A model generated the notes under the pieces. The model saw nothing but the letters and a program-made list of their open reading frames with translations. It did no database searches and was not told where the DNA came from. Shown one piece after another: positions 1-64,000 of a stretch of 64,000 nucleotides of DNA. The first letter of the stretch is position 1; every line of letters begins with the position of its first letter. Both the position numbers and the translations under genes were made by a program. The DNA is from an uncultured Chloroflexia bacterium (GTDB taxonomy: Bacteria > Chloroflexota > Limnocylindria > Limnocylindrales > CSP1-4): NCBI GenBank assembly GCA_963779315.1, contig CAVZXQ010000004.1, positions 128,847 to 192,846 on the forward strand. The letters run 5' to 3'.

Positions 1-780
1 CGCGATGGCGACGTCTATCGCCTGAACGGCTCGAAGCTCTGGATCTCGCTGGCGGATCTCGCCGACCACTTCCTCGTGTTCGCGTCCGTCGATCGCTCGA
101 AGAAGCACAAGGGCGTGACCGCCTTCATGCTCGAGCGCGGGATGGCGGGCCTGACGACCGGGACGCTCCACGGCAAGCTGGGGATCCGGGCCGGCAACAC
201 CGGCCTGATCAACATGGACGATGTCCCGGTTCCGATCGAGAACCGGATCGGCGAGGAGGGCGAAGGCTTCCTGGTCGCCATGAGCGCCATCGATCAAGGG
301 CGGTTCACCGTCGCCGCCGGTGCGGTCGGGCTCGCCCAGGCCTGCCTGGACGCGAGCGTCAAGTACGCCCATGAGCGCCAGACCTTCGGCCAGGAGATCG
401 GCGAGCACCAGCTGGTCAAGCAGATGATCGCGAAGATGGCCGCCGGCACCGAGATCGGCCGGCTGCTCGTCTGGCGGGCCGCCTGGCTCAAGAACCAGGG
501 CATCCGCAACACGCGCGAGACGAGCCTGGCCAAGTGGCATGCCACGGAGCACTCCGTCCAGTCGGCGCTCGATGCGATCCAGATCCACGGCGCGAACGGG
601 TACAGCAACGAATTCCCGGTCGAGCGCTATCTGCGCAATTCGAAGGCCGCTGTGATCTACGAGGGCACCAGCCAGCTACACACCCTGATCCAGGCCGACT
701 ACGCGATGGGCTACCGCGAAGACCGGCCCCTTCGCTGCGAGGCGTGGCCGGCGCAGGGCTGGGAGCGCCGTTCCGCGTAG
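1..780 (+). CDS. acyl-CoA dehydrogenase, C-terminal part (5' end outside window)
   Basis: Frame 1 is open from base 1 to TAG 778-780. Translation reads ...[18 protein letters not shown]...[22 protein letters not shown]...[35 protein letters not shown], the ACAD middle/C-terminal domains. Confidence 0.85.
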
Positions 781-806
781 GGCGGCCCTTCCATACCCGC
801 TCCCAT

Positions 807-2716
<1,910 letters not shown>

Positions 2717-2779
2717 CTCGTCAACAGGATGTTCGGTACGACATCGTAGAGTGCGAATCGAAGCATCGAAAGGGCCCGT

Positions 2780-4828
2780 GTGAGCGAAGAAGATTCGGCC
2801 CTAGAGCACGAGCACCCAGGCGGCTGGACGGACCGCGAGCTCGCCACGCTGGCCGACCTCGCCGAGACGTTCGTCCGCGGTGACGCCGTCCGGCGAGCCA
2901 GGCTCGCCGCGGAGGCGTTCCTTCGCGCCGCGGATCGCGACCAGGTCGCCCAGATCCGGATGGTCCTGGGGCTCATCGAGCGCCCTCTCGTCAACCTGGC
3001 CCTGGGCGGTGGCGCGCGCGCGTTCCGGGACATGTCGCCCGCGGCACGTGAGCGATACCTGCTCGGCTGGGCGGCATCCCGGCTGGGTCTGCGCCGCTCG
3101 GCGTTCGGGGCATTCCGCAAGCTCCTGACGTTCCTCGCCTACGCGGATCCGGGGGTGGACGGCCCGAACCCACTGCTCGTGCGCCTCGGGTATCGGACCG
3201 ACGAGCGGCCGATCGCGACGGAACCCACCGGCATCGTCCCGACCCGCCTTCCGTTCGAGACAGGCCCTGCCGAGGACCCGATCGTCCTGGAGGCGGACGT
3301 CGTGGTCGTCGGGTCAGGGGCGGGCGGCGGGATCGCTGCCGCCGGACTGGCGGCCGCCGGCAAGTCCGTGGTCGTGCTGGAGGCTGGTCCGTTCGTCGAA
3401 GAGCGCACGATGCCCGGCAATGAGCTGGACGCGTTCGCGCAGCTCTATCTCAACTACGGCCTCCTGGCCACGTGGGACGGGGCCGTCACGATGCTGTCCG
3501 GGAGCGGGGTCGGCGGTGGGACGCTGGTCAACTGGATGACGAGCATCCAAGCGCCCGAGGACGTCCGGGATGAGTGGGCCGCCGATCATGGCCTGGCGCA
3601 GGTCTGTGGCACCACCTGGGATGCAGACGTCGCCGCGGTCAATTCCGAGCTCGGCGTCACGACGACGACGGTCATCCCGCCGAAGGACGCGGCGATCCTG
3701 CGCGGGGCGGGGGAGCTGGGCTGGGAGGCCGCCCCGACCCGGCGAAACGCGGAATGCGGCGCGTGCGGCAGTTGTCCGTTCGGGTGCACGCGCGGCGCGA
3801 AACAGTCGGGGATCCGGGTCCATCTCGCGCAGGCCCACGCCGCTGGAGCTCGGATCGTCCCGCGGGTGCGGGTCATCACGGTGCTGCTGGATGGAGGTCG
3901 GGCGGTCGGCGTGGCTGGGACCGCGGTCGTCACCGACGCAGTCACCGGCGAGCCGATCGGTCATCCGGATCGCGCGGGCGAGGTGATGACCCGGCCGGTG
4001 GTCGTGCGCGCGCCGGTCGTCGTTCTGAGCGCCGGAGCGCTGCGCACGCCGGGGATCCTGCAGGCGACCGGTCTGGAGCATCCGTCCATCGGCCGACACC
4101 TGCGGCTGCACCCTGTGCCCGTCCTCGCCGGTCGATTCCGCGAGCCGATCGATATGTGGCGCGGCCCGATGCAGGCCGCCCGGTCGCTCCAGTTCGGGAA
4201 GGGAGAGCCTGGTCGAAACGGCTACGTGATCGAGGCCGCGCCGGGGCATCCGGGTCTCCTTGCCCTCGCCCTGCCCTGGGAGGGGACCGAGGCCCATGCC
4301 GCCGTGATGGCCACCGTTCGCTACCTCTCGCCGTTCATCGCGGTGACACGGGACGGCGGGGAGGGGCGGGCGTCACTCACCAGGTCCGGCCGCGTCCGGC
4401 TCGACTACGACCTGGACGCGACAGGCGTGGCGACCCTTCGCCATGCACTCGTGTCGATGGCGCGCCTGGCCCGTGCCGCCGGAGCGACGGAGCTGGTGGC
4501 CGCCGGCACACCACCCGCCTGGTTCGGACTGGACGCGACGACGTTCGCGCGGTTCGAGGAACGCCTCGCCGCCTTCGACTTCAGCCCCAACCGGGGAACC
4601 GTGTTCTCGGCCCACCAGATGGGCTCGGTCCGGATGGGCGCCCACCCGAAGACCCATCCGTGCGATCCGGGCGGGCGCGTTCGCTCGGATGGACGCGGTG
4701 ACAAGGTCATCGGCGGCCTCTATGTCGCCGACGGCTCGCTGTTCCCGACCGGGATCGGGGTGAACCCGATGATCACGATCATGACGCTCGCCCGACAGGT
4801 GACACGGACGATCCTGGCTGAGGCGTGA
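2780..4828 (+). CDS. GMC-family FAD oxidoreductase (long-chain alcohol oxidase-like, with about 150-aa N-terminal extension)
   Basis: 682 aa with a GTG start. FAD fold VVVVGSGAGGGIAAAGLAAAGKSVVVLEAGPF; C-terminal GMC block ...FSAHQMGSVRMG...GLYVADGSLFPTGIGVNPMITIM. Confidence 0.8.
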   Translation: MSEEDSALEHEHPGGWTDRELATLADLAETFVRGDAVRRARLAAEAFLRAADRDQVAQIRMVLGLIERPLVNLALGGGARAFRDMSPAARERYLLGWAASRLGLRRSAFGAFRKLLTFLAYADPGVDGPNPLLVRLGYRTDERPIATEPTGIVPTRLPFETGPAEDPIVLEADVVVVGSGAGGGIAAAGLAAAGKSVVVLEAGPFVEERTMPGNELDAFAQLYLNYGLLATWDGAVTMLSGSGVGGGTLVNWMTSIQAPEDVRDEWAADHGLAQVCGTTWDADVAAVNSELGVTTTTVIPPKDAAILRGAGELGWEAAPTRRNAECGACGSCPFGCTRGAKQSGIRVHLAQAHAAGARIVPRVRVITVLLDGGRAVGVAGTAVVTDAVTGEPIGHPDRAGEVMTRPVVVRAPVVVLSAGALRTPGILQATGLEHPSIGRHLRLHPVPVLAGRFREPIDMWRGPMQAARSLQFGKGEPGRNGYVIEAAPGHPGLLALALPWEGTEAHAAVMATVRYLSPFIAVTRDGGEGRASLTRSGRVRLDYDLDATGVATLRHALVSMARLARAAGATELVAAGTPPAWFGLDATTFARFEERLAAFDFSPNRGTVFSAHQMGSVRMGAHPKTHPCDPGGRVRSDGRGDKVIGGLYVADGSLFPTGIGVNPMITIMTLARQVTRTILAEA

Positions 4829-5792
4829 TCGTGGCGATCGTCGAGTCCGGTCGCTGCAGTCTTCCACGGGACGTGACGATGAGCGCGACCGCGACCACGA
4901 TGACGGCCCCAGCGATGAGCGTCCGGGCATCGATGGGCTCCTGGAGGATCAGCGCGCCGAGGATCACCGCGACGATCGGGTTCACGTACGCGTAGGTCGA
5001 GATCAAGGTCAGTGGCGCGACGCCGAGCAGCCAGCTGTACGTGGAGTAGGCGACGAGGCTCCCGATCACCGTCAGGTAGACGAACGCGATCAACGAGTCC
5101 GTCGAGACAGCCGCGGGCTCGAACGTCTGCCACTCACCGCTGATCGCACCCATGGCGGCGAGCACCGCGCCGCCTGTCAGCATCTGGGCGCCGGTCGACA
5201 CGAGCGGCCGGCCGGGCAACCGGGCCCGGTGCGAGGCAAAGAGCGATCCGATGGCCCACGCCAGCGGCGAGATGAAGAGGGCGACCAGCCCGGCCGGGTC
5301 CATGGCACCCACGCCGCCGTACGCGGACGGTCCGACGAGGATGACGATGCCGGCGAAGCCCACCACGATCCCGGCGACGGCGAGGCGTGGCAGCCGCTCT
5401 CCCAGGAAGAGCCCGCCCAGGACCGCGACCCACAACGGCATCGTCCCGATGAGCAGCGCCGCGATGCCCGACGGGATGGTCTGCTCGCCCCAGGCGACCA
5501 TCCCCATCCCGCCACCGAGCAGCAGGGCTCCGACGATCGCCGAGTCACGCCACTCCCGTCGGGTCGGCCAGGCGAACGAGCGCCCTTCCCTCAGGATCGA
5601 CCAGCCGAACAGGACGCCGCCGGCGACCAGGAACCGGATGGCGGCCATCACGAACGGGGGAAACGTCTCCACCGCCACGGCGATCGCGAGGTAGGTTGAG
5701 CCCCAGACGGCATACAGGATGAACATCCCCACCCAGATCGACGATCGCGCCGGCCGAGGACTCAGGTCCATTGGCATAGTGTGTTGGTCCAA
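4779..5792 (-). CDS. EamA/DMT family transporter
   Basis: 337 aa, about 10 predicted TM helices, duplicated EamA-type halves (WGSTYLAIAVAV...; ...YSTYSWLLGVAP). Confidence 0.8.
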   Translation of the reverse strand: MDQHTMPMDLSPRPARSSIWVGMFILYAVWGSTYLAIAVAVETFPPFVMAAIRFLVAGGVLFGWSILREGRSFAWPTRREWRDSAIVGALLLGGGMGMVAWGEQTIPSGIAALLIGTMPLWVAVLGGLFLGERLPRLAVAGIVVGFAGIVILVGPSAYGGVGAMDPAGLVALFISPLAWAIGSLFASHRARLPGRPLVSTGAQMLTGGAVLAAMGAISGEWQTFEPAAVSTDSLIAFVYLTVIGSLVAYSTYSWLLGVAPLTLISTYAYVNPIVAVILGALILQEPIDARTLIAGAVIVVAVALIVTSRGRLQRPDSTIATITPQPGSSVSPVGRAS

Positions 5793-5836
5793 GATCGGTG
5801 CAGTCTACGACGCCGGCGGCTCAGGCGTGTGGGACG

Positions 5837-6641
5837 TCAGGCGGCCGCGAGCCCGGCCCCGGACCCGGGTCGGCAGGCCAGGCAGGCGCGGTACCCGCCG
5901 GCGGCCGCGGCGGCCATGGATCGGAACGGCACGCGATGCGGCTCGGTGATCCGCCTGGCGTTATGGCAGGTCGGCAGGCAGACGATATGGGTCGTATCGG
6001 ATCCCGACGAACCGGATGCCCGCATGGGCCATGGCCTCCAGCCCGGACGGATCGAGCCCTTCGGAAGCCAGGATCGCCCGCTTGTTGGCGGGTCCGCCGA
6101 GCGAGTACTGGCCGATCGTCCCGTCGGTCCGCACCACGCGATGGCACGGGACGATGAGCGGGACCGGGTTGTGGCCGAGGGCTGTGCCCACGGCCCGGAC
6201 GGCCTTCGGTCGGCCGATCTCCGCCGCGATCCAGCCGTACGGCCGGACCTCGCCGCGCGGGATCTCCAGGGCCTTGGCCCAGACGTCGCGTTCGAAGTCG
6301 GAATGGCCCCGCAGGTCGAGTTCGATGCGGACCCGTCTTTCACCCGCCAGCCGGCGACCGATCGCCGACGCCAGGCCGCTCGGCAGCCCGGCCGCTCGGT
6401 AGGCTGTTCGGCCGGTCCGCGTGGCATGGACGGCCTTGAACGAGGCATCGTCGGCGGCCGCCTCGACGGCTGAGACGCCCGTTCCATTCCACGCCACCAT
6501 CAGTGGTCCGATGGGCGAGTCCATCGGGGCGAACCAGTCGGCCAGGCCGACTTCCACCAGGACGCCCGGGGCGAGAGACGGCGGAGCGCCCGTCGCCAAC
6601 CCGGCCAGCGCGGTCTCAAGGTCGAGTTCGTTCGTCGTCAT
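5837..6641 (-). CDS. ogt: methylated-DNA-protein-cysteine methyltransferase (MGMT/Ogt) fused to a C-terminal Ada-type Cys4 zinc domain; frame broken near 6003-6005
   Basis: ORF 5961..6641 carries the MGMT core (IPRGEVRPYGWIAAEIGRPKAVRAVGTALGHNPVPLIVPCHRVV). After ...AHAGIRFVG, the neighbouring frame (tail of ORF 5837..6487) reads SDTTHIVCLPTCHNARRITEPHRVPFRSMAAAAAGGYRACLACRP. This matches the E. coli Ada N-domain pattern TTGIFCRPSC...AAGFRPCKRCQP. The gene start overlaps the sigma gene stop (ATGA). Confidence 0.7.
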
Positions 6642-7234
6642 GCGCTGATCTCCTCGTCGTGCAGTCGGTTCGTGGCGTCGTAGGCGGCCCGCAGCGCCTC
6701 GAGGCCGCGGTGGACCTGGGCCTTGACCGTGCCTTCGGGTCGGCCGAGGGCGATGGCCAGCTCGGGGTACGACAGGCCGTCCACGTGACGCAGGACGACG
6801 GCCTCCCGCTGGGTGGGTGGCAGGCTCAGCAGCAACGCCGCCCAGTCACGGAGTGCGGTGCGCCGCTCGGCGATGGCCGCCGGACCGGCGTCGCTCGCCA
6901 TTCGTGGCTCGCTGTCAGCCGGGAGCGGACCGTCGAGGGACATCGCCGGCCGGGCCGGCGTCGTGCGCGATCGCCGCGAGCGGCACAGGTTCAGGACGAT
7001 CGTCGACAGCCACGGCCGGAGCCGAAGGTCGCGGATCCGGGTTGTGTCGTACCCCTCGAGCGCGCGATACGCCCGCACGAAGGCGTCCTGGGCCGCTTCC
7101 TCGGCGTCGGCCGGATCGCCGAGCACCCGCAGGGCGATCGAGTACAGCCGGTCCTGGTGCGCGAGGACGAGCGCCTCGAACGTGCCGTCGAGGTCCGTGG
7201 TCAATCCCGCGATGATCGCGTCGTCGGTCTCCAT
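6638..7234 (-). CDS. ECF-type RNA polymerase sigma-70 family factor
   Basis: Sigma-2 region (LVLAHQDRLYSIALRVLGDPADAEEAAQDAFVRAY) and sigma-4 region (REAVVLRHVDGLSYPELAIALGRPEGTVKAQVHRG). I prefer the internal ATG at 7234 (METDD...) over the track start at 7405, which would overlap the divergent GNAT gene. Confidence 0.85.
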   Translation of the reverse strand: METDDAIIAGLTTDLDGTFEALVLAHQDRLYSIALRVLGDPADAEEAAQDAFVRAYRALEGYDTTRIRDLRLRPWLSTIVLNLCRSRRSRTTPARPAMSLDGPLPADSEPRMASDAGPAAIAERRTALRDWAALLLSLPPTQREAVVLRHVDGLSYPELAIALGRPEGTVKAQVHRGLEALRAAYDATNRLHDEEISA

Positions 7235-7403
7235 CGAACTCCAGAACCCGCACCCCGGCCGAACCGTTGCATTTCGGGTGGCCGGTGCCGAGACCTGCGT
7301 AACGGTACCCGCGATCGCCCGGCGAGCCATCGTCGTTTCCGGCCGGTATCGTTGGGCGATGCGCGGGACCGGACCTACCCTCCATGGCGTTGACGCACCG
7401 ACC

Positions 7404-8210
7404 ATGCGTCGGTTGTTGATCCACGAGGCACGCGTTCATGCGCTTCCCGGTCGCGAGCTCCGCGATCTCGGGGATGCGATCCTGCTCCACGATCCGATCG
7501 ACCCGGAGCCGTTCTGGAACCGGGCCGAGGGCATTCGCTGGCCGTCCGATCCCGACGAGTTCGATCGCCGTCTCGCCGAACTCCTGATCGTGTTCACATC
7601 GATCATGCGCCAGCCGCACGTCTGGGAGTCGCCGGCCCACGATGCCCCGCCTGACCTCGTGGAGCGGCTTGAGGCCAACGGGTTTCGCGATGTCGGCGGT
7701 GGCTGCGTGATGGTCCTCGTCGATCCGGCCAGGGCGATCGAGCACGCAGGGTCGCCGCTCCCCCCAGGCATACGCGTGGAGCGATCACATGGCCTGACCG
7801 GCCAGCCGGCGCTTCGTGCGGCGGCCGACATCGTGTCGGTCCTGCTCGACGCCTTCTCGGTCGAGCCGGATCGGCGGGCCGCGATCGAATCGGAGACTGC
7901 GGTGTCGCTTGGCCACGCCGCGTTCACCTACTACCTGGCGACGCTCGACGGGAATCCCGCGGCGGTGGCCCGATGCGCCACCTTCGCCGGGGCCAGCTAC
8001 CTGTCGTCGATCGGGACCGCCACGTGGGCCCGAGGCCGAGGTCTCGGACGGGCCGTGACGGCCGCAGCGAGCGCAGATGCCCTGGCCGCCGGCAGCGAAT
8101 GGACGTACCTCGGTGTCTTCACCGACAACGACGTGGCTCGCCGGGTCTATCGCGATGTCGGATTCGCCCAGGTCGGCGACCCGTGCGCCGACCTCCTGTT
8201 CATCGGGTGA
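7404..8210 (+). CDS. GNAT family N-acetyltransferase (two-domain)
   Basis: ATG at 7404 inside track ORF 6813..8210. C-terminal acetyl-CoA motif ...ATWARGRGLGRAVTAAA...VFTDNDVARRVYRDVGF. Confidence 0.75.
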   Translation: MRRLLIHEARVHALPGRELRDLGDAILLHDPIDPEPFWNRAEGIRWPSDPDEFDRRLAELLIVFTSIMRQPHVWESPAHDAPPDLVERLEANGFRDVGGGCVMVLVDPARAIEHAGSPLPPGIRVERSHGLTGQPALRAAADIVSVLLDAFSVEPDRRAAIESETAVSLGHAAFTYYLATLDGNPAAVARCATFAGASYLSSIGTATWARGRGLGRAVTAAASADALAAGSEWTYLGVFTDNDVARRVYRDVGFAQVGDPCADLLFIG

Positions 8211-8285
8211 GCGTCGATCGCGTTCCCTGCTGGCGCCTCGCTACGGGAAGCGCTCGAGCGCATCGTCGGTAGCGATCCGTCGTTC

Positions 8286-8687
8286 ATGCCCGTCGCGCTC
8301 GGCTGGGCGACGATCGACCTCGACCGCGCGGAGTCCGGTTTCGCCGACGCCTTCGAAGGCTCGTTCGAGGCATCGGGAGACGTGGCGGACGACATGCTGC
8401 TCGGCGCCCGCTGTCGCCTGGTGCGCACGGGTGACCCGGTCGTCCCCGTCGTCGTGTTGCTGGAGCCGTTCACGGAGGGGCGCCTCGCCGCAACGCTCGC
8501 CCGGCATGGGGAGGGTCCGGCCGCCGTCTGGGTCCGGGCCGAAGAGTCTCGCCGGTCGGCCCAGCAGGGTCACCGGTCCGTGGAGACACCGGGGCCGTTC
8601 GGATCGGAAGTGCTCCTGGCCGGCGGTCCTCCTTCGGGACCGTATCGCCTCCTCCTGATCGCCGTGCCGGGTACCATCACGCCATGA
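8286..8687 (+). CDS. hypothetical protein (glyoxalase/VOC-like?)
   Basis: 133-aa ORF with G/C-rich third positions. No in-frame ATG/GTG/TTG lies upstream before the stop at 8208. ATGA overlap with the next GNAT gene. The family call is weak. Confidence 0.5.
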   Translation: MPVALGWATIDLDRAESGFADAFEGSFEASGDVADDMLLGARCRLVRTGDPVVPVVVLLEPFTEGRLAATLARHGEGPAAVWVRAEESRRSAQQGHRSVETPGPFGSEVLLAGGPPSGPYRLLLIAVPGTITP

Positions 8688-9124
8688 CCGATACCGCCGC
8701 GATGACCCTTCGACCAGCCACGATCGATGACGCCGACGCCATCGCTGCCCTGTTCACCGATGAGGGCTACCCGGCCGGGCCGTCCGATATCGCCGCCCGT
8801 CTGGCGCGATTCGGCCCTCCCGAGGGCGCTGTGATCGTCGCCGAACACGATGGCGCGTTGCTCGGCTTCATCGCCCTCCATTCGCTGCCACGCTTCGAGC
8901 ACGGCGACGTCATCCTGCGCATCCTCGCCATCGTCGTGGACGCCGGGGCGCGTGAGCGCGGCGTCGGACGCGCCCTCATCGCCGAAGCGGAGCGGTTCGC
9001 GGCCGAACTCGGGGCGGCCTTCGTGGAGCTGACCGCCGGCCATCACCGGCCCGATGCCAGGCACCTGTACGAGTCGCTCGGCTACGACGCGACGGTGGCT
9101 GCCTACCTCCGCAAGAAGCTCTGA
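8684..9124 (+). CDS. GNAT family N-acetyltransferase
   Basis: 146 aa; motif A reads ILAIVVDAGARERGVGRALIAEAERFAAELG. Confidence 0.85.
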   Translation: MTDTAAMTLRPATIDDADAIAALFTDEGYPAGPSDIAARLARFGPPEGAVIVAEHDGALLGFIALHSLPRFEHGDVILRILAIVVDAGARERGVGRALIAEAERFAAELGAAFVELTAGHHRPDARHLYESLGYDATVAAYLRKKL

Positions 9125-9159
9125 CGCAGCCAGCGCCGGCCGCCTCCTCGTTCCCGCGG

Positions 9160-10401
9160 TTGCGCCTGCGCGACGGCGCGGGCGCCCTCCTGGATCTCCC
9201 ATGGGACCGCGCTCTGGCCGATTGGTCCGCGGACGACCTGCGGTTCCGGGAGTTGCCGGTCGGGCCGTCGCGTCATCTCGTCCGGTTCCTCGTCGCGAAC
9301 GGTCGTACGTATGCCCTCAAGGAGGAACCCCTGGCGGTCGCGACATCCGAGTTCGACGTGCTGCGTCGTCTCGAGGAGGCCGGCCTCCCGGCCGTGACGG
9401 CCATCGGCCTGGCGCAGGCCCCGGAGCGGGACTCGGCCATCCTGATGACGGAGTACCTGACGTATTCCATCCAGTACCGACGCCTGCTGATGCGGTTCCC
9501 GCTCGGCCCGGGCCCGTACCGCGAACGGCTCCTGGACGCGATGGCCTGGTTGCTCGTGGATCTCCATCGTTCCGGGGTCTACTGGGGCGATTGCTCGCTC
9601 GCGAACACCCTGTTCCGGCGCGACGGCGACCGGATCCAGGCATTCCTGGTCGACGCGGAGACGAGCGAGATCCACCCCTCGCTCTCGGATGGCCAGCGCG
9701 GGTACGACCTCGACATCCTCGTGGAGAACGTGGCGTTCGGCCTGGCCGACCTTGGGGCGATGCAAGGTCGCGAGGACGCCTTCGACGATGCGGTCCAGGC
9801 GGCCGAGACCGTCCGCTCCACGTACCTTGGTGTCTGGGCGGAACTGACCGAAGAGCCGCTGGTCGAGCCGGGTGACCGCCACGCCGTCCGGGCGCGGATC
9901 CGACGTCTGAACGACCTGGGCTTCGCGGTGGACGAGATCTCGCTGGTGCCCAGCCGCTCGCGGGCAGGGTCTGTGCGACTGCGCGTCGCGGTGGCCAATC
10001 GACGCTTCCAGGCGCGCGAACTCGAGCGACAGACCGGGCTCGTGGCGCTTGAGGGTCAGGCCAGGCTGCTGCTCAACGACCTGCATGAGTACAAGGCGTG
10101 GATCGAAGCCCAGGACGCGAAGCGACTCACCGACCGCGAGGCGGCGGAGCGCTGGCTTCACGATGTGCTCGAGCCCAGTCTGGCCCACCTCGTCCCGGCG
10201 ATCGGCCCGGGACGCGACGCCCTCCAGGCCTATTGCGACGTGCTCGAGGAGAAGTGGATCCTATCCGAGGCTCGCGGGTCGGACGTCGGCCTTGAACGGG
10301 CGATGCAGGAGTACCTGGGACTGGGTGCGCCGGCTCCGGAGGATGATGTCGGGGTGCGCGAAGGCTCGACGGCCCTCGACATCGACCCGCCCAGGGGATG
10401 A
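9160..10401 (+). CDS. DUF4032-type protein with N-terminal Kdo/RIO-like kinase fold
   Basis: 413 aa with a TTG start. Contains ...YALKEEPLAVATSEFDVLRRLEEAGLPAV...LHRSGVYWGDCSLANTLFRRDGDRIQAFLVDAETSE... followed by a long helical C-terminal part. Confidence 0.7.
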   Translation: MRLRDGAGALLDLPWDRALADWSADDLRFRELPVGPSRHLVRFLVANGRTYALKEEPLAVATSEFDVLRRLEEAGLPAVTAIGLAQAPERDSAILMTEYLTYSIQYRRLLMRFPLGPGPYRERLLDAMAWLLVDLHRSGVYWGDCSLANTLFRRDGDRIQAFLVDAETSEIHPSLSDGQRGYDLDILVENVAFGLADLGAMQGREDAFDDAVQAAETVRSTYLGVWAELTEEPLVEPGDRHAVRARIRRLNDLGFAVDEISLVPSRSRAGSVRLRVAVANRRFQARELERQTGLVALEGQARLLLNDLHEYKAWIEAQDAKRLTDREAAERWLHDVLEPSLAHLVPAIGPGRDALQAYCDVLEEKWILSEARGSDVGLERAMQEYLGLGAPAPEDDVGVREGSTALDIDPPRG

Positions 10402-10410
10402 CCCGACCGG

Positions 10411-10938
10411 CTACCAGCGCTCCTCGTGGATCATCTCGGCCAGCGGACGCCGTCCGCCGGTCGCATTCGGGCGAGTCAGGTCGGTCGGATCCGCGGGGTA
10501 GCCGAACGACAGCAGGTAGTCGCAGACGTGGTCCGCCGGATAGCCGAGCAGACGTCGCGCGAGGTCGTGGTCGTAGACGGTGGCCGGCACGCTCCCGATC
10601 CCGAGCTCCCATGCCGCAAGCATCATGTTCTGGGCGGCAAGGCCGAGGTCGAACTGGATCGACTCATGGGTCCCCGACCCGTCCGGTCCGGGGGTCACCA
10701 GGGCGATCCCGACGGCGGCTCCGGCGAGGTGTCCCGCCCAGTCGCCGACGGCGCCGAGCTCGCGAAGATGCCCGCGATCCCGGCACACGATGAAGTCCCA
10801 GCGCTGCCGGTTCTTGGAGCTGCCGGACCGTCGGCCCGCACGCAGGATCAGATCGAGGTGCCCGGGGTCCAACGAACGGTCTGCGAAGGATCTGACCGCG
10901 CGCCTCGTGTCGATGGCGGCCCAGACCGGTCCGGTCAC
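10411..10938 (-). CDS. nitroreductase family protein
   Basis: 175 aa; contains AIDTRRAVRSFADRSLD...SGSSKNRQRWDFIV...AAQNMMLAAWELGIGS. Confidence 0.8.
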   Translation of the reverse strand: MTGPVWAAIDTRRAVRSFADRSLDPGHLDLILRAGRRSGSSKNRQRWDFIVCRDRGHLRELGAVGDWAGHLAGAAVGIALVTPGPDGSGTHESIQFDLGLAAQNMMLAAWELGIGSVPATVYDHDLARRLLGYPADHVCDYLLSFGYPADPTDLTRPNATGGRRPLAEMIHEERW

Positions 10939-12119
10939 GACCCGCCCCCTCCAGCGGCAACGGAGACGGCAGTCGCTTCATCCCGGATCGTCGGGTCCGT
11001 GGCGTTCGGCATGGCGACCTGGGCGAGGGTCCGCAGGCCACTGGCGTTCCCGGCCACCGCCGCGAACGGAGCTTCGCCATCGGGGATCCGTTCCGCCGGC
11101 GTGTCCGCCGCGATTCGTCCAGCCTCGTCGGCAGCCAGTGGTCCACCGAGGGCTGTCGCGAGAAACGTGGCGACGGTCCGTCGATAGCCGGCGTCCTCGT
11201 ACAGCCAGGAATGGTGCCCGCCCGCGACGACGAGGGTCTCGACCGGCGCCGGTGCGCGCTCCCCGGCTCGCGCCGCTCTTGCCGCCTTCGACAGGCGCAG
11301 CATGTGGGATGCGGGCACGACCGCGTCATCGGCACCGTGCGCCAGGAGGATCGGCCCGTCGTACCGGGCGATGCCGTCGGTCGCGTTGATGTCGCTCACG
11401 ACATGTCCCCTCGGCCGGAGGTAGATCCGGGTGGTCAGCCAGGCGAGCGGGTAGGCGATCGGGTCCGGGAACGGCAGGCGGGCCAGCCGGAATGTCTGGC
11501 GGGTGAGCCGATAGGGGTCGGCTGGGGCGGAGGTGGATACGACGGCAGCCACGCGATCGTCGGCGGCGCCGGCGAGGATCGCCCCGATCGCGCCCATCGA
11601 GTGGCCCGAGATCGCCCCGACAGTGACCTCCGGTCGAGCCAGCAGCGCCACGAACCCGGCGAGGGCATCGGACCCGAACTCGCCGGCGCTGATCGGCAGC
11701 TCCTCGGCAGGGTTGGCGCCGTGCCCCCGCACATCGAGGGTCAGGCAGTGGAACCCGGCCGCGTGCAGGAAGACGGCCATCGGCAGCGTCCGGTCCCTGC
11801 CAGATTCCCAGCCATGGACGAGGACGACGCCGGGGCCGGGCGCACCGTCGCGGGCGGGGATGAACCAGGCCGGCAGGTCGATGTCGCCGGATGAGACGAC
11901 GGTGGTCTCGAAGGGCAGGCCGAGCTCCGTCGGGGTGACGCTCGGCGGTCGCCGGCGTGGGTACCCTGCTCGGGCCCGGTAGACGAGGGCGAATCGATAG
12001 GCGAGCCCGAACGGTGCCACCGCAAGGGCCGCCAGGCCGGCACGTCTGATGCTTCCCACGTGACAAGGGGACGCCACGCGACCCGAACCTGTCAAGCGTG
12101 CCGTGGCCGGGGCCTGCAC
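10935..12119 (-). CDS. alpha/beta hydrolase (prolyl oligopeptidase/dienelactone hydrolase-like)
   Basis: GVVLVHGWESGRD and the nucleophile elbow ISGHSMGAIG. The start is uncertain: the track start is 12119, but a GTG at 12059 would leave a more plausible divergent promoter gap. Confidence 0.8.
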   Translation of the reverse strand: MQAPATARLTGSGRVASPCHVGSIRRAGLAALAVAPFGLAYRFALVYRARAGYPRRRPPSVTPTELGLPFETTVVSSGDIDLPAWFIPARDGAPGPGVVLVHGWESGRDRTLPMAVFLHAAGFHCLTLDVRGHGANPAEELPISAGEFGSDALAGFVALLARPEVTVGAISGHSMGAIGAILAGAADDRVAAVVSTSAPADPYRLTRQTFRLARLPFPDPIAYPLAWLTTRIYLRPRGHVVSDINATDGIARYDGPILLAHGADDAVVPASHMLRLSKAARAARAGERAPAPVETLVVAGGHHSWLYEDAGYRRTVATFLATALGGPLAADEAGRIAADTPAERIPDGEAPFAAVAGNASGLRTLAQVAMPNATDPTIRDEATAVSVAAGGGGS

Positions 12120-12146
12120 GACGCCGGCGACGTAGACTCAGCGGTG

Positions 12147-12863
12147 ATGGTGAAACGCGATCCGCACGTCGTCCTCGGAATCCAGGCGGGTGCCAGTTCG
12201 GCGACGATCAAGGCCGCCTGGCGACGGCTTGCCCGCGAGAACCACCCGGACCTGACCGGCGACGATCCAGCCGCCTCACGGGTCGCGACCCAGCGGATGG
12301 CCGAGATCAACGATGCCTACGCCGCGTTGGTCCGCTCGGGCGACGCGACATCCGACGGCGGACGGCGACCGGATGGCACCACGTTCGACGGCGAGGTGCC
12401 CGTCCGCCGCGGCGGACCGCCGGCCCCGAAGCCGAGCCGGCCGGTCACGGGACGATTGGACACGAGCGCCACCTACCGCCCGCGAAACCGATCCAGCTCG
12501 GACCGGTCCGAGGGCGTCCCATTCTCCGGCCAGCCGCCGCTGCGAGCGGATGTCGCGCGCAGCGAAGCCCCTCGCGCGTCCGTGCCGAACGGTCCGCTGG
12601 TGCGGGACAAGGTCCGGGGTTTCAAGCGGCCGAAGCCGCCGAGCCTGGCGGAAGCGTCCGCACGCGTCCTGGAGTTCGGAAAGTTCCACGGGCACACCCT
12701 GGGTGACGTGGCAGGGTTCGAGCCGTCGTACGTGGACTGGCTGGCGGGCACGGTCATGCGCGATCCCGACATGGCGGCATCGGCGCGAGTCGTCCAGGCG
12801 GACCTGGATCGCCGGGGTATCCAGCGTGGACGTCACCCCTCGGTCTCCGCGCGCACGGCCTGA
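12147..12863 (+). CDS. J-domain (DnaJ-like) protein with DUF3820-like C-terminal module
   Basis: J domain DPHVVLGIQAGASSATIKAAWRRLARENHPDLTGDD...MAEINDAYAAL, then a low-complexity linker, then C-terminal LEFGKFHGHTLGDVAGFEPSYVDWLAG. Confidence 0.8.
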   Translation: MVKRDPHVVLGIQAGASSATIKAAWRRLARENHPDLTGDDPAASRVATQRMAEINDAYAALVRSGDATSDGGRRPDGTTFDGEVPVRRGGPPAPKPSRPVTGRLDTSATYRPRNRSSSDRSEGVPFSGQPPLRADVARSEAPRASVPNGPLVRDKVRGFKRPKPPSLAEASARVLEFGKFHGHTLGDVAGFEPSYVDWLAGTVMRDPDMAASARVVQADLDRRGIQRGRHPSVSARTA

Positions 12864-12879
12864 GGTTCCCGCAAACGCG

Positions 12880-12909
12880 ACATCGCCCCCCGATACTGGA
12901 GGGCGATGT
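12880..12909 (+). terminator. stem-loop just after the J-protein stop (9-bp perfect stem ACATCGCCC/GGGCGATGT, 12-nt loop)
   Basis: Read directly from the sequence. There is no U-tract, so intrinsic-terminator function is uncertain. Confidence 0.3.
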
Positions 12910-13257
12910 GATCGCTGGATTGATGAGACTGATGAGCGCTGCCGTCCCGACGGTCCACCAGGCCTGCTGGCCGTCATCCTGTTACTCGGCTCGTGAACCT
13001 GGACCGGGATCGTGCCCCTCGAACCTTCCTCGAGACGTACGACCGTTCCCTGTTCCGTGACCGACGCCCCAGGTACCTCCTGATTCGATCGCGGGTCGGC
13101 GTAATCGGAACGGTACGCGCCGCTCTACCGTCAAGGCAATACGCCGCTCGTCCCGGTTCGCGCCCGTCGATGGTCGGGCGCACCCGGGCACCGGACCGGG
13201 TACCCCTGTACCAGGTGTCCGAACGCACCGGGCGGCGACTCCCGGTACCCTGACCGC

Positions 13258-13848
13258 ATGCCCCGTCTCGTGCGCCTGTTTGCGCCGGTCTTGTTCGCGC
13301 TGCTCGTCGCCCTCGCCGCAGGAGCCTGCGGCGGATCGGCGTCTGCATCGTTCGACCCGACCGGCGATTGCACCGCCGACGGGTCCGCCCCGGGCGCCTA
13401 CCCGGACTTGGAGGCGCGCGTGCCCGAGCGGTTCATGGACGCGGCCCCGGGACTCCTTGACTCGGGTCGCAACTGTTCAGCGGCCAACCTTGGCACCCTC
13501 GCCGAGTCCGGGATCAGCGAGGTCCGTTTCGCCGGGGGCACCTGGACGTTCGGTGCCGAACGCGCGGCGGTCCTCGCGGTGTTCACGGCCCCCGGCTTGA
13601 CGGCCGGTGCCCTGGCGGACGTGTACCTCGACAGTGCCGGCACGGCCAACCGAACGAAGATCCTTGGCGCGACCACGCCGACCATCGAGGGGCGGTCCGG
13701 CCGTCGCCTCGACACCCAGACCGGGTCCAGGGTGCAGACCGTGCTCGTCTGGCCGTCCCTCACGCCGGACCAGGTCAACGTCGTGATCACCAACGACCTG
13801 CCGGATGCCCGGATCGACGATGCCGTCGCCGCCTTCGAGGGGCGCTGA
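13258..13848 (+). CDS. lipoprotein, function unknown
   Basis: Signal peptide with lipobox MPRLVRLFAPVLFALLVALAAGAC-GG; 196 aa. Confidence 0.7.
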   Translation: MPRLVRLFAPVLFALLVALAAGACGGSASASFDPTGDCTADGSAPGAYPDLEARVPERFMDAAPGLLDSGRNCSAANLGTLAESGISEVRFAGGTWTFGAERAAVLAVFTAPGLTAGALADVYLDSAGTANRTKILGATTPTIEGRSGRRLDTQTGSRVQTVLVWPSLTPDQVNVVITNDLPDARIDDAVAAFEGR

Positions 13849-13890
13849 GCTGCACCGGCGTGCCCGTTGGCCCGTGCTAGAGTCGCCGTC

Positions 13891-15585
13891 ATGAGGGACC
13901 AGCCGGCCGATCGCGACGCGGCCGCCCGACGACGTCGTTGGCAAGTGGAGCGCCTCGATCCGGCGCTCTCGCGGTCACCGGAACGGCGCGCCCGCTTCTC
14001 GACGATCGGCGACACGACCGTTGACGGCCTGTACGGACCCTGGTCGGCGGCCGACGCCGATCCGCTCGAGGCCATCGGCTTCCCGGGCGAGGCGCCATTC
14101 ACCCGGGGGATCCACCCGACCGGGTATCGGAGCCGGTTGTGGACGATGCGCATGTTCGCCGGGTTCGGTGCCGCGGAGGACACCAACGCGCGTTTTCGAC
14201 AGTTGCTGGACGCCGGCCAGACGGGCCTGTCGGTCGCGTTCGACATGCCCACGCTGTACGGCTACGACACGGACGATGTGGAGGCCGAAGGCGAGTTCGG
14301 GACCTGCGGCGTGGCCGTCAGCTCGCTGGCCGACATGGAGGTGCTGCTGAGCGGCCTGCCCCTGGAGCGGGTCAGCACGTCCATGACGATCAATTCCCCG
14401 GCCGCGCCGATCTGGGCGATGTACATCGTGGCCGCGGAGCAGGCCGGCGTGCCGCGCGACCGGCTGGAGGGCACCACCCAGAACGACATCCTCAAGGAGT
14501 TCGTGGCCCAGAAGGAGTACCTCTTCCCGCCGGCTCCGTCGATGCGTCTGGTCACGGACACGATCGAGTTCGGGACCCGCGAGATGCCGCGCTGGAACAC
14601 GGTCAGCATCAGCGGCTATCACATCCGCGAAGCCGGCTCCACGGCGATCCAGGAGCTCGCCTTCACCGTCGCCGACGGGATGGCCTACGTCGAGGCGGCC
14701 CTCGCTCGTGGCCTCCGCATCGACGACTTCGCGCCGCGCCTGAGCTTCTTCTTCAACAGCCACAGCGACTTCTTCGAGGAGATCGCGAAGTTCCGGGCAT
14801 CGAGACGCATCTGGTCGACCTTGATGGTCGATCGGTACCACGCGGAGAACGAGCGCTCGGCCTGGATGCGTTTCCACACCCAGACCGCCGGCGTGTCGCT
14901 GACACCGCAACAGCCCCTGAACAACCTGACCCGGGTGGCGATCCAGGCCCTGGCCGCCGTCCTGGGCGGCACGCAGTCGCTGCACACCGATGCCCACGAC
15001 GAGGCGCTCGCAGTCCCGACCGCCGAGGCGGCGCTGCTGGCCCTTCGCCAGCAGCAGATCATCGCCGAGGAGACCGGGGTGGACGCCACGGTGGATCCAC
15101 TCGGCGGCTCCTGGTTCGTCGAGGCGCTGACGGACGAGACGGAGCGTGCCGTGTGGCGTTACCTCGATGAGATCGATCGCCGCGGCGGGATGGTCGCGGC
15201 CATCACCGAAGGCTATCCGCAGCGCGAGATCGCCGACGCCGCCTATCGGTACCAGCGCGAATTCGATGCCGGCGATCGTCGCGTGGTCGGCGTCAACGCG
15301 TATGTCGATGAGAGCGAGGTCACCCGCGTGCCGGTCCTGACCGTTCCGCCCGGCTCGCTGGAGGCGCATCTGGCTCGACTTGGCCACACGCGCCGTGAGC
15401 GGGATGCATCGGCGGTCGAGTCGGCGCTGGCCGGGTTGCGGGACGCTGCCGGTCGCCCCGAGAGCAGCGCCACGAACCTGATGCCGCATTTCATCCGGTG
15501 CGCCGCCGCCTACGCCACGCTCGGCGAGCAATGCCGGGTCCTGCGCGAGGTCTTCGGGGAGTACCGAGAGCCGGTCTCGGTCTAG
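13891..15585 (+). CDS. B12-dependent acyl-CoA mutase, large (catalytic TIM-barrel) subunit; ICM/MCM family
   Basis: [30 protein letters not shown]...[15 protein letters not shown]...[20 protein letters not shown]...[20 protein letters not shown] prefer the ATG at 13891 to the TTG at 13867. There is no C-terminal B12 domain, so the enzyme is split. Confidence 0.9.
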
Positions 15586-15598
15586 CGTTCGGTCCGGT

Positions 15599-16315
15599 TC
15601 ACGTCTCGGGAGGAAGTGCCGCGAGAACGCCCGCGGCGAAGGTGGCGGCTCCGACGAGCGTCGTGCCGCTCCAATCCACGCCGGTCCGGTGCGCGACTCC
15701 GTCGGAGCCTCCCATCCGACCGCCCAGCATGATCGGGATGTCAGTTCGTGCGGCCTGGCGGATGGCGGCGACGGTCTGGTCGACAGTCTCGAGTCGGGCG
15801 ACATCCGATGCGGTGATCGCCACGAGCCGCGCCTCGTTGCGGGCGATGAACGCGGCGAGGTCCCTGGCGGGCACGTCCGCACCGAGCCGGGCGACCGTCC
15901 AGCCGCCCTCGCCGAGGACATGTTCCAGGCAGACGAGCCCGATCGTGTGGTGCTCGCCGCTGACGCCCGCCAGGACGGCGACGGGTCCGATCCGCCCCTC
16001 GGGTCCGAGTTGCGGTCGGATGCGCTCCAGCGCGCGGATCAGTGTCTGGCTGGCCAGGTGTTCCTCGGCGATACCCCACTGGCCACTCGACCAGCGCTCG
16101 CCCACCAGCTCCATCGCGTCGGCGAGGAGGCCGTCGTAGACCTCGGCGCGAGGCGCTTCCTCGAGTGCGTGTCCCAGGGTCCATGCCGCAAGTTCGTCGT
16201 CGCCATCCGCCAGGAGCCCAGCCAGCAGCTCTGGGCTGAGGCTCGAGGATGGGACATCGCCCGATGCGGACGGATCGACCGGCGGCAGGGCGGGGGGAAG
16301 GTCATCGGGATCCAC
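15599..16315 (-). CDS. stand-alone CarH/LitR-type cobalamin-binding module (four-helix bundle plus Rossmann B12 domain), no DNA-binding domain
   Basis: Wx9EH motif (ERW-SSGQWGIAE-EH) and the lower-ligand motif GEHHTIG, followed by ...ARLVAITAS... The N-terminal roughly 25 aa are Pro/Ser-rich with no HTH. Confidence 0.8.
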   Translation of the reverse strand: MDPDDLPPALPPVDPSASGDVPSSSLSPELLAGLLADGDDELAAWTLGHALEEAPRAEVYDGLLADAMELVGERWSSGQWGIAEEHLASQTLIRALERIRPQLGPEGRIGPVAVLAGVSGEHHTIGLVCLEHVLGEGGWTVARLGADVPARDLAAFIARNEARLVAITASDVARLETVDQTVAAIRQAARTDIPIMLGGRMGGSDGVAHRTGVDWSGTTLVGAATFAAGVLAALPPET

Positions 16316-16365
16316 GGAGCGAATCTAGCACCCGCCGCCCAGCCGGAACGGCGTACCATCGGGCC

Positions 16366-16848
16366 ATGTACCTCGACGCACTCGAATTCCTCGAAGAGGA
16401 ACACGACACCTGGGCACCGTACGAAGCGCTTGCCGCGCTGACCGACGAACAACTCGAGCGTCCGGTGGAAGGTGCCCATGGCTGGTCCGGACGGGACCTC
16501 ATCGCCCACATGCTGGCGTGGCAGGGTGTCGCCCTCGACGTCGCACGCGAGTTGGCGGTGGGCGAGGACAGCCCAACGATCGCGCGGGTCGATGCGGCCT
16601 TCGAAGCCGAAGGCGGCGACGCGTACAACGCCGACATCCAGGCGACCTGGGCGACGGTGCCGATGTCCGAGTTGCGCGAGCGCCTGCGGACCCAGCCTGG
16701 CGAGTTGCGCGGCACGCTCACGGTCGTCCCGGAGTCGCGTTGGGTGAAGCACGCGGAGCACTTGGGGACCTTCCACGACGAGACGATCGCCCATTACGAG
16801 GAGCATCGGACAGAGCTTGCCGCGATCCTGGCGGCCGCCGGGGCGTGA
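16366..16848 (+). CDS. DinB/MDMPI-like four-helix-bundle protein
   Basis: ATG at 16366 inside track ORF 16249..16848. Contains ...GAHGWSGRDLIAHMLAWQ...HYEEHRTEL. Confidence 0.6.
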   Translation: MYLDALEFLEEEHDTWAPYEALAALTDEQLERPVEGAHGWSGRDLIAHMLAWQGVALDVARELAVGEDSPTIARVDAAFEAEGGDAYNADIQATWATVPMSELRERLRTQPGELRGTLTVVPESRWVKHAEHLGTFHDETIAHYEEHRTELAAILAAAGA

Positions 16849-17156
16849 CGCCGGCGGAGCTGCTGACCGAGGCCGGCGAGTCCCTCGCGGGGGTGTCGGC
16901 CACGGTGGATGCCTCGGGCGGTCTCATCTGGGATCGGACAGGACGCCCATTCGCGACGGCCGGAGCGGACGGGCTGACCGTGGAGTTCCGGCTTGACCCG
17001 GCCGTGGCGGCGGCTGCTCTTCGGACGCCGGACACGAACCCGTCTCGCCGAGGACAGGACTGGATCAGCTTCCGCCCCGAGTCGCTGGACGAGCACGCGC
17101 TCGACCGCGCCGAGGCGTGGTTCGGATCGGCCTGGCGACGGGCGGAGCGACCCTGA
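16845..17156 (+). CDS. hypothetical protein
   Basis: GTG at 16845 overlaps the preceding TGA (GTGA). About 103 aa with coding-like codon bias. No family recognised. Confidence 0.4.
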   Translation: MTPAELLTEAGESLAGVSATVDASGGLIWDRTGRPFATAGADGLTVEFRLDPAVAAAALRTPDTNPSRRGQDWISFRPESLDEHALDRAEAWFGSAWRRAERP

Positions 17157-17172
17157 AGGGAACCGGACATGC

Positions 17173-17203
17173 GATGACCCCGGTCGGAGGAACCGGGGTC
17201 ATC
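17173..17203. terminator. bidirectional stem-loop between convergent genes (GATGACCCCGG-N9-CCGGGGTCATC)
   Basis: 11-bp perfect inverted repeat in the 69-nt gap between the hypothetical gene (+) and trxA (-). Confidence 0.5.
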
Positions 17204-17225
17204 TGCGTGAGGAGGCGCGTGGGCG

Positions 17226-17570
17226 TCAGTCGGCGGTAGCGACCGCAAACGCAGCGAGTCCGAACTGCTGCTCGAGCTGCTCGAGGGGCTTGAACCCGAC
17301 GACGCCCTGCGGCGGCTCGCCCGGCTTGAAGAAGGCGATGGTGGGGATGCTCAGGATGTTGAAGGCCTGGGACAGGCGCGGGTTCGCGTCCACGTCCACC
17401 TTGACCACGTCGACGCTGCCGTCGTACTTCTGGGCCAGCTTCTCCAGCTCCGGGGCAACCAGCTTGCACGGTCCGCACCACGCCGCCCAGAAGTCGACCA
17501 CGACGGGTCGTTCGGCCTTCAGGACGAGCTCCTCGAAGGTGGCGTCCGTCGCATGCTTGATCTCGGCCAT
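17226..17570 (-). CDS. trxA: thioredoxin
   Basis: 114 aa; WAAWCGPCK active site. Confidence 0.95.
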   Translation of the reverse strand: MAEIKHATDATFEELVLKAERPVVVDFWAAWCGPCKLVAPELEKLAQKYDGSVDVVKVDVDANPRLSQAFNILSIPTIAFFKPGEPPQGVVGFKPLEQLEQQFGLAAFAVATAD

Positions 17571-17635
17571 GAGATCCGATCCCTTTCTCCCGCCTCGCGG
17601 GATGTTCCTGCCGGACGATGCGCCCGGCCTGCCCT

Positions 17636-17935
17636 TCAGCGGGCGATGTCCTGGATGAGTCGGTAGGCCTCCAGGACCCGTGGGTCCGAGAGGCGATACA
17701 GCACGGTGCTGCCCTCACGCCGGCTCGTAACGAGCCCGGCGCTGCGCAGCACGCTGAGGTGCTGGCTCATGTTGGGAACCTGGCAGCCGACGGTCGTACT
17801 GAGGTCGCTGACCGACGACTCGCCCGAGGCGAGTGACTCCAGGACACACAGGCGCTTGGGGTCGGCGAGGGCACGACCGACGGCGGCGTACCGCTGGCGA
17901 TCGGGCTCGGCCGAGATCGGCTGCTGTTCCAACAC
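17636..17935 (-). CDS. ArsR/SmtB family transcriptional regulator
   Basis: 99 aa; LADPKRLCVLESLASGESSVSDLSTTVGCQVPNMSQHLSVLRSAGLV. Confidence 0.9.
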   Translation of the reverse strand: MLEQQPISAEPDRQRYAAVGRALADPKRLCVLESLASGESSVSDLSTTVGCQVPNMSQHLSVLRSAGLVTSRREGSTVLYRLSDPRVLEAYRLIQDIAR

Positions 17936-17954
17936 GACCGAAAGGTATCACTGT

Positions 17955-17970
17955 TTGCGCAAGTACGCAA
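17955..17970. promoter_or_regulatory. AT-richer palindrome TTGCGCAAGTACGCAA in the arsR/threonine-dehydratase divergent region (candidate operator)
   Basis: TTGCG-N6-CGCAA inverted repeat 20 nt upstream of the ArsR start. It lies in the locally lowest-GC patch of this intergenic region. Confidence 0.3.
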
Positions 17971-18022
17971 CCGTTGGCGCCTCGCCCGCCCGGTCGCTCG
18001 CCCGCCCGGCATACTCACGCCG

Positions 18023-19051
18023 ATGCATGACTCGACCGACCACCTGGTGCCGCCTGGCGAGTTCACCGCGGCCCGTGAGCGGCTGGCGGGTCTTGTGCGA
18101 CGCACGCCGCTGCTCTCGTCCTCCACGGCGGCTCGCTGGGTGCACGCGGCCACTGGTAAACGACTCGCGGACGACAGGCTCTACCTCAAGGCCGAGCATC
18201 TTCAGACGACCGGATCATTCAAGGCGCGCGGGACGACGAACCGGATCGCCACCCTCCCGCCGGAGGCCCACGCGCGCGGTGCGATCACCCTGTCGGCGGG
18301 CAATGCCGGTCAGGCTTATGCGTACGCTGGGCGAGCGTCAGGCGTGGCGGTGACCGTGGTCATGCCCGCCGCGGCGGTCGCCTCGAAGGTGGATGCCTGT
18401 CGCGGCTACGGCGCCCGCGTGATCCTGCACGGTGACACCATCGGCGAAGCATTCGCCGAGACGGAGCGAGTCCGCGAAGCGGAAGGTCTCATCTTCGTGC
18501 ACCCGTACGACGACCCGATGGTCATCGCGGGCCACGGGATGTTGGGCTCCGAGATCCTCGAGGACCTGCCCGACGTCGACGTCGTGGTCGTTGCCATCGG
18601 CGGCGGCGGGCTGATCTCGGGCGTCGCCGCAGCGATCCGCGAGGAGCGACCGTCTGTCCGTGTCTACGGCGTCGAGCCCGAGACATCCGACGCCGTGTCG
18701 CAGGCGATGAGCGCCGGGAAGGTCGTCACGATCCAGCCTCGGAGCGTGGCGGACGGCCTGGGCGCCCCGTTCGCGGGTGTCTGGACGCTCGCGATGGTGC
18801 AGCGCTACCTCGAAGGCATCGTGCTGGTCGACGACGCGACGATCCTCGCGGGCCTCCGCTTCGCCGTCGAACGCATGAAGCAGGTCGTGGAGCCCGCCGG
18901 CGCCGCCGCGCTCGCCGCGGTCCTCGCCGGCCGCATCCCGATCCGCGACGGCGAACGAGTGGCGGTCGTGCTGTCCGGCGGGAACGTCGCCGTCGATCGT
19001 CTGGGTGAGCTGCTCGCCGCGGCTGGAACGCTCCCGGGCTCCGGCTCTTGA
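18023..19051 (+). CDS. threonine/serine ammonia-lyase (PLP, no regulatory ACT domain)
   Basis: 342 aa; PLP lysine in LQTTGSFKARGT; GGGGLISG loop. Confidence 0.85.
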   Translation: MHDSTDHLVPPGEFTAARERLAGLVRRTPLLSSSTAARWVHAATGKRLADDRLYLKAEHLQTTGSFKARGTTNRIATLPPEAHARGAITLSAGNAGQAYAYAGRASGVAVTVVMPAAAVASKVDACRGYGARVILHGDTIGEAFAETERVREAEGLIFVHPYDDPMVIAGHGMLGSEILEDLPDVDVVVVAIGGGGLISGVAAAIREERPSVRVYGVEPETSDAVSQAMSAGKVVTIQPRSVADGLGAPFAGVWTLAMVQRYLEGIVLVDDATILAGLRFAVERMKQVVEPAGAAALAAVLAGRIPIRDGERVAVVLSGGNVAVDRLGELLAAAGTLPGSGS

Positions 19052-20100
19052 GCGACGAGGGCGAGGCGTCGCTGCCCGCGGCAACCAAGGCACCGCCCAC
19101 GCGACGACTCATCGGGGCCAGCTTCGACCTGCTCGGCCGGTCGTCCGAGGAGATTCGCCGGGCGTCGTTCTACATCGGGGGGATCCTGTTGGGAACGGCC
19201 GGCGGCTACGTGCTGGCTGTCTGGGCGGCCGAGATCGTCAGCGTCCACCGGACGGTCGCCGAGACCGAAGCCGCGATGTCCGGCGCCCTGGGAGGCTGGC
19301 TGGGGGTCCTGGGGCTGGTCGGGTTGCTCGGCGTGATGGTTGCGAGCGTCGAGAGTCGCGCGATGGCCACGGCGATCCTGGGTGGCCGGGCGGCCGATCG
19401 TCCGATCACGGTGCGGGCCGCACTCGCCCGTTCGCGGGCGACCTTCTGGCGGGTGGTCCTGGCGTCGGTCATCGTGGCCATCCCGCTCGGCATCGCCCAG
19501 GCCATCGCTCTCGTCGCGCTCGCCGCGGTCGCCCCGAGCGCGAGCGAACTATCGCTCGCGGTCACGGCCCTGGTGGCGGCCTTCGTGGGTGCGCCGTTCG
19601 CCTACCTGCTGACCGGGGTCGTGCTCGGCGACGTGGATCCGCTCGAGGCGACGAAGCGGTCGTTTCGCGTGTTCCGGGCGCGCAAGGCGGCCGCGGGCTT
19701 CGTGGCGCTGTTCGAATCGGTCGCCCAGCTGCTCATCCTCTTCGGCGTGAGTGCCGGACTCGACATCGCGCTCCGCCTGCTGACGTCACTCGGCCTGGGT
19801 GTCGACTCGGGCGCGGCCGGGATCGCTTTGACGACGCTGGCGATCACCGCCGGTGTCTTCGCGTTGGGAACGCTGATCCTCACGGTGACCGCGATCAGCA
19901 TCGCGCCCCAGGTCGTCATGTTCGTGGGCCTCACGCACGCGACGATGGGGCTTGACCACGTGCGTCCCGGCGGCGCCGGGGATCCCGAGGCATCGCACGC
20001 CGGGCAACGTCCATTCCGACGGTTCACGCGCCCGATGATCCTCGGGTTCGTCTTCGCGTTCGGAGGGCTGGTCGGCTCCCTGATCGCGCTGTCTGGCTGA
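19048..20100 (+). CDS. polytopic membrane protein, function unknown
   Basis: 350 aa with about 7 hydrophobic segments. The TTG start overlaps the dehydratase stop (TTGA). Confidence 0.6.
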   Translation: MSDEGEASLPAATKAPPTRRLIGASFDLLGRSSEEIRRASFYIGGILLGTAGGYVLAVWAAEIVSVHRTVAETEAAMSGALGGWLGVLGLVGLLGVMVASVESRAMATAILGGRAADRPITVRAALARSRATFWRVVLASVIVAIPLGIAQAIALVALAAVAPSASELSLAVTALVAAFVGAPFAYLLTGVVLGDVDPLEATKRSFRVFRARKAAAGFVALFESVAQLLILFGVSAGLDIALRLLTSLGLGVDSGAAGIALTTLAITAGVFALGTLILTVTAISIAPQVVMFVGLTHATMGLDHVRPGGAGDPEASHAGQRPFRRFTRPMILGFVFAFGGLVGSLIALSG

Positions 20101-20106
20101 CGCCGG

Positions 20107-20517
20107 TCAGCCGACGCCGAGGTCGGTCAGGCGATCGTCATCGATCCCGAGGTGATGCGCCAGCTCGTGGAGGACGGTGATCCGGACCTCGTCGGCGAGG
20201 TCCTCCGGGTCGGGGAAGTCCTCCTCGAGCGGCAGGCGGAAGAGCGTGATCCGGTTGGGCGTCGCGATCCAGTCCGCCGACCACTCCGTCCGTGGGACGC
20301 CCTCGTACAGGCCGTACAGCGTGTCGTCCGGTCCCAGTTCGTTCTCCCGTCGCTGGTCTGGCGAGGGATCGTCGGCGATGACGATCGCGATCTCGTCCAG
20401 GGCGGTCGCGAAGGGCATCGGGATCGATGCAAGCGCGCGGTCGACGAGTTCATCGAAGCGGCGATGGCGAAGATGGGTGGGTCGAGCGCTTCGAGCGCCT
20501 CGGCGGCGTTTGGCCAT
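20107..20517 (-). CDS. small zincin-like metallopeptidase family protein
   Basis: 136 aa; C-terminal HELAHHLG zinc motif. Confidence 0.75.
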   Translation of the reverse strand: MAKRRRGARSARPTHLRHRRFDELVDRALASIPMPFATALDEIAIVIADDPSPDQRRENELGPDDTLYGLYEGVPRTEWSADWIATPNRITLFRLPLEEDFPDPEDLADEVRITVLHELAHHLGIDDDRLTDLGVG

Positions 20518-20552
20518 GTCGAACGTATCCTAGGGCGGTGAGTGATTCGCCG

Positions 20553-21479
20553 ATGGATCCGGACGGGTTCGTGGTGGTCGTGGAGCCGGGCGACCGGGTC
20601 CACTTCCTGGACTGGGGCGGACTGGACGATGCGGGCGGCTCGGACGATGCGAGAGGGTCGGGCGTGGCGTCAGGTTCACGCCGGCCCGGCGTCCTGCTGA
20701 TCCACGGGCTGTCGAACACGGCCTGGATCTGGGCTCCCGTCGCTCGTCGGCTCCGCGCCGAGCGACGCGTGGTGGCGATGGACCTGCGCGGTCACGGCCT
20801 GTCCGATGCGCCGACGGAGGCCTATGCCCCGGACGTCCTCGCCGAGGATGTCGTGGCGGTCGCCGAGGGATCCGGGCTGCTGACCGTCCAGGACGACCAG
20901 GTGGTCCTGGTGGGGCATGGCTTCGGGGCCATCGTGGCGGCGTGGGCCGCCGAGGCCCTCGGGACCCGTTGCGCCGCGCTCGTCCTGGTGGATGGCGGCT
21001 GGGATGACCTGGAGACCGCGACCGCGATGGATGCGGACGAGTTCCTCCGTGGCCTCGACGAGCCGCCGGAGGTCATGCGCTCGCTCGAGGCGTTCCTGGC
21101 GGACCGGGCGGCCTTCGACCCGGCGACCTGGGACACGGATCAGGACCGGGCGGCACGCGCCACGGTCGTGGAGACGCACGCCGGGCGAGTGGTCCCCGCG
21201 ACGCGGCCGCATGCACTGGAGGCCTGCGTCCGGACGATGTTCGAGTACGACCCGGAAGTGACGCTGGCCGCGATCCCCGCGCCGATCGTCGCGCTCATCG
21301 CCACCGACGACGAGACCGGCTCACGCGGCCGCGCACTAGCGAAGGCGAGCGCGGGCCGTGAGGCGGCGGGCCTCGCGCAGATCCGTGTCGTGTCGTTCGG
21401 GCGAGACGGGCACAACCTGATGCGCTACCGTCCGGAGGCGGTCACCTCGGCCATCCTGGAGGCCGACGGTCAGGGCTGA
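20553..21479 (+). CDS. alpha/beta hydrolase
   Basis: LLIHGLSNTAW...DLRGHGLSD...LVGHGFGAIVA. The start is either ATG 20553 or GTG 20538; the track start 20427 overlaps the divergent gene. Confidence 0.8.
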   Translation: MDPDGFVVVVEPGDRVHFLDWGGLDDAGGSDDARGSGVASGSRRPGVLLIHGLSNTAWIWAPVARRLRAERRVVAMDLRGHGLSDAPTEAYAPDVLAEDVVAVAEGSGLLTVQDDQVVLVGHGFGAIVAAWAAEALGTRCAALVLVDGGWDDLETATAMDADEFLRGLDEPPEVMRSLEAFLADRAAFDPATWDTDQDRAARATVVETHAGRVVPATRPHALEACVRTMFEYDPEVTLAAIPAPIVALIATDDETGSRGRALAKASAGREAAGLAQIRVVSFGRDGHNLMRYRPEAVTSAILEADGQG

Positions 21480-21501
21480 TCCAGCGGAGGCGCTACGTCG
21501 C

Positions 21502-22620
21502 ATGCAGGTCGTCTACTCGCCGGTCCACCTCGCCCACGACATCACCCTCGAGACCTATATGGGCGTTGCCGTGCCCGCCAACGAGGTGGCCGAACGTGCC
21601 GAACGGATCCGCTCGGCTCTCGAAGCGGACGGGGGCTTCGCCGTGACGGGTCCGACCGAGCACGGCGAGGCGCCGATCACCGACGTCCACGATCCGGGCC
21701 TCGTCCGGTTCCTCGAGATCGCCTGGTCCGAGTTGCGACGACAGGGCGTCCAGCGCGCCTTTCTGTCCGCCGACACCTACCCGAACCGGGCGATGTTCGA
21801 AGGGATGAGCGAGGCGGCCGTGACGGCGCTGGTACGCGAGCCCGGGTTCATCGGCGGCAGGGCCGGATTCTGGGGTCTGGACTCAGCAGCGCCACTGGTC
21901 GCCGGGACGTATGCGGCGTCGCGCGCCGCCGTGGACGTGGCGCTGACGACCGCCGACCTGGTGTTGGGTGGGGAGCAGGCCGCCTATGGGTTGTGCCGAC
22001 CGCCCGGGCACCACGCGGCGCGGTCCATGTACGGCGGCTACTGCTTCTTCAACAACGCCGCGATCGCCGCCCACGCCATCACCCAGGCGACCGGCGAACG
22101 CGTGGCGATCATCGATGTCGACTACCACCACGGTAACGGCAGCCAGCAGATCTTCTGGCGCCGCGGCGACGTGCGCTACATCTCGATCCATGCCGATCCG
22201 GAGCGCCAGTACCCGTACTTCCTGGGTCGAGCAGACGAAATCGGCGAAGCGGAGGGGACGGGCGAGAACTTCAACCTCCCGCTCCGGGCGGGCGCCACGA
22301 ACGAGGACTATCTCGGCGCGGTGGACCGGGCGGTCGAGGCGATCCTGGCCGTGCCCGGCTCGGTGGTCGTCGTATCGCTCGGCTTCGATACGTATGGGCT
22401 CGATCCGATCGGCGACTTCGCGCTGACGACCGACGTCTATCACGAGGTGGGCCGTCGAGTCGCCGCGACCGGCCGACGCCTGGTCATCCTCCAGGAGGGC
22501 GGCTATCACCGACCGTCGCTGGGCGAGAACGCCCGCGCCTGGCTGCGCGGCGCCGAGGGCCGACCGTTCGAGCCGCTGCCGGCCTCCGGGTTCAGCGCTG
22601 GTGGTTCGGTGGTCGGGTGA
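21502..22620 (+). CDS. histone deacetylase-family amidohydrolase (acetylpolyamine/acetoin-utilisation type)
   Basis: CRPPGHHAARSMYGGYCFFNNAAIAA...IIDVDYHHGNGSQQIFW...SLGFDTYGLDPIG. Confidence 0.9.
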   Translation: MQVVYSPVHLAHDITLETYMGVAVPANEVAERAERIRSALEADGGFAVTGPTEHGEAPITDVHDPGLVRFLEIAWSELRRQGVQRAFLSADTYPNRAMFEGMSEAAVTALVREPGFIGGRAGFWGLDSAAPLVAGTYAASRAAVDVALTTADLVLGGEQAAYGLCRPPGHHAARSMYGGYCFFNNAAIAAHAITQATGERVAIIDVDYHHGNGSQQIFWRRGDVRYISIHADPERQYPYFLGRADEIGEAEGTGENFNLPLRAGATNEDYLGAVDRAVEAILAVPGSVVVVSLGFDTYGLDPIGDFALTTDVYHEVGRRVAATGRRLVILQEGGYHRPSLGENARAWLRGAEGRPFEPLPASGFSAGGSVVG

Positions 22621-23174
22621 CTCACCCGGGAACACTCGTCATCCGGCCGGAGCGTGAGAGTGAAGGCGAGCACGACGCGGTCCGCGAGGTGGTCGCCGCC
22701 GCCTTCGACGACGTCACCGTGGCGGACCTGGTGGACGGGCTGCAGGCCGACGAGGCCGGTCGGCTGGGCGCCTCCATCGTCGCGGCCATCGATGACCGGA
22801 TCGTCGGCCACGTGCAGCTCTCCCGCTCATGGCTGGACACGCCGGCCAGGCTGATCGAGGTGCTCGTGCTGAGCCCGCTGGCCGTGGCGCCGAACGCACA
22901 GGGGCAGGGGATCGGCGGCCGCCTCGTTCGCGCGGCGCTGCAGACGGCCGACGATCTGGGGTCGCCGCTGCTCTTCCTCGAGGGCTCGCCGCGCTACTAC
23001 CCGCGCTTCGGGTTCGTGGCGGGCGGGACGCTCGGGTTCATCCGTCCGTCCGTGCGCATCCCGGAGGCGGCGTTCCAGGTCGTCAGGTTGTCGGCATGGG
23101 AGCCGTGGATGACCGGCCAGCTGGTCTACTCCGAGATCTTCTGGCGTCACGATGCGGTAGGCCTGCGCGACTGA
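22617..23174 (+). CDS. GNAT family N-acetyltransferase
   Basis: 185 aa with GTGA overlap to the deacetylase gene; LAVAPNAQGQGIGGRLVRAAL. Confidence 0.8.
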   Translation: MTHPGTLVIRPERESEGEHDAVREVVAAAFDDVTVADLVDGLQADEAGRLGASIVAAIDDRIVGHVQLSRSWLDTPARLIEVLVLSPLAVAPNAQGQGIGGRLVRAALQTADDLGSPLLFLEGSPRYYPRFGFVAGGTLGFIRPSVRIPEAAFQVVRLSAWEPWMTGQLVYSEIFWRHDAVGLRD

Positions 23175-23238
23175 ACGGGCGCCTGGCGCCTCGGACCACC
23201 CGCCCGCGCGTCTGGCCAAGACGCGGCAGCCTGCGCCG

Positions 23239-23747
23239 CTAGTCCGTCTCGCGTCGGTATGGCGCCTGGCGCTCGATCGGGCCGACGAACTGCGGCACGT
23301 CCTCGTGGCCCAGGATCTGACGCACGGCCGACGACTCGCCGATGTGCGACCAGTAGTGATAGGTGATGCGCTGGAGCTGGTCGCCGGCCGTCGGGGCGTT
23401 GTCACGACCATCGCGCGGGAGGGCAACCGATAGCTCCGCGCTCGTGAGCAAGTCCATGAACGGGTCCGCGAGCGCCGTCACGCGTCCCCATGCGGCCCAC
23501 ATCTCGGCCAGGTCAGGCGTCGAGGCCGGAGCCCCATTCGCGACGGCGTCCAGGGCGGGTTCGACGTCGAGGCCCTGGCCCCGGATGATCCAGACCAGGC
23601 GCTCGTGCCAGGCCAGGTGCCCGACCATCCACGAGATCGAGTTCATCGGACCAGGCGCTTGAGCGCGTCTTCGGCGGAGACGCCTTCGAGGCCGCGCCTG
23701 AACTCGGAGCGGGCGAAGCGGAGCTGGTCGATGCGTGGATGTGGCAT
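23239..23747 (-). pseudogene. DinB family protein, frame broken near 23650-23657
   Basis: The ATG at 23747 gives [32 protein letters not shown], then a stop. The neighbouring frame continues [19 protein letters not shown]...ITYHYWSHIGE. One extra C in cgcctgg would join the two pieces. Confidence 0.6.
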
Positions 23748-23816
23748 TGGCGAAGGATAGCGACACGCCCGCAGCGGGTTCGGGCGTACCATCGGCCTTC
23801 ACGCAGGAGAGCCGAC

Positions 23817-24509
23817 TTGCCCAGCCACGATGACCTCCCCCCGCACGTTCGCCGGATGGTGGACGAGATCGAGAACGAGATCGGCGAGGAGCCCGGCCGG
23901 GCCTCATCGGCCATCGAGGGCGAAGGTCGCGACCATGGTGCCAACGGCAGCGTCGAGGACGCAGTACGCCACATCCTGGTCGAGATCGGCGAGGATCCGG
24001 ACCGGCAGGGCCTCGCCGGGACCCCGGAGCGAGTCCACCGGATGTACTCCGAGCTGACCGCCGGCTATCACGTGGACCCAGAGCGGTTGATCAACGGCGC
24101 GATCTTCGATGTCGACTACAGCGAGATGGTGGTCGTTCGCGACATCCCGTTCTACTCGCTGTGCGAGCACCATCTGCTGCCGTTCTTCGGGACGGCGTCG
24201 GTGGCGTACATCCCGCGCGGCCGCGTCGTGGGGCTTTCGAAGATCCCTCGCATCGTGGAGATGTACTCGCGGCGTCTCCAGGTCCAGGAGCGACTCACCC
24301 AGCAGATCGCCCAGTTCCTCCAGGATCGGCTGGACCCCCAGGGCGTCGGCGTCGTGATGGAGGCGACCCATCTGTGCGCCGCGATGCGCGGCGTCCGCAA
24401 GCCGGGCACGATCATGACGACCTCCTCCGTCCTGGGCCTGTTCCGCACTCGCGATCGCACGCGCGCCGAGTTCTTCGCGCACCTGGAGCGTCGCCCACCG
24501 GAGGCTTGA
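23817..24509 (+). CDS. folE: GTP cyclohydrolase I
   Basis: [16 protein letters not shown]...[14 protein letters not shown]...[12 protein letters not shown] prefer the TTG at 23817, which lies 7 nt after AGGAGA (23805-23810). An ATG at 23856 is the alternative. Confidence 0.9.
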
Positions 24510-24711
24510 TCTGCGTTCCGATGATCGCGCCGCAAGTAACGGCACGGGCCGAAGTGCCACGCGATGGCCTGTACGGCTGCTCGCGGTCGCAGCTGTCCTC
24601 GCGCTGGCGGGTGGACTGGCGCTCGCCCTCGGCGCGCGCCCAGCGGTTCGGGAAGAGGCGGCCGGCATCGAGGGTTGCCCGACGCTGGCCGACTACGCCG
24701 CGGCGTCCTCG

Positions 24712-25722
24712 GTGCCGTTGCCGAGCCTGGGCGAGGCACCCGGAGTCACGTTCCCGCCGGTCGCTGCGGACGCATCCGCGACGACCGGTCTCCTGCAGCC
24801 GGGAACATGGGCCGTCATCGCCGATGACAAGGGTCCGCTCGCGCAGCTCCGGCTGCGGGATGTCCGCGAGTGCGGCCGATTGCCCGACGTCCGGTCCGCC
24901 TGGGTCGGGGGGAAACTGATCGTGGCGACGGCTGACGTTCGGATCCTGCGCGACGAGCCAGGACTGGCATGGCTCCCAGGGGACATGTTCTATGTCGGAC
25001 TAGGCGGGTATGACGCTGGACAGTCGCTGTCCGGGCCGACCACGGCTGGGTTATCGGGCCTGCTGCTCGGGCTTCCTGGTAACGACAGTACGTCGCAACT
25101 CACCGTCCCCGTTGGTTTCAGCCAGAGCAGGCCGGTCGTCGCCGACATGCCCCCTGGCGACCTCCAGGTGGTGGTGTACCCGGCCTTCACCGACGATGCG
25201 CACACCAGGGTGGACCCGGCCAAGGTCCGCTGGCTCCTGCATCCCGGACCTGAGAGCGGTCTGGTGACGTTCGCACCGTGGCCGAGTCCGGGCGCGACGG
25301 AGACGACCGGCGAAGTGGCACTGGGCGACTACGCGACGATCAAGGACGCTGGAGGCGACGTCGCCTTGACGGTCACGGACGTGGAGCAGGTCGACGGGTA
25401 TCCCGGCTTGATGCCGAGCCCGGGCCACGTCTTCGTCGAGTCGCGCATCTTCCTCCCGGCTACCGCCTATGACCCCAGCACCCGGGTCTTGGGGACCTGG
25501 CGCGCCCTCGATGATGCGGGTCGCGAACTCCCGATCGTGACGGACGCCGATCCGACGACGACCGATCGGGGGATCCCGGTCAACATCGGGTCCGCGACCC
25601 TGCAGAACTTCCCGGACAGCCTGCTCGTCGTGGAAGCGCCTCCGGCTGGCCTGATCCGCCTCGAACTCACCAGGGACGGGGAGGCCCAGCCGCTGTTGAG
25701 CTACGTCATCCGGCAGCCGTGA
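24712..25722 (+). CDS. secreted/anchored hypothetical protein (C-terminal DUF4352-like beta domain?)
   Basis: 336-aa ORF with a GTG start. The same frame stays open upstream and encodes a signal-anchor sequence (see findings). Confidence 0.55.
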   Translation: MPLPSLGEAPGVTFPPVAADASATTGLLQPGTWAVIADDKGPLAQLRLRDVRECGRLPDVRSAWVGGKLIVATADVRILRDEPGLAWLPGDMFYVGLGGYDAGQSLSGPTTAGLSGLLLGLPGNDSTSQLTVPVGFSQSRPVVADMPPGDLQVVVYPAFTDDAHTRVDPAKVRWLLHPGPESGLVTFAPWPSPGATETTGEVALGDYATIKDAGGDVALTVTDVEQVDGYPGLMPSPGHVFVESRIFLPATAYDPSTRVLGTWRALDDAGRELPIVTDADPTTTDRGIPVNIGSATLQNFPDSLLVVEAPPAGLIRLELTRDGEAQPLLSYVIRQP

Positions 25723-25773
25723 CCTCGGCGTTTTGACCCCACCGGCACCGCCCGAGGCGCTACGATCGACACC

Positions 25774-26178
25774 ATGACCGACCGACCGCTCAAGGTCCTC
25801 ATCGCCAAGCCCGGCCTGGACGGCCACGACCGTGGCGCGAAGGTCCTGGCGCGCGGCCTCCGCGACGAGGGGTTCGAGGTCGTCTACACAGGGCTTCGAC
25901 AGACGCCGGAGATGATCGCGACTGCCGCCCTCCAGGAGGATGTGGACGTCGTGGGTCTGTCCATCCTGTCCGGGGCACACATGACGCTCGTCCCGCGCAT
26001 CACGAAGCTGCTGGACGAGCGTGGCCTTGGCGACATCCTGGTCACGGTCGGCGGGATCATCCCGGACGACGACATCGCCGCGCTCAAGGAGGCGGGCGTG
26101 TCGGCCGTCTTCGGGCCGGGCACGACGATCGCGTCGGTCGCCGAGTACCTGCGGGCCAACGCCCGGCCACGCGACTAG
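25774..26178 (+). CDS. acyl-CoA mutase small subunit (B12-binding domain)
   Basis: 134 aa; [35 protein letters not shown]...[11 protein letters not shown] (DxHxxG...SxL...GG pattern). Confidence 0.9.
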
Positions 26179-26179
26179 G

Positions 26180-27223
26180 GTGGGGGAGGCCACGGAGGCC
26201 GAAGGCGCACGCGCCGAAGCACGCGCCGCCGAACGCGCGAACGAGCTGGCGGGCGCCGCAGTCGCGGGCGACCGACGAGCGCTGGCCCGGCTGCTGACCG
26301 CCGTGGAGAACCGGAGCGCGGTCGCCGAACACGCGATGCGCCGGCTCTATCCGACGGCCGGCCGCGCCCATCTCGTGGGGATCACCGGGCCGCCCGGTGC
26401 CGGCAAGTCCACCCTGGTCGCAGCACTCATCGGCGAAGTCCGGCGGGTCGGTCGGGCCGTGGCGGTCGTCGCGGTGGATCCCTCGTCGCCGATCACCGGC
26501 GGAGCGTTGTTGGGTGATCGCGTCCGAATGCAGTCCTACGCCGACGATGACGGCGTGTTCATCCGTTCGATGGCGTCGCGCGGGCACGCCGGCGGGCTCG
26601 CGTCCACGTCAGCGGCGGCGGCGTCGCTGTTCGATGCGGCGGGGTTCGATCTCGTGCTGATCGAGACGGTCGGGACGGGCCAGAGCGAAGTGGAAGTCGC
26701 GGCCGCGGCGGACACGACGGTGGTCCTGGAGGCGCCCGAAATGGGCGACGAGATCCAGGCCATCAAGGCGGGCCTCCTGGAGGTCGCGGACCTGGTCGTC
26801 GTGAACAAGGGGGACAAGCCAGGCGCGCAGCGGACGGCAGCCCAGCTGCGAGCGATGCTGGTCGCGACGGCGCCGCGTGACGTGGCCGGGGAGGTGCCCG
26901 CGCGGCCCAGGCCCAAACGCCCGGACGTGCTGATCACGACGGCCGCCACCGGGGAGGGCGTGCCCGAGCTGCTCGCGGCGCTCGATCGCCATCGCGCGGC
27001 CGGTCGCAAGGACGCCGATGGACCGGGTTCGGCGGCGAGCCTCGCCCGAGCCGAGACGCTCGTCTGGGCCATCCTCACGGACCGCTTGCTCACGACGCTC
27101 CACGACCCGGACCGCCGTGCAGCCACCGAGGCGATCCTCACCGAGGTGGCCGGCCACCGCCTGGATCCCTATGCTGCCGCGGACCGGCTGTCGGTCCTCT
27201 TGACTGGAGGTCGCGGGCGATGA
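26180..27223 (+). CDS. meaB: MeaB/ArgK-type G-protein chaperone for B12 mutases
   Basis: GTG at 26180, one nt after the upstream TAG. P-loop GITGPPGAGKSTL, IETVGTGQSE, VVNKGD. Confidence 0.9.
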   Translation: MGEATEAEGARAEARAAERANELAGAAVAGDRRALARLLTAVENRSAVAEHAMRRLYPTAGRAHLVGITGPPGAGKSTLVAALIGEVRRVGRAVAVVAVDPSSPITGGALLGDRVRMQSYADDDGVFIRSMASRGHAGGLASTSAAAASLFDAAGFDLVLIETVGTGQSEVEVAAAADTTVVLEAPEMGDEIQAIKAGLLEVADLVVVNKGDKPGAQRTAAQLRAMLVATAPRDVAGEVPARPRPKRPDVLITTAATGEGVPELLAALDRHRAAGRKDADGPGSAASLARAETLVWAILTDRLLTTLHDPDRRAATEAILTEVAGHRLDPYAAADRLSVLLTGGRGR

Positions 27224-28089
27224 CCATCGAACGTGTCTTCGTGGCGGGTGCGGGGCTGATGGGGCACGGCATCGCGCAGGTCCATGCGGCTATCGGCCTG
27301 TCCGTGGCGCTCTACGAGCCGGATCTGGCGCGCGCGGAAGCCGGTCGAGACCGGATCGCTGGCAACCTCGATCGCGCCGTGGCCAAGGGCAAGATCACCG
27401 CCGAGGAACGGGACGCGACGATCGCGAGGATCGAACCGACGGCCCATGTCGCGCCGGCCGCCGACGCCGATGTCATCATCGAAGCCGTCTTCGAGGACCT
27501 CGGCGTCAAGTCCGCGCTGTGGCGCGAGCTCGATCGGATCGCCCCCGCAGCCGCCATCTTCGCGTCGAACACCTCGTCGATCGCCATCCATCGCCTGGCT
27601 GACGCGGTATCGAAGGAGCGGCGCGCGCGCTTCGTCGGGATGCACTTCTTCAGCCCGGTCCCGGTGATGCCGCTCGTCGAGTTGATCCGTGGCAAGGACA
27701 CGTCGGACGGGACCGTGGACGCGATCCGCGACCTGGCGATCGCGCTCGGCAAGCAGGTCATTTTGTCGGCCGATCGGCCCGGGTTCATCGTCAACCGTAT
27801 CCTGATGCCGTTCCTCGCCGAGGCCATCCGGGCTTTGGAGGAAGGGTTGGGAACGGCTGAGGACATCGACACCGGCGCGCGGGTCGGCCTCAACCACCCG
27901 ATGGGTCCGCTCGAGCTGGCCGACTTCATCGGCCTCGACGTCTGCCTTGGGATCATGCGAGTCCTCGACGACGGCCTGGGCCAGGAGCACCTGCGCCCGC
28001 CGAGGGTCCTTCTGGAGCTGGTCGCGGCAGGTCACCTGGGTCAGAAGACCGGGCAGGGGTTCTACACCTACCCGCGTGTCCCGAAGTGA
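27220..28089 (+). CDS. hbd: 3-hydroxybutyryl/3-hydroxyacyl-CoA dehydrogenase
   Basis: VFVAGAGLMGHGIAQV...SNTSSIAI...GMHFFSPVPVMPLVE...PGFIVNRIL; ATGA overlap with meaB. Confidence 0.9.
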   Translation: MTIERVFVAGAGLMGHGIAQVHAAIGLSVALYEPDLARAEAGRDRIAGNLDRAVAKGKITAEERDATIARIEPTAHVAPAADADVIIEAVFEDLGVKSALWRELDRIAPAAAIFASNTSSIAIHRLADAVSKERRARFVGMHFFSPVPVMPLVELIRGKDTSDGTVDAIRDLAIALGKQVILSADRPGFIVNRILMPFLAEAIRALEEGLGTAEDIDTGARVGLNHPMGPLELADFIGLDVCLGIMRVLDDGLGQEHLRPPRVLLELVAAGHLGQKTGQGFYTYPRVPK

Positions 28090-29258
28090 GCGGCGCCCTC
28101 ACGGAGGAGGAGCGTCTCCTCCAGGCGACCGCCAGGGAGTTCGCGGCCCGCGAGGTCGCTCCGGGTGCGATCGAACGCGACGAGTCGGAACGCTACGACC
28201 GAGCCATCTTCGAGGAGATGGGCGCGCTGGGGCTGACCGCCGCCCCGTTCCCGGAGTCCGTGGGTGGCGCCGGGTTCTCGTACCTGGCATGGACCCTGGT
28301 CATGGAAGAGCTGGGTGCCGTGGATATGGCGATGGCGGTATCGCTGTCCGTCCACATCCTGTCGCAGTATCCCGTCGTGACCTGGGGCACGCCCGAACAG
28401 CACGCGCGCTGGCTCCCGCCGATGCTGGCCGGCGAGGCGCTCGGAGCATTCGCGCTGACGGAGCCGCACGCCGGGAGCGATGCGGCCGCCATCCGGACTC
28501 GCGCGGAACGCGTCGGGCCCGTGGATGCGCCGGAGGCCTACCGGCTGACCGGCACGAAGGTGTGGATCTCGAACGCGCCCGAGGCGGATCGCTATCTCGT
28601 CTTCGCGACGCTCGATCCGTCTGCGGGCGCTTCCGCGATCACGGCGTTCCTGGTCGAAAGGGGGACACCCGGCTTCAGGTTCGGGACCCACGAGAAGAAG
28701 ATGGGGATCCGGGCCTGTCCGGCCGCGGAGCTGCTGTTCGAAGGGGCGGAAGTGCCGGCCGCGAACCGCCTGGGAGCGGAGGGCGAGGGCTACAAGATCG
28801 CGCTGTCGGCGCTGGGCGAGGGGCGGATCTCGATCGCGGCCGCGTGCGTGGGGATCGCGCGGGCGGGACTGGAGGCGTCGGCACGATACCTCGCCGAGCG
28901 CCAGGCGTTCGGAGCGCCGCTGGCGGAACAGCAGGGGCTCCGGTTCATGCTGGCGGAGATGGCCCGTGAAGTGGCCGCGGCTCGCGCGCTCACGCGCGAG
29001 GCGGCCGTGACCAAGGACCGCGGCGAATCCATAGCCGTCGCCTCGTCGCTTGCCAAGTGGACCGCCTCGGACACCGCGATGCGGGTCGCCACCGACGCGG
29101 TCCAGCTGTTCGGCGCGACCGGCTACTCGCGCGAAACGGGCCTCGAGCGCCTCATGCGCGACGCGAAGGGCGCCCAGATCTACGAGGGCACCAACCAGAT
29201 CCACCGGATGATCGTGGCCGACGACGCCTTCCGTTCGTTCGGTCCGGGGCGGGGCTGA
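28086..29258 (+). CDS. acyl-CoA dehydrogenase (short/branched-chain type)
   Basis: 390 aa; ...LTEPHAGSDAAA...GTKVWISNA...QLFGATGYSRETGLERLMRDAKGAQIYEGTNQI; GTGA overlap. Confidence 0.9.
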   Translation: MSGALTEEERLLQATAREFAAREVAPGAIERDESERYDRAIFEEMGALGLTAAPFPESVGGAGFSYLAWTLVMEELGAVDMAMAVSLSVHILSQYPVVTWGTPEQHARWLPPMLAGEALGAFALTEPHAGSDAAAIRTRAERVGPVDAPEAYRLTGTKVWISNAPEADRYLVFATLDPSAGASAITAFLVERGTPGFRFGTHEKKMGIRACPAAELLFEGAEVPAANRLGAEGEGYKIALSALGEGRISIAAACVGIARAGLEASARYLAERQAFGAPLAEQQGLRFMLAEMAREVAAARALTREAAVTKDRGESIAVASSLAKWTASDTAMRVATDAVQLFGATGYSRETGLERLMRDAKGAQIYEGTNQIHRMIVADDAFRSFGPGRG

Positions 29259-29299
29259 TCCGGCGCGAACGCTGCCCTCGGGCGATGTAGAGTCGGGGC

Positions 29300-30547
29300 A
29301 TGACACAACCAGCCGCCGGCCCGAACGGCCACGTCTATCTCGTCAGTGCCGCGCGCACGCCGATCGGCAAGTTCGGTGGGGGACTCGCAGCGGTCCCGGC
29401 GGTGGAGCTTGGCGGGATCGCCATCCGGGCGGCCGTCGAGCAGGCCGGCCTGGATCCGGCCACGACCGCCTTCGATGACGTCCTGATGGGTCAGGTCCTC
29501 CAGGGTGGCGCCGGCCAGGCCCCGGCCCGCCAGGCCGTCCTTCGAGCCGGTCTGCCTGACTCCACGTCCGCCACGACCATCAACCGGGTGTGTGGGTCCG
29601 GCCTGAAGGCGATCATGCTCGCCGCCGCGGAGATCCGGGCGGGAGACGCGGAGCTGGCGGTTGCCGGCGGCATGGAGTCCATGAACGGCGCGCCGTACCT
29701 GCTTCCCGGCGCTCGCTTCGGCTACCGGCTCGGGAACGCCGAGATGAAGGACTCCACCGTCAGTGATGGGTTGTGGTGTGCTGTCGAGGACTGCCACATG
29801 GGCACGCACGCGGAGCGCGTGGCGATCAGCGAGCACGTCAGCCGCGAGGACCAGGACGCGTTCGCACTGGCCAGCCATCAGAAGGCCGTCGCGGCCATGG
29901 ATGCCGGCCGGTTCGCCACTGAACTCGCGCCCGTGACCATCCGCGACGCCAAGGGCCGCGAAACGCTCGTGAGCGAGGACGAGGGACCACGGCGCGACTC
30001 TACCGCCGAGGCGCTGGCACGCCTGCGCCCGGTCTTTGCGCTGCCCGACGGCGAGGATCGCGGGGACGCCACGGCGGGCACGGTCACGGCCGGCAACGCC
30101 CCCGGGATCACGGATGGCGCCGCGGCCACGGTCGTCGCAAGCGAGCGGGCCGTGGAGCGGTACGGCCTGACGCCACTCGCCAGGATCGTCGGCTACGCCC
30201 AGGCCGAAGTGACGCCCAAGTGGTTGTTCCTGGCGCCCGTCCAGGGCGTTCGCCAGCTGCTCGCGAAGGTGGACCTGCCGATCGAAGCGTTCGACCTGAT
30301 CGAGATCAACGAGGCGTTCGCCGCCCAGGTCCTCGCCGACGGCCGTGAGCTCGGCTTCGACTGGGACCGCGTCAACGTGAACGGCGGAGCCATCGCCCTC
30401 GGCCATCCGATCGGGGCCAGCGGTGCCCGGATCGTGGCCACGCTCCTCCACGAACTCGCTCGTCGCGAGGGCCGCTATGGCCTTGCGACCCTATGTCTTG
30501 GCGGCGGTGGTTCCGTGGCCATGGCGTTCGAAAGGATCCCCGCATGA
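29300..30547 (+). CDS. acetyl-CoA C-acetyltransferase (thiolase II)
   Basis: INRVCGSGLKAI, NEAFAAQ, GGAIALGHPIGASGARI, ATLCLGGGGSVAMAFE. Confidence 0.95.
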   Translation: MTQPAAGPNGHVYLVSAARTPIGKFGGGLAAVPAVELGGIAIRAAVEQAGLDPATTAFDDVLMGQVLQGGAGQAPARQAVLRAGLPDSTSATTINRVCGSGLKAIMLAAAEIRAGDAELAVAGGMESMNGAPYLLPGARFGYRLGNAEMKDSTVSDGLWCAVEDCHMGTHAERVAISEHVSREDQDAFALASHQKAVAAMDAGRFATELAPVTIRDAKGRETLVSEDEGPRRDSTAEALARLRPVFALPDGEDRGDATAGTVTAGNAPGITDGAAATVVASERAVERYGLTPLARIVGYAQAEVTPKWLFLAPVQGVRQLLAKVDLPIEAFDLIEINEAFAAQVLADGRELGFDWDRVNVNGGAIALGHPIGASGARIVATLLHELARREGRYGLATLCLGGGGSVAMAFERIPA

Positions 30548-32079
30548 CCGAGATCAAGACCGCCGTCTCAGCCGCGGTGGCCGCCGTGACGACCCCGACA
30601 TTCCGCCACTACATCGCCGGGGAGTGGTGCGACTCCTCCTCCGGCGAGACGTTCGAGAGCCGCAACCCGGCCGACACGCGCGACGTCGTCGGGCGGTTCC
30701 AACAGGGCACCAAGGCGGATGTCGCCAAGGCGATCAAGGCCGCCGCGACGGCCTTCCCGGCGTGGCGCGGCACACCGGCCCCCAAGCGTGGCGAGATCCT
30801 GTACGCGTACGGGGCGCTCATGGCCCAGCACAAGGAAGAACTGTCGCGGGCGATGACCCGCGAGATGGGCAAGGTCCTGGCCGAGGCCCGTGGTGACGTC
30901 CAGGAAGGCATCGATATCGCCTACCTGATGGCCGGCGAGGGTCGCCGGATGGCCGGCGAGACTGTCCCGTCCGAGCTTCCCGACAAGTGGGCGATGAGCG
31001 TTCGCCAACCGCTCGGCGTGGCCGGGATCATCACGCCCTGGAACTTCCCGATGGCCATCCCGTGCTGGAAGATGATGCCGGCACTGGTCACCGGTAATAC
31101 GGTCGTGTTCAAGCCGTCCAGCGACACGCCCCATTGCGCCACGCTCCTGGTCGAGCTGATGCACGAGGCGGGTTTCCCGGCGGGGGTGGTCAACATGGTC
31201 ACCGGTGCCGGGGGCGAGGTCGGTGATGCGATCGTCGAGAGCCCGGACGTGCCGGTCATCTCGTTCACTGGCAGCTCGACGACCGGCCGATATCTCGCCG
31301 AGAAGGCCGGCAAGCTCCTCAAGCGCCTGTCGCTGGAGCTGGGTGGCAAGAACGGCGTCGTGGTCCTCGCCGATGCGGATCTGGACCTGGCTGCCGAGGG
31401 GATCCTGTGGTCCGCGTTCGGAACGAGTGGTCAGCGCTGCACGGCCTGCTCACGAGTGATCGTGGAGCGATCCGTGGTCGAGCCCCTTCTGCAGCGTCTC
31501 GAGTCAAAGGCGAGGACCCTTCGCCTCGGTTCCGGCCTGGACGCCACGACCGACGTCGGCCCGCTCATCAACGGCGGCGCGGTGGACAAGGTCGCCGGAT
31601 ACGTGGACGTCGGTCGGACGGAAGGCGACCTCGTTGTCGGTGGCGGTCGCGCGACGGACGGCGACCTCGCCCACGGCCACTTCTTCCAGCCGACGATCTT
31701 CTCCGGCGTCGGGGCCATGGATCGGATCGGCCAGGAGGAGATCTTCGGACCGGTGGCCGCGGTGATCTCGGTCGACGGCTACGACGAGGCGATGCTGGCC
31801 CTCAACCAGACCCGCTACGGCCTGTCGTCCAGCATCTTCACCCGGGACGTGAACACCGCGTTCCGGGCGATGCGCGACTTCGAGACAGGGCTGATGTACG
31901 TCAATGCCGGCACGACCGGCGCCGAGACGCACCTGCCGTTCGGCGGCTGGAAGGAGACCGGCAACGGCCACCGCGAAGCCGGCCACGTCGCCCTGGACAC
32001 GTACACCGAGTGGAAGTCCATCTACGTGGACTTCAGCGGCCGGCTCCAGAAGGCCCAGATCGACAACCAGCCGTCCTGA
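30544..32079 (+). CDS. NAD(P)-dependent aldehyde dehydrogenase
   Basis: ATG at 30544 (ATGA overlap with the thiolase gene). Contains VVFKPSSDTP, LELGGKNG, and the catalytic Cys in FGTSGQRCTA. Confidence 0.9.
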   Translation: MTEIKTAVSAAVAAVTTPTFRHYIAGEWCDSSSGETFESRNPADTRDVVGRFQQGTKADVAKAIKAAATAFPAWRGTPAPKRGEILYAYGALMAQHKEELSRAMTREMGKVLAEARGDVQEGIDIAYLMAGEGRRMAGETVPSELPDKWAMSVRQPLGVAGIITPWNFPMAIPCWKMMPALVTGNTVVFKPSSDTPHCATLLVELMHEAGFPAGVVNMVTGAGGEVGDAIVESPDVPVISFTGSSTTGRYLAEKAGKLLKRLSLELGGKNGVVVLADADLDLAAEGILWSAFGTSGQRCTACSRVIVERSVVEPLLQRLESKARTLRLGSGLDATTDVGPLINGGAVDKVAGYVDVGRTEGDLVVGGGRATDGDLAHGHFFQPTIFSGVGAMDRIGQEEIFGPVAAVISVDGYDEAMLALNQTRYGLSSSIFTRDVNTAFRAMRDFETGLMYVNAGTTGAETHLPFGGWKETGNGHREAGHVALDTYTEWKSIYVDFSGRLQKAQIDNQPS

Positions 32080-32100
32080 CGGCCTGGGCGCCGCCAGCCG

Positions 32101-32119
32101 GGGGCGGCCGGAACGCCCC
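32101..32119 (+). terminator. short GC stem-loop after the ALDH gene (GGGGCG-N7-CGCCCC)
   Basis: Read directly from the sequence, 20 nt after the stop. There is no clear U-tract. Confidence 0.3.
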
Positions 32120-32125
32120 TCGTGG

Positions 32126-32154
32126 ATGACACGTCACTCGGCGTGCGGTATCAT
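32126..32154 (+). promoter_or_regulatory. sigma-70-like promoter for the tRNA (ATGACA-N17-TATCAT)
   Basis: The -10-like TATCAT ends 11 nt before the mature tRNA 5' end, and the 17-nt spacer is canonical. Confidence 0.4.
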
Positions 32155-32165
32155 CCCGGCCTCGT

Positions 32166-32240
32166 GGGCCCGTAGCTCAATGGCAGAGCAAGTGACTCTT
32201 AATCACTTTGTTGAAGGTTCAAGTCCTTCCGGGCTCACCA
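32166..32240 (+). tRNA. tRNA-Lys (anticodon CUU), CCA encoded
   Basis: Cloverleaf read by hand: acceptor GGGCCCG/CGGGCTC, D arm AGCTCAATGGCAGAGC, anticodon stem-loop AAGTGA-CTCTTAA-TCACTT, T arm GAAGGTTCAAGTCCTTC, discriminator A plus CCA. Confidence 0.9.
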
Positions 32241-32257
32241 CTCTTTGCGCACGAACA

Positions 32258-32291
32258 GACCCCCGACGGGTTTCGTCGGGGGTCCTTCTTT
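32258..32291. terminator. strong bidirectional intrinsic terminator (GACCCCCGACG-GGTTT-CGTCGGGGGTC followed by CTTCTTT)
   Basis: 11-bp perfect stem, with a T-rich tail on the + strand. It lies between the tRNA (+) and the META gene (-). Confidence 0.6.
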
Positions 32292-32335
32292 GGCTCTGCG
32301 ATCGGCGCCTGCGAAGGCGCCCCAAGCCGATCGGC

Positions 32336-32770
32336 TTACTTGAAGACGAGTGTCCCCTCGTCCTTGAGTGTGATCGTCAGCTGGCTATCCGCGATCGCGT
32401 AGCTCGAAGCATTTCCGAGGGCCTGGATGTACTGGTCCGACAACGAGCCCTCAGGGCAGGCCACCAGCGTCGTCGGGCCGAGTTCGATGGTCAGGCCGCC
32501 GTCCGAGGTCGTCGTGTAGGCGCCCGAGACCTGGTTGCAGTCCGCCTTGGCCTGGTAGTTGCCGTCCGAGCTGAATTCGATCGTGTAGTTGGCCTGGTCG
32601 GCCTCCGGCACGACGCCCTGGAACGCCGGGACCTTCTCGGTCAGCGCGGTCAGCTGCCAGGTCTTGCCGGTGAGGTCGCTGCCGGCACTGGCGCTCGAGC
32701 TGCTGCTGGAGCAGGCGGCGAGGATGACGGTCGCGGCGATGGTGAGCGCCAACATGGTGCGGTTGCGCAT
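32336..32770 (-). CDS. META-domain (HslJ-like) lipoprotein
   Basis: ATG at 32770 preceded by AGGGAG. Lipobox LALTIAATVILAAC-SS; META pattern DLTGKTWQLTAL...ADCNQVSGAYTT...GPTTLVACPEG. Confidence 0.8.
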   Translation of the reverse strand: MRNRTMLALTIAATVILAACSSSSSSASAGSDLTGKTWQLTALTEKVPAFQGVVPEADQANYTIEFSSDGNYQAKADCNQVSGAYTTTSDGGLTIELGPTTLVACPEGSLSDQYIQALGNASSYAIADSQLTITLKDEGTLVFK

Positions 32771-32861
32771 CGTTCTCCCTTGGTGCGATCGGCTGATGGG
32801 TGGTGCCCCGGTGACCCGGTACCCGCGCATGGTATCGGGAGACCGGGCAGACCGTCGGCCG

Positions 32862-34232
32862 CTACTTCAAGCTCTCGAGGTAGGTGAGCAGGTCATCCAG
32901 CTGTTCAGGGGTCAGGCCCGGATACAGCGGCATCCGCTGGTCCGGTGGGTCGACGAACCGCTTCCGCATCTCGTCGCGCGTCAGCCGCGAACCCGCTTTC
33001 GAGAGATCGACGCTCGACCCGACGCCGATGCCGCGGATCTTGTGGCAGACGGAGCAGTTCTCGCCGTTGTAGACGGTCAGGCCGGCCAGTTCCTCCGGGC
33101 TCATCCCCGGGGTCGCCGGAACCGTTGACCGGCCGGGCGAGCCGGTCGCGCCCAGCCACGCCAGTCCGACGACCATGACCACCGCGGCAGCGGTGAGACC
33201 CATCGCGACCGGCCGCTGGCGAGGGTGCCGGGCCCGCCCGCGATCGAGGAATGGAACGAGGATGAAGACGGCCGCGGCGAACGTGAACGTCACGAAGATC
33301 AGGAGCGGTTCGAGACTGCCGGTGAAGTACCACAGCAGTTGGAACAGGTTTAGGAAGTACCACTCCGGGCGAGGCACGTAGTCGGTCGAGTTCGGGTCCG
33401 CCCTGGCATCGAGCGGCGCCCCTTCCGCCACGGCCAGGAACATGACGAACGCGAGCAGGACGGCGGCCACGATGAAGTCCTTCACGAGCGACGTCCAGAA
33501 GGGCTTGCCGGCCCGCTTCTCCGCTTCGTATTCGCGTTGATACGCATCGCGCCGTGAGAGGCCGGGTTCCGGGGCCGTCAAAGGCACCGCTCGCGGCGGC
33601 GCGGCGATGCCCTGGCGGACCACTCCGAACAGGTGAAGCCCGACGAGGAGGAGCATGACGGCCGGCAGGACCCAGATATGGATCCCGTAGAAGCGGGCCA
33701 GGGTCACCGCCCCGAGCTGCTCACCCCCGCGCAGGAGTTCGACGACGGCGCCGCCGATGAACGGCGCGGAACCCGCGATGTCCGTGCCGACGACCGTCGC
33801 CCAGTAGGCCTTCTGGTCCCACGGCAGGAGATAACCGGTGAAGGCGAAGGCCAGGACGACGAAGAACAGCCCCGCGCCGACCAGCCACGTCAGTTCGCGT
33901 GGATAGCGGTGCGCACCCCAGACGAACACTCGCAGGGTGTGGAGGCCGATGAGCAGCACGAGCAGACCCGACGACCAGTGGTGGATGCCGCGCACGACGC
34001 TACCGAACGGGGTCTCGTCGATGTACAGGATGCTGTCGTAGGCATGGTCCGGACTTGGCACGTACGACATGGACAGGGCGATGCCCGTGACGATCTGGAC
34101 GCCGATCAGGAACAGTGTCGCGCTGCCTAGGGTGTGGAACCAGCCGATGTCACGCGGCACCTTGCGATCCACGAATCCGCTGACCAGCGGTGAGACGTTC
34201 AGCCGCTCATCGATCCAGCCTCGGACGCCCAT
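32862..34232 (-). CDS. cytochrome b (b6 plus subunit-IV-like) fused to a C-terminal mono-haem cytochrome c domain
   Basis: 456 aa; haem-ligand helices (GIHHWSSGLLVLLIGLHTLRVF, FYGIHIWVLPAV) and C-terminal CSVCHK. Confidence 0.85.
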   Translation of the reverse strand: MGVRGWIDERLNVSPLVSGFVDRKVPRDIGWFHTLGSATLFLIGVQIVTGIALSMSYVPSPDHAYDSILYIDETPFGSVVRGIHHWSSGLLVLLIGLHTLRVFVWGAHRYPRELTWLVGAGLFFVVLAFAFTGYLLPWDQKAYWATVVGTDIAGSAPFIGGAVVELLRGGEQLGAVTLARFYGIHIWVLPAVMLLLVGLHLFGVVRQGIAAPPRAVPLTAPEPGLSRRDAYQREYEAEKRAGKPFWTSLVKDFIVAAVLLAFVMFLAVAEGAPLDARADPNSTDYVPRPEWYFLNLFQLLWYFTGSLEPLLIFVTFTFAAAVFILVPFLDRGRARHPRQRPVAMGLTAAAVVMVVGLAWLGATGSPGRSTVPATPGMSPEELAGLTVYNGENCSVCHKIRGIGVGSSVDLSKAGSRLTRDEMRKRFVDPPDQRMPLYPGLTPEQLDDLLTYLESLK

Positions 34233-34236
34233 CGCT

Positions 34237-34788
34237 CTAGGTTCCCTCGGCGACGAACGTGCCGATGAAGACTTCGCCGCCCTCGGTCCGGGTCTCGTAG
34301 CGGATCATCGGGCGCGGAGCGGGACCCGAGAGAACGGCTCCCGTCGAGCCGAACATGCCCCCGTGGCACGGACAGACGAACGCCGCGGCGCCATTCGACC
34401 AAGACAGCGGGCAGCCGAGGTGGGTGCAGTGTGGGTCGAACACGACGACGTCCTCGTCCGTCGTGCGTACGACGTGGACCCCGACGGGCGCGTCCTCCGT
34501 CACCCAACCGTCGACGATGTGGCGCTCCACCTCGAGGTACTTCGGGACGCCGACCTCGAAGTCGGTGACGCGGCCGACCGACGCCCAATCCTCGGATCGA
34601 AGGGTGGGGGCGACGGTGGTGGACAGGAGCTTCGGCGCCGTCCGGGCTCCCCAGCCGGGAGCCGTCATGAACCCGGCGACCGGGACGGCCAGGACTGCGG
34701 CGATCGCACCGCCGAGGACGGTCGCGACGCGGATCAGGAACCGGCGACGGGACGGGTCGGTGCTGTCACTGGATCGCCGGTCCGTCAT
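34237..34788 (-). CDS. Rieske [2Fe-2S] subunit with Tat signal
   Basis: Twin-arginine SRRRFLIRVATV; cluster boxes CTHLGC and CPCHGG; GGGAGA Shine-Dalgarno 10 nt upstream. Confidence 0.9.
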   Translation of the reverse strand: MTDRRSSDSTDPSRRRFLIRVATVLGGAIAAVLAVPVAGFMTAPGWGARTAPKLLSTTVAPTLRSEDWASVGRVTDFEVGVPKYLEVERHIVDGWVTEDAPVGVHVVRTTDEDVVVFDPHCTHLGCPLSWSNGAAAFVCPCHGGMFGSTGAVLSGPAPRPMIRYETRTEGGEVFIGTFVAEGT

Positions 34789-34886
34789 CGATCATCGTCT
34801 CCCGTGATGACTCGCCGGCTGATCCCATCGAGCGTCCGGCATCGAACCATCCAAGGATACGTGGGGTCGCCGTGGAGGGTGTCGAG

Positions 34887-35672
34887 TCAGGGGAAGAGGT
34901 CGCTCATCCAGCGCCAGCGGCGGGGATGACTTGGCGGGTCATCCGCTCGGCGTGTGAGCTCGGCGACGTGCGGCTCGAGGAGGGCGGCCAGTGCCTCCGA
35001 CGCAGCTCGCGCGGCATCCAGCTCGGCCTGCGTCCCGGCCGCCGGAGCCTCATCGAGCCCGGCCAGCACGAGTGCCGTGGTGGGCGGCAGGATCCGCAGG
35101 CCGATCCGCCGGCCGCGGTAGAGCGTCCTCGTCCCGCCCAGGGCGACCGGCACGATGACGGCGCCCGTGCGCAGGCCGATCAGGCCGATGCCACGTCGGA
35201 ATGGGGCGACGCGGTCACCGTCGCCGGCCCGCGTCCCTTCCGGATAGATCCCGAACACGGCCCCGGCACCGAGGATCGCCCGGGCCGCCTCGACATGGAC
35301 ATCGATGTCCACGCCGCCACGGTAGACCGGCACCATCCCGCCGAACCGGCGCATCGCCCATTGCATGCCCGGGAACTTGAAGATCGCAGACGCCGAGGCG
35401 ATGTACCACAGGCGGGGTTCGATGAACTCCGACATGAGGAGCGGGCCGTCGAACCAGCTTCGATGGGAGGCGCAGGCCACGATGCAGCCACCGGGCGGCA
35501 GGTGCTCGCGCCCCTCGACCGACACGCGGATCGCCGCGATGACCGACGCGCTCCACCGAAAGAGCCCGAGGAGACCTCGAACGATGAAGCCCGCCCTGGC
35601 CGACGGCGTGCGACCGAGCCACGCCAGCCCCTCCGGGCGTGCGTCGCGTGGACTGCCATCGGCGGTCGACAT
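34887..35672 (-). CDS. 1-acyl-sn-glycerol-3-phosphate acyltransferase family (PlsC-like)
   Basis: HX4D motif ASHRSWFDGP; IYPEGTR block. Confidence 0.85.
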   Translation of the reverse strand: MSTADGSPRDARPEGLAWLGRTPSARAGFIVRGLLGLFRWSASVIAAIRVSVEGREHLPPGGCIVACASHRSWFDGPLLMSEFIEPRLWYIASASAIFKFPGMQWAMRRFGGMVPVYRGGVDIDVHVEAARAILGAGAVFGIYPEGTRAGDGDRVAPFRRGIGLIGLRTGAVIVPVALGGTRTLYRGRRIGLRILPPTTALVLAGLDEAPAAGTQAELDAARAASEALAALLEPHVAELTRRADDPPSHPRRWRWMSDLFP

Positions 35673-35717
35673 GCGGGCATCGTCGCAGAAACCCGGACCG
35701 GCCTGTTCGGACGGGAG

Positions 35718-38700
35718 TCAGCGGATGACGATCTTGCGGGCGGGCGTGAGCGAGGCGCGGCCGTCCTGGCTGCGTGACTCGGCGACCGCCGGCTCCCACG
35801 CATACGTCCCCGGCGTGACAACCCGGGCGTAGTAGCGCAGGACCACCGTCCGGTCCTTTGCCGTCGGCTCCGCGCAGAAGAAGACCCGTGGGCCGGACTG
35901 GTCGTACGGCGAGACGATGCCATCCGACGGGCCAGGCTCATCCTCGCCCTCGGGATCGACCCAACCGGCGAGGGTTCCGACCGGGAGGAGGCCGCTCGGG
36001 ACCAACTCCGTCACCTGGTGGCAACCGTTCGGGGCCTGTCCGCCCGAACTCGACCGTCAGGCTGACCGTCACGAGGTCCGCGCTGTCGACCGTCGACGGC
36101 CTGACCGATCGGCTGATCGTGATGTCCGGGTCCGGCTTGAGCGCCGACGGACGGACCGGCTCGCGCCAGCTGGTCGCCACGCCGATCTTGCCGGTGACGG
36201 GTTCGATCGAGAGCGTCGCCATCTGCGATGCGGTGAGCCTGAACTCGAACGAGGTCGCCGGCTCGAGCGACACCTCTCGCCGGACCCCGTCGACGGAGTA
36301 GGCGAAGCTGGCCGGCTGGACCGGCAGGCGTTCGAGGGTCTCGGTGACGAACGCGACGGCCGGCAGCACCTGGAGCTGGTCGGCGGCCGGGTTGGCTTCC
36401 ACGTAGGCCCAGTAAGCCGGGGCCAGTTCCTCGCCGAGCGCAGCCGTCAGGACCGCCATGAGCGCGGTCGCCGAGGTCACGTCGTCGGCCGACGAGCCGA
36501 CCCGCAGGCGCGCCTGATCGCCGAGTCGCTCGCCGTACTCGGCGACGAGCGCGGACGCGACCGACCGGGCCGTGGCGTCATCGCCAAGGGCTGCCGCGCC
36601 GAGGCCGATCATGAGCTGCTCGCGGATGGTCAGCTCCGGATCGGCCGCCGCCGCGCGGATGGCCGGCAGGACGGGCTCGGCGAGCCCGGCGAGCCCGGCG
36701 AGCGCGAACATCTTCCGCTCGCGCGTCTCCTTCGGATCGTCCCGGACGGTCCGGAAGTATTCGGCGAGGCGGCCCGGTCCGACACGGTCCGGGGCCGTGA
36801 GTGCGACCAGCGCCGTCAGCTCGAGGTCGGTGCTCGAGTAAGGCATGAGCGACAGGCCGCCGTCCTCGGTGTAGTACCGACTCGCGTCGAACGTGCCACC
36901 GACAGGGTCGGCGAACACCGATCCGAAGCGACTCGCGAGCAGGGCAGCGGCCGATTCGGCGGCGAGCCCGCGATCGAGTCGTCGCGCCGCCGCCATCGGC
37001 GAGTTCGGTGAGCAGCGGCAGGTACCGACCGGCACTCGCATCGGACACGACGACCGTGGTCAGGCCATCGCCGCCGGCGAATGCGCCGGTCGCCGGGAGT
37101 GCGACGTAGGCCGTTCGCGACCGTGTCAGGCGTGTCTCGACGACCAGGAACGACCGGGTCAGCCGGTCGGTCCGCGCCGTGGCGCCGCTGCCGCTCGTCG
37201 CCGAGATGGTGACGGTCTGTGTCCCGAGGTGCAGTGCCGGGAGCGGCACCAGGATCGTCTTCGCGACCTGCCCCTTGATCGGACCGCTGTCGAAGCCGAG
37301 GGTCTTCGACGTGACCCGGATCGTGACCGCGTCGCCCGGTTCGACCGCCGACCCGAACACCCGGACGGGGATCGACGGGCGGTCAGCAAGGAGGTACTCG
37401 GGAGCGATCGAGGCATCGGCGAAGAACGGCAGGCCGACCGGGACGAGCACCGTTCCGGCACCGGCGTCCAGCCCGGCCGTGATCGCGGACGCGGAGACTC
37501 GCCACGAGGTCAGGTCGTCCGACAACTTGAACGACACGGAACCGCGACCGTTCGCATCCGTGTCCACGGACGCGAACAGCAGCGTGTCCTTGAACTGGAC
37601 ACGTTCGTCGCCACCGCCCCCGGTCGTATCGCCACCCTCACCGCCGAGGTGCCCTTGCGAAGCCTCATGGGACGCATAGATGCCGACGATCCCAGAGTCG
37701 AGTGAGGCGTAGAGCTCCGCAGAGCGGATCGTCGGCCGAGGCCGCGCCCATCGCAAAGAGCTTCTCGTCCACGGCGCGAAGGATCACCGTCGCCGGGATC
37801 GGCACCCCGGACGCGTCTCGCGTCCGGATGCCGACGGTAGCCGTGTCACCCGGCGCATAGCGAGCCGCCCCGCTCGTCAGGTCCACCTGGAGGCTGCGGT
37901 CCGAGGTCCTGAACCGGGCAGCGAAGCCCGCCGCGACGTAGCCATGGCCGGTGAAGCGGACCGAGCCCACCTCCATGTTCGGGACCGCCCACCGCTTGAA
38001 GGTCGTGACGAACCGCTTCGACGACTGGACGGTGGCGTCGCGGAGGCCCCGCTGGGCGGTGAAGAAGAGGTAGCGGGTGCCATCGCCGCGTGCCTGCTTC
38101 AGATCCGGGTCCGTGAACGTCAGGTCGACGCGGTCGCCGATCCCGAAGTCATCGGATCCATCCGGGGCGGGAGCCGTCAGGTCGAGGGTCGGATCCGTGA
38201 GGTCGTCGAAGGCGGACCAGGCGATGCCGGTTCGCGTACGTCGAGGTCCGCGCGACGTTGCCGTCGGGATCGCCGACGGACACGCTGACCCGGTAGTCGT
38301 GATCGTTGCGCGTGGCGCGGATGGACGCCTTGTAGGACCCATTCGCCGCGCTCTTGACCTTGACCGAACCTGCGGACCGCTCGACGATACGGTCCTCGTA
38401 CACCGGGACGACCTTCTTCTCGATGAAGTCGTACTCGGTCCCGGTCTTCGTCCGGACCGGGATGAGTTCAACGAACCGCACCGTGACGGTCGCGCCGCGG
38501 ACCGCGGCGCCGCGCGGGTCGAGATCCCAGTCCCAACCTACCGCGGCGACCTCGGCTTCGAGCCGGTCGACGTCGACGAGGTGGACGCTGCCGTTCACGG
38601 CGACCCGGTCGTTGGCGATCCGCGCGGTGGCCTCGACGGTCCGACTGCTCGGGAAGATGAGGAATGACCGGCTGGCCCCGTTGATCTCGCCTTCCTCGGC

Positions 38701-40854
38701 GCGTGCCGGGTTGACGTTGATCGTCGCCCAGTCAGGCCCCTCGTCGTACTCGGTCTTCGCCGTGGTGCGGTACGTCGCCGTGCCGGTAGCGTCGGTCGTG
38801 AGGTTGCGCTCGAGATAGCCGTCGGTGCGGAGCGGGACACCGGCGACCGGCGTGCCTTCGAAGAAGCTGGCCTTGACCGTGACCTTGATCCGGTCGTCGG
38901 CGATGTAGACGCGCCGGCCCGTCGTGACCTCGAGCTGGTAGGCCGGCTTGGCGATCGGTCCGACTTCGATCGTGGACGTTCGGAGGATCCGGTCGCCGAC
39001 CAGCAGTTCGATCGAGTAGTAGCCGTCGGCCAGCGCAGTCAGCGGCAGCGAAGCGGTGAATGCCCCGGTCGGACCGGGTCGCGCCGTCAGGCTGGCGACC
39101 GGCGGCCGGTCGGGTCCATCGACCCAGGCGTCTCCCTCGTACCAGGCATCGAGCGCGAGTCGAAGCGGTGGCCGTTTCGGGGACCGTGCCGTCGTCACGG
39201 TCGCGGACCATGCCCCAGATGTTGACCGTGTCCGTCGGGCGATAGAGATCACGGTCCGTATGCAGGAGGCTCCAATACGCGGGATCGCCCTCGTCCCCGT
39301 AGTAGCCGTAGTAGGAACCGCCGAGCCACACACCCTTGTCGTGGTCCGAGGTGGTGGGCAGGAAGATCGCCCGGCCGTCGGCGGTCTTCACGGTGACGAC
39401 CGGATCGCACGGGTCGGAGCAGGACCCTGAGGCGGCTGAGGCCGCCGGGAGCAGGTCCTTGGGTGTCGGCCCCGTCGCGAGCCCGTTCGCGTCAGTCGTG
39501 CCGATCACGCCGGTCCCTGCGGAGACGGTCGCGCCCTTGACCGGGTGGCCGCGCTTGAGGTCGTTCGCCCAGACGAGGGTGCGGGTCTCCGATACGACCA
39601 GGTAGCCCGCGACATCGGTCACCTGCAGGACCGCCTGACGTGGCCTGGTGCTGTCCGGCAGCTGGACGAGGTACCAGCCGGCCGGGAGGCGTTTCGGCAG
39701 CCTCGCCCAGGTGGTCCCACCGTACGGCTCGAGATCCCCCTCGAGGCGCGCGTTGACGGACACCACTCGGCGGAGTTTCGTCGTGTCGACGATCCCTTCC
39801 TTAGACCACCGCGTCCAATCCGGGGCCGCGCGCACGGTCCGGTGCGCTTCGATCGCGGCATCGAGGTTCGCCAGCCGATAGACCTCGATCCGGGTCGACT
39901 TCGGAGCCGACTGCCCCTCTTCGTCGAAGTACACAGAGAGGCCGATGACGGGCCGTTCGGCAGTGGGCGATTCGAGGAGGTCGCGCGAGAGGTCGAACCA
40001 GATCGCGTGGACCGGGGTGCTCGTCGCCGCCGTCTCGAACTGGAATCGCGTGTCCCGCTCCGTCGCCTCACCCGTCGCGGCCACCGTCACGCCCTTGGTG
40101 ACGGTCACGGTATAGGTCGTGGCGGCCTTCAGACGACGATCCGGCACGAAGGCGAGCGTCCGCCCGTGTTGCTCGAACCGCCCCTTGGTGGTGGGCTCGA
40201 TGCGGAAGTGGGACTCGGCATCGGTGAACCCGTCCTGGTCGAAGGTCACCTCGATCCCGGTATCGGTGGGGACGTCGGTGGACCGATCTTCTGGGAGCGT
40301 TCCCACGATCCGGAGGGGCTGTTCCGCCTGGAACGCCCACGAGTCGAGGAGTTGACCGCCCGCCCCGTTGAGTGCGAAGCGATAGACGACGCCGGGAAGC
40401 AGGGGCTCGTCCGGCGTGATGACGACGGCCCGATCGTCGGCGTCCGGCGCGACGGAGAAGGCCAGGTCCGGGTGGATCGACAGGCGCGTCGCGAGCGTGG
40501 AGGCAGGGGTAGCGTCGATGCTGGCCAGGCGGAACGTGACGTCGAGCGGGACCACGGCCCCGGCCGTGCCCTGGGCCGCGAGGTCGCCTGTGGCCGTGTC
40601 GTTCGCGGCGACCGGCGGGACGATGGTCGCCGTCGGCTCGAGGCTGGCCCACGGGTCGTCGCTCAGGGAGGGTCTGGGCTGACAGTCGTGCCTGGCGGGT
40701 GGCTGGCGTTCGCGCTGCCGTCGTCCGTCGGCCGCGTGGCATTCCAGGCAAGGCCGCCGAGGACCAGTGCGAGGGTGAGCCCGGCGACGGTGGCAAGGAT
40801 GGCCGGGCGACGAAGGAAGGCCCCCGGTCCGTGAACCCGATCCCGATCGTCCAT
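35718..40854 (-). pseudogene. alpha-2-macroglobulin family protein with N-terminal anchor and Ig-like domains (about 1700 aa), split into seven frames
   Basis: Track pieces 40663..41001, 38732..40555, 38149..39333, 37665..38471, 36578..37756, 35938..37041 and 35718..36014 read as one colinear protein. The joins fall at about 40666-40672, 39179-39182, 38227-38232, 37725-37745, 36985-36995 and 36043-36045. Recognisable blocks: signal anchor MDDRDRVHGPGAFLRRPAILATVAGLTLALVLGG; MG-type blocks QAVLQVTDVAGYLVVSETRTLVWANDLKRGHPVKGATV and VQFKDTLLFASVDTDANGRGSVSFKLSDDLTSWRVSASAI; C-terminus ...GCHQVTELVPSGLLPVG...VVLRYYARVVTPGTYAWEPAVAES. Confidence 0.8.
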
Positions 40855-41091
40855 CGTGGGTTCCTGCCGCCTCAGGCGGTCAAGCAGGGCCTCTGGCGGC
40901 GCCTCGGTGAGTGTCGTCCGGATGGCGATGCTCAGCCATGAGACGCGCAAGCCGGCTGCTTGTAACGCACAGGTTGCGACGTCTCGCCAGGTAGCGGACA
41001 TCGTGTCTCGCGGGGCGGCCTGCGATCTTCAACGCGGCTCCCCGGCGCTCGGCCCGGGCCGCCCGTGCTACCCTGACAGCGTCCTTTCATG

Positions 41092-41134
41092 ACCGGTCCT
41101 GTGAGGCTGGCGTACCGGTCCCGTGAGGCCGGCG
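41092..41134 (+). promoter_or_regulatory. tandem 21-nt hairpin repeat ACCGGTCCyGTGAGGCyGGCG (x2) in the carA leader, PyrR-binding-loop-like
   Basis: Units at 41092-41112 and 41114-41134. Each folds as CCGG/CYGG around a UCCnGUGAGG loop. A strong Shine-Dalgarno sequence (GAAGGAGG, 41134-41141) follows immediately. Confidence 0.4.
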
Positions 41135-41210
41135 AAGGAGGCTTCTTGTCAGCGCACGTCCTCGCCCACCATGCCCCGACGGCTGGTGGGTTTCGTGTGT
41201 CCGCCGTCGC

Positions 41211-42371
41211 GTGATCATCCCCCCGCAGCCACGTGCCTCCGCCATCGTCGATCCCCGGATCGGTGATCTCGGGCCGGCATTGCTGGCGCTGGAGGACGGA
41301 TCGATCTTCCCCGGCGTCGCATTCGGAGCACCGGTCGCCGCAGGCGGCGATCTCGTGGTCAACACGAGCCAGACCGGCTACCAGGAAGTCTGCACGGACC
41401 CCTCGTACGCCGGCCAGGTCGTGGTCATGACGTATCCGCTGATCGGCAACTACGGCCGACTCCTCGACGATGACCAGTCGGTCCGCCCGTGGTTGCGGGC
41501 GCTGGTCGTCGCCAACGCCACGGCCGCCGTGCTCGACGACGCGCGCCAGCTGGCGGCGTTGCTCCGGGACGCGTCGATCCCGGCGATCGCCGGAGTGGAC
41601 ACCCGTGCGCTCGCGCGGCACCTCCGCGCGAGCGGCAGCCTCCGGGCGATCGTCACGGCGCCCGGACACGTGGACCGCGATCGGGCGATCGCGGCGGCCC
41701 GCGCCGTGGCGCGCTGGGAGGACCAGGACTTCGTGGGCCTCGTCTCGCCGCCCGCGGTCGCCGAATACGGGAGTGCCACGGACGCCGGCCCGCGCATCGG
41801 GATCGTGGACCTGGGCCTCAAGACGAACATCGTGCGGGCCATGCGGCACCGCGGCGCACGAGTCCGGGTCTTTCCGCATACGACGTCCGCGGCCGAGGTC
41901 CTTTCGAGCGACATCGACGGGGTGATCCTGTCGCCCGGCCCGGGTGATCCCGCGCGGCTGGCGGCGCAGGTCGCGCTGGCGCGCGCCGTCATCGACGACG
42001 GACGACCCCTGCTTGGGATCTGCCTGGGTCACCAGATCGTGGGGCGCGCGGCCGGCGCCGACACGCGACGCCTGCGCTTCGGGCATCACGGGGCGAACCA
42101 CCCGGTCCAGGACCTCGAGATGGGCCTCGTCCAGGTCACAGCGCAGAACCACGAGGTGCAGGTGGTCGGCGACACGGTGCCGGAGCGGAGCGGGTTCCGG
42201 GTGAGCCAGGTCAACCTGAACGACGGCTCGGTGGAGGGCCTGCGGCATCGCGAGCTGCCGATCGAGACGGTCCAGTACCACCCGGAGGGTGCGCCCGGAC
42301 CACTCGATGCACTGGCCGTGTTCGATCGGTTCGTGACCGCGGCCGCGACTCGCGCCGGTCCGCCCCGATGA
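41211..42371 (+). CDS. carA: carbamoyl-phosphate synthase small (glutaminase) subunit
   Basis: ALLALEDGSIFPGVAFGA...NTSQTGYQEVCTDPSYAGQVVVMTYPLIGNYG...LLGICLGHQ...QYHPEG; GTG start. Confidence 0.95.
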   Translation: MIIPPQPRASAIVDPRIGDLGPALLALEDGSIFPGVAFGAPVAAGGDLVVNTSQTGYQEVCTDPSYAGQVVVMTYPLIGNYGRLLDDDQSVRPWLRALVVANATAAVLDDARQLAALLRDASIPAIAGVDTRALARHLRASGSLRAIVTAPGHVDRDRAIAAARAVARWEDQDFVGLVSPPAVAEYGSATDAGPRIGIVDLGLKTNIVRAMRHRGARVRVFPHTTSAAEVLSSDIDGVILSPGPGDPARLAAQVALARAVIDDGRPLLGICLGHQIVGRAAGADTRRLRFGHHGANHPVQDLEMGLVQVTAQNHEVQVVGDTVPERSGFRVSQVNLNDGSVEGLRHRELPIETVQYHPEGAPGPLDALAVFDRFVTAAATRAGPPR

Positions 42372-45300
42372 CGCCACCCGGCCCCAAGCCCGCATCCGTC
42401 CTGATCCTGGGGTCCGGCCCGGTCGTCATCGGCCAGGCCGCCGAGTTCGACTATGCCGGGACGCAGGCCTGCCGCGCGCTCCGCGCCGAGGGTGTCCGGA
42501 CGATCCTCATCAACAGCAACCCCGCCACGATCATGACCGACCCGTCCGTGGCGGACGTCATCTACCTGGAGCCCTTGACCGTGGAGGCGGTGGAGGCGGT
42601 CATCGCCCGCGAGAAGCCGGAGGGGCTGCTGGCCGGTCTCGGTGGCCAGACCGCCCTCAACCTGGCGATGGCGCTCGCCGAGGCCGGCGTCTTCGAGCGC
42701 CACGACATCCGCCTGCTCGGCACGCCGCTCGAGGCCATCCGGATGGCCGAAGACCGCGAAGCGTTCCGGGACCTGCTCGACCGGACGGGCCAGCCGTACG
42801 CCCCGAGCGTGATCGTGGAGGGCGCGACGGAGGCTGGCCGCGAGGCCTCCGCGAACGGTGCCCTCGAGACCATCGGCCTCCCGGCCATCATCCGCCCCGC
42901 GTTCACCCTGGGTGGGACGGGTGGCGGGATCGTGGCGACCGAACCCGCCTACCGCGAGCGGATCCGCGCCGGCCTCCGGGCCAGCCCCATCGGACAGGTC
43001 ATGGTGGAGAAGTGCCTCGTCGGCTGGCAGGAGGTCGAGTACGAGGTCATGCGCGATGCCGACGACACGTGCATCGCCGTCTGCTCGATGGAAAACGTGG
43101 ATCCGCTCGGCGTCCACACCGGCGACTCGATCGTCGTGGCGCCCGTCCAGACACTGACCGACGCCGTCCACCAACGACTGCGCAGTGCCGCCCTGGCGAT
43201 CATCCGCGCCCTCGGCGTGGAAGGCGGATGCAACGTCCAGTTCGCGCTGTCGCCCGACTCGACCGAGTACGCCGTCATCGAGGTCAACCCGCGCGTCTCG
43301 CGCTCATCCGCCCTGGCCAGCAAGGCGACCGGCTATCCGATCGCCCGGGTCGCGGCCCAGATCGCCGTGGGTCGCCGACTGGCCGAGATCCCCAACGTCG
43401 TGACGGGGACCACGGTCGCCGCGTTCGAGCCGGCGCTCGACTACGTCGTGGTGAAGCTGCCGCGCTTCCCGTTCGACAAGTTCCCGGGGGCGGATCGCAC
43501 GCTTGGCAGCCAGATGAAGGCGACCGGTGAGGTGATGGCCATCGACCGGACGTTCGGGTCCGCGCTGAACAAGGCCCTCCGAGGCCTCGAGCAGGCGGGT
43601 GTCGGGCCGCTGGCCGAGGACCCGGCGTGGACGCCGACCTTCGATTACCTCGCGGCGGTGTATCGGGGCACGGACGAGGACGTTGCCGACGTGCCGATCC
43701 GCTGGGTCGACGAGCGTGGTCAGGCGTGCGAGTCCACCCGCCATGCACAGCGCTCGGCCGCGCCCATCGTCCTCAGGCAGTTCCTGGAGCCGTCCGATAG
43801 CCGACTGTGGCGACTGCTGGGTCTGCTGCGTCGCGGCGTCCCGGAGCCGGTCGTGGGCGAGGCGACCGGGATCTCGCCGTGGTTCCTCGCGGAGATGGGC
43901 CGGAACGTGGCGCTCGAGGCGGAGGCCGCCGCCATCGGGAAGCGCCTGGCCGACCCGGCCGACGAGGAGGCGGCCACGCTCCTCGCGACCGTCAAGCGCG
44001 CCGGCTTCGGCGATCGCGAGCTGGCTGACCTGGCCGGGACGGCGCCCGAGGATCTGCGTGCGGCCCGTCTCGTCCTTGGCCTCAGGCCGGGCTACGCGAT
44101 GGTCGATACCTGCGCCGCCGAGTTCGCGGCCGAGACCCCGTACTTCTACTCGACCTACGCCGCGGCAGGGTCCGAACCGGAGGCGCCGCCGGTCGAACGG
44201 AACGCGGCGCTCGTCATCGGCTCCGGGCCGGTCCGGATCGGGCAGGGGATCGAGTTCGACTACTGCGCCGTGCAGGCCGCCGACACGCTCCGCCGCTCCG
44301 GCTGGCGGGCGGTGATGATCAATTCGAACCCCGAGACCGTCTCGACCGACTTCGACGCCTCGTCGCGGCTCTACTTCGAGCCGCTGGACCCGGAGAGCGT
44401 GCGCAGCGTCATCGATGCCGAGAGCCCGGACCAGTCGGACCTCCTGCCGGTGGTCGTGGCGTACGGCGGTCAGACGCCGCTCAACCTGGCCGCGCCGTTG
44501 GCCGCCGGTGGCGTCCCGTTGCTGGGCTCGGACCTCGAGGCCATCGACCAGGCCGAGGAGCGAACACGGTTCTCCGCCCTGCTGGACCGGCTCGGCATCC
44601 CGCAGCCCGAGGGCGGCATGGCCCACAGCGTGGACGAGGCCCTGACCCTGGCCGAGCGGATCGGCTACCCGGTCATCGTCCGGCCGTCCTTCGTCATCGG
44701 CGGCCTCGCCATCGACTTCTGCTACTCGCCGTCAGACCTCGAGCGTCAGCTGGCCACGGCCACGGACGTGGATCCCGATCGGCCGGTCCGCATCGACCGG
44801 TACCTCGAGGGCGTGGAAGTGGACGTGGATGCCATCTCGGACGGCGCGCTGGTGCTCATCCCGGGCCTCCTGGAGCACGTGGAGCTGGCCGGTGTCCACA
44901 GCGGCGACTCGGTCGGCATGTTCCCGCCGCAGACGGTATCGGAGGGCGATCAGGACCTCATCGTCGCCACGATGGAGCGGATCGTGCTGGCACTTGGCGC
45001 GAAGGGATTGGTCAATGCCCAGTTCATCGTGCGCGACGACGGTGTCTACCTCATCGAGGTCAACCCACGGGCCAGCCGGACGGTGCCCTTCCTGTCAAAG
45101 GTGACCGGCGTTCCGATGGTGGAGCTGGCCGTTCGGATCTCGCTCGGCGCCACGTTGCCGGACCTGGGCTGGGGTGGGGGACTGCTTGCTCCGCCGCCCT
45201 TCGTGGCGGTCAAGGCGCCGGCGTTCTCCACCGCCAAGCTCCGCGGCGTGGACCCATCAGTGGGTCCTGGGATGCAATCCACCGGGGAGGTCATCGGCAT

Positions 45301-45823
45301 CCACACGGACCCGCGCGTAGCGTTGGCCAAGGCCCTGATGGGCGCCGCGCTCGTGCCGCCCCGGCCCGGTCCGGACGGGGCGCTCGCGCTGCTATCCATC
45401 GCGGACCGTGACAAGGGGACCCTGACCCGCCTGGCGTCGGCCCTTCGGACCGCCGGCTACCGACTGGCTGCGACGCCCGGCACGCGGCTGGCCCTGGCGG
45501 CGGCCGGGTTCGAGGCGCGTCCGGTGGCGAAGCTCGGCGAGGTCCCTGACGAGGCCCTGGACGAAGCGCCGATCCTGGAGTTGATCGCCTCGGGTGAGGT
45601 CCGCCTCGTCGTCAACACCCCGACGCCCCGGTCGGGTGCGGTCCGTGACGCGGCGGAGATCCGCCTCGTGGCCACGGCCGAGGGGATCCTGTGCCTGACG
45701 GCGATGGAGACGGCCGTGGCGGCTGCCGAGGCGCTCGACCCGGCGGTCGCGGGCCGCCTGGCGGACGTCAGGTCCCTGGATGAATGGGTGCCGGGAGGCC
45801 TGCCGGCGGGCGTCCCTGGCTGA
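42368..45823 (+). CDS. carB: carbamoyl-phosphate synthase large subunit
   Basis: 1151 aa and intact, with duplicated ATP-grasp halves (ILGSGPVVIGQAAEFDYAGTQA...; VIGSGPVRIGQGIEFDYCAVQA...) and a C-terminal MGS-like domain. ATGA overlap with carA. Confidence 0.97.
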   Translation: MTPPGPKPASVLILGSGPVVIGQAAEFDYAGTQACRALRAEGVRTILINSNPATIMTDPSVADVIYLEPLTVEAVEAVIAREKPEGLLAGLGGQTALNLAMALAEAGVFERHDIRLLGTPLEAIRMAEDREAFRDLLDRTGQPYAPSVIVEGATEAGREASANGALETIGLPAIIRPAFTLGGTGGGIVATEPAYRERIRAGLRASPIGQVMVEKCLVGWQEVEYEVMRDADDTCIAVCSMENVDPLGVHTGDSIVVAPVQTLTDAVHQRLRSAALAIIRALGVEGGCNVQFALSPDSTEYAVIEVNPRVSRSSALASKATGYPIARVAAQIAVGRRLAEIPNVVTGTTVAAFEPALDYVVVKLPRFPFDKFPGADRTLGSQMKATGEVMAIDRTFGSALNKALRGLEQAGVGPLAEDPAWTPTFDYLAAVYRGTDEDVADVPIRWVDERGQACESTRHAQRSAAPIVLRQFLEPSDSRLWRLLGLLRRGVPEPVVGEATGISPWFLAEMGRNVALEAEAAAIGKRLADPADEEAATLLATVKRAGFGDRELADLAGTAPEDLRAARLVLGLRPGYAMVDTCAAEFAAETPYFYSTYAAAGSEPEAPPVERNAALVIGSGPVRIGQGIEFDYCAVQAADTLRRSGWRAVMINSNPETVSTDFDASSRLYFEPLDPESVRSVIDAESPDQSDLLPVVVAYGGQTPLNLAAPLAAGGVPLLGSDLEAIDQAEERTRFSALLDRLGIPQPEGGMAHSVDEALTLAERIGYPVIVRPSFVIGGLAIDFCYSPSDLERQLATATDVDPDRPVRIDRYLEGVEVDVDAISDGALVLIPGLLEHVELAGVHSGDSVGMFPPQTVSEGDQDLIVATMERIVLALGAKGLVNAQFIVRDDGVYLIEVNPRASRTVPFLSKVTGVPMVELAVRISLGATLPDLGWGGGLLAPPPFVAVKAPAFSTAKLRGVDPSVGPGMQSTGEVIGIHTDPRVALAKALMGAALVPPRPGPDGALALLSIADRDKGTLTRLASALRTAGYRLAATPGTRLALAAAGFEARPVAKLGEVPDEALDEAPILELIASGEVRLVVNTPTPRSGAVRDAAEIRLVATAEGILCLTAMETAVAAAEALDPAVAGRLADVRSLDEWVPGGLPAGVPG

Positions 45824-47219
45824 GCACGCCAGCTTCCGCAGACTCCACCACGATGGCCTGGCCGAGCGACCACAGGGTGATCGTGGTCAGGATGACCATC
45901 ACGACCGCCAGCGGGATCTCACGAGTCCGCAGGTCGCGCCCCTCCGTCCCCACAGGGGGATACAGCTCGAGCGTCACATGTCCGGCCCAGGCGCCAAGCA
46001 TGTGGCCACCGACCACCGCGGCGAGCTGGACCGTCCAGATGAGTCCGGGCGGAAGCCAGTCCCCGTTCGGTTCATGGAAGGCGGTCCCGAACAGGTCCCA
46101 GCCGCGCTGGAACGGGTCGGAGACCGCGACCAGGATGTTCTGGCCGTCGATGAGCAGGTAGGTCAGGTAGTGCGCGATGAGGTATCCGACGGCGATCGGC
46201 AGCAGGCCAGCCCCGGTCGCGGGGACGCCCACGGTACGAGTCACGAGCAGGGCGGCGACGACGATCGCGCCGAGGAACGCCGCCAGCAGCAGGGTCATCC
46301 CGGCGACACCGGGGGCGCCGAACAGGTCGAAGAAGGACTGCGTCTGCGAAAGCCCGTCGAACAGGATGGACCCGATCCCGAGACCGACCAGCGCGACCTC
46401 CGGGACCGTCCAGCCAGGGTCGAGCAGGCCGCCCGCGAGTGAGCGGCGCCGGATCCGGCCCTCCTCGTCAATGAGGGCGAACGCCGCCAGCCGACCGAGC
46501 AGGCGGAACCAGACCGTGAAGGTCTCCCCGTGCGCCCGCCACGGATCGCGGCCGAACTGGGCCATCATCGCGAGGGTGTAGGCCGTGTAGCCGATCAGCA
46601 CGATGAACAGGACCGATGGCCCACCGCCACCCATCGCCAATTCAAGCCAGACGAACCCGGCGAACCCGATCACGCCCGGCCAGCGGCCGAGGCGGGCCGG
46701 GTACTCGGCGGGCTCCCAACGCCCTACGCCCAGCTTCCGGGTGAAGGTGGCACCGATGTCGTGGAGGGTGGAGAAGGGATCCACGAAGTGCCACGCGGGC
46801 CCGACCAGCGCCGAGACGAGGGCCAGGCCGACCCAGCCGAACACCCACAGGAAGAGCGTCGCTACATCGCCCGCGGACGAACCGCCGAACAGGCCCTGGG
46901 CGACGATCCAGAGCCACGCGACGAGGCCGAGCGTGCGCAGAGCGATGCGGATCGGGGCTCGCGGCAGCGCAGCCTGCCCGGTCGTCGTCGGGGCCGCGGC
47001 ACGGACGTCGCGAGCGAGCACGAACACGAACGACAGGGCCACGGTCATGGCAGCGCCCGCGACATAGATGGCAAGGGGCAGCCGACTCGCATAGCTTGCG
47101 TTCAGCTGATGCCCGAGGACGGCCCCCGGGGTTGCGAGGACGACGACCCCGAACACGGCGAACGCGGCCCCGAGCCGTGCGGCCCCGAGCCGTGCGGCGC
47201 CTCGTCCTGCGGACCTCAC
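45768..47219 (-). CDS. polytopic membrane protein (about 11-12 TM) translationally coupled to CopC
   Basis: 483 aa. The GTG start overlaps the copC-like TGA (GTGA). No family recognised by eye. Confidence 0.7.
   Translation of the reverse strand: MRSAGRGAARLGAARLGAAFAVFGVVVLATPGAVLGHQLNASYASRLPLAIYVAGAAMTVALSFVFVLARDVRAAAPTTTGQAALPRAPIRIALRTLGLVAWLWIVAQGLFGGSSAGDVATLFLWVFGWVGLALVSALVGPAWHFVDPFSTLHDIGATFTRKLGVGRWEPAEYPARLGRWPGVIGFAGFVWLELAMGGGGPSVLFIVLIGYTAYTLAMMAQFGRDPWRAHGETFTVWFRLLGRLAAFALIDEEGRIRRRSLAGGLLDPGWTVPEVALVGLGIGSILFDGLSQTQSFFDLFGAPGVAGMTLLLAAFLGAIVVAALLVTRTVGVPATGAGLLPIAVGYLIAHYLTYLLIDGQNILVAVSDPFQRGWDLFGTAFHEPNGDWLPPGLIWTVQLAAVVGGHMLGAWAGHVTLELYPPVGTEGRDLRTREIPLAVVMVILTTITLWSLGQAIVVESAEAGVLSQGRPPAGLPAPIHPGT
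47166..47195 (-). repeat. perfect tandem 15-nt duplication (GGCCCCGAGCCGTGC x2) inside the N-terminus of the membrane protein (encodes GAARL-GAARL)
   Basis: Read directly from the sequence. Confidence 0.8.
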
Positions 47220-47854
47220 GATGGCGGAGCGGAGTCGCGACGTCGCAGCAGGATGAAGGCGAGTGCGCCGACCAGGAGTGCCCCGACGATGATCGGAAGC
47301 AGGACGTCGCCACCCGACGAGGTGTTACCGGCATCGGCGCTGCCGGACGGCTGCGGTGTGGGTGAGGCCGGGGCCGCCGACGGCTGGATGGCAGGGCTTG
47401 CGGATGCGCTCGCGCTCGGCGTGGCGCTCACCTCGGGTCTCGGTGTCGGTGTCGCCGTGGGTGTCGCCGTGGGTACAGCCGTCGCGGCGGCGACGACGGT
47501 GAATTGGACCGTGCCCCGCTCGATGTGCCCGTCGTCCGCGGCGGCCAGCCAGCGAACCTCGTAGTCACCTTCCTCCAGGGCGGTGTCCGGAGTCAGACTC
47601 ATCGTCCTGCCGTCGACGTCCGTCGTCGAGGCGACCTTGCCGGCTCCGTCGATGAGCTCCGCCTTGCTTGCAGACCCGAGATCCTCCGTGAAGGTCATCA
47701 CCACCGGCCCGATGAACGGCGCCCCGACCGTGGATCCCTCGGCCGGATCGGAGGCGTCCAGCTCGGCATGCCCCAAAACGACCACCGGCAGCGCAAGCGT
47801 GAGCAACGTGAGGAGCAGGACCGAAACGGAACGTCGTGCGGCACGGGTCGACAT
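47216..47854 (-). CDS. CopC-domain copper-binding protein with Pro/Thr linker and C-terminal membrane anchor
   Basis: ATG at 47854. The signal peptide ends ...VVVLG-HAELDASDPAEGS (mature N-terminal His). CopC fold block YEVRWLAAADDGHIERGTVQFTV, then a PT-rich linker and a TM anchor. Confidence 0.85.
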   Translation of the reverse strand: MSTRAARRSVSVLLLTLLTLALPVVVLGHAELDASDPAEGSTVGAPFIGPVVMTFTEDLGSASKAELIDGAGKVASTTDVDGRTMSLTPDTALEEGDYEVRWLAAADDGHIERGTVQFTVVAAATAVPTATPTATPTPRPEVSATPSASASASPAIQPSAAPASPTPQPSGSADAGNTSSGGDVLLPIIVGALLVGALAFILLRRRDSAPPS

Positions 47855-47985
47855 GCGAGCGAGTCTACGGAATCCGGGGCGTCCCCGCCGTGGGAGCGGC
47901 GCCCACTCGGGACGGCCCATCCGACACGCGTTCCGAAACGAACGAGAATGGAGACCCACGCGACGCGTGGAACCCGGGAGAGAGC

Positions 47986-48390
47986 GTGCAGATCCAGTAC
48001 CTGGACCAGGAGACGTCAGACTATCGAGCGGGTGTCTGCAACATCGGACCGAAGGAGATCGCCCGGCGACGAAACGCCGGCATCGCCGCGGTCCTCTTCG
48101 CCGTCGGGCTGGGAGTCGCGCTGGTCGCGATCGACGCTCCAGCCATGCTTCGTGCCATCGTCCTGCTACCCCTCTGGGGAGGACTCGTCAGCCTGGAGCA
48201 GGCGCGACGCAAGTTCTGTGTCGCATACGCGTTCGGCGGGATCCGTGGCGCGAACCAGAGCGAGACTCGCCAGGCCGTGATCGACGGCGCTGACCTGGCG
48301 GCCGATCGAGCCGCGGCACGCGCGATGGTCATCTATTGCGGCGTCGCTGCGTTGGCCGTCACGACCGTCTTCGTGCTGTTGCCGATCTAG
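47986..48390 (+). CDS. small membrane protein, function unknown
   Basis: GTG at 47986, after GGGAGAGAG. It has two to three TM segments and a motif CNIGPKEIARRRNAG ahead of the first TM. Confidence 0.5.
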   Translation: MQIQYLDQETSDYRAGVCNIGPKEIARRRNAGIAAVLFAVGLGVALVAIDAPAMLRAIVLLPLWGGLVSLEQARRKFCVAYAFGGIRGANQSETRQAVIDGADLAADRAAARAMVIYCGVAALAVTTVFVLLPI

Positions 48391-48641
48391 GACAGCTCCG
48401 GACAGGGGGGCCGAGCCGGCGCGTCGCCCGCGATCGCGTGGCCCGCGACGATCAGGTGGCGGCCGATCCACGCCGCCGGCCCGTGCCTCGAGCCATCGTG
48501 AGCGCGACGCTCCGTCTTCGCCTCGCGAGCGTGCCGGAGATCGTCGCCGACGTGCAGCAGTTCCTCGATCCGCCGGTCGACATCGAGCTCTTCCACGCTG
48601 CGCCGATCGTGCGATGCTCGAGACTCCATCATTCCACGCAT
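48387..48641 (-). CDS. small His-rich cytoplasmic protein (84 aa), function unknown
   Basis: ATG at 48641, 7 nt after GGGAGA. Third positions are mostly G/C. It has 7 His plus a C-terminal PPCPE. The upstream palindrome suggests an operator. Confidence 0.5.
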   Translation of the reverse strand: MRGMMESRASHDRRSVEELDVDRRIEELLHVGDDLRHAREAKTERRAHDGSRHGPAAWIGRHLIVAGHAIAGDAPARPPCPELS

Positions 48642-48655
48642 CGTTGTCTCCCTTC

Positions 48656-48675
48656 TGTTAGATGAATATCTAATG
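48656..48675. promoter_or_regulatory. operator-like palindrome TGTTAGAT-GAAT-ATCTAAtg
   Basis: The core TTAGAT-N4-ATCTAA (48658-48673) is a perfect inverted repeat in a locally AT-rich patch. It ends 15 nt upstream of the small ORF start codon (ATG at 48641). A second copy lies at 49846-49865. Confidence 0.55.
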
Positions 48676-48713
48676 CCTTCGCGTGCAGACACGGTATCGG
48701 TCCATTCCAGTGG

Positions 48714-49820
48714 TCAGGCCCCCAGGAAGCGCTTGAGCTCGCCCGACGCGTCGTCCAGGCGGTCGCGCCGCAGGCTGTAGTACACGACCGCCCCGGATTC
48801 CGTGATCGTCACCAGCCCGGCGGCGCGCAGCAGCACCATGTGGTGCTTGATGGTCGGCTTGGAGAGTCCAAGCTGTTGTGCGATCTCTGTCGCATACAGG
48901 TCGCGGCCGGCGAGGAGCCTCAGGATCCGCATCCGGGTCGGATCGCCGAGTGCCCGATGCAGGCGAACCATCGAGGGTGGTGGCGCCATCGGATCGGCGC
49001 TGTCGAGCGCCTCGTCCGCGACGGGGTAGCCGAAGAACCGCCAGCCGTCTCCGCCGAGCAGGAAGTTGTATGGACGGCTGAAATACGACGGTCCGAGGAT
49101 GACGCGACGGATCCCGGGAGCGGGGAGCCAGCGGACGCCCCCCGTGGTTCGTTCGATGAGGTCCAGGCTGTCCAGCGTGGCCCGATCGCCGCTTCGCGAT
49201 TCGTAGTCGCGGCGGCCGATCGCAGCGATCCGATCCTCGATGGTCCTGAACGGGACCGCCCACGCCCGGAGGGTCGACAGGATCCGGCGGTGCGTCTCGG
49301 CTGGATCGGTCAGCAGCACCGTCAGGGTCTTCGCGTGCTCGCCCGCATCGGCCAGGAGCATCGTCAGCGCCGCCTGGTCACCGTTCGCGGCCGCCTGCGT
49401 CAGGGACCTGGTCTCGGGCCCGAACTCGAGCTCGCCCAGCATCGCCAGCAGCAGGTCGGCGGTCGGGACCGCTTCGAGCGCCGTCAGGAGCTCATCGACG
49501 GTGCGGAGATCCGGGCGTTCCACGGCGAAGGAGGCCAGGTGGATACCGAGCTCGGTCTCGTTGAGCGCCTTGATCTCCGCCCGGATCTCGGCCGGCAGCG
49601 CGGCCTTGGCCTTGCGCAGCCAGTGGCGATCCTCCGCCGGGAGGTCATCCGTGGCGCCGGCCTGTCCCGACAGGCTGAACGTGAAGTCGAACACCGGCCG
49701 GACGTCCCACGCCACCGTGAACGAGCTGCCGCCCGCGAAGTCGCGGACGGATGGGCGTGGCGCGACGCCGCGGGCGGCGATCGTCGGGTCGGGTTGCGTG
49801 GTGGAGGGTCTGGCGGCCAT
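48714..49820 (-). CDS. ArsR-family winged-helix regulator with large N-terminal DUF5937-like domain
   Basis: 368 aa; C-terminal ALGDPTRMRILRLLAGRDLYATEIAQQLGLSKPTIKHHMVLLRAAGLV. Confidence 0.8.
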   Translation of the reverse strand: MAARPSTTQPDPTIAARGVAPRPSVRDFAGGSSFTVAWDVRPVFDFTFSLSGQAGATDDLPAEDRHWLRKAKAALPAEIRAEIKALNETELGIHLASFAVERPDLRTVDELLTALEAVPTADLLLAMLGELEFGPETRSLTQAAANGDQAALTMLLADAGEHAKTLTVLLTDPAETHRRILSTLRAWAVPFRTIEDRIAAIGRRDYESRSGDRATLDSLDLIERTTGGVRWLPAPGIRRVILGPSYFSRPYNFLLGGDGWRFFGYPVADEALDSADPMAPPPSMVRLHRALGDPTRMRILRLLAGRDLYATEIAQQLGLSKPTIKHHMVLLRAAGLVTITESGAVVYYSLRRDRLDDASGELKRFLGA

Positions 49821-49845
49821 CGGTGCTTCTCATCGCCCTAACGTG

Positions 49846-49865
49846 TGTTAGATACATATCTAACA
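49846..49865. promoter_or_regulatory. operator-like palindrome TGTTAGAT-ACAT-ATCTAACA (perfect 8-4-8)
   Basis: It lies in the divergent region between the ArsR-like gene (start 49820) and the M16 peptidase gene, and has the same half-sites as 48656-48675. Confidence 0.55.
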
Positions 49866-49915
49866 GCTACCTGAAACGGATGTCAACCCCCGAAAGTGCG
49901 GGAGGCGCTACGATC

Positions 49916-51292
49916 GTGCTCACTCGATCACTCCCGGCGCGTCGCCGGTCCCAAGCCAGGAGCCGCTGCGTGCCCACGCCCATCCCGACCATCTCGTTCA
50001 GCGACGATCGCCTTGGCAATGGCCTGCGGCTCATCGTCTCCGAGGACCACCTGGCCCCGGTAGTCGCGATCAATGTCTGGTACGACGTCGGCTCGAAGCA
50101 CGAACAGCCGGGCAAGACCGGGTTCGCCCACCTGTTCGAGCACGTCATGTTCCAGGGATCGCGCCACGTCGCGAAGGCGGAGCACATCGCGCTCGTGCAA
50201 TCCGCGGGCGGCACGATGAATGGCACGACCTGGCTGGATCGCACGAACTACTTCGAGACGCTACCGGCGCACCAGGTGGACCTCGGCCTCTGGCTGGAGG
50301 CGGACCGGATGGCGACCCTCCTGGACGCCCTCTCGCAGGAGAACCTGGACAACCAGCGCGACGTCGTGAAGAACGAGAAGCGCTGGTCGTACGACAACCG
50401 GCCGTACGGGTCGTGGCAGGAGAAGCTCCAGGGACACCTATTTCCCGAGGACCACCCCTACCATCACTCGACGATCGGGTCCATGGCGGACCTCGATGCC
50501 GCCTCGCTGGAGGACGTGAGCGCGTTCTTTCGGACCTACTACGCGCCGAACAACGCCGTCCTGTCGGTGGTCGGGGACGTGGACACCGATGCGGTCCGTG
50601 CCGCGGTGGAGCGGTACTTCGGCGGCATCCCGGCGAACCCGTCGATCCCGCCCCTGGGCGATCTGTCGCTGCCGCTCACCCTCGGCGGCGAGATCCGCGA
50701 GACCGTGTACGACCGCGTGCCGCTGCCGCGGGTCTTCGTCGCGTTCAGGGCCCCGGCGTTCGGTGACACGCGCCTGGACGCGCTCGACGTGGCGGGCCAG
50801 ATCCTGGCCGGCGGCAAGGGCAGTCGTCTGGATCGCCGGCTGGTGCGCGATGAGCGGATCGCCCAGGACGTCGCGTTGTTCACGCTCGGTTTCGTCGGCG
50901 GCGCGTCGATCTGCGCGGGCTGGGCCACTGTTCGACCGGACGTCGATGTCGCCAGGGTGGAGGCCGCCTTCCACGAGGAGCTGGATCGTCTGACCACGGA
51001 GCTCATCACCGAGGATGAACTCGCTCGCGCGCGGGCTCTCGTCGAGGCGGACGAGCTCGGGGCGCTCCAGCGGGTGGAGGAGCGGGCCGATCGCCTGTCG
51101 ATGTACGCGACACTGTTCGACCAGCCGGACCTCATCAACCGGATGCTGACGCGTTACCTGTCCGTCGAGCCAGGGGATATCAGATCGGTGGCCGCAGCGG
51201 TCTTCAGGCCCGAGAACCGCCTAGTCTTGACCTATCTGCCGCAGCTCGACGCGGTGGACGGCGACTCGACTGTCGGGGAGCCTGCGGCATGA
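49916..51292 (+). CDS. M16 (pitrilysin/insulinase) family zinc peptidase, active subunit
   Basis: Inverted zinc motif HLFEHVMFQGS. I prefer the GTG at 49916, 10 nt after GGGAGG; an ATG at 49880 is the alternative. Confidence 0.85.
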   Translation: MLTRSLPARRRSQARSRCVPTPIPTISFSDDRLGNGLRLIVSEDHLAPVVAINVWYDVGSKHEQPGKTGFAHLFEHVMFQGSRHVAKAEHIALVQSAGGTMNGTTWLDRTNYFETLPAHQVDLGLWLEADRMATLLDALSQENLDNQRDVVKNEKRWSYDNRPYGSWQEKLQGHLFPEDHPYHHSTIGSMADLDAASLEDVSAFFRTYYAPNNAVLSVVGDVDTDAVRAAVERYFGGIPANPSIPPLGDLSLPLTLGGEIRETVYDRVPLPRVFVAFRAPAFGDTRLDALDVAGQILAGGKGSRLDRRLVRDERIAQDVALFTLGFVGGASICAGWATVRPDVDVARVEAAFHEELDRLTTELITEDELARARALVEADELGALQRVEERADRLSMYATLFDQPDLINRMLTRYLSVEPGDIRSVAAAVFRPENRLVLTYLPQLDAVDGDSTVGEPAA

Positions 51293-52761
51293 CCGGCCCG
51301 AACGCGATCCTCCGAGACGGCCCGGTCGCCGCCGTGCGCCCGGTACCGGGGACACCTCGACCCTACGCCTTCCCGACGGTCGCCGAGCACCGGCTGGCCA
51401 ACGGCCTGACGATCCGGATCGCGGACCTTCCCGGCCGGCCGCTGGTCTCGGCGTCCCTGATCATGGCCAACGGGGCCGCGGACGAACCACCGGAGCTGGC
51501 CGGGGCGACGGTCCTCGCGGCTCGCGCCCTGTCGGAGGGGACCAAGCACTACGACGCGATCGGTCTGGTGGAAGCCGCGGAACGACTGGGTGCCTCGCTC
51601 CATGCCGAGGCCGGCTGGGATGCCCTGTCGGCCGGCGTCGACGTCCCGGCCGCCCGGCTGCCTGCCGCGCTGGGGCTCCTCGCCGAGTTGATCCTTCGGC
51701 CGACCTTTCCGGCGAGTGAGGTCGAGCGACTCCGCGACGAGCGTCTCAACGATCTGCTCCAGGCCAGGGCAGATCCGCGACGTCGGGCGGAAGAAGTCTT
51801 CATCGATACGATCTACACGACCGATTCGCCCTATCACCGGCCCGCCGGCGGGATACGCGAGACGGTGGAGCGGCTCACGCCGGACGACCTGCGGGCGGCC
51901 TACCAGCGCGGCCTCGACCCGGCACGTGCCACCCTGATCATCGCGGGCGACGTGGGCGACACGGATATCCCGACCGTGGCCGAGGAGCTGTTCGGGGCCT
52001 GGACGGCGGCCGCTGGTGCGGCAGCGGTCCGACCGATCGACGACAGCGGCCGGCCCGGCGGCCGGATCGTGCGGATCATCCATCGCCCGGGATCCGTCCA
52101 GACCGAGATCCGAGTGGGTCATGCCGGCCTGCCGCGGCGGATCCCCGACTTCCACGCGGTCGCGGTGATGAGCGCGATCCTCGGCGGCCTGTTCAACTCG
52201 CGTCTCAACATGCGACTGCGCGAAGAGAAGGGCTACACGTACGGCGCGGGCGCCGGGTTCGACCTGCGCCGCGCCGCCGGGCCATTCGCGGCTCGGGCCG
52301 CGGTCAACACCGAGGTGACGGTGCCCGCGGTCATCGAACTGCTGGCGGAACTGACGAGGATGCGGGACGAGCCGGTCACGGACGAGGAAGTCGCGGCCGC
52401 ACGCGACTACCTCATCGGCGTGTTCCCGCTCAGGTTCGAAACGGCCGGCGCGGTCGGTGGCGCGCTTGCCGGGCTGGTGGTCCATGGGCTGCCGGTGGAC
52501 GAGCTCGTGACCTACCGCGAGCGCATCGAGGCCGTCGACGGGGCCTCCATCGCGGCCGCCGCGCGCGCACATCTGCACGTCGACGAGGCCGCCATCGTCC
52601 TGGTCGGCGATGCGGATGCCTTCGGGCCCGCGCTGGAAGCTGCCGGTCTGGGTCCGGTCGTCATCGAGCGCGACGCCCTCGGCGAGGCCCCGGGTGAACC
52701 CGGGGCCGAAGACGCGCTTCCCGGACCGGTCGATGACGAGGTCGAAGGGGCGGCGGGCTAG
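51289..52761 (+). CDS. M16 family peptidase, non-catalytic partner subunit
   Basis: 490 aa with the M16 fold but no HxxEH motif. ATGA overlap with the first subunit. Confidence 0.85.
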   Translation: MTGPNAILRDGPVAAVRPVPGTPRPYAFPTVAEHRLANGLTIRIADLPGRPLVSASLIMANGAADEPPELAGATVLAARALSEGTKHYDAIGLVEAAERLGASLHAEAGWDALSAGVDVPAARLPAALGLLAELILRPTFPASEVERLRDERLNDLLQARADPRRRAEEVFIDTIYTTDSPYHRPAGGIRETVERLTPDDLRAAYQRGLDPARATLIIAGDVGDTDIPTVAEELFGAWTAAAGAAAVRPIDDSGRPGGRIVRIIHRPGSVQTEIRVGHAGLPRRIPDFHAVAVMSAILGGLFNSRLNMRLREEKGYTYGAGAGFDLRRAAGPFAARAAVNTEVTVPAVIELLAELTRMRDEPVTDEEVAAARDYLIGVFPLRFETAGAVGGALAGLVVHGLPVDELVTYRERIEAVDGASIAAAARAHLHVDEAAIVLVGDADAFGPALEAAGLGPVVIERDALGEAPGEPGAEDALPGPVDDEVEGAAG

Positions 52762-52926
52762 AGCACGCCGCCGAGTGAACGCGGATCGTCGCCTGGTCCG
52801 CAGATCGCGGCGACCCGTCCCGGATCCGGTACCTTCGGCCGTTGCCGATGAAACCTTCTGCGAAGCGTCTGTCTCAGGGGAGTAGCAGACCGGTCGAGCG
52901 ACCGGCGCCCGAAGGAGACCGATCTG

Positions 52927-53397
52927 ATGCTCAACGACGTGAAGGTAGCCCGAGGCCTCGGCGTGGCCGTGGTGTCCATCTTCCTGGTGGCCGGAGCGGC
53001 CTTCGCCGCCGACGGCATCGTGAACCCCGCTCGCCAGGACGATCCGGCGATCGTGAACCCGTCCAGCGACCCGAGCGCCGAGCCGGCCGAGACCGCCGAG
53101 CCGACCGAGACCGCCGAGCCGGCCGAGGCCGCCGAGCCGACCGAGACCGCCGAGCCCGACCGAGACGGCCGAGCCGACGAGACCGCCGAGCCTGACGAGA
53201 CGGCCGAGCCTGACGAGACGGCCGACGCCACGGACGATCACGGCGACACGAGCGAGTCCGATGACGACCAAAGCGAGAACGAGGCAGCCGAGACCGCCGA
53301 ACCCACGGACGACCACGGCGACGACAGCAGCCATGACGACGGCGACAGCGGGTCGGACGACGACAGCGGCCACGACGGCGGCGGCGACGACGACTGA
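52927..53397 (+). CDS. secreted hyper-acidic repeat protein (AEPxET repeats plus DDHGD/Asp-Ser-His-rich tail)
   Basis: GAAGGAG Shine-Dalgarno sequence 8 nt upstream of the ATG. Signal peptide ...VSIFLVAGAAFA-ADG. The mature part is almost all D/E/T/P/A/S/H. Confidence 0.7.
   Translation: MLNDVKVARGLGVAVVSIFLVAGAAFAADGIVNPARQDDPAIVNPSSDPSAEPAETAEPTETAEPAEAAEPTETAEPDRDGRADETAEPDETAEPDETADATDDHGDTSESDDDQSENEAAETAEPTDDHGDDSSHDDGDSGSDDDSGHDGGGDDD
53077..53220 (+). repeat. eight tandem 18-nt coding repeats (GCCGAGCCGACCGAGACC family); unit 5 is 19 nt and unit 6 is 17 nt
   Basis: Units delimited by hand: 53077, 53095, 53113, 53131, 53149 (19 nt), 53168 (17 nt), 53185, 53203. Confidence 0.8.
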
Positions 53398-53420
53398 CGC
53401 AGCCTCGTCCACGGACGGTC

Positions 53421-54173
53421 TTGGCGACCGTACGGTCGGACGATCCATGGTTCGGCTCGCCTTCCGGCATGATGAGGGCGAGCCGAACCGCTCCCGCACC
53501 CGCCGCGCGGACTCGGTACGAAGGCACGACCACATGGAGAACGCCGATCTCTGGTGTCCATCCCGCCACAGGCCCGGACGAACGCGATGACCGCGCGATC
53601 GTCGATGCCGTCCTTGCCGGCGACCGTGACGCCTTCCGTGTCCTGGTCGACCGTGAAGGGGCCTCGGTCGTCAGGGCCTGCCATCGAGTCCTCGGCGATC
53701 TCCATGAGGCCGAGGACGCAGCTCAGGAGGCATTCGTGACCGCCTATCGATCGCTCGCCAGCTGGCGCGGCGACGGACCGTTCGGTGCGTGGTTGACACG
53801 CATCGGAGTCCGCATCGCCCTGCGCCAGGCGGGCCGTCGCAAGTCGGTCGCATGGCTGGATCCGGCCACGAGTGCCGATGGGCAGACCGGCGACGCCACA
53901 TCCGCGGCCGCGACCGGCGCGGCGATGGCGGCGATCGGCTCGACGGATCCATCCCTGCTGACCGTGCGCGCCGAACGCGCCGCAGACGTGCGACTCGCCG
54001 TCGCTGCCCTGCCCGAGCCGTATCGGGAGGTCGTGACCCTGCGCTTCTTCGGCGAACTGTCGCTCGACGAGATCGCCCGCCAGACGGAACGACCGCTCGG
54101 GACGGTCAAGACCCACCTGCATCGCGGCCTGTTGCGGCTGCGCGGGACCGTCGAACCGCGAGGCGACGCGTGA
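53421..54173 (+). CDS. ECF-type sigma-70 family factor
   Basis: DRDAFRVLVDREGASVVRACHRVLGDLHEAEDAAQEAFVTAY... and sigma-4 region REVVTLRFFGELSLDEIARQTERPLGTVKTHLHRG. The start is either TTG 53421 or ATG 53469/53472. Confidence 0.8.
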   Translation: MATVRSDDPWFGSPSGMMRASRTAPAPAARTRYEGTTTWRTPISGVHPATGPDERDDRAIVDAVLAGDRDAFRVLVDREGASVVRACHRVLGDLHEAEDAAQEAFVTAYRSLASWRGDGPFGAWLTRIGVRIALRQAGRRKSVAWLDPATSADGQTGDATSAAATGAAMAAIGSTDPSLLTVRAERAADVRLAVAALPEPYREVVTLRFFGELSLDEIARQTERPLGTVKTHLHRGLLRLRGTVEPRGDA

Positions 54174-54904
54174 GCGGCTCGGCCGGCCGGTTCGATCCGT
54201 CCGAGCTTCGCGTCCCCGGCGAGCCCGACCCGTCGGCCGCGGAGCAGGCGGATGCCATGCTGGCGGCGCGCGAGCTCGAGACGCTGGCCGCGAGTGCCAT
54301 CGTCCGTCCGACCGAAGGGTTCGAGGATCGGGTGATGGCCGTGATCGCGACCGAGCCCGCGCCCCGGCTCGTCGTCCGGCCGGCTTCTTCCGTCCGTGGT
54401 GGACGCGATCGCCGCATTCTTCATGACCATCCGCGAGTCGTGGGGCGTCGCCACGACCGGCGGTCGCCCGATGGCAGTCCGCGCCCAGGCCCTCGCCTTC
54501 GTCCTCCTCGTCGTCGTGGCCACCGGAACCTTGACCGGCGTCGGGGCGATCGGTGTCGGAGGTCTGCTCGGCCGAAACGAGAGCCCGTCTCCATCGGTCC
54601 TCCCGGCCCCGACCGTGACCGCCGAGCCGACGAGCTCGCCGTCACCCAGCATGTCGGCCGAGCCCAGCATGTCGGCCGAGCCCAGCGATGTCGGCCGAGC
54701 CCTCCGTGTCGTCCGAACCGACCGAGACCCCCGAGGCCACCGAGACGACAGAAGCCGGACGCGACCCACGAAACCGAGACGCCTCGGCCCACTCGAACGC
54801 CTCGCCCGACCGAGACCCCTGAGCCTGCCGACACGCCTGAGCCGACGGATGACGCCCGACAGGCACCGATGACCACAGCGGCAGCGGTTCGTCCGGACGG
54901 CTGA
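54170..54904 (+). pseudogene. single-pass anti-sigma factor with Pro/Thr/Glu-rich extracytoplasmic tail; frame changes at least three times
   Basis: GTG at 54170 overlaps the sigma stop (GTGA). The N-terminal cytoplasmic part lies in one frame. The TM part (VVDAIAAFFMTIRESWGVATTGGRPMAVRAQALAFVLLVVVATG) lies in the frame of ORF 54396..54872. The tail switches frame again near 54687 and near 54755-54765. Confidence 0.5.
54648..54702 (+). repeat. three tandem coding repeats AGCATGTCGGCCGAGCCC (18, 18 and 19 nt; the third has an extra G at 54687)
   Basis: Read directly from the sequence. The extra base shifts the frame of the SAEP(S/M) repeat. Confidence 0.8.
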
Positions 54905-54937
54905 CGCTCGAGCCGGGCGCCGGGGTACGCTCCGCGG

Positions 54938-55529
54938 GTGATCGTCGTCATCGGATCTCCCCGTGGTGGCCGCGACGACCGGCCGGATCGTCGCCGAAGG
55001 CTTCGCCTCGCTGGTGGCGCTGGCCGCGGTGGCTTCCGGCGGCACGGTCCAGCTGGTGGGTCGGATCGGCGATGACCCTGCCGCCGATGCGGTCCTCCAG
55101 GACCTCGCCCGGGGCGGCGTCGGGCACGCGGCGATCCTTCGCGACTCGGTCGCACCCCACGCCCCTGCTCGACGGCCGCATGGCGACCGGTTTGCCCCTC
55201 GCGGCCGAGGCTGCGGACGTGGAGCTCGCGCTTCGCTATCTGACCGACTTCTCGGTGCTGGTCCTCGCCGACGCCGACGACGCGTCCGTGGTGCGCGTCG
55301 CGATCGACGCCGCTGCCTGGGGTGAGGCGGACCTGATCGTGGTCCGTCCCACCGGCGGCGAGCCTGCGATGACGGACCCGACGAGCCGGTCGCTGGTCCT
55401 GACCCCCGACGAACATGAGCCGGCGAGCGCGTTCGCAGGTCGTGTCGGGCGGGTGGCGGCCATGCTCGATGCCGGCGCAGGCTCGCCGAGACGACGCTGG
55501 AGGCCCTCGGGTTCAGAGCGGCTCGATGA
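54938..55529 (+). pseudogene. PfkB/ribokinase-like short protein?, apparently frameshifted about three times
   Basis: Stitched reading: VIVVIGSP|VVAATTGRIVAEGFASLVALAAVASGGTVQLVGRIGDDPAADAVLQDLARGGVGHAAILRDSVA|PTPLLDGRMATGLPL...FSVLVLADADD...AFAGRVGRVAAMLDAGAG|... The breaks fall at cccc 54959-54962, 55155-55165 and about 55475-55485. The family call is weak. Confidence 0.3.
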
Positions 55530-56182
55530 GCTCCGGTCCGTCGTTGCGGACGTCGTTCACCAGGCGCGAGACGGCCCGGATCTCCAGCTCGATCGCATCG
55601 GATGGCGCCAGGAGACCCTGCAGTTCGCCGAGATCGGCGGGTTCGGGCTCCAGCCAGCGGCCCCAGGCATCCTCGGGCACGATCACGGGCATCCGGTCGT
55701 GGAGGCCTGCCATCGCGTCGTTCGGCGAGGTGGTCACGATGGTGAAGGTGCGTCGGACCTGCTCGGTCGCCGGGTCCTTCCAGCCCGCCCACAGACCGGC
55801 GAGCGCGAGCGGTCGGCCGTCGGCGCTCGAGATCCGGTATGGCTGGCGGAGCGTCCCTTCGCGCTTCCACTCGTAGAAGCCGTCCACGGGGACGAGGCAG
55901 CGCTTTCGCTTGAAGGCATCGCGGAAGGCCGGGACTCGTGGTCAGCGTCTCCGCCCGGGCGTTGAACATCCGCGCGCCGGACCTGGCGTCCTTGGCCCAG
56001 TGGGGGATGAGACCCCAGCGATAGGCGGTCAGTCCGCGCCGCTCCTCACGCTGGACGACGACCAGGGCCTCGTCCGTCGGGGCGACGTTGTAGCGCGGTC
56101 CCAGATCGTCCACGAGCGGCTCGGCCGCGAAGATCTCGGACAACTCGGACGCCGGCCGTTGCTGGCTGAATCTCCCGCACAT
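55513..56182 (-). pseudogene. SOS-response-associated peptidase (SRAP/YedK/HMCES family), frame broken at 55929-55933
   Basis: It starts MCGRFSQQ (catalytic Cys2), followed by ...YNVAPT...GLIPHWAKD...FNARAETLTTSP. One extra base intervenes, after which the frame continues AFRDAFKRKRCLVPVDGFYEWKR...TIVTTSPNDAMAGLHDRMPVIV. Confidence 0.75.
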
Positions 56183-56262
56183 GACGCCATCGTAGATCGC
56201 CAGAGGTCCCAGGACCGATGGCGGGGCATCGTGCGCCACGGATCGCTGGTATCGTCCGGTCG

Positions 56263-57525
56263 ATGGACGACGCCCGTTCGCCCGACCCCTCCGTGTCCGG
56301 CCCGCTCACGCGCGATGCCGCCCAGGCCCACCTGGAGCGGGGTTCGGAGTTGCTCGAGGGCGGCGAGTTCGAGCGTGCCGCCGTTCACTTCAACCGGGTC
56401 ATCGGTTTCGACGATCCGGAGGTGACCGCCGCCGGGCTCCTCGGCCTCGGCGAGGCGCGGTACCGGATGGACGACGAAGACGGCGCCCTCGCCAGCTGGA
56501 CCGCGGTCACCCAGCTGCCGGAGACGGCATCCACCTATCCGGCCTGGCGCAACATCGCGGCGGCCCGCGTCCGCGATGGCGACCTGACCGGCGCGATCGA
56601 CGCCTACCGGGAGGCCGATCGCCGCGCGCCCGCCGACGACAAGGCGGAGATCGCGAACCGGCTCGGCTGGCTGAGCAAGGAGACCGGCGATGCCGGCGCC
56701 TCCCGGCGCTATTTCGCCAGGGGACGTGGCGACGGTCCGCTGATCCCGATGGCCACCGCCATCCTCGCGGCGACGGTCATCGTGTCGATGACCGTCTTCC
56801 TGTCGTCCGAAGGACAGGCATTGCAGGCCTTCCTCTGGCTGGACAAGGCCGGCGTCGCCGCGGGCGAGTACTGGCGGCTGTGGACGGTCACGCTCGTCCA
56901 CGGCGACTTGCTCCACCTCTTCTTCAACATGTACGCGCTCTTCCTGGCGGGGCCGGTCGTCGAACGCTGGTACGGCTCCGTGCTGTTCGTCGTGTTCTAC
57001 CTGACCTGTGCCGCGGCCGGTTCGGTGGCGAGCTTCGTGTTCGGCGGCGGCGACTATTCGGTCGGCGCGTCCGGGGCGATCTTCGGCCTGTTCGGGATCC
57101 TGCTGGCGGCCGGGCGGGTCCACCATCCGGTCGATCGGGCCAGCCGTGGGCTCGTCCAGCAGCTGGGCGTCCTGATCCTGATCAACATCGTGTTCGGGCT
57201 TGCCTCGGCGGGGCAGATCGACAACGCCGCGCATCTCGGCGGGCTTGCCGCCGGCCTGTGGCTGGGCGCGATGCTCCGTCCGACGAAGGTCGCAACGCTG
57301 GCCTCGGGCTGGACGATCCCAGGCCGGGCGCCGGCCGCGGCTGGTGGTGTCGGCGGTCCGGTCGTCAACCCGACACCCGAGGGAGCGGCTCGCCTGTTGA
57401 TGCCGTTCGTGCTGGCCGTCGTGGTGGTCGTCCTGGTGGCCGGGATCGCGCTTGGCACCGCGGTCCGTTCGGACGACCCAGGTCGTCAGACGGCTGCGAC
57501 CTACAACTCGCCGAAGACCACCTGA
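56263..57525 (+). CDS. rhomboid-family intramembrane serine protease with N-terminal TPR-like domain
   Basis: WRLWTVTLVHGDLLHLFFNMYAL, catalytic GASGAIFG, and AHLGGLAAG. I prefer the ATG at 56263 to the track start at 56218. Confidence 0.85.
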   Translation: MDDARSPDPSVSGPLTRDAAQAHLERGSELLEGGEFERAAVHFNRVIGFDDPEVTAAGLLGLGEARYRMDDEDGALASWTAVTQLPETASTYPAWRNIAAARVRDGDLTGAIDAYREADRRAPADDKAEIANRLGWLSKETGDAGASRRYFARGRGDGPLIPMATAILAATVIVSMTVFLSSEGQALQAFLWLDKAGVAAGEYWRLWTVTLVHGDLLHLFFNMYALFLAGPVVERWYGSVLFVVFYLTCAAAGSVASFVFGGGDYSVGASGAIFGLFGILLAAGRVHHPVDRASRGLVQQLGVLILINIVFGLASAGQIDNAAHLGGLAAGLWLGAMLRPTKVATLASGWTIPGRAPAAAGGVGGPVVNPTPEGAARLLMPFVLAVVVVVLVAGIALGTAVRSDDPGRQTAATYNSPKTT

Positions 57526-58328
57526 GGTCCGGGCTCTCCGACGGCCCCGCCATCCGGCTCCAGCGTGATCATCGCAGCGTCGCTCACGGCCAGGTCCACC
57601 CCGAACGGCGCGACGAACGCACCGGTCCCGCTGTGGTGGTACGTCCCAAGCGGATGGACGCCGGCCGTGTCTGCGTACCACAACTGGTAGACGTGGCCTT
57701 CCGGCGAGGCGGGCAGATCGGCGACCATCACGTACGACTGCGTGGTCCCTGGCTCGAACACCGCCACCGCGGCGGCGTTCGGGGCCAGCGCGTCCGGCGT
57801 CAGCCGGACTGTCTCGTGATCCGGGGCCACAAGGACGGCCATCGCGCCCTCGCGGGCGGCGATCCGGGCCTGGGCATCGGACGTTGCGGCGACCGCGGCG
57901 GCGTTCTCCTGCGTCAGCTGCGAGACGCGTGCCCCCAACCCGATGGCGATCACGCCGAGGGCTGCGGCCAATGCGAGCGGGGCGAACGTGGTCCAGCGCG
58001 AGCGACGGGTCAGGGTCGTCATCGATCGTGTGCTCGAGATCGCGGTCGGCTCGTCAGGACCGGCGGCCGTCGCCTCGCGGAGTCGCCAGGCGTCCTCGGG
58101 TCCGGCAGCCCGCATCGCGTCGAACACGGCTCCGTGAAGCGAACGAGGAGGCGCCATCTCGGGTGCCAGGAGCGCGAGGTCCCAGACGACATCGCCCAGC
58201 TGTTGGCTCAGGGCCAGGCACGACGAGCACTCGGCCAGGTGTCGATCGAGTCGTGCGCGCTCGTCCGGATCGAGGTCCTCGATCGCGGCCCCGGCCGTCA
58301 GCTCCCGGAATGCGCTGTGGTCGATCAC
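57501..58328 (-). CDS. anti-sigma-K factor RskA-like (zf-HC2 N-domain, TM segment, RskA C-domain)
   Basis: HLAECSSC (HxxxCxxC), TM segment FAPLALAAALGVIAIGLGA, and C-terminal ...GHVYQLWYAD... Confidence 0.85.
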   Translation of the reverse strand: MIDHSAFRELTAGAAIEDLDPDERARLDRHLAECSSCLALSQQLGDVVWDLALLAPEMAPPRSLHGAVFDAMRAAGPEDAWRLREATAAGPDEPTAISSTRSMTTLTRRSRWTTFAPLALAAALGVIAIGLGARVSQLTQENAAAVAATSDAQARIAAREGAMAVLVAPDHETVRLTPDALAPNAAAVAVFEPGTTQSYVMVADLPASPEGHVYQLWYADTAGVHPLGTYHHSGTGAFVAPFGVDLAVSDAAMITLEPDGGAVGEPGPQVVFGEL

Positions 58329-59092
58329 GAGACGAGCCCGGCGAACGTATCGTCCCGTTCGTCTTCGGACAGCGAGGTGCCCAGGACGTCGCGCAAGCGC
58401 AGCAATCCGGACCGGATCCGGGTCTTGGCGGTCCCCAGCGGGATGTCGAGTCGCTCGGCGACCTCGACGTGGGTCAGTCCGGAGAAGAACGCGAGCTCGA
58501 GCGCGACGCGCTGGGTCTCGGTCAACTGGCCGATCGCCTCACGGACTCGATCGCGGCGCAGGTTCAGCCACGCTTCTCGGTCGACATCGTCCGGGGCCTC
58601 CCGGAATTCGAGGTCCACCTCCGCCGTGTGCTTGCGCACGTTGGCTTCGCGTCGGACCAGGTCGATCGCCTTGTGCCGGGCGAGGGAGAACAGCCAGGGG
58701 GCCAGCGCGCCGCGGGTGGCATCGAACCGGGAAGCGTCCTTCCAGACGGCGACGAACACCTCCTGGACGACATCCTGGGCAAACCGGTCTGCCTTGGTGA
58801 CCTGGTAGGCCAGCGAGTAGAGCTGTCGGCTGTACCGCTCGTACAACGCCTCCACCGCGCGCTCGTCGCGCTCGACGATCCTGGCCAGCAGGGCGGCATC
58901 GTCGGCGCGGCGTGCCTCGCGGTCGGTATCGAACGGCTCGGGCAATCGGCTCTCCGTCGACCTTGTCCGGTCGGCTCGGCGTTGGGGATCCGTGGCGGCG
59001 GCGCGCTGTGGGCGTGCACCCGTCGTCCGATGATACCCGAGGGCGACATCGATCCTCGGTGGCGTGCGGAACGATGGAGCGTCTGCCTGCAT
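58325..59092 (-). CDS. ECF sigma factor (SigK-like) with N-terminal extension
   Basis: DERAVEALYERYSRQLYSLAYQVTKADRFAQDVVQEVFVAVW... and RVALELAFFSGLTHVEVAERLDIPLGTAKTRIRSG; 4-nt overlap with the anti-sigma gene. Confidence 0.85.
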   Translation of the reverse strand: MQADAPSFRTPPRIDVALGYHRTTGARPQRAAATDPQRRADRTRSTESRLPEPFDTDREARRADDAALLARIVERDERAVEALYERYSRQLYSLAYQVTKADRFAQDVVQEVFVAVWKDASRFDATRGALAPWLFSLARHKAIDLVRREANVRKHTAEVDLEFREAPDDVDREAWLNLRRDRVREAIGQLTETQRVALELAFFSGLTHVEVAERLDIPLGTAKTRIRSGLLRLRDVLGTSLSEDERDDTFAGLVS

Positions 59093-59255
59093 GCTCCCTC
59101 TTCGCGCGGCCGAACCTGATGGATGGCCTCACGACCTCGGAGCGGCGGGAGGGTGTGCCAAGATGCGGCCTGTGGCGCGGATCCGCGCCACAGCCGAGGG
59201 AGACACGGGACATGACGAAGCCACCCGCCAGGGTCGTGCCCACGGTCGGCTACTG

Positions 59256-60190
59256 ATGTTCGCCACGCTGCTCGGAGATCTGCCGCGCCCGCCGTTGCCC
59301 GCGGACGCGCCGGCCGAGGCCATCGTACGGGCCGTGGTGGAAGCCCAGGTGGCTGCCGGGCTCGAGCCGGTGACCGACGGGGGATGGTGGGGATCCCTTC
59401 CCCCCGTCACGGCATGGCAGCGAACCTCCGCGCTGACCGATCGCCTGGTCAAGCAAGCCATGCTGGGTCCGTATTCGACCGTCGAGACGGTGCCCCCGCG
59501 CGGTCGTCCGGGTTGGCGCGACCGTCGCGAGGCGATGACCGCCGCCGCACGGTCCGCGAACACGGCGTTGCTGGAGCTCGCTGCGGCCGGCTGCCCGTTC
59601 ATCGAGGTCCACGAGCCTGGGGTCGTGTCGATCGGCCGGGATCGGACGCGTGGGGACGGTTCCGGGAGGCGCAGCTGGCCATGACCGCGGGAGTCGTCGG
59701 ACCCCACCTGTCGTTGGCCGTCACGGGTGGTGCCGTCGACCCGGCGGGCCTCGATGCGATCGTCGCGGCGCCGTACGCCAGCCTCGCCGTGGATCTCATC
59801 GCCGGCCCGGACAGCTGGCGCCTGGTCCGGGCGATGCCCGGCGAGCGCGGCATCGTGTGCGGTGCCCTGTCGCCGTCGGCGGATTCGGACGACGGGCCCG
59901 AGACCCTGCTGTGGGCCGCCGCCTATGCCGCCTCCAGCCAGGGCCGCGGGCCGGGCCGGGTCGGGATCGCGAGCGCTTCGTCGCTCGCCGGACTCCCGTG
60001 GGACGTCGCCGTGGCCAAGCTGCGCAGGCTCGGAGCGGCAGCCCAGCTCGCCGGTCTGCCCGCCGACGAGCTCCGGTCGCGACTGGATCCGCGCTCGATC
60101 GACATCCGCTCCGCCGCCCTCGGTGAGGCCGGCAGGGCCGACTCGCCGAGGTCTCCCGGATCATCGGGGGATCGCCCGCGGGCGACTTGA
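59256..60190 (+). pseudogene. MetE-C-terminal-like (cobalamin-independent methionine synthase family/UROD-fold) protein, frame broken near 59633-59640
   Basis: MFATLLGDLPRP...GLEPVTDGG...AAAGCPFIEVHEPGVVSIG | SDAWGRFREAQLAMTAGVVGPHLSLAVTGG...GIVCGALS... continues in the frame of ORF 59384..60190. Confidence 0.5.
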
Positions 60191-60301
60191 TGCCGACGCG
60201 AACGTGACTTGATTCCGTGGCGCGACGGTGCCACCATCCGCGTACCTCTCCCGACTTCTCGAATCCTCATCGCAAGGCATCCGCCGCAGGAGGTTCAGTC
60301 C

Positions 60302-60796
60302 GTGGGCGAACACATCTCGATGACGGTCAACGGAACGCTGCGGGAGCTGGATGTCGAGCCGAGACGGCTGCTGGTCCAGGCGCTCCGCGAGGACCTGGAC
60401 CTGACCGGCACGCACATCGGCTGCGACACGAGTCAGTGCGGCGCCTGCACGGTCAGCGTGGACGGCAAGGCCATGAAGTCGTGCACGATGCTGGCGGTCC
60501 AGGCGGACGGTGCCAGCGTCACGACGATCGAGGGCATGGCGAACGGCGACACCCTCCATCCGCTCCAGAACGCGTTCTGGGAGAAGCACGGCCTCCAGTG
60601 CGGCTTCTGCACGCCGGGCATGATCATGACCGCCGCGGACCTGCTGGCCCGCAACGCGGATCCTTCCGACGACGAGATCCGGCATGCCATCGAGGGCAAC
60701 ATGTGCCGCTGCACGGGCTATCAGAACATCGTCGCAGCGGTCCGCGCGGCCGCCGTGGCATTGCGCGACGGGGCCTCTGCCCCGGCCGGCGCATAG
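60302..60796 (+). CDS. coxS: aerobic-type CO/xanthine dehydrogenase family small subunit, [2Fe-2S]x2
   Basis: GTG at 60302, 7 nt after AGGAGG. Cluster motifs [19 protein letters not shown] and CRCTGY. Confidence 0.9.
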
Positions 60797-60812
60797 GAAG
60801 CGGGAGACGACG

Positions 60813-63213
60813 ATGACCGACGTGCTTGGAAAGCCCATCAAGCGCACCGAGGATCCGCGCTTCATCACCGGCGGCGGCCGCTACCTGGACGACATCAAGC
60901 TGCAGTCCGCCGACGCACATGGCGATCCTGCGCAGCCCGTACGCGCACGCCAACATCCGATCCATCGACACGTCCGCCGCGAAGGCGATGCCGGGCGTCG
61001 TCGCGGTCTTCGTGGGAGCGGACATCCCGTACAACCCGCTTCCGATGGCCTGGCCGGCCGGCGGCAGCGCGGGGATCCAGAACAACATCAACACGCCTCG
61101 TGTCCTCGCGACCGACAGCGTCAAGTGGACCGGTGAGGGCGTCGCCGCGGTGGTGGCCGAGACCGAAGCCCAGGCCTACGACGCGCTGGACGTGATCGAG
61201 GTCGATTGGGAGCCGCTGCCGGCGGTCGTGGACGCCGAGAAGGCCATCGCCGACGGCGCCCCGCAGCTGCACGAGAACGCTCCGAACAACGTCGTCTTCG
61301 AGTGGAACGTCGGCGACAAGGCCGGCACGGATGCCGCGGTGGACGGCGCCGAGGTCGTGGTCCGCCAGCGGATCGTCAACCAGCGGCTCATCCCGAACCC
61401 GATGGAGACGCGCGGGGACATCGGCTGGTACAACCCGGGCACCGACGAATACACGATCTGGATGTCCAGCCAGACGCCGCACATCCAGCGGCTGTTGCTG
61501 GCGGCCTTCGTGACCGGGATCCCGGAGCACAAGGTCCGCTGCATCAGCCCGGACGTCGGCGGCGCGTTCGGGACGAAGATCTTCTGCTACGCCGACATGG
61601 CGCTCACCATGTTCGCCAGCAAGGCCATCGGCGGTCGGCCGGTCAAGTGGGTGGAGGGCCGTCGCGAGAACTACCAGAGCACGATCCACGGCCGTGACCA
61701 CATCACGTACCTGGAGATCGCGGGCAAGCGCGACGGCGAGGTGACCGGCCTGCGCGTGAAGACCCTGGCCAACCTGGGCGGCCGCCTGTCCACCATCGGC
61801 CCGGGTATCCCCACCACGCTGTACGCCCGCGTCCTGTCGGGCTGCTACAAGATCCCGAACGTCTACGCGGAAGTCACCGGCGTCTACACGAACACGACGT
61901 TCGTGGACGCGTATCGTGGCGCCGGTCGCCCCGAGGCGACCTACGTCATCGAACGGGCGATGGACCTGTTCGCGGCCGAGATCGGGATGGACCGTGCCGA
62001 GGTGCGGCGCCGCAACTTCATCCAGCCCGACCAGTTCCCGTACGAGAACCCGTCCGGTCTCGGGACCGCAAGCGGCGGCGCCAAGATCTACATCGATTCG
62101 GGCAACTACGAGCCCGCGATGGACATGGCCCTCGCGACGGCCGGCTATGCGGCGCTCGACGCCAAGAAGGCCGAGGCCAAGGCGCGCGGCAAGCTGCTCG
62201 GCATGGGCTTCTCGACCTACATCGAGGTCTGCGGCGTCGCGCCGTCCAAGTGGATCGGGGCGGTCGGCGAGGGCTGGGGCGCCGCGATGTGGGAGTCGTC
62301 CAACATCAAGGTCCACCTGACCGGCAAGGTCGTGGTCACGATGGGGACCCAGCCGCAGGGCCAGGGCCACGAGACGACCTACGCCCAGATCATCAGTCAC
62401 GAACTCGGCGTCCCGATGGAGGACGTCATCATCCAGCACTCCGACACGCAGGGGACGCCGTTCGGCTACGGCTCGTACGGGAGCCGGACCTCGTCCGTCG
62501 GCAGCACGGCTGCCATCAAGGCCGCCGACAAGATCAAGGACAAGGCCCGCCGCTATGCCGCCCACATGCTGGAGGCGTCGCCCGAGGACATCGTCATCGA
62601 CGGTGCCAACTACTCGGTCAAGGGCTCGCCGGACAAGGTCAAGACGTTCCAGGAGATCGCCTTCGCGCTGGACCTCGCGTTCGACGCACCGGAGGGGATG
62701 GAGCCGTATCTCGATGAGACGGCGTACTACGACACGCCGAACTGCACGTGGCCGTTCGGGACGCATATCGCGATCGTCGAGATCGACGAGGAGACCGGCT
62801 CGGTGGACCTCGTCCGCTATGTCGCGGTGGACGACGTCGGCAACAAGATCAACCCGATGATCGTGGACGGCCAGCTCCATGGCGGCATCGCCCAGGGGGT
62901 CGGCCAGGCGCTCTGGGAGGGTGCCATCTACAGCGACGAGGGGCAGCTGCTGACCGGTTCGATGCTGGACTACGCGATGCCTCGGGCGTCGATGTTCCCG
63001 CACTTCGAGCTGGGCGAGACGGTGACGCCTTCGCCGGTCAACCCGCTCGGGGTGAAGGGCGTTGGCGAGGCGGGCGCGATCGCCAGCACGGCCGCGGTCG
63101 CGAACGCGGTGATCGATGCCCTCAGCCCGCTGGGGATCCGTCATCTGGACATGCCGTACACCGCCCAGACCGTCTGGCGAGCGATGCAGGGTTCGAAGGG
63201 AGGCCAGGCATGA
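60813..63213 (+). CDS. coxL: molybdopterin-binding large subunit, form-II CoxL-like; N-terminal frame break near 60915-60922
   Basis: ATG at 60813, after GGGAGA, gives [30 protein letters not shown]. The frame then changes, and track ORF 60826..63213 continues [18 protein letters not shown]... Active-site loop [11 protein letters not shown]. Confidence 0.85.
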
Positions 63214-64000
63214 TCCCGGCGGCATTCGGCTACCAGCGTCCGGCCTCACTGGACGAGGCCCTCAAGGCGATCGCCTCGGCCGGCGGCGGGGTCAAGGTGC
63301 TGGCCGGGGGCCAGAGCCTCCTGCCCCTGCTCAAGATGCGCCTGGCCAGCGCCGACACCCTCGTGGATATCGGCCGGCTCGAGGAGCTCAAGGGGCTCCG
63401 CGAGCTGCCCGACGGCGGCTTCGAGATGGGCGCCCTCGTCACGTACGCGGAGGTCCTCCAGGCGACCAAGCTGGGCTGGACGGCCGAGGCCATCAGCCAT
63501 ATCGGAGATGTCCAGGTCCGGAACCGGGGCACCGTCGGCGGATCGGTCGCGCACTGCGATCCGGCCTCGGACCTGCCGGCGATGGGTCTGGCGCTCGACT
63601 ACTCGGTCGTGCTTCGTTCCTCGCGGGGCGAGCGCGTGGTCCCGTTGGACGGGTTCTTCAAGGGCCCGTTCCAGACCGCGATGGCGGAGGACGAGCTCAT
63701 CGTCAAGCTGCGCCGCGGACCGCTGCCGGCCGGCGCATCGGGCGCCTACCGCAAGCTGGGCCAGAAGGCGTCCGGGTACTCCATCGTGGGCGTCGCGGCG
63801 GTCGTCGCGATGAGTGGCGGTTCGGTGGGGCATGCACGTGTCGCACTCACCGGGGTCGCCGAGGCACCGTACCGGGCGAAGGCCGTGGAAGCGGCCCTCG
63901 CCGGGAGCGACGGATCGCCCGCCGCCGTTGCCGCCGCGGCCGCGCACGCCACCGACGGGGTGCACGTCAACAGCGACATCCACGCGGACAGTGAGTACCG
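63210..64000 (+). CDS. coxM: FAD-binding medium subunit (CoxM-like), 3' end outside window
   Basis: ATG at 63210 overlaps the coxL TGA (ATGA). My own translation reads [46 protein letters not shown]...NRGTVGGSVAHCDPASDLPA... and stays open to the window end. This ORF is not in the supplied track because it has no stop within the window. Confidence 0.85.
   Translation, partial: MIPAAFGYQRPASLDEALKAIASAGGGVKVLAGGQSLLPLLKMRLASADTLVDIGRLEELKGLRELPDGGFEMGALVTYAEVLQATKLGWTAEAISHIGDVQVRNRGTVGGSVAHCDPASDLPAMGLALDYSVVLRSSRGERVVPLDGFFKGPFQTAMAEDELIVKLRRGPLPAGASGAYRKLGQKASGYSIVGVAAVVAMSGGSVGHARVALTGVAEAPYRAKAVEAALAGSDGSPAAVAAAAAHATDGVHVNSDIHADSEY

What the first reader, a model, noticed from the sequence alone, without database searches (positions are those of the whole stretch)
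5837..7234. ECF sigma factor translationally coupled to an MGMT-Ada(Zn) fusion: candidate alkylation-sensing sigma/anti-sigma pair
The ECF sigma gene (6638..7234) ends in an ATGA overlap with a gene that is not a zf-HC2/RskA-type anti-sigma factor.
- The partner is an O6-alkylguanine-DNA alkyltransferase with an intact PCHRVV site and a roughly 40-aa N-terminal extension.
- Once a 1-nt frame break at 6003-6005 is bridged, it also carries a C-terminal Ada-type Cys4 zinc domain: FVGSDTTHIVCLPTCHNARRITEPHRVPFRSMAAAAAGGYRACLACRP. Compare E. coli Ada: FVFAVRTTGIFCRPSCRARHALRENVSFYANASEALAAGFRPCKRCQP.
- In E. coli, the Zn-Cys domain is the methylphosphotriester sensor that converts Ada into a transcription activator.
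- Here the two suicide methyl-acceptor domains are in reversed order, lack the AraC HTH, and occupy the position normally held by an anti-sigma factor.

Inference: alkylation damage could be passed to transcription through a dedicated ECF sigma factor. I do not know of a characterised example of this architecture.
Basis: partly seen in the sequence, partly recalled or inferred. Interest (0 to 1): 0.7.

Follow-up and report, generated by a model that had tools for sequence, protein, structure and literature searches.

The report
ECF sigma paired with alkyltransferase anti-sigma
An alternative sigma factor gene is coupled to a DNA-alkylation repair protein that sits where an anti-sigma factor normally sits, a pairing conserved across several bacterial phyla that probably lets consumption of a suicide repair enzyme switch on its own resynthesis.

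Summary
Window 6638-7234(-) is an ECF sigma gene. Its TGA overlaps the ATG of a gene encoding a ~40-aa N-terminal extension, a complete O6-alkylguanine alkyltransferase (PCHR) and, after one extra base at 6003-6006, an Ada-type Zn(Cys)4 domain.

More than 100 intact 264-270-aa homologues exist. Substitutions after the break are mostly synonymous in the shifted frame, so the break is recent or an assembly error.

The pair is conserved in about 120 loci from Chloroflexota, Actinomycetota (including cultured Nonomuraea), Acidobacteriota, Dormibacterota and Eremiobacterota, mostly with a 4-nt overlap. Ordinary Ogt genes without the extension mostly lack the sigma.

Some relatives carry a full zf-HC2 anti-sigma domain fused to the same MGMT-Ada body. 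The window's extension aligns to the tail of that domain.

A promoter motif, TGCAAC-N15/16-G(G/T)GTTC, precedes the operon. In some actinobacterial loci it also precedes an ordinary Ogt and an AlkB-like oxygenase.

Best reading: an autoregulated sigma/anti-sigma pair whose anti-sigma is a suicide alkyl acceptor. Binding and induction are untested.

The sigma-MGMT association is already catalogued (ECF122, mechanism unknown). No characterised example was found.

The parts
7244..7271 (-). Candidate ECF-type autoregulated promoter: TGCAAC (-35-like), 16-nt spacer, GGGTTC (-10-like). It ends 9 nt before the sigma ATG, so the mRNA is probably leaderless or nearly so.
   Evidence: The motif GCAAC-N13-20-GTT[CT] was found upstream of sigma in 41 of 74 loci. 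The stricter form gave 51 hits in 940 kb of loci, all on the operon strand, 40 of them within 120 nt of the sigma start. In the window this is the only hit in a promoter position.
6638..7234 (-). ECF (group 4) sigma-70 factor, 198 aa.
   Evidence: Pfam r2 and r4_2; TIGR02937 above cut-off; 120 homologues, mostly 198-199 aa.
6638..6641 (-). ATGA stop/start overlap (translational coupling).
   Evidence: Sequence. The same 4-nt overlap occurs in 54 of 80 genome loci.
5837..6641 (-). Frame-corrected gene for the 267-aa N-extension/MGMT/Ada(Zn) protein, the proposed anti-sigma partner. As assembled it is split into a 226-aa ORF (5961-6641) plus an out-of-frame tail.
6522..6641 (-). N-terminal extension (aa 1-40), absent from ordinary Ogt. 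Conserved pattern L..AL..L...AP..L...VL..GL.D; two short predicted helices. Proposed sigma-binding segment.
   Evidence: Conserved across phyla. Aligns to the post-CxxC part of the zf-HC2 domain in relatives (hhalign P=4.4e-4). Helices at aa 5-14 and 23-30 in the AF2 model.
6057..6299 (-). MGMT catalytic/DNA-binding domain (PF01035, aa 115-195). Active-site Cys166 at 6144-6146.
   Evidence: The PCHR Cys is invariant in all alignments and Glu194 is invariant in A1, A3 and A6. The P0393 model matches 1sfe, 1yfh and 4bhb by Foldseek.
6003..6006 (-). Single extra base (GTC GGG A-TCC where GTC GGA TCC is expected) that breaks the frame.
   Evidence: Downstream substitutions are 9 synonymous against 2 nonsynonymous in the shifted frame.
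5867..6020 (-). Ada-type Zn(Cys)4 domain (PF02805, aa 208-258 of the corrected product). Cysteines at 5978-5980, 5966-5968, 5882-5884 and 5873-5875.
   Evidence: The four Cys are invariant.
4779..5777 (-). EamA/DMT-family transporter gene, 59 nt downstream on the same strand. Possible third gene of the operon.
   Evidence: Immediately downstream in about 30 Limnocylindria-type loci and in L002. No terminator-like or sigma-70 promoter-like site between the genes.

Best explanation
This is an autoregulated ECF sigma / cytoplasmic anti-sigma module dedicated to DNA alkylation damage.

Shown:
- The sigma gene and the MGMT-Ada(Zn) gene form a translationally coupled pair.
- The pair lies behind a conserved ECF-type promoter (TGCAAC-N15/16-G[G/T]GTTC).
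- The pair is conserved across at least five phyla.

Inferred:
- The partner protein holds sigma inactive through its ~40-aa N-terminal extension. That extension looks like a cut-down remnant of a class I (zf-HC2) anti-sigma domain, comparable in size to minimal two-helix anti-sigma domains such as CnrY.
- The rest of the protein is two irreversible alkyl acceptors: the PCHR cysteine of MGMT (O6-alkylguanine) and the first cysteine of the Ada-type Zn(Cys)4 site (methylphosphotriesters).
- Alkyl transfer changes or destabilises the protein. Alkylated alkyltransferases are known to be destabilised and degraded, and methylated N-Ada is known to switch its DNA binding.
- Sigma is then released and transcribes its own operon. 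This replaces the consumed suicide enzyme one-for-one with sigma.
- In some lineages the operon also includes an EamA transporter, an ordinary Ogt or an AlkB-like oxygenase.

The logic is that of the E. coli Ada response (damage-modified repair protein leads to more repair protein), but implemented by partner release rather than by an AraC-type activator.

The Ada(Zn) domain is an accessory sensor or repair module. Natural Ada-less members are still sigma-coupled.
For: Domains and intact active sites.

Conserved coupling:
- L002-L004.
- 80 genome loci, with sigma directly upstream in about 73 and overlaps of -4 nt (54 loci) or -11 nt (7 loci).
- Metagenome loci: 44 of 45 extension-bearing genes with enough upstream DNA have the sigma. 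Of 13 MGMT genes without the extension, 7 have no sigma and 6 belong to a separate sigma-coupled subfamily with another N-terminus.

Domain-fusion evidence: zf-HC2 above the gathering score in P0281, P0288, P0296 and P0314, fused to PF01035 and PF02805. Seven such loci also have a sigma upstream.

The N-extension aligns with the C-terminal part of the anti-sigma domain and is conserved even in Ada-less members.

Promoter. The same motif lies in front of an ordinary Ogt and of PF09859 Oxygenase-NA in L073 and L031.

Sigma factors of extension-type partners from other phyla are 40-51% identical to the window sigma, against 31-38% for unrelated neighbouring ECFs.

AF2 model of a naturally or artefactually linked sigma-partner polypeptide: the N-extension helices reach pLDDT 85-93, against 73-79 when the partner is modelled alone. 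The sigma part best matches anti-sigma-bound conformations (4cxf TM 0.79, 5wuq 0.73-0.74), not RNAP-bound ones (rmsd about 26 A).
Against: - No direct evidence of sigma binding.
- The N-extension is only about 35-40 aa and has no Pfam anti-sigma hit. The hhalign probability is low (14%) despite P=4.4e-4.
- The sigmas next to zf-HC2-type partners are only 35-40% identical to the window sigma and lack the TGCAAC motif, so extrapolating from them is by analogy of the partner, not of the sigma.
- No further promoter copy was found in the 64-kb window, so the regulon here is unknown beyond the operon.
- As assembled, this copy lacks the Ada domain because of the frame break.
Confidence: 0.55

Rival explanations
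1. The MGMT-Ada gene is only a co-transcribed effector. The sigma factor is controlled in some other way (transcriptionally, or by an unlinked regulator) and drives a repair gene placed in its own operon. The two proteins never touch.
For: ECF122 and similar groups are listed in the literature as lacking a recognisable anti-sigma factor. The window protein has no Pfam anti-sigma domain. Repair genes (Ogt, Oxygenase-NA) are plainly targets of the same promoter in L073 and L031.
Against: - This reading does not explain the conserved N-terminal extension, which distinguishes sigma-coupled MGMTs from ordinary Ogt.
- It does not explain the zf-HC2-MGMT-Ada fusions at the same position.
- It does not explain why L073 carries an ordinary Ogt in addition to the extension-bearing one in the same operon.
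- The near-universal 4-nt stop/start overlap is typical of stoichiometric partners.
Confidence: 0.25
2. The partner is a positive co-factor. After methylation it binds DNA through its Ada(Zn)/MGMT domains and recruits or stabilises the ECF holoenzyme at target promoters, as methylated E. coli Ada contacts sigma-70 region 4.
For: The Ada-type Zn domain has all four cysteines and conserved basic residues. From my own knowledge, Ada-sigma-70 contacts are established in E. coli (not tested here).
Against: Relatives carry a zf-HC2 domain, a family known for inhibitory sigma binding. Ada-less members are still sigma-coupled. No conserved second DNA motif (Ada-box-like) was noticed next to the promoter.
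Confidence: 0.1
3. In this particular genome the module is decaying. The frame break at 6003-6006 is real and the gene is a pseudogene, or now makes only an Ada-less protein.
For: The truncated 226-aa ORF is what the source assembly encodes. The extra base is present in the window.
Against: - After the break, 10 of 11 nucleotide differences to the nearest relatives fall on third positions of the shifted frame (9 synonymous against 2 nonsynonymous codons), and there is no stop codon. This indicates selection on that frame until very recently.
- The extra base sits at a short G run.
- Other long contigs in this family show indel artefacts (L002 has a split sigma; L085 has fused genes).
- Even if the break is real, the product would resemble natural Ada-less, sigma-coupled members.
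Confidence: 0.2

Closest known systems
ECF group ECF122 (Casas-Pastor et al. 2021 classification, as summarised in PMC8999054)
   Same: An ECF sigma factor without a recognised anti-sigma factor whose conserved genomic neighbour is a 6-O-methylguanine DNA methyltransferase. The mechanism is listed as unknown and the neighbour is suggested as a possible regulator.
   Different: Membership of the window sigma in ECF122 could not be tested: there is no ECF Hub model, the example sequence WP_057211282.1 is not available, and the supplement is not held. The summary read here (PMC8999054) mentions only the MGMT neighbour. It does not mention the Ada(Zn) domain, the N-terminal extension, the zf-HC2 variants or the promoter. 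The example is from Cellulomonas (Actinomycetota), whereas the window is of Chloroflexota/Limnocylindrales type.
E. coli Ada (N-Ada Zn domain, AraC HTH, C-Ada MGMT) adaptive response
   Same: Both suicide acceptor domain types are present with intact cysteines. The inferred feedback logic is the same: a damage-modified repair protein raises its own synthesis.
   Different: The domain order is reversed and there is no AraC HTH. The score on the Ada equivalog model NF011964 is 97 bits against a cut-off of 345. Output is proposed to go through a dedicated ECF sigma rather than direct promoter activation.
Zinc-binding (ZAS, zf-HC2) cytoplasmic anti-sigma factors such as RsrA/SigR, RslA/SigL and RsiW/SigW
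   Same: The gene lies downstream of, and coupled to, an ECF sigma gene. The protein is cytoplasmic and Cys/Zn chemistry serves as the sensor. Relatives of the window protein carry a true zf-HC2 domain.
   Different: The window protein lacks the HxxxCxxC motif and keeps only the segment that follows it. The proposed signal is irreversible alkyl transfer from DNA, not reversible thiol oxidation.
Minimal (class II) anti-sigma domains: CnrY/CnrH and NepR
   Same: A short segment of two helices could suffice to hold sigma-2 and sigma-4 closed. The modelled sigma conformation is closest to CnrH in the CnrY complex (4cxf, TM 0.79).
   Different: There is no sequence relationship. CnrY is a membrane protein, and NepR works by partner switching with PhyR. 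The interface here is not modelled.
Ordinary Ogt/MGMT (E. coli Ogt, M. tuberculosis OGT, human AGT)
   Same: Full catalytic domain with PCHR, conserved Glu and an HTH region.
   Different: The window protein has an extra N-terminal extension and a C-terminal Ada(Zn) domain. Ordinary Ogt genes in the metagenome sample have no sigma upstream.

Membership tests
ECF (group 4) sigma-70 factors | Only sigma-2 and sigma-4 domains, about 200 aa, above the family threshold | tested here: met
   PF04542 58.3 bits and PF08281 60.4 bits. TIGR02937 75.1 bits against a cut-off of 42.9. Length 198 aa.
ECF group ECF122 | Assignment by the ECF Hub group model or similarity to group members | not testable with these tools
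   No group HMM or member sequence is available. The supplement of PMC7826278 is not held.
ECF group ECF122 | Conserved 6-O-methylguanine DNA methyltransferase gene in the neighbourhood and no canonical anti-sigma gene | tested here: met
   MGMT-type gene at +1 with a 4-nt overlap in the window and in about 120 related loci. The feature is described in PMC8999054.
O6-alkylguanine-DNA alkyltransferase (MGMT/Ogt) | PF01035/TIGR00589 above threshold with a PCHR active-site cysteine and conserved Glu | tested here: met
   PF01035 105.9 bits against 27. TIGR00589 95.6 bits against 46.4 for the 94%-identical P0001. PCHR in 120 of 120 homologues. Glu194 invariant.
O6-alkylguanine-DNA alkyltransferase (MGMT/Ogt) | Alkyl-transfer activity | not testable with these tools
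   Needs a biochemical assay.
Ada N-terminal Zn(Cys)4 domain (PF02805) | Score above the gathering threshold and four Zn-ligand cysteines aligned with Ada C38/C42/C69/C72 | tested here: met
   33.3 bits against 23 on the frame-corrected product. Alignment to 1adn/1u8b residues 31-76 with all four Cys. Only profile positions 15-64 of 65 are covered.
Ada N-terminal Zn(Cys)4 domain (PF02805) | Encoded in frame with the rest of the gene in this window | tested here: not met
   One extra base at 6003-6006. Intact in all 120 homologues.
E. coli-type Ada regulator (NF011964 equivalog) | N-Ada, AraC-type HTH and C-Ada in that order, above the equivalog cut-off | tested here: not met
   97.2 bits against 345. 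No HTH_AraC hit. Domain order reversed.
Class I zinc-binding anti-sigma factors (zf-HC2, PF13490) | N-terminal HxxxCxxC anti-sigma domain | tested here: not met
   No zf-HC2 hit and no motif in the window protein. The feature is met in relatives P0281, P0288, P0296 and P0314 (24.3-28.1 bits against 22.2).
Anti-sigma factors (functional class) | Direct, inhibitory binding to the cognate sigma factor | not testable with these tools
Only indirect indications are available.

The most novel reading that the evidence does not exclude
A damage-counting anti-sigma factor. The anti-sigma is itself a stoichiometric suicide repair enzyme carrying two alkyl-acceptor cysteines. Each repair event irreversibly inactivates one anti-sigma molecule and frees one sigma molecule, so transcription of the operon is proportional to the number of lesions repaired.

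This would be a widespread adaptive response to alkylation in Chloroflexota, Actinomycetota, Acidobacteriota and Dormibacterota that does not depend on an Ada-type (AraC-family) activator. It appears to have been assembled repeatedly by fusing MGMT-Ada bodies to different sigma-binding N-termini.
Probability: 0.45. Interest if true: 0.8.

Novelty: new variant of a known kind. Interest (0 to 1): 0.62.

Why it matters
Outside Proteobacteria and Firmicutes, how cells sense alkylation damage and induce repair is poorly understood.

If the MGMT-Ada protein really is the anti-sigma factor, the signal would be an irreversible alkyl transfer from DNA to the regulator itself. That would be a sigma/anti-sigma mechanism not yet characterised. 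It would also explain one of the ECF groups currently filed under 'mechanism unknown'.

The question is directly testable because cultured carriers exist: Nonomuraea spp. and Streptosporangium carneum. The promoter motif gives a ready reporter.

The module could also serve as an orthogonal, alkylation-responsive switch for synthetic biology.

Tried and rejected
I substituted a single-polypeptide form from public data (P0393). Its junction DNA shows it is most likely a 1-nt indel artefact. The tool returns no coordinates or PAE, so no interface could be read.
- Other apparent sigma-MGMT and MGMT-EamA fusion proteins (P0339, P0356, P0330, P0272, P0316) have partial domains. I judged them to be frameshift artefacts, not real fusions.
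- The look-up of the window's own contig through P0121 found no record.
- ECF122 details could not be obtained. The NAR paper and its preprint do not mention ECF122 in the main text, no supplement is held, and Huang et al. 2015 is not held.
- Single-linkage clustering of stop-to-stop ORFs to find conserved neighbours was mostly noise in these high-GC loci. Only EamA and Oxygenase-NA survived targeted checks. One member of the Oxygenase cluster (an L052 ORF) had no Pfam hit.
- Other promoter-motif copies in the window: the two extra loose matches are at chance level, and one lies inside an Lrp/AsnC-like ORF.
- NCBIfam gave no specific sigma subfamily. All equivalog models scored far below their cut-offs.
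- I considered and rejected programmed frameshifting. All 120 homologues are in frame.
Full report
1. WHAT IS IN THE WINDOW

On the minus strand, 6638-7234 encodes a 198-aa ECF sigma factor.
- Sigma70_r2 scores 6.5e-16 and Sigma70_r4_2 scores 1.3e-16.
- TIGR02937 scores 75 bits against a cut-off of 42.9.
- The start at 7234 is supported by 109 of 120 close homologues being 198-199 aa long.

The sigma stop TGA overlaps the ATG of the next gene as ATGA at 6638-6641. That gene, as assembled, is a 226-aa ORF (5961-6641).
- It carries a PF01035 alkyltransferase domain (9.4e-31) and PCHRVV.
- Removing one base at the GTC/GGG run (6003-6006) gives a 267-aa protein that also carries an Ada_Zn_binding domain (33.3 bits against a cut-off of 23).
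- The four cysteines align with C38/C42/C69/C72 of E. coli N-Ada (PDB 1adn, 1u8b and others).
- There is no AraC HTH.

2. THE FRAME CORRECTION IS RIGHT; THE BREAK IS RECENT OR ARTEFACTUAL

- A search of 5.8 billion proteins returned more than 100 intact 254-270-aa homologues (74-94% identity). All have both Pfam domains, PCHR and the Cys4 pattern. Those that carry a source name come from Chloroflexota / Ca. Limnocylindrales MAGs.
- Against the closest DNA (L001, 91% identity over 919 nt) the window has exactly one inserted base.
- After the break, 10 of 11 nucleotide differences to the two nearest relatives lie on third positions of the shifted frame (9 synonymous against 2 nonsynonymous codons). 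This is the same pattern as upstream of the break (41 against 12-14). The Ada segment was therefore under purifying selection until very recently.
- The truncated ORF is what the source contig (257,916 bp, NCBI/ENA) encodes.
- Other long contigs of this family show indel artefacts: a split sigma in L002 and fused genes in L085.
- I cannot decide between an assembly error and a very young mutation. Either way the product would resemble natural Ada-less members (section 4).

3. THE GENE PAIR IS CONSERVED FAR BEYOND CLOSE RELATIVES

- Three contexts of close homologues show sigma immediately upstream with the same 4-nt overlap.
- A scan of one genome per GTDB species with a diverse family alignment (A3) returned 80 loci. 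They come from Chloroflexota (Limnocylindrales, Ktedonobacteria and others), Actinomycetota (Acidimicrobiia, five cultured Nonomuraea species, Streptosporangium carneum, Pseudonocardiaceae, Mycobacteriales, Rubrobacteraceae), Acidobacteriota/Thermoanaerobaculia, Dormibacterota, Eremiobacterota and one Gammaproteobacteria MAG.
- With my own ORF and HMM analysis, an ECF sigma ORF lies directly upstream on the same strand in about 73 of the 80. The stop/start overlap is 4 nt in 54 loci and 11 nt in 7. Four of the 7 loci with no call are cut by a contig end.
- In a metagenome sample, 44 of 45 genes that carry the N-terminal extension and have enough upstream DNA have the sigma. The one exception is a classical AraC-Ada.
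- Of the 13 MGMT genes without the extension in that sample, 7 have no sigma. The other 6 form a separate sigma-coupled subfamily with a different N-terminus.
- The sigma factors of extension-type partners in other phyla are 40-51% identical to the window sigma. Unrelated ECFs in the same loci are 31-38% identical.

4. ANATOMY OF THE PARTNER FAMILY

An exhaustive HMMER search of 1.84 billion cluster representatives found 223 clusters at E<1e-30. The family has four forms.
- (a) A short N-terminal extension (~40 aa), MGMT and Ada(Zn). This is the window type.
- (b) Proteins of ~300 aa in which a bona fide zf-HC2 anti-sigma domain (HxxxCxxC) precedes the same MGMT-Ada body. It scores 24.3-28.1 bits against a cut-off of 22.2 in P0281, P0288, P0296 and P0314. 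The seven genome loci of this type (L005-L011, mostly Acidobacteriota) also have a sigma upstream.
- (c) Proteins of ~190-215 aa with the extension and MGMT but no Ada domain. These are also sigma-coupled in L119 and L121.
- (d) A subfamily with another N-terminus (L141 type).

Across 35 diverse members, the PCHR cysteine, a glutamate about 27 residues after the PCHR cysteine, and all four Ada cysteines are invariant.

The window's extension carries a pattern conserved across phyla: L..AL..L...AP..L...VL..GL.D. In the multiple alignment and in a profile-profile comparison (P=4.4e-4, probability only 14%), it aligns with the part of the zf-HC2 domain that follows CxxC, that is, the end of helix 3 plus helix 4.

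The window protein is therefore best seen as a zf-HC2-type anti-sigma factor that has lost most of the zinc-finger bundle.

5. PROMOTER AND REGULON

- A bipartite motif, TGCAAC-N15/16-G(G/T)GTTC(T), lies about 40 nt before the sigma start in 41 of 74 loci, including window 7244-7271(-). Shuffled sequences gave at most 12 of 74 for any motif.
- With a stricter pattern there are 51 hits in 940 kb of fetched loci. All are on the operon strand, and 40 are within 120 nt of the sigma start.
- The -10-like element ends 9 nt before the ATG, which suggests a leaderless or nearly leaderless mRNA. This is inferred.
- In L031 the motif precedes a PF09859 'Oxygenase-NA' gene (AlkB-like 2OG oxygenase, 256 bits) that is followed by sigma.
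- In L073 the motif precedes an ordinary Ogt, then sigma, then the MGMT-Ada gene. A second copy precedes Oxygenase-NA. This ties the sigma's promoter to alkylation repair genes.
- In the window no second credible copy exists within 64 kb.
- An EamA-family transporter follows on the same strand in the window (4779-5777) and in about 30 Limnocylindria-type loci. No terminator-like site lies between the genes.

6. STRUCTURE MODELLING (WEAK SUPPORT ONLY)

- A true complex prediction was not possible.
- I modelled P0393, a 463-aa single polypeptide carrying all five domains that is probably an indel artefact, using a block alignment. Mean pLDDT was 80.9 and pTM 0.62.
- Its N-extension helices have pLDDT 85-93, against 73-79 when the partner is modelled alone.
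- The sigma part superposes best on ECF sigmas in anti-sigma-bound, closed conformations: CnrH/CnrY 4cxf (TM 0.79, rmsd 4.5 A), SigW/RsiW 5wuq (0.73-0.74) and a NepR complex (0.73). It superposes poorly on RNAP-bound sigmas (rmsd about 26 A).
- No contacts could be inspected, and AF2 often closes free ECF sigmas. This is consistent with sigma binding but not evidence for it.

7. MECHANISM PROPOSED

Shown:
- A coupled, conserved, autoregulated-looking sigma/partner operon.
- Intact alkyl-acceptor sites.
- Anti-sigma-domain ancestry of the partner's N-terminus.
- Repair genes behind the same promoter in some lineages.

Inferred:
- The partner sequesters sigma through the N-extension.
- Alkyl transfer to Cys166 and/or Cys221 irreversibly alters or destabilises the partner and releases sigma. 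From my own knowledge, alkylated human AGT and Sulfolobus OGT are destabilised and degraded, and methylation of N-Ada Cys38 acts as an electrostatic switch for DNA binding. Methylated structures 1eh7 and 4zyg appear among the fold matches.
- Sigma then re-expresses the operon and replaces the consumed suicide enzyme.

I put this at about 0.55. The main rival is a co-transcribed effector with no binding (about 0.25). It does not explain the extension, the zf-HC2 fusions, or the presence of a second, ordinary Ogt in the L073 operon.

8. COMPARISON WITH WHAT IS KNOWN, AND NOVELTY

- A 2022 review (PMC8999054), citing the 2021 ECF reclassification, lists 6-O-methylguanine DNA methyltransferases as the conserved neighbours of group ECF122 under 'unknown mechanism' and as possible regulators. 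The association is therefore catalogued, although I could not test whether this sigma is ECF122.
- Six full-text searches found no characterised case and no description of the Ada(Zn) domain, the extension, the zf-HC2 variants or the promoter.
- The system works like a cytoplasmic ZAS anti-sigma pair with Ada-like feedback. It fails the membership tests for E. coli-type Ada and, in this copy, for zf-HC2.
- I rate it a new variant of a known kind, with interest 0.62.

Noticed in passing
window 4779-5777 (-); L013-L066 and others: An EamA/DMT-family transporter gene follows the MGMT-Ada gene on the same strand in the window and in about 30 Limnocylindria-type loci, with no terminator-like site between them. 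It may be a third operon member. Its link to alkylation stress is unknown.
   Followed up: partly
L073:2437-5249; L031:2516-4699; L067:4576-5448: In actinobacterial MAGs the same promoter motif precedes an ordinary Ogt (L073) and PF09859 Oxygenase-NA, an AlkB-like 2OG oxygenase (L073, L031). L067 has the oxygenase downstream. This looks like a sigma-controlled alkylation repair operon.
   Followed up: partly
L005-L011 (Acidobacteriota/Thermoanaerobaculia and one Chloroflexia MAG): zf-HC2-MGMT-Ada(Zn) proteins of ~290-306 aa overlap an upstream ECF sigma gene by 11 nt. These loci lack the TGCAAC...GTTC motif, and their sigmas are only 35-40% identical to the window sigma.
   Followed up: partly
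L141, L143, L144, L149, L150, L155, L157: A further subfamily has a different, unassigned N-terminal region (~75 aa), then a shortened MGMT N-part, the catalytic domain and Ada(Zn). It is preceded by a more distant ECF sigma in six of these loci (60-77 bits on the sigma HMM). No sigma was detected upstream in L143.
   Followed up: no
L025, L035, L054, L077 (Dormibacterota and Ca. Acidoferrum loci): A second ECF sigma gene lies directly upstream of the module, divergently oriented.
   Followed up: no
P0393/L085:4001-5392; P0392; P0339; P0356; P0272; P0330; P0316; L002:4192-6798: Public protein collections contain apparent sigma-MGMT-Ada and MGMT-EamA single polypeptides and split sigma genes. 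The junction DNA of L085 shows a 1-nt frame slip about 10 codons before the sigma stop (TAATG overlap in the other frame). These look like indel artefacts of long-read assemblies rather than real fusions.
   Followed up: partly
AF2 models mff287e09ba1e (P0001 residues 149-183) and mc6f984033225 (P0393 residues 357-380): The most conserved part of the MGMT domain (around PCHR) has pLDDT below 50 in both models although the sequence is nearly invariant. The cause is probably the shallow, low-diversity alignments, but this is unexplained.
   Followed up: no
window 807-2716 (-): A 470-aa ORF resembling beta-eliminating lyases (tryptophanase / tyrosine phenol-lyase type, judged by eye) overlaps the end of a 166-aa Lrp/AsnC-like regulator ORF by 4 nt (2216-2219). 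Neither was scanned against Pfam.
   Followed up: no
window 7400-12119; L002, L003: The neighbourhood is syntenic with related Limnocylindria contigs: GNAT acetyltransferases, DUF4032, the sigma-MGMT/Ada pair, EamA and a GMC oxidoreductase. This is consistent with a chromosomal, vertically inherited locus rather than a mobile element.
   Followed up: partly
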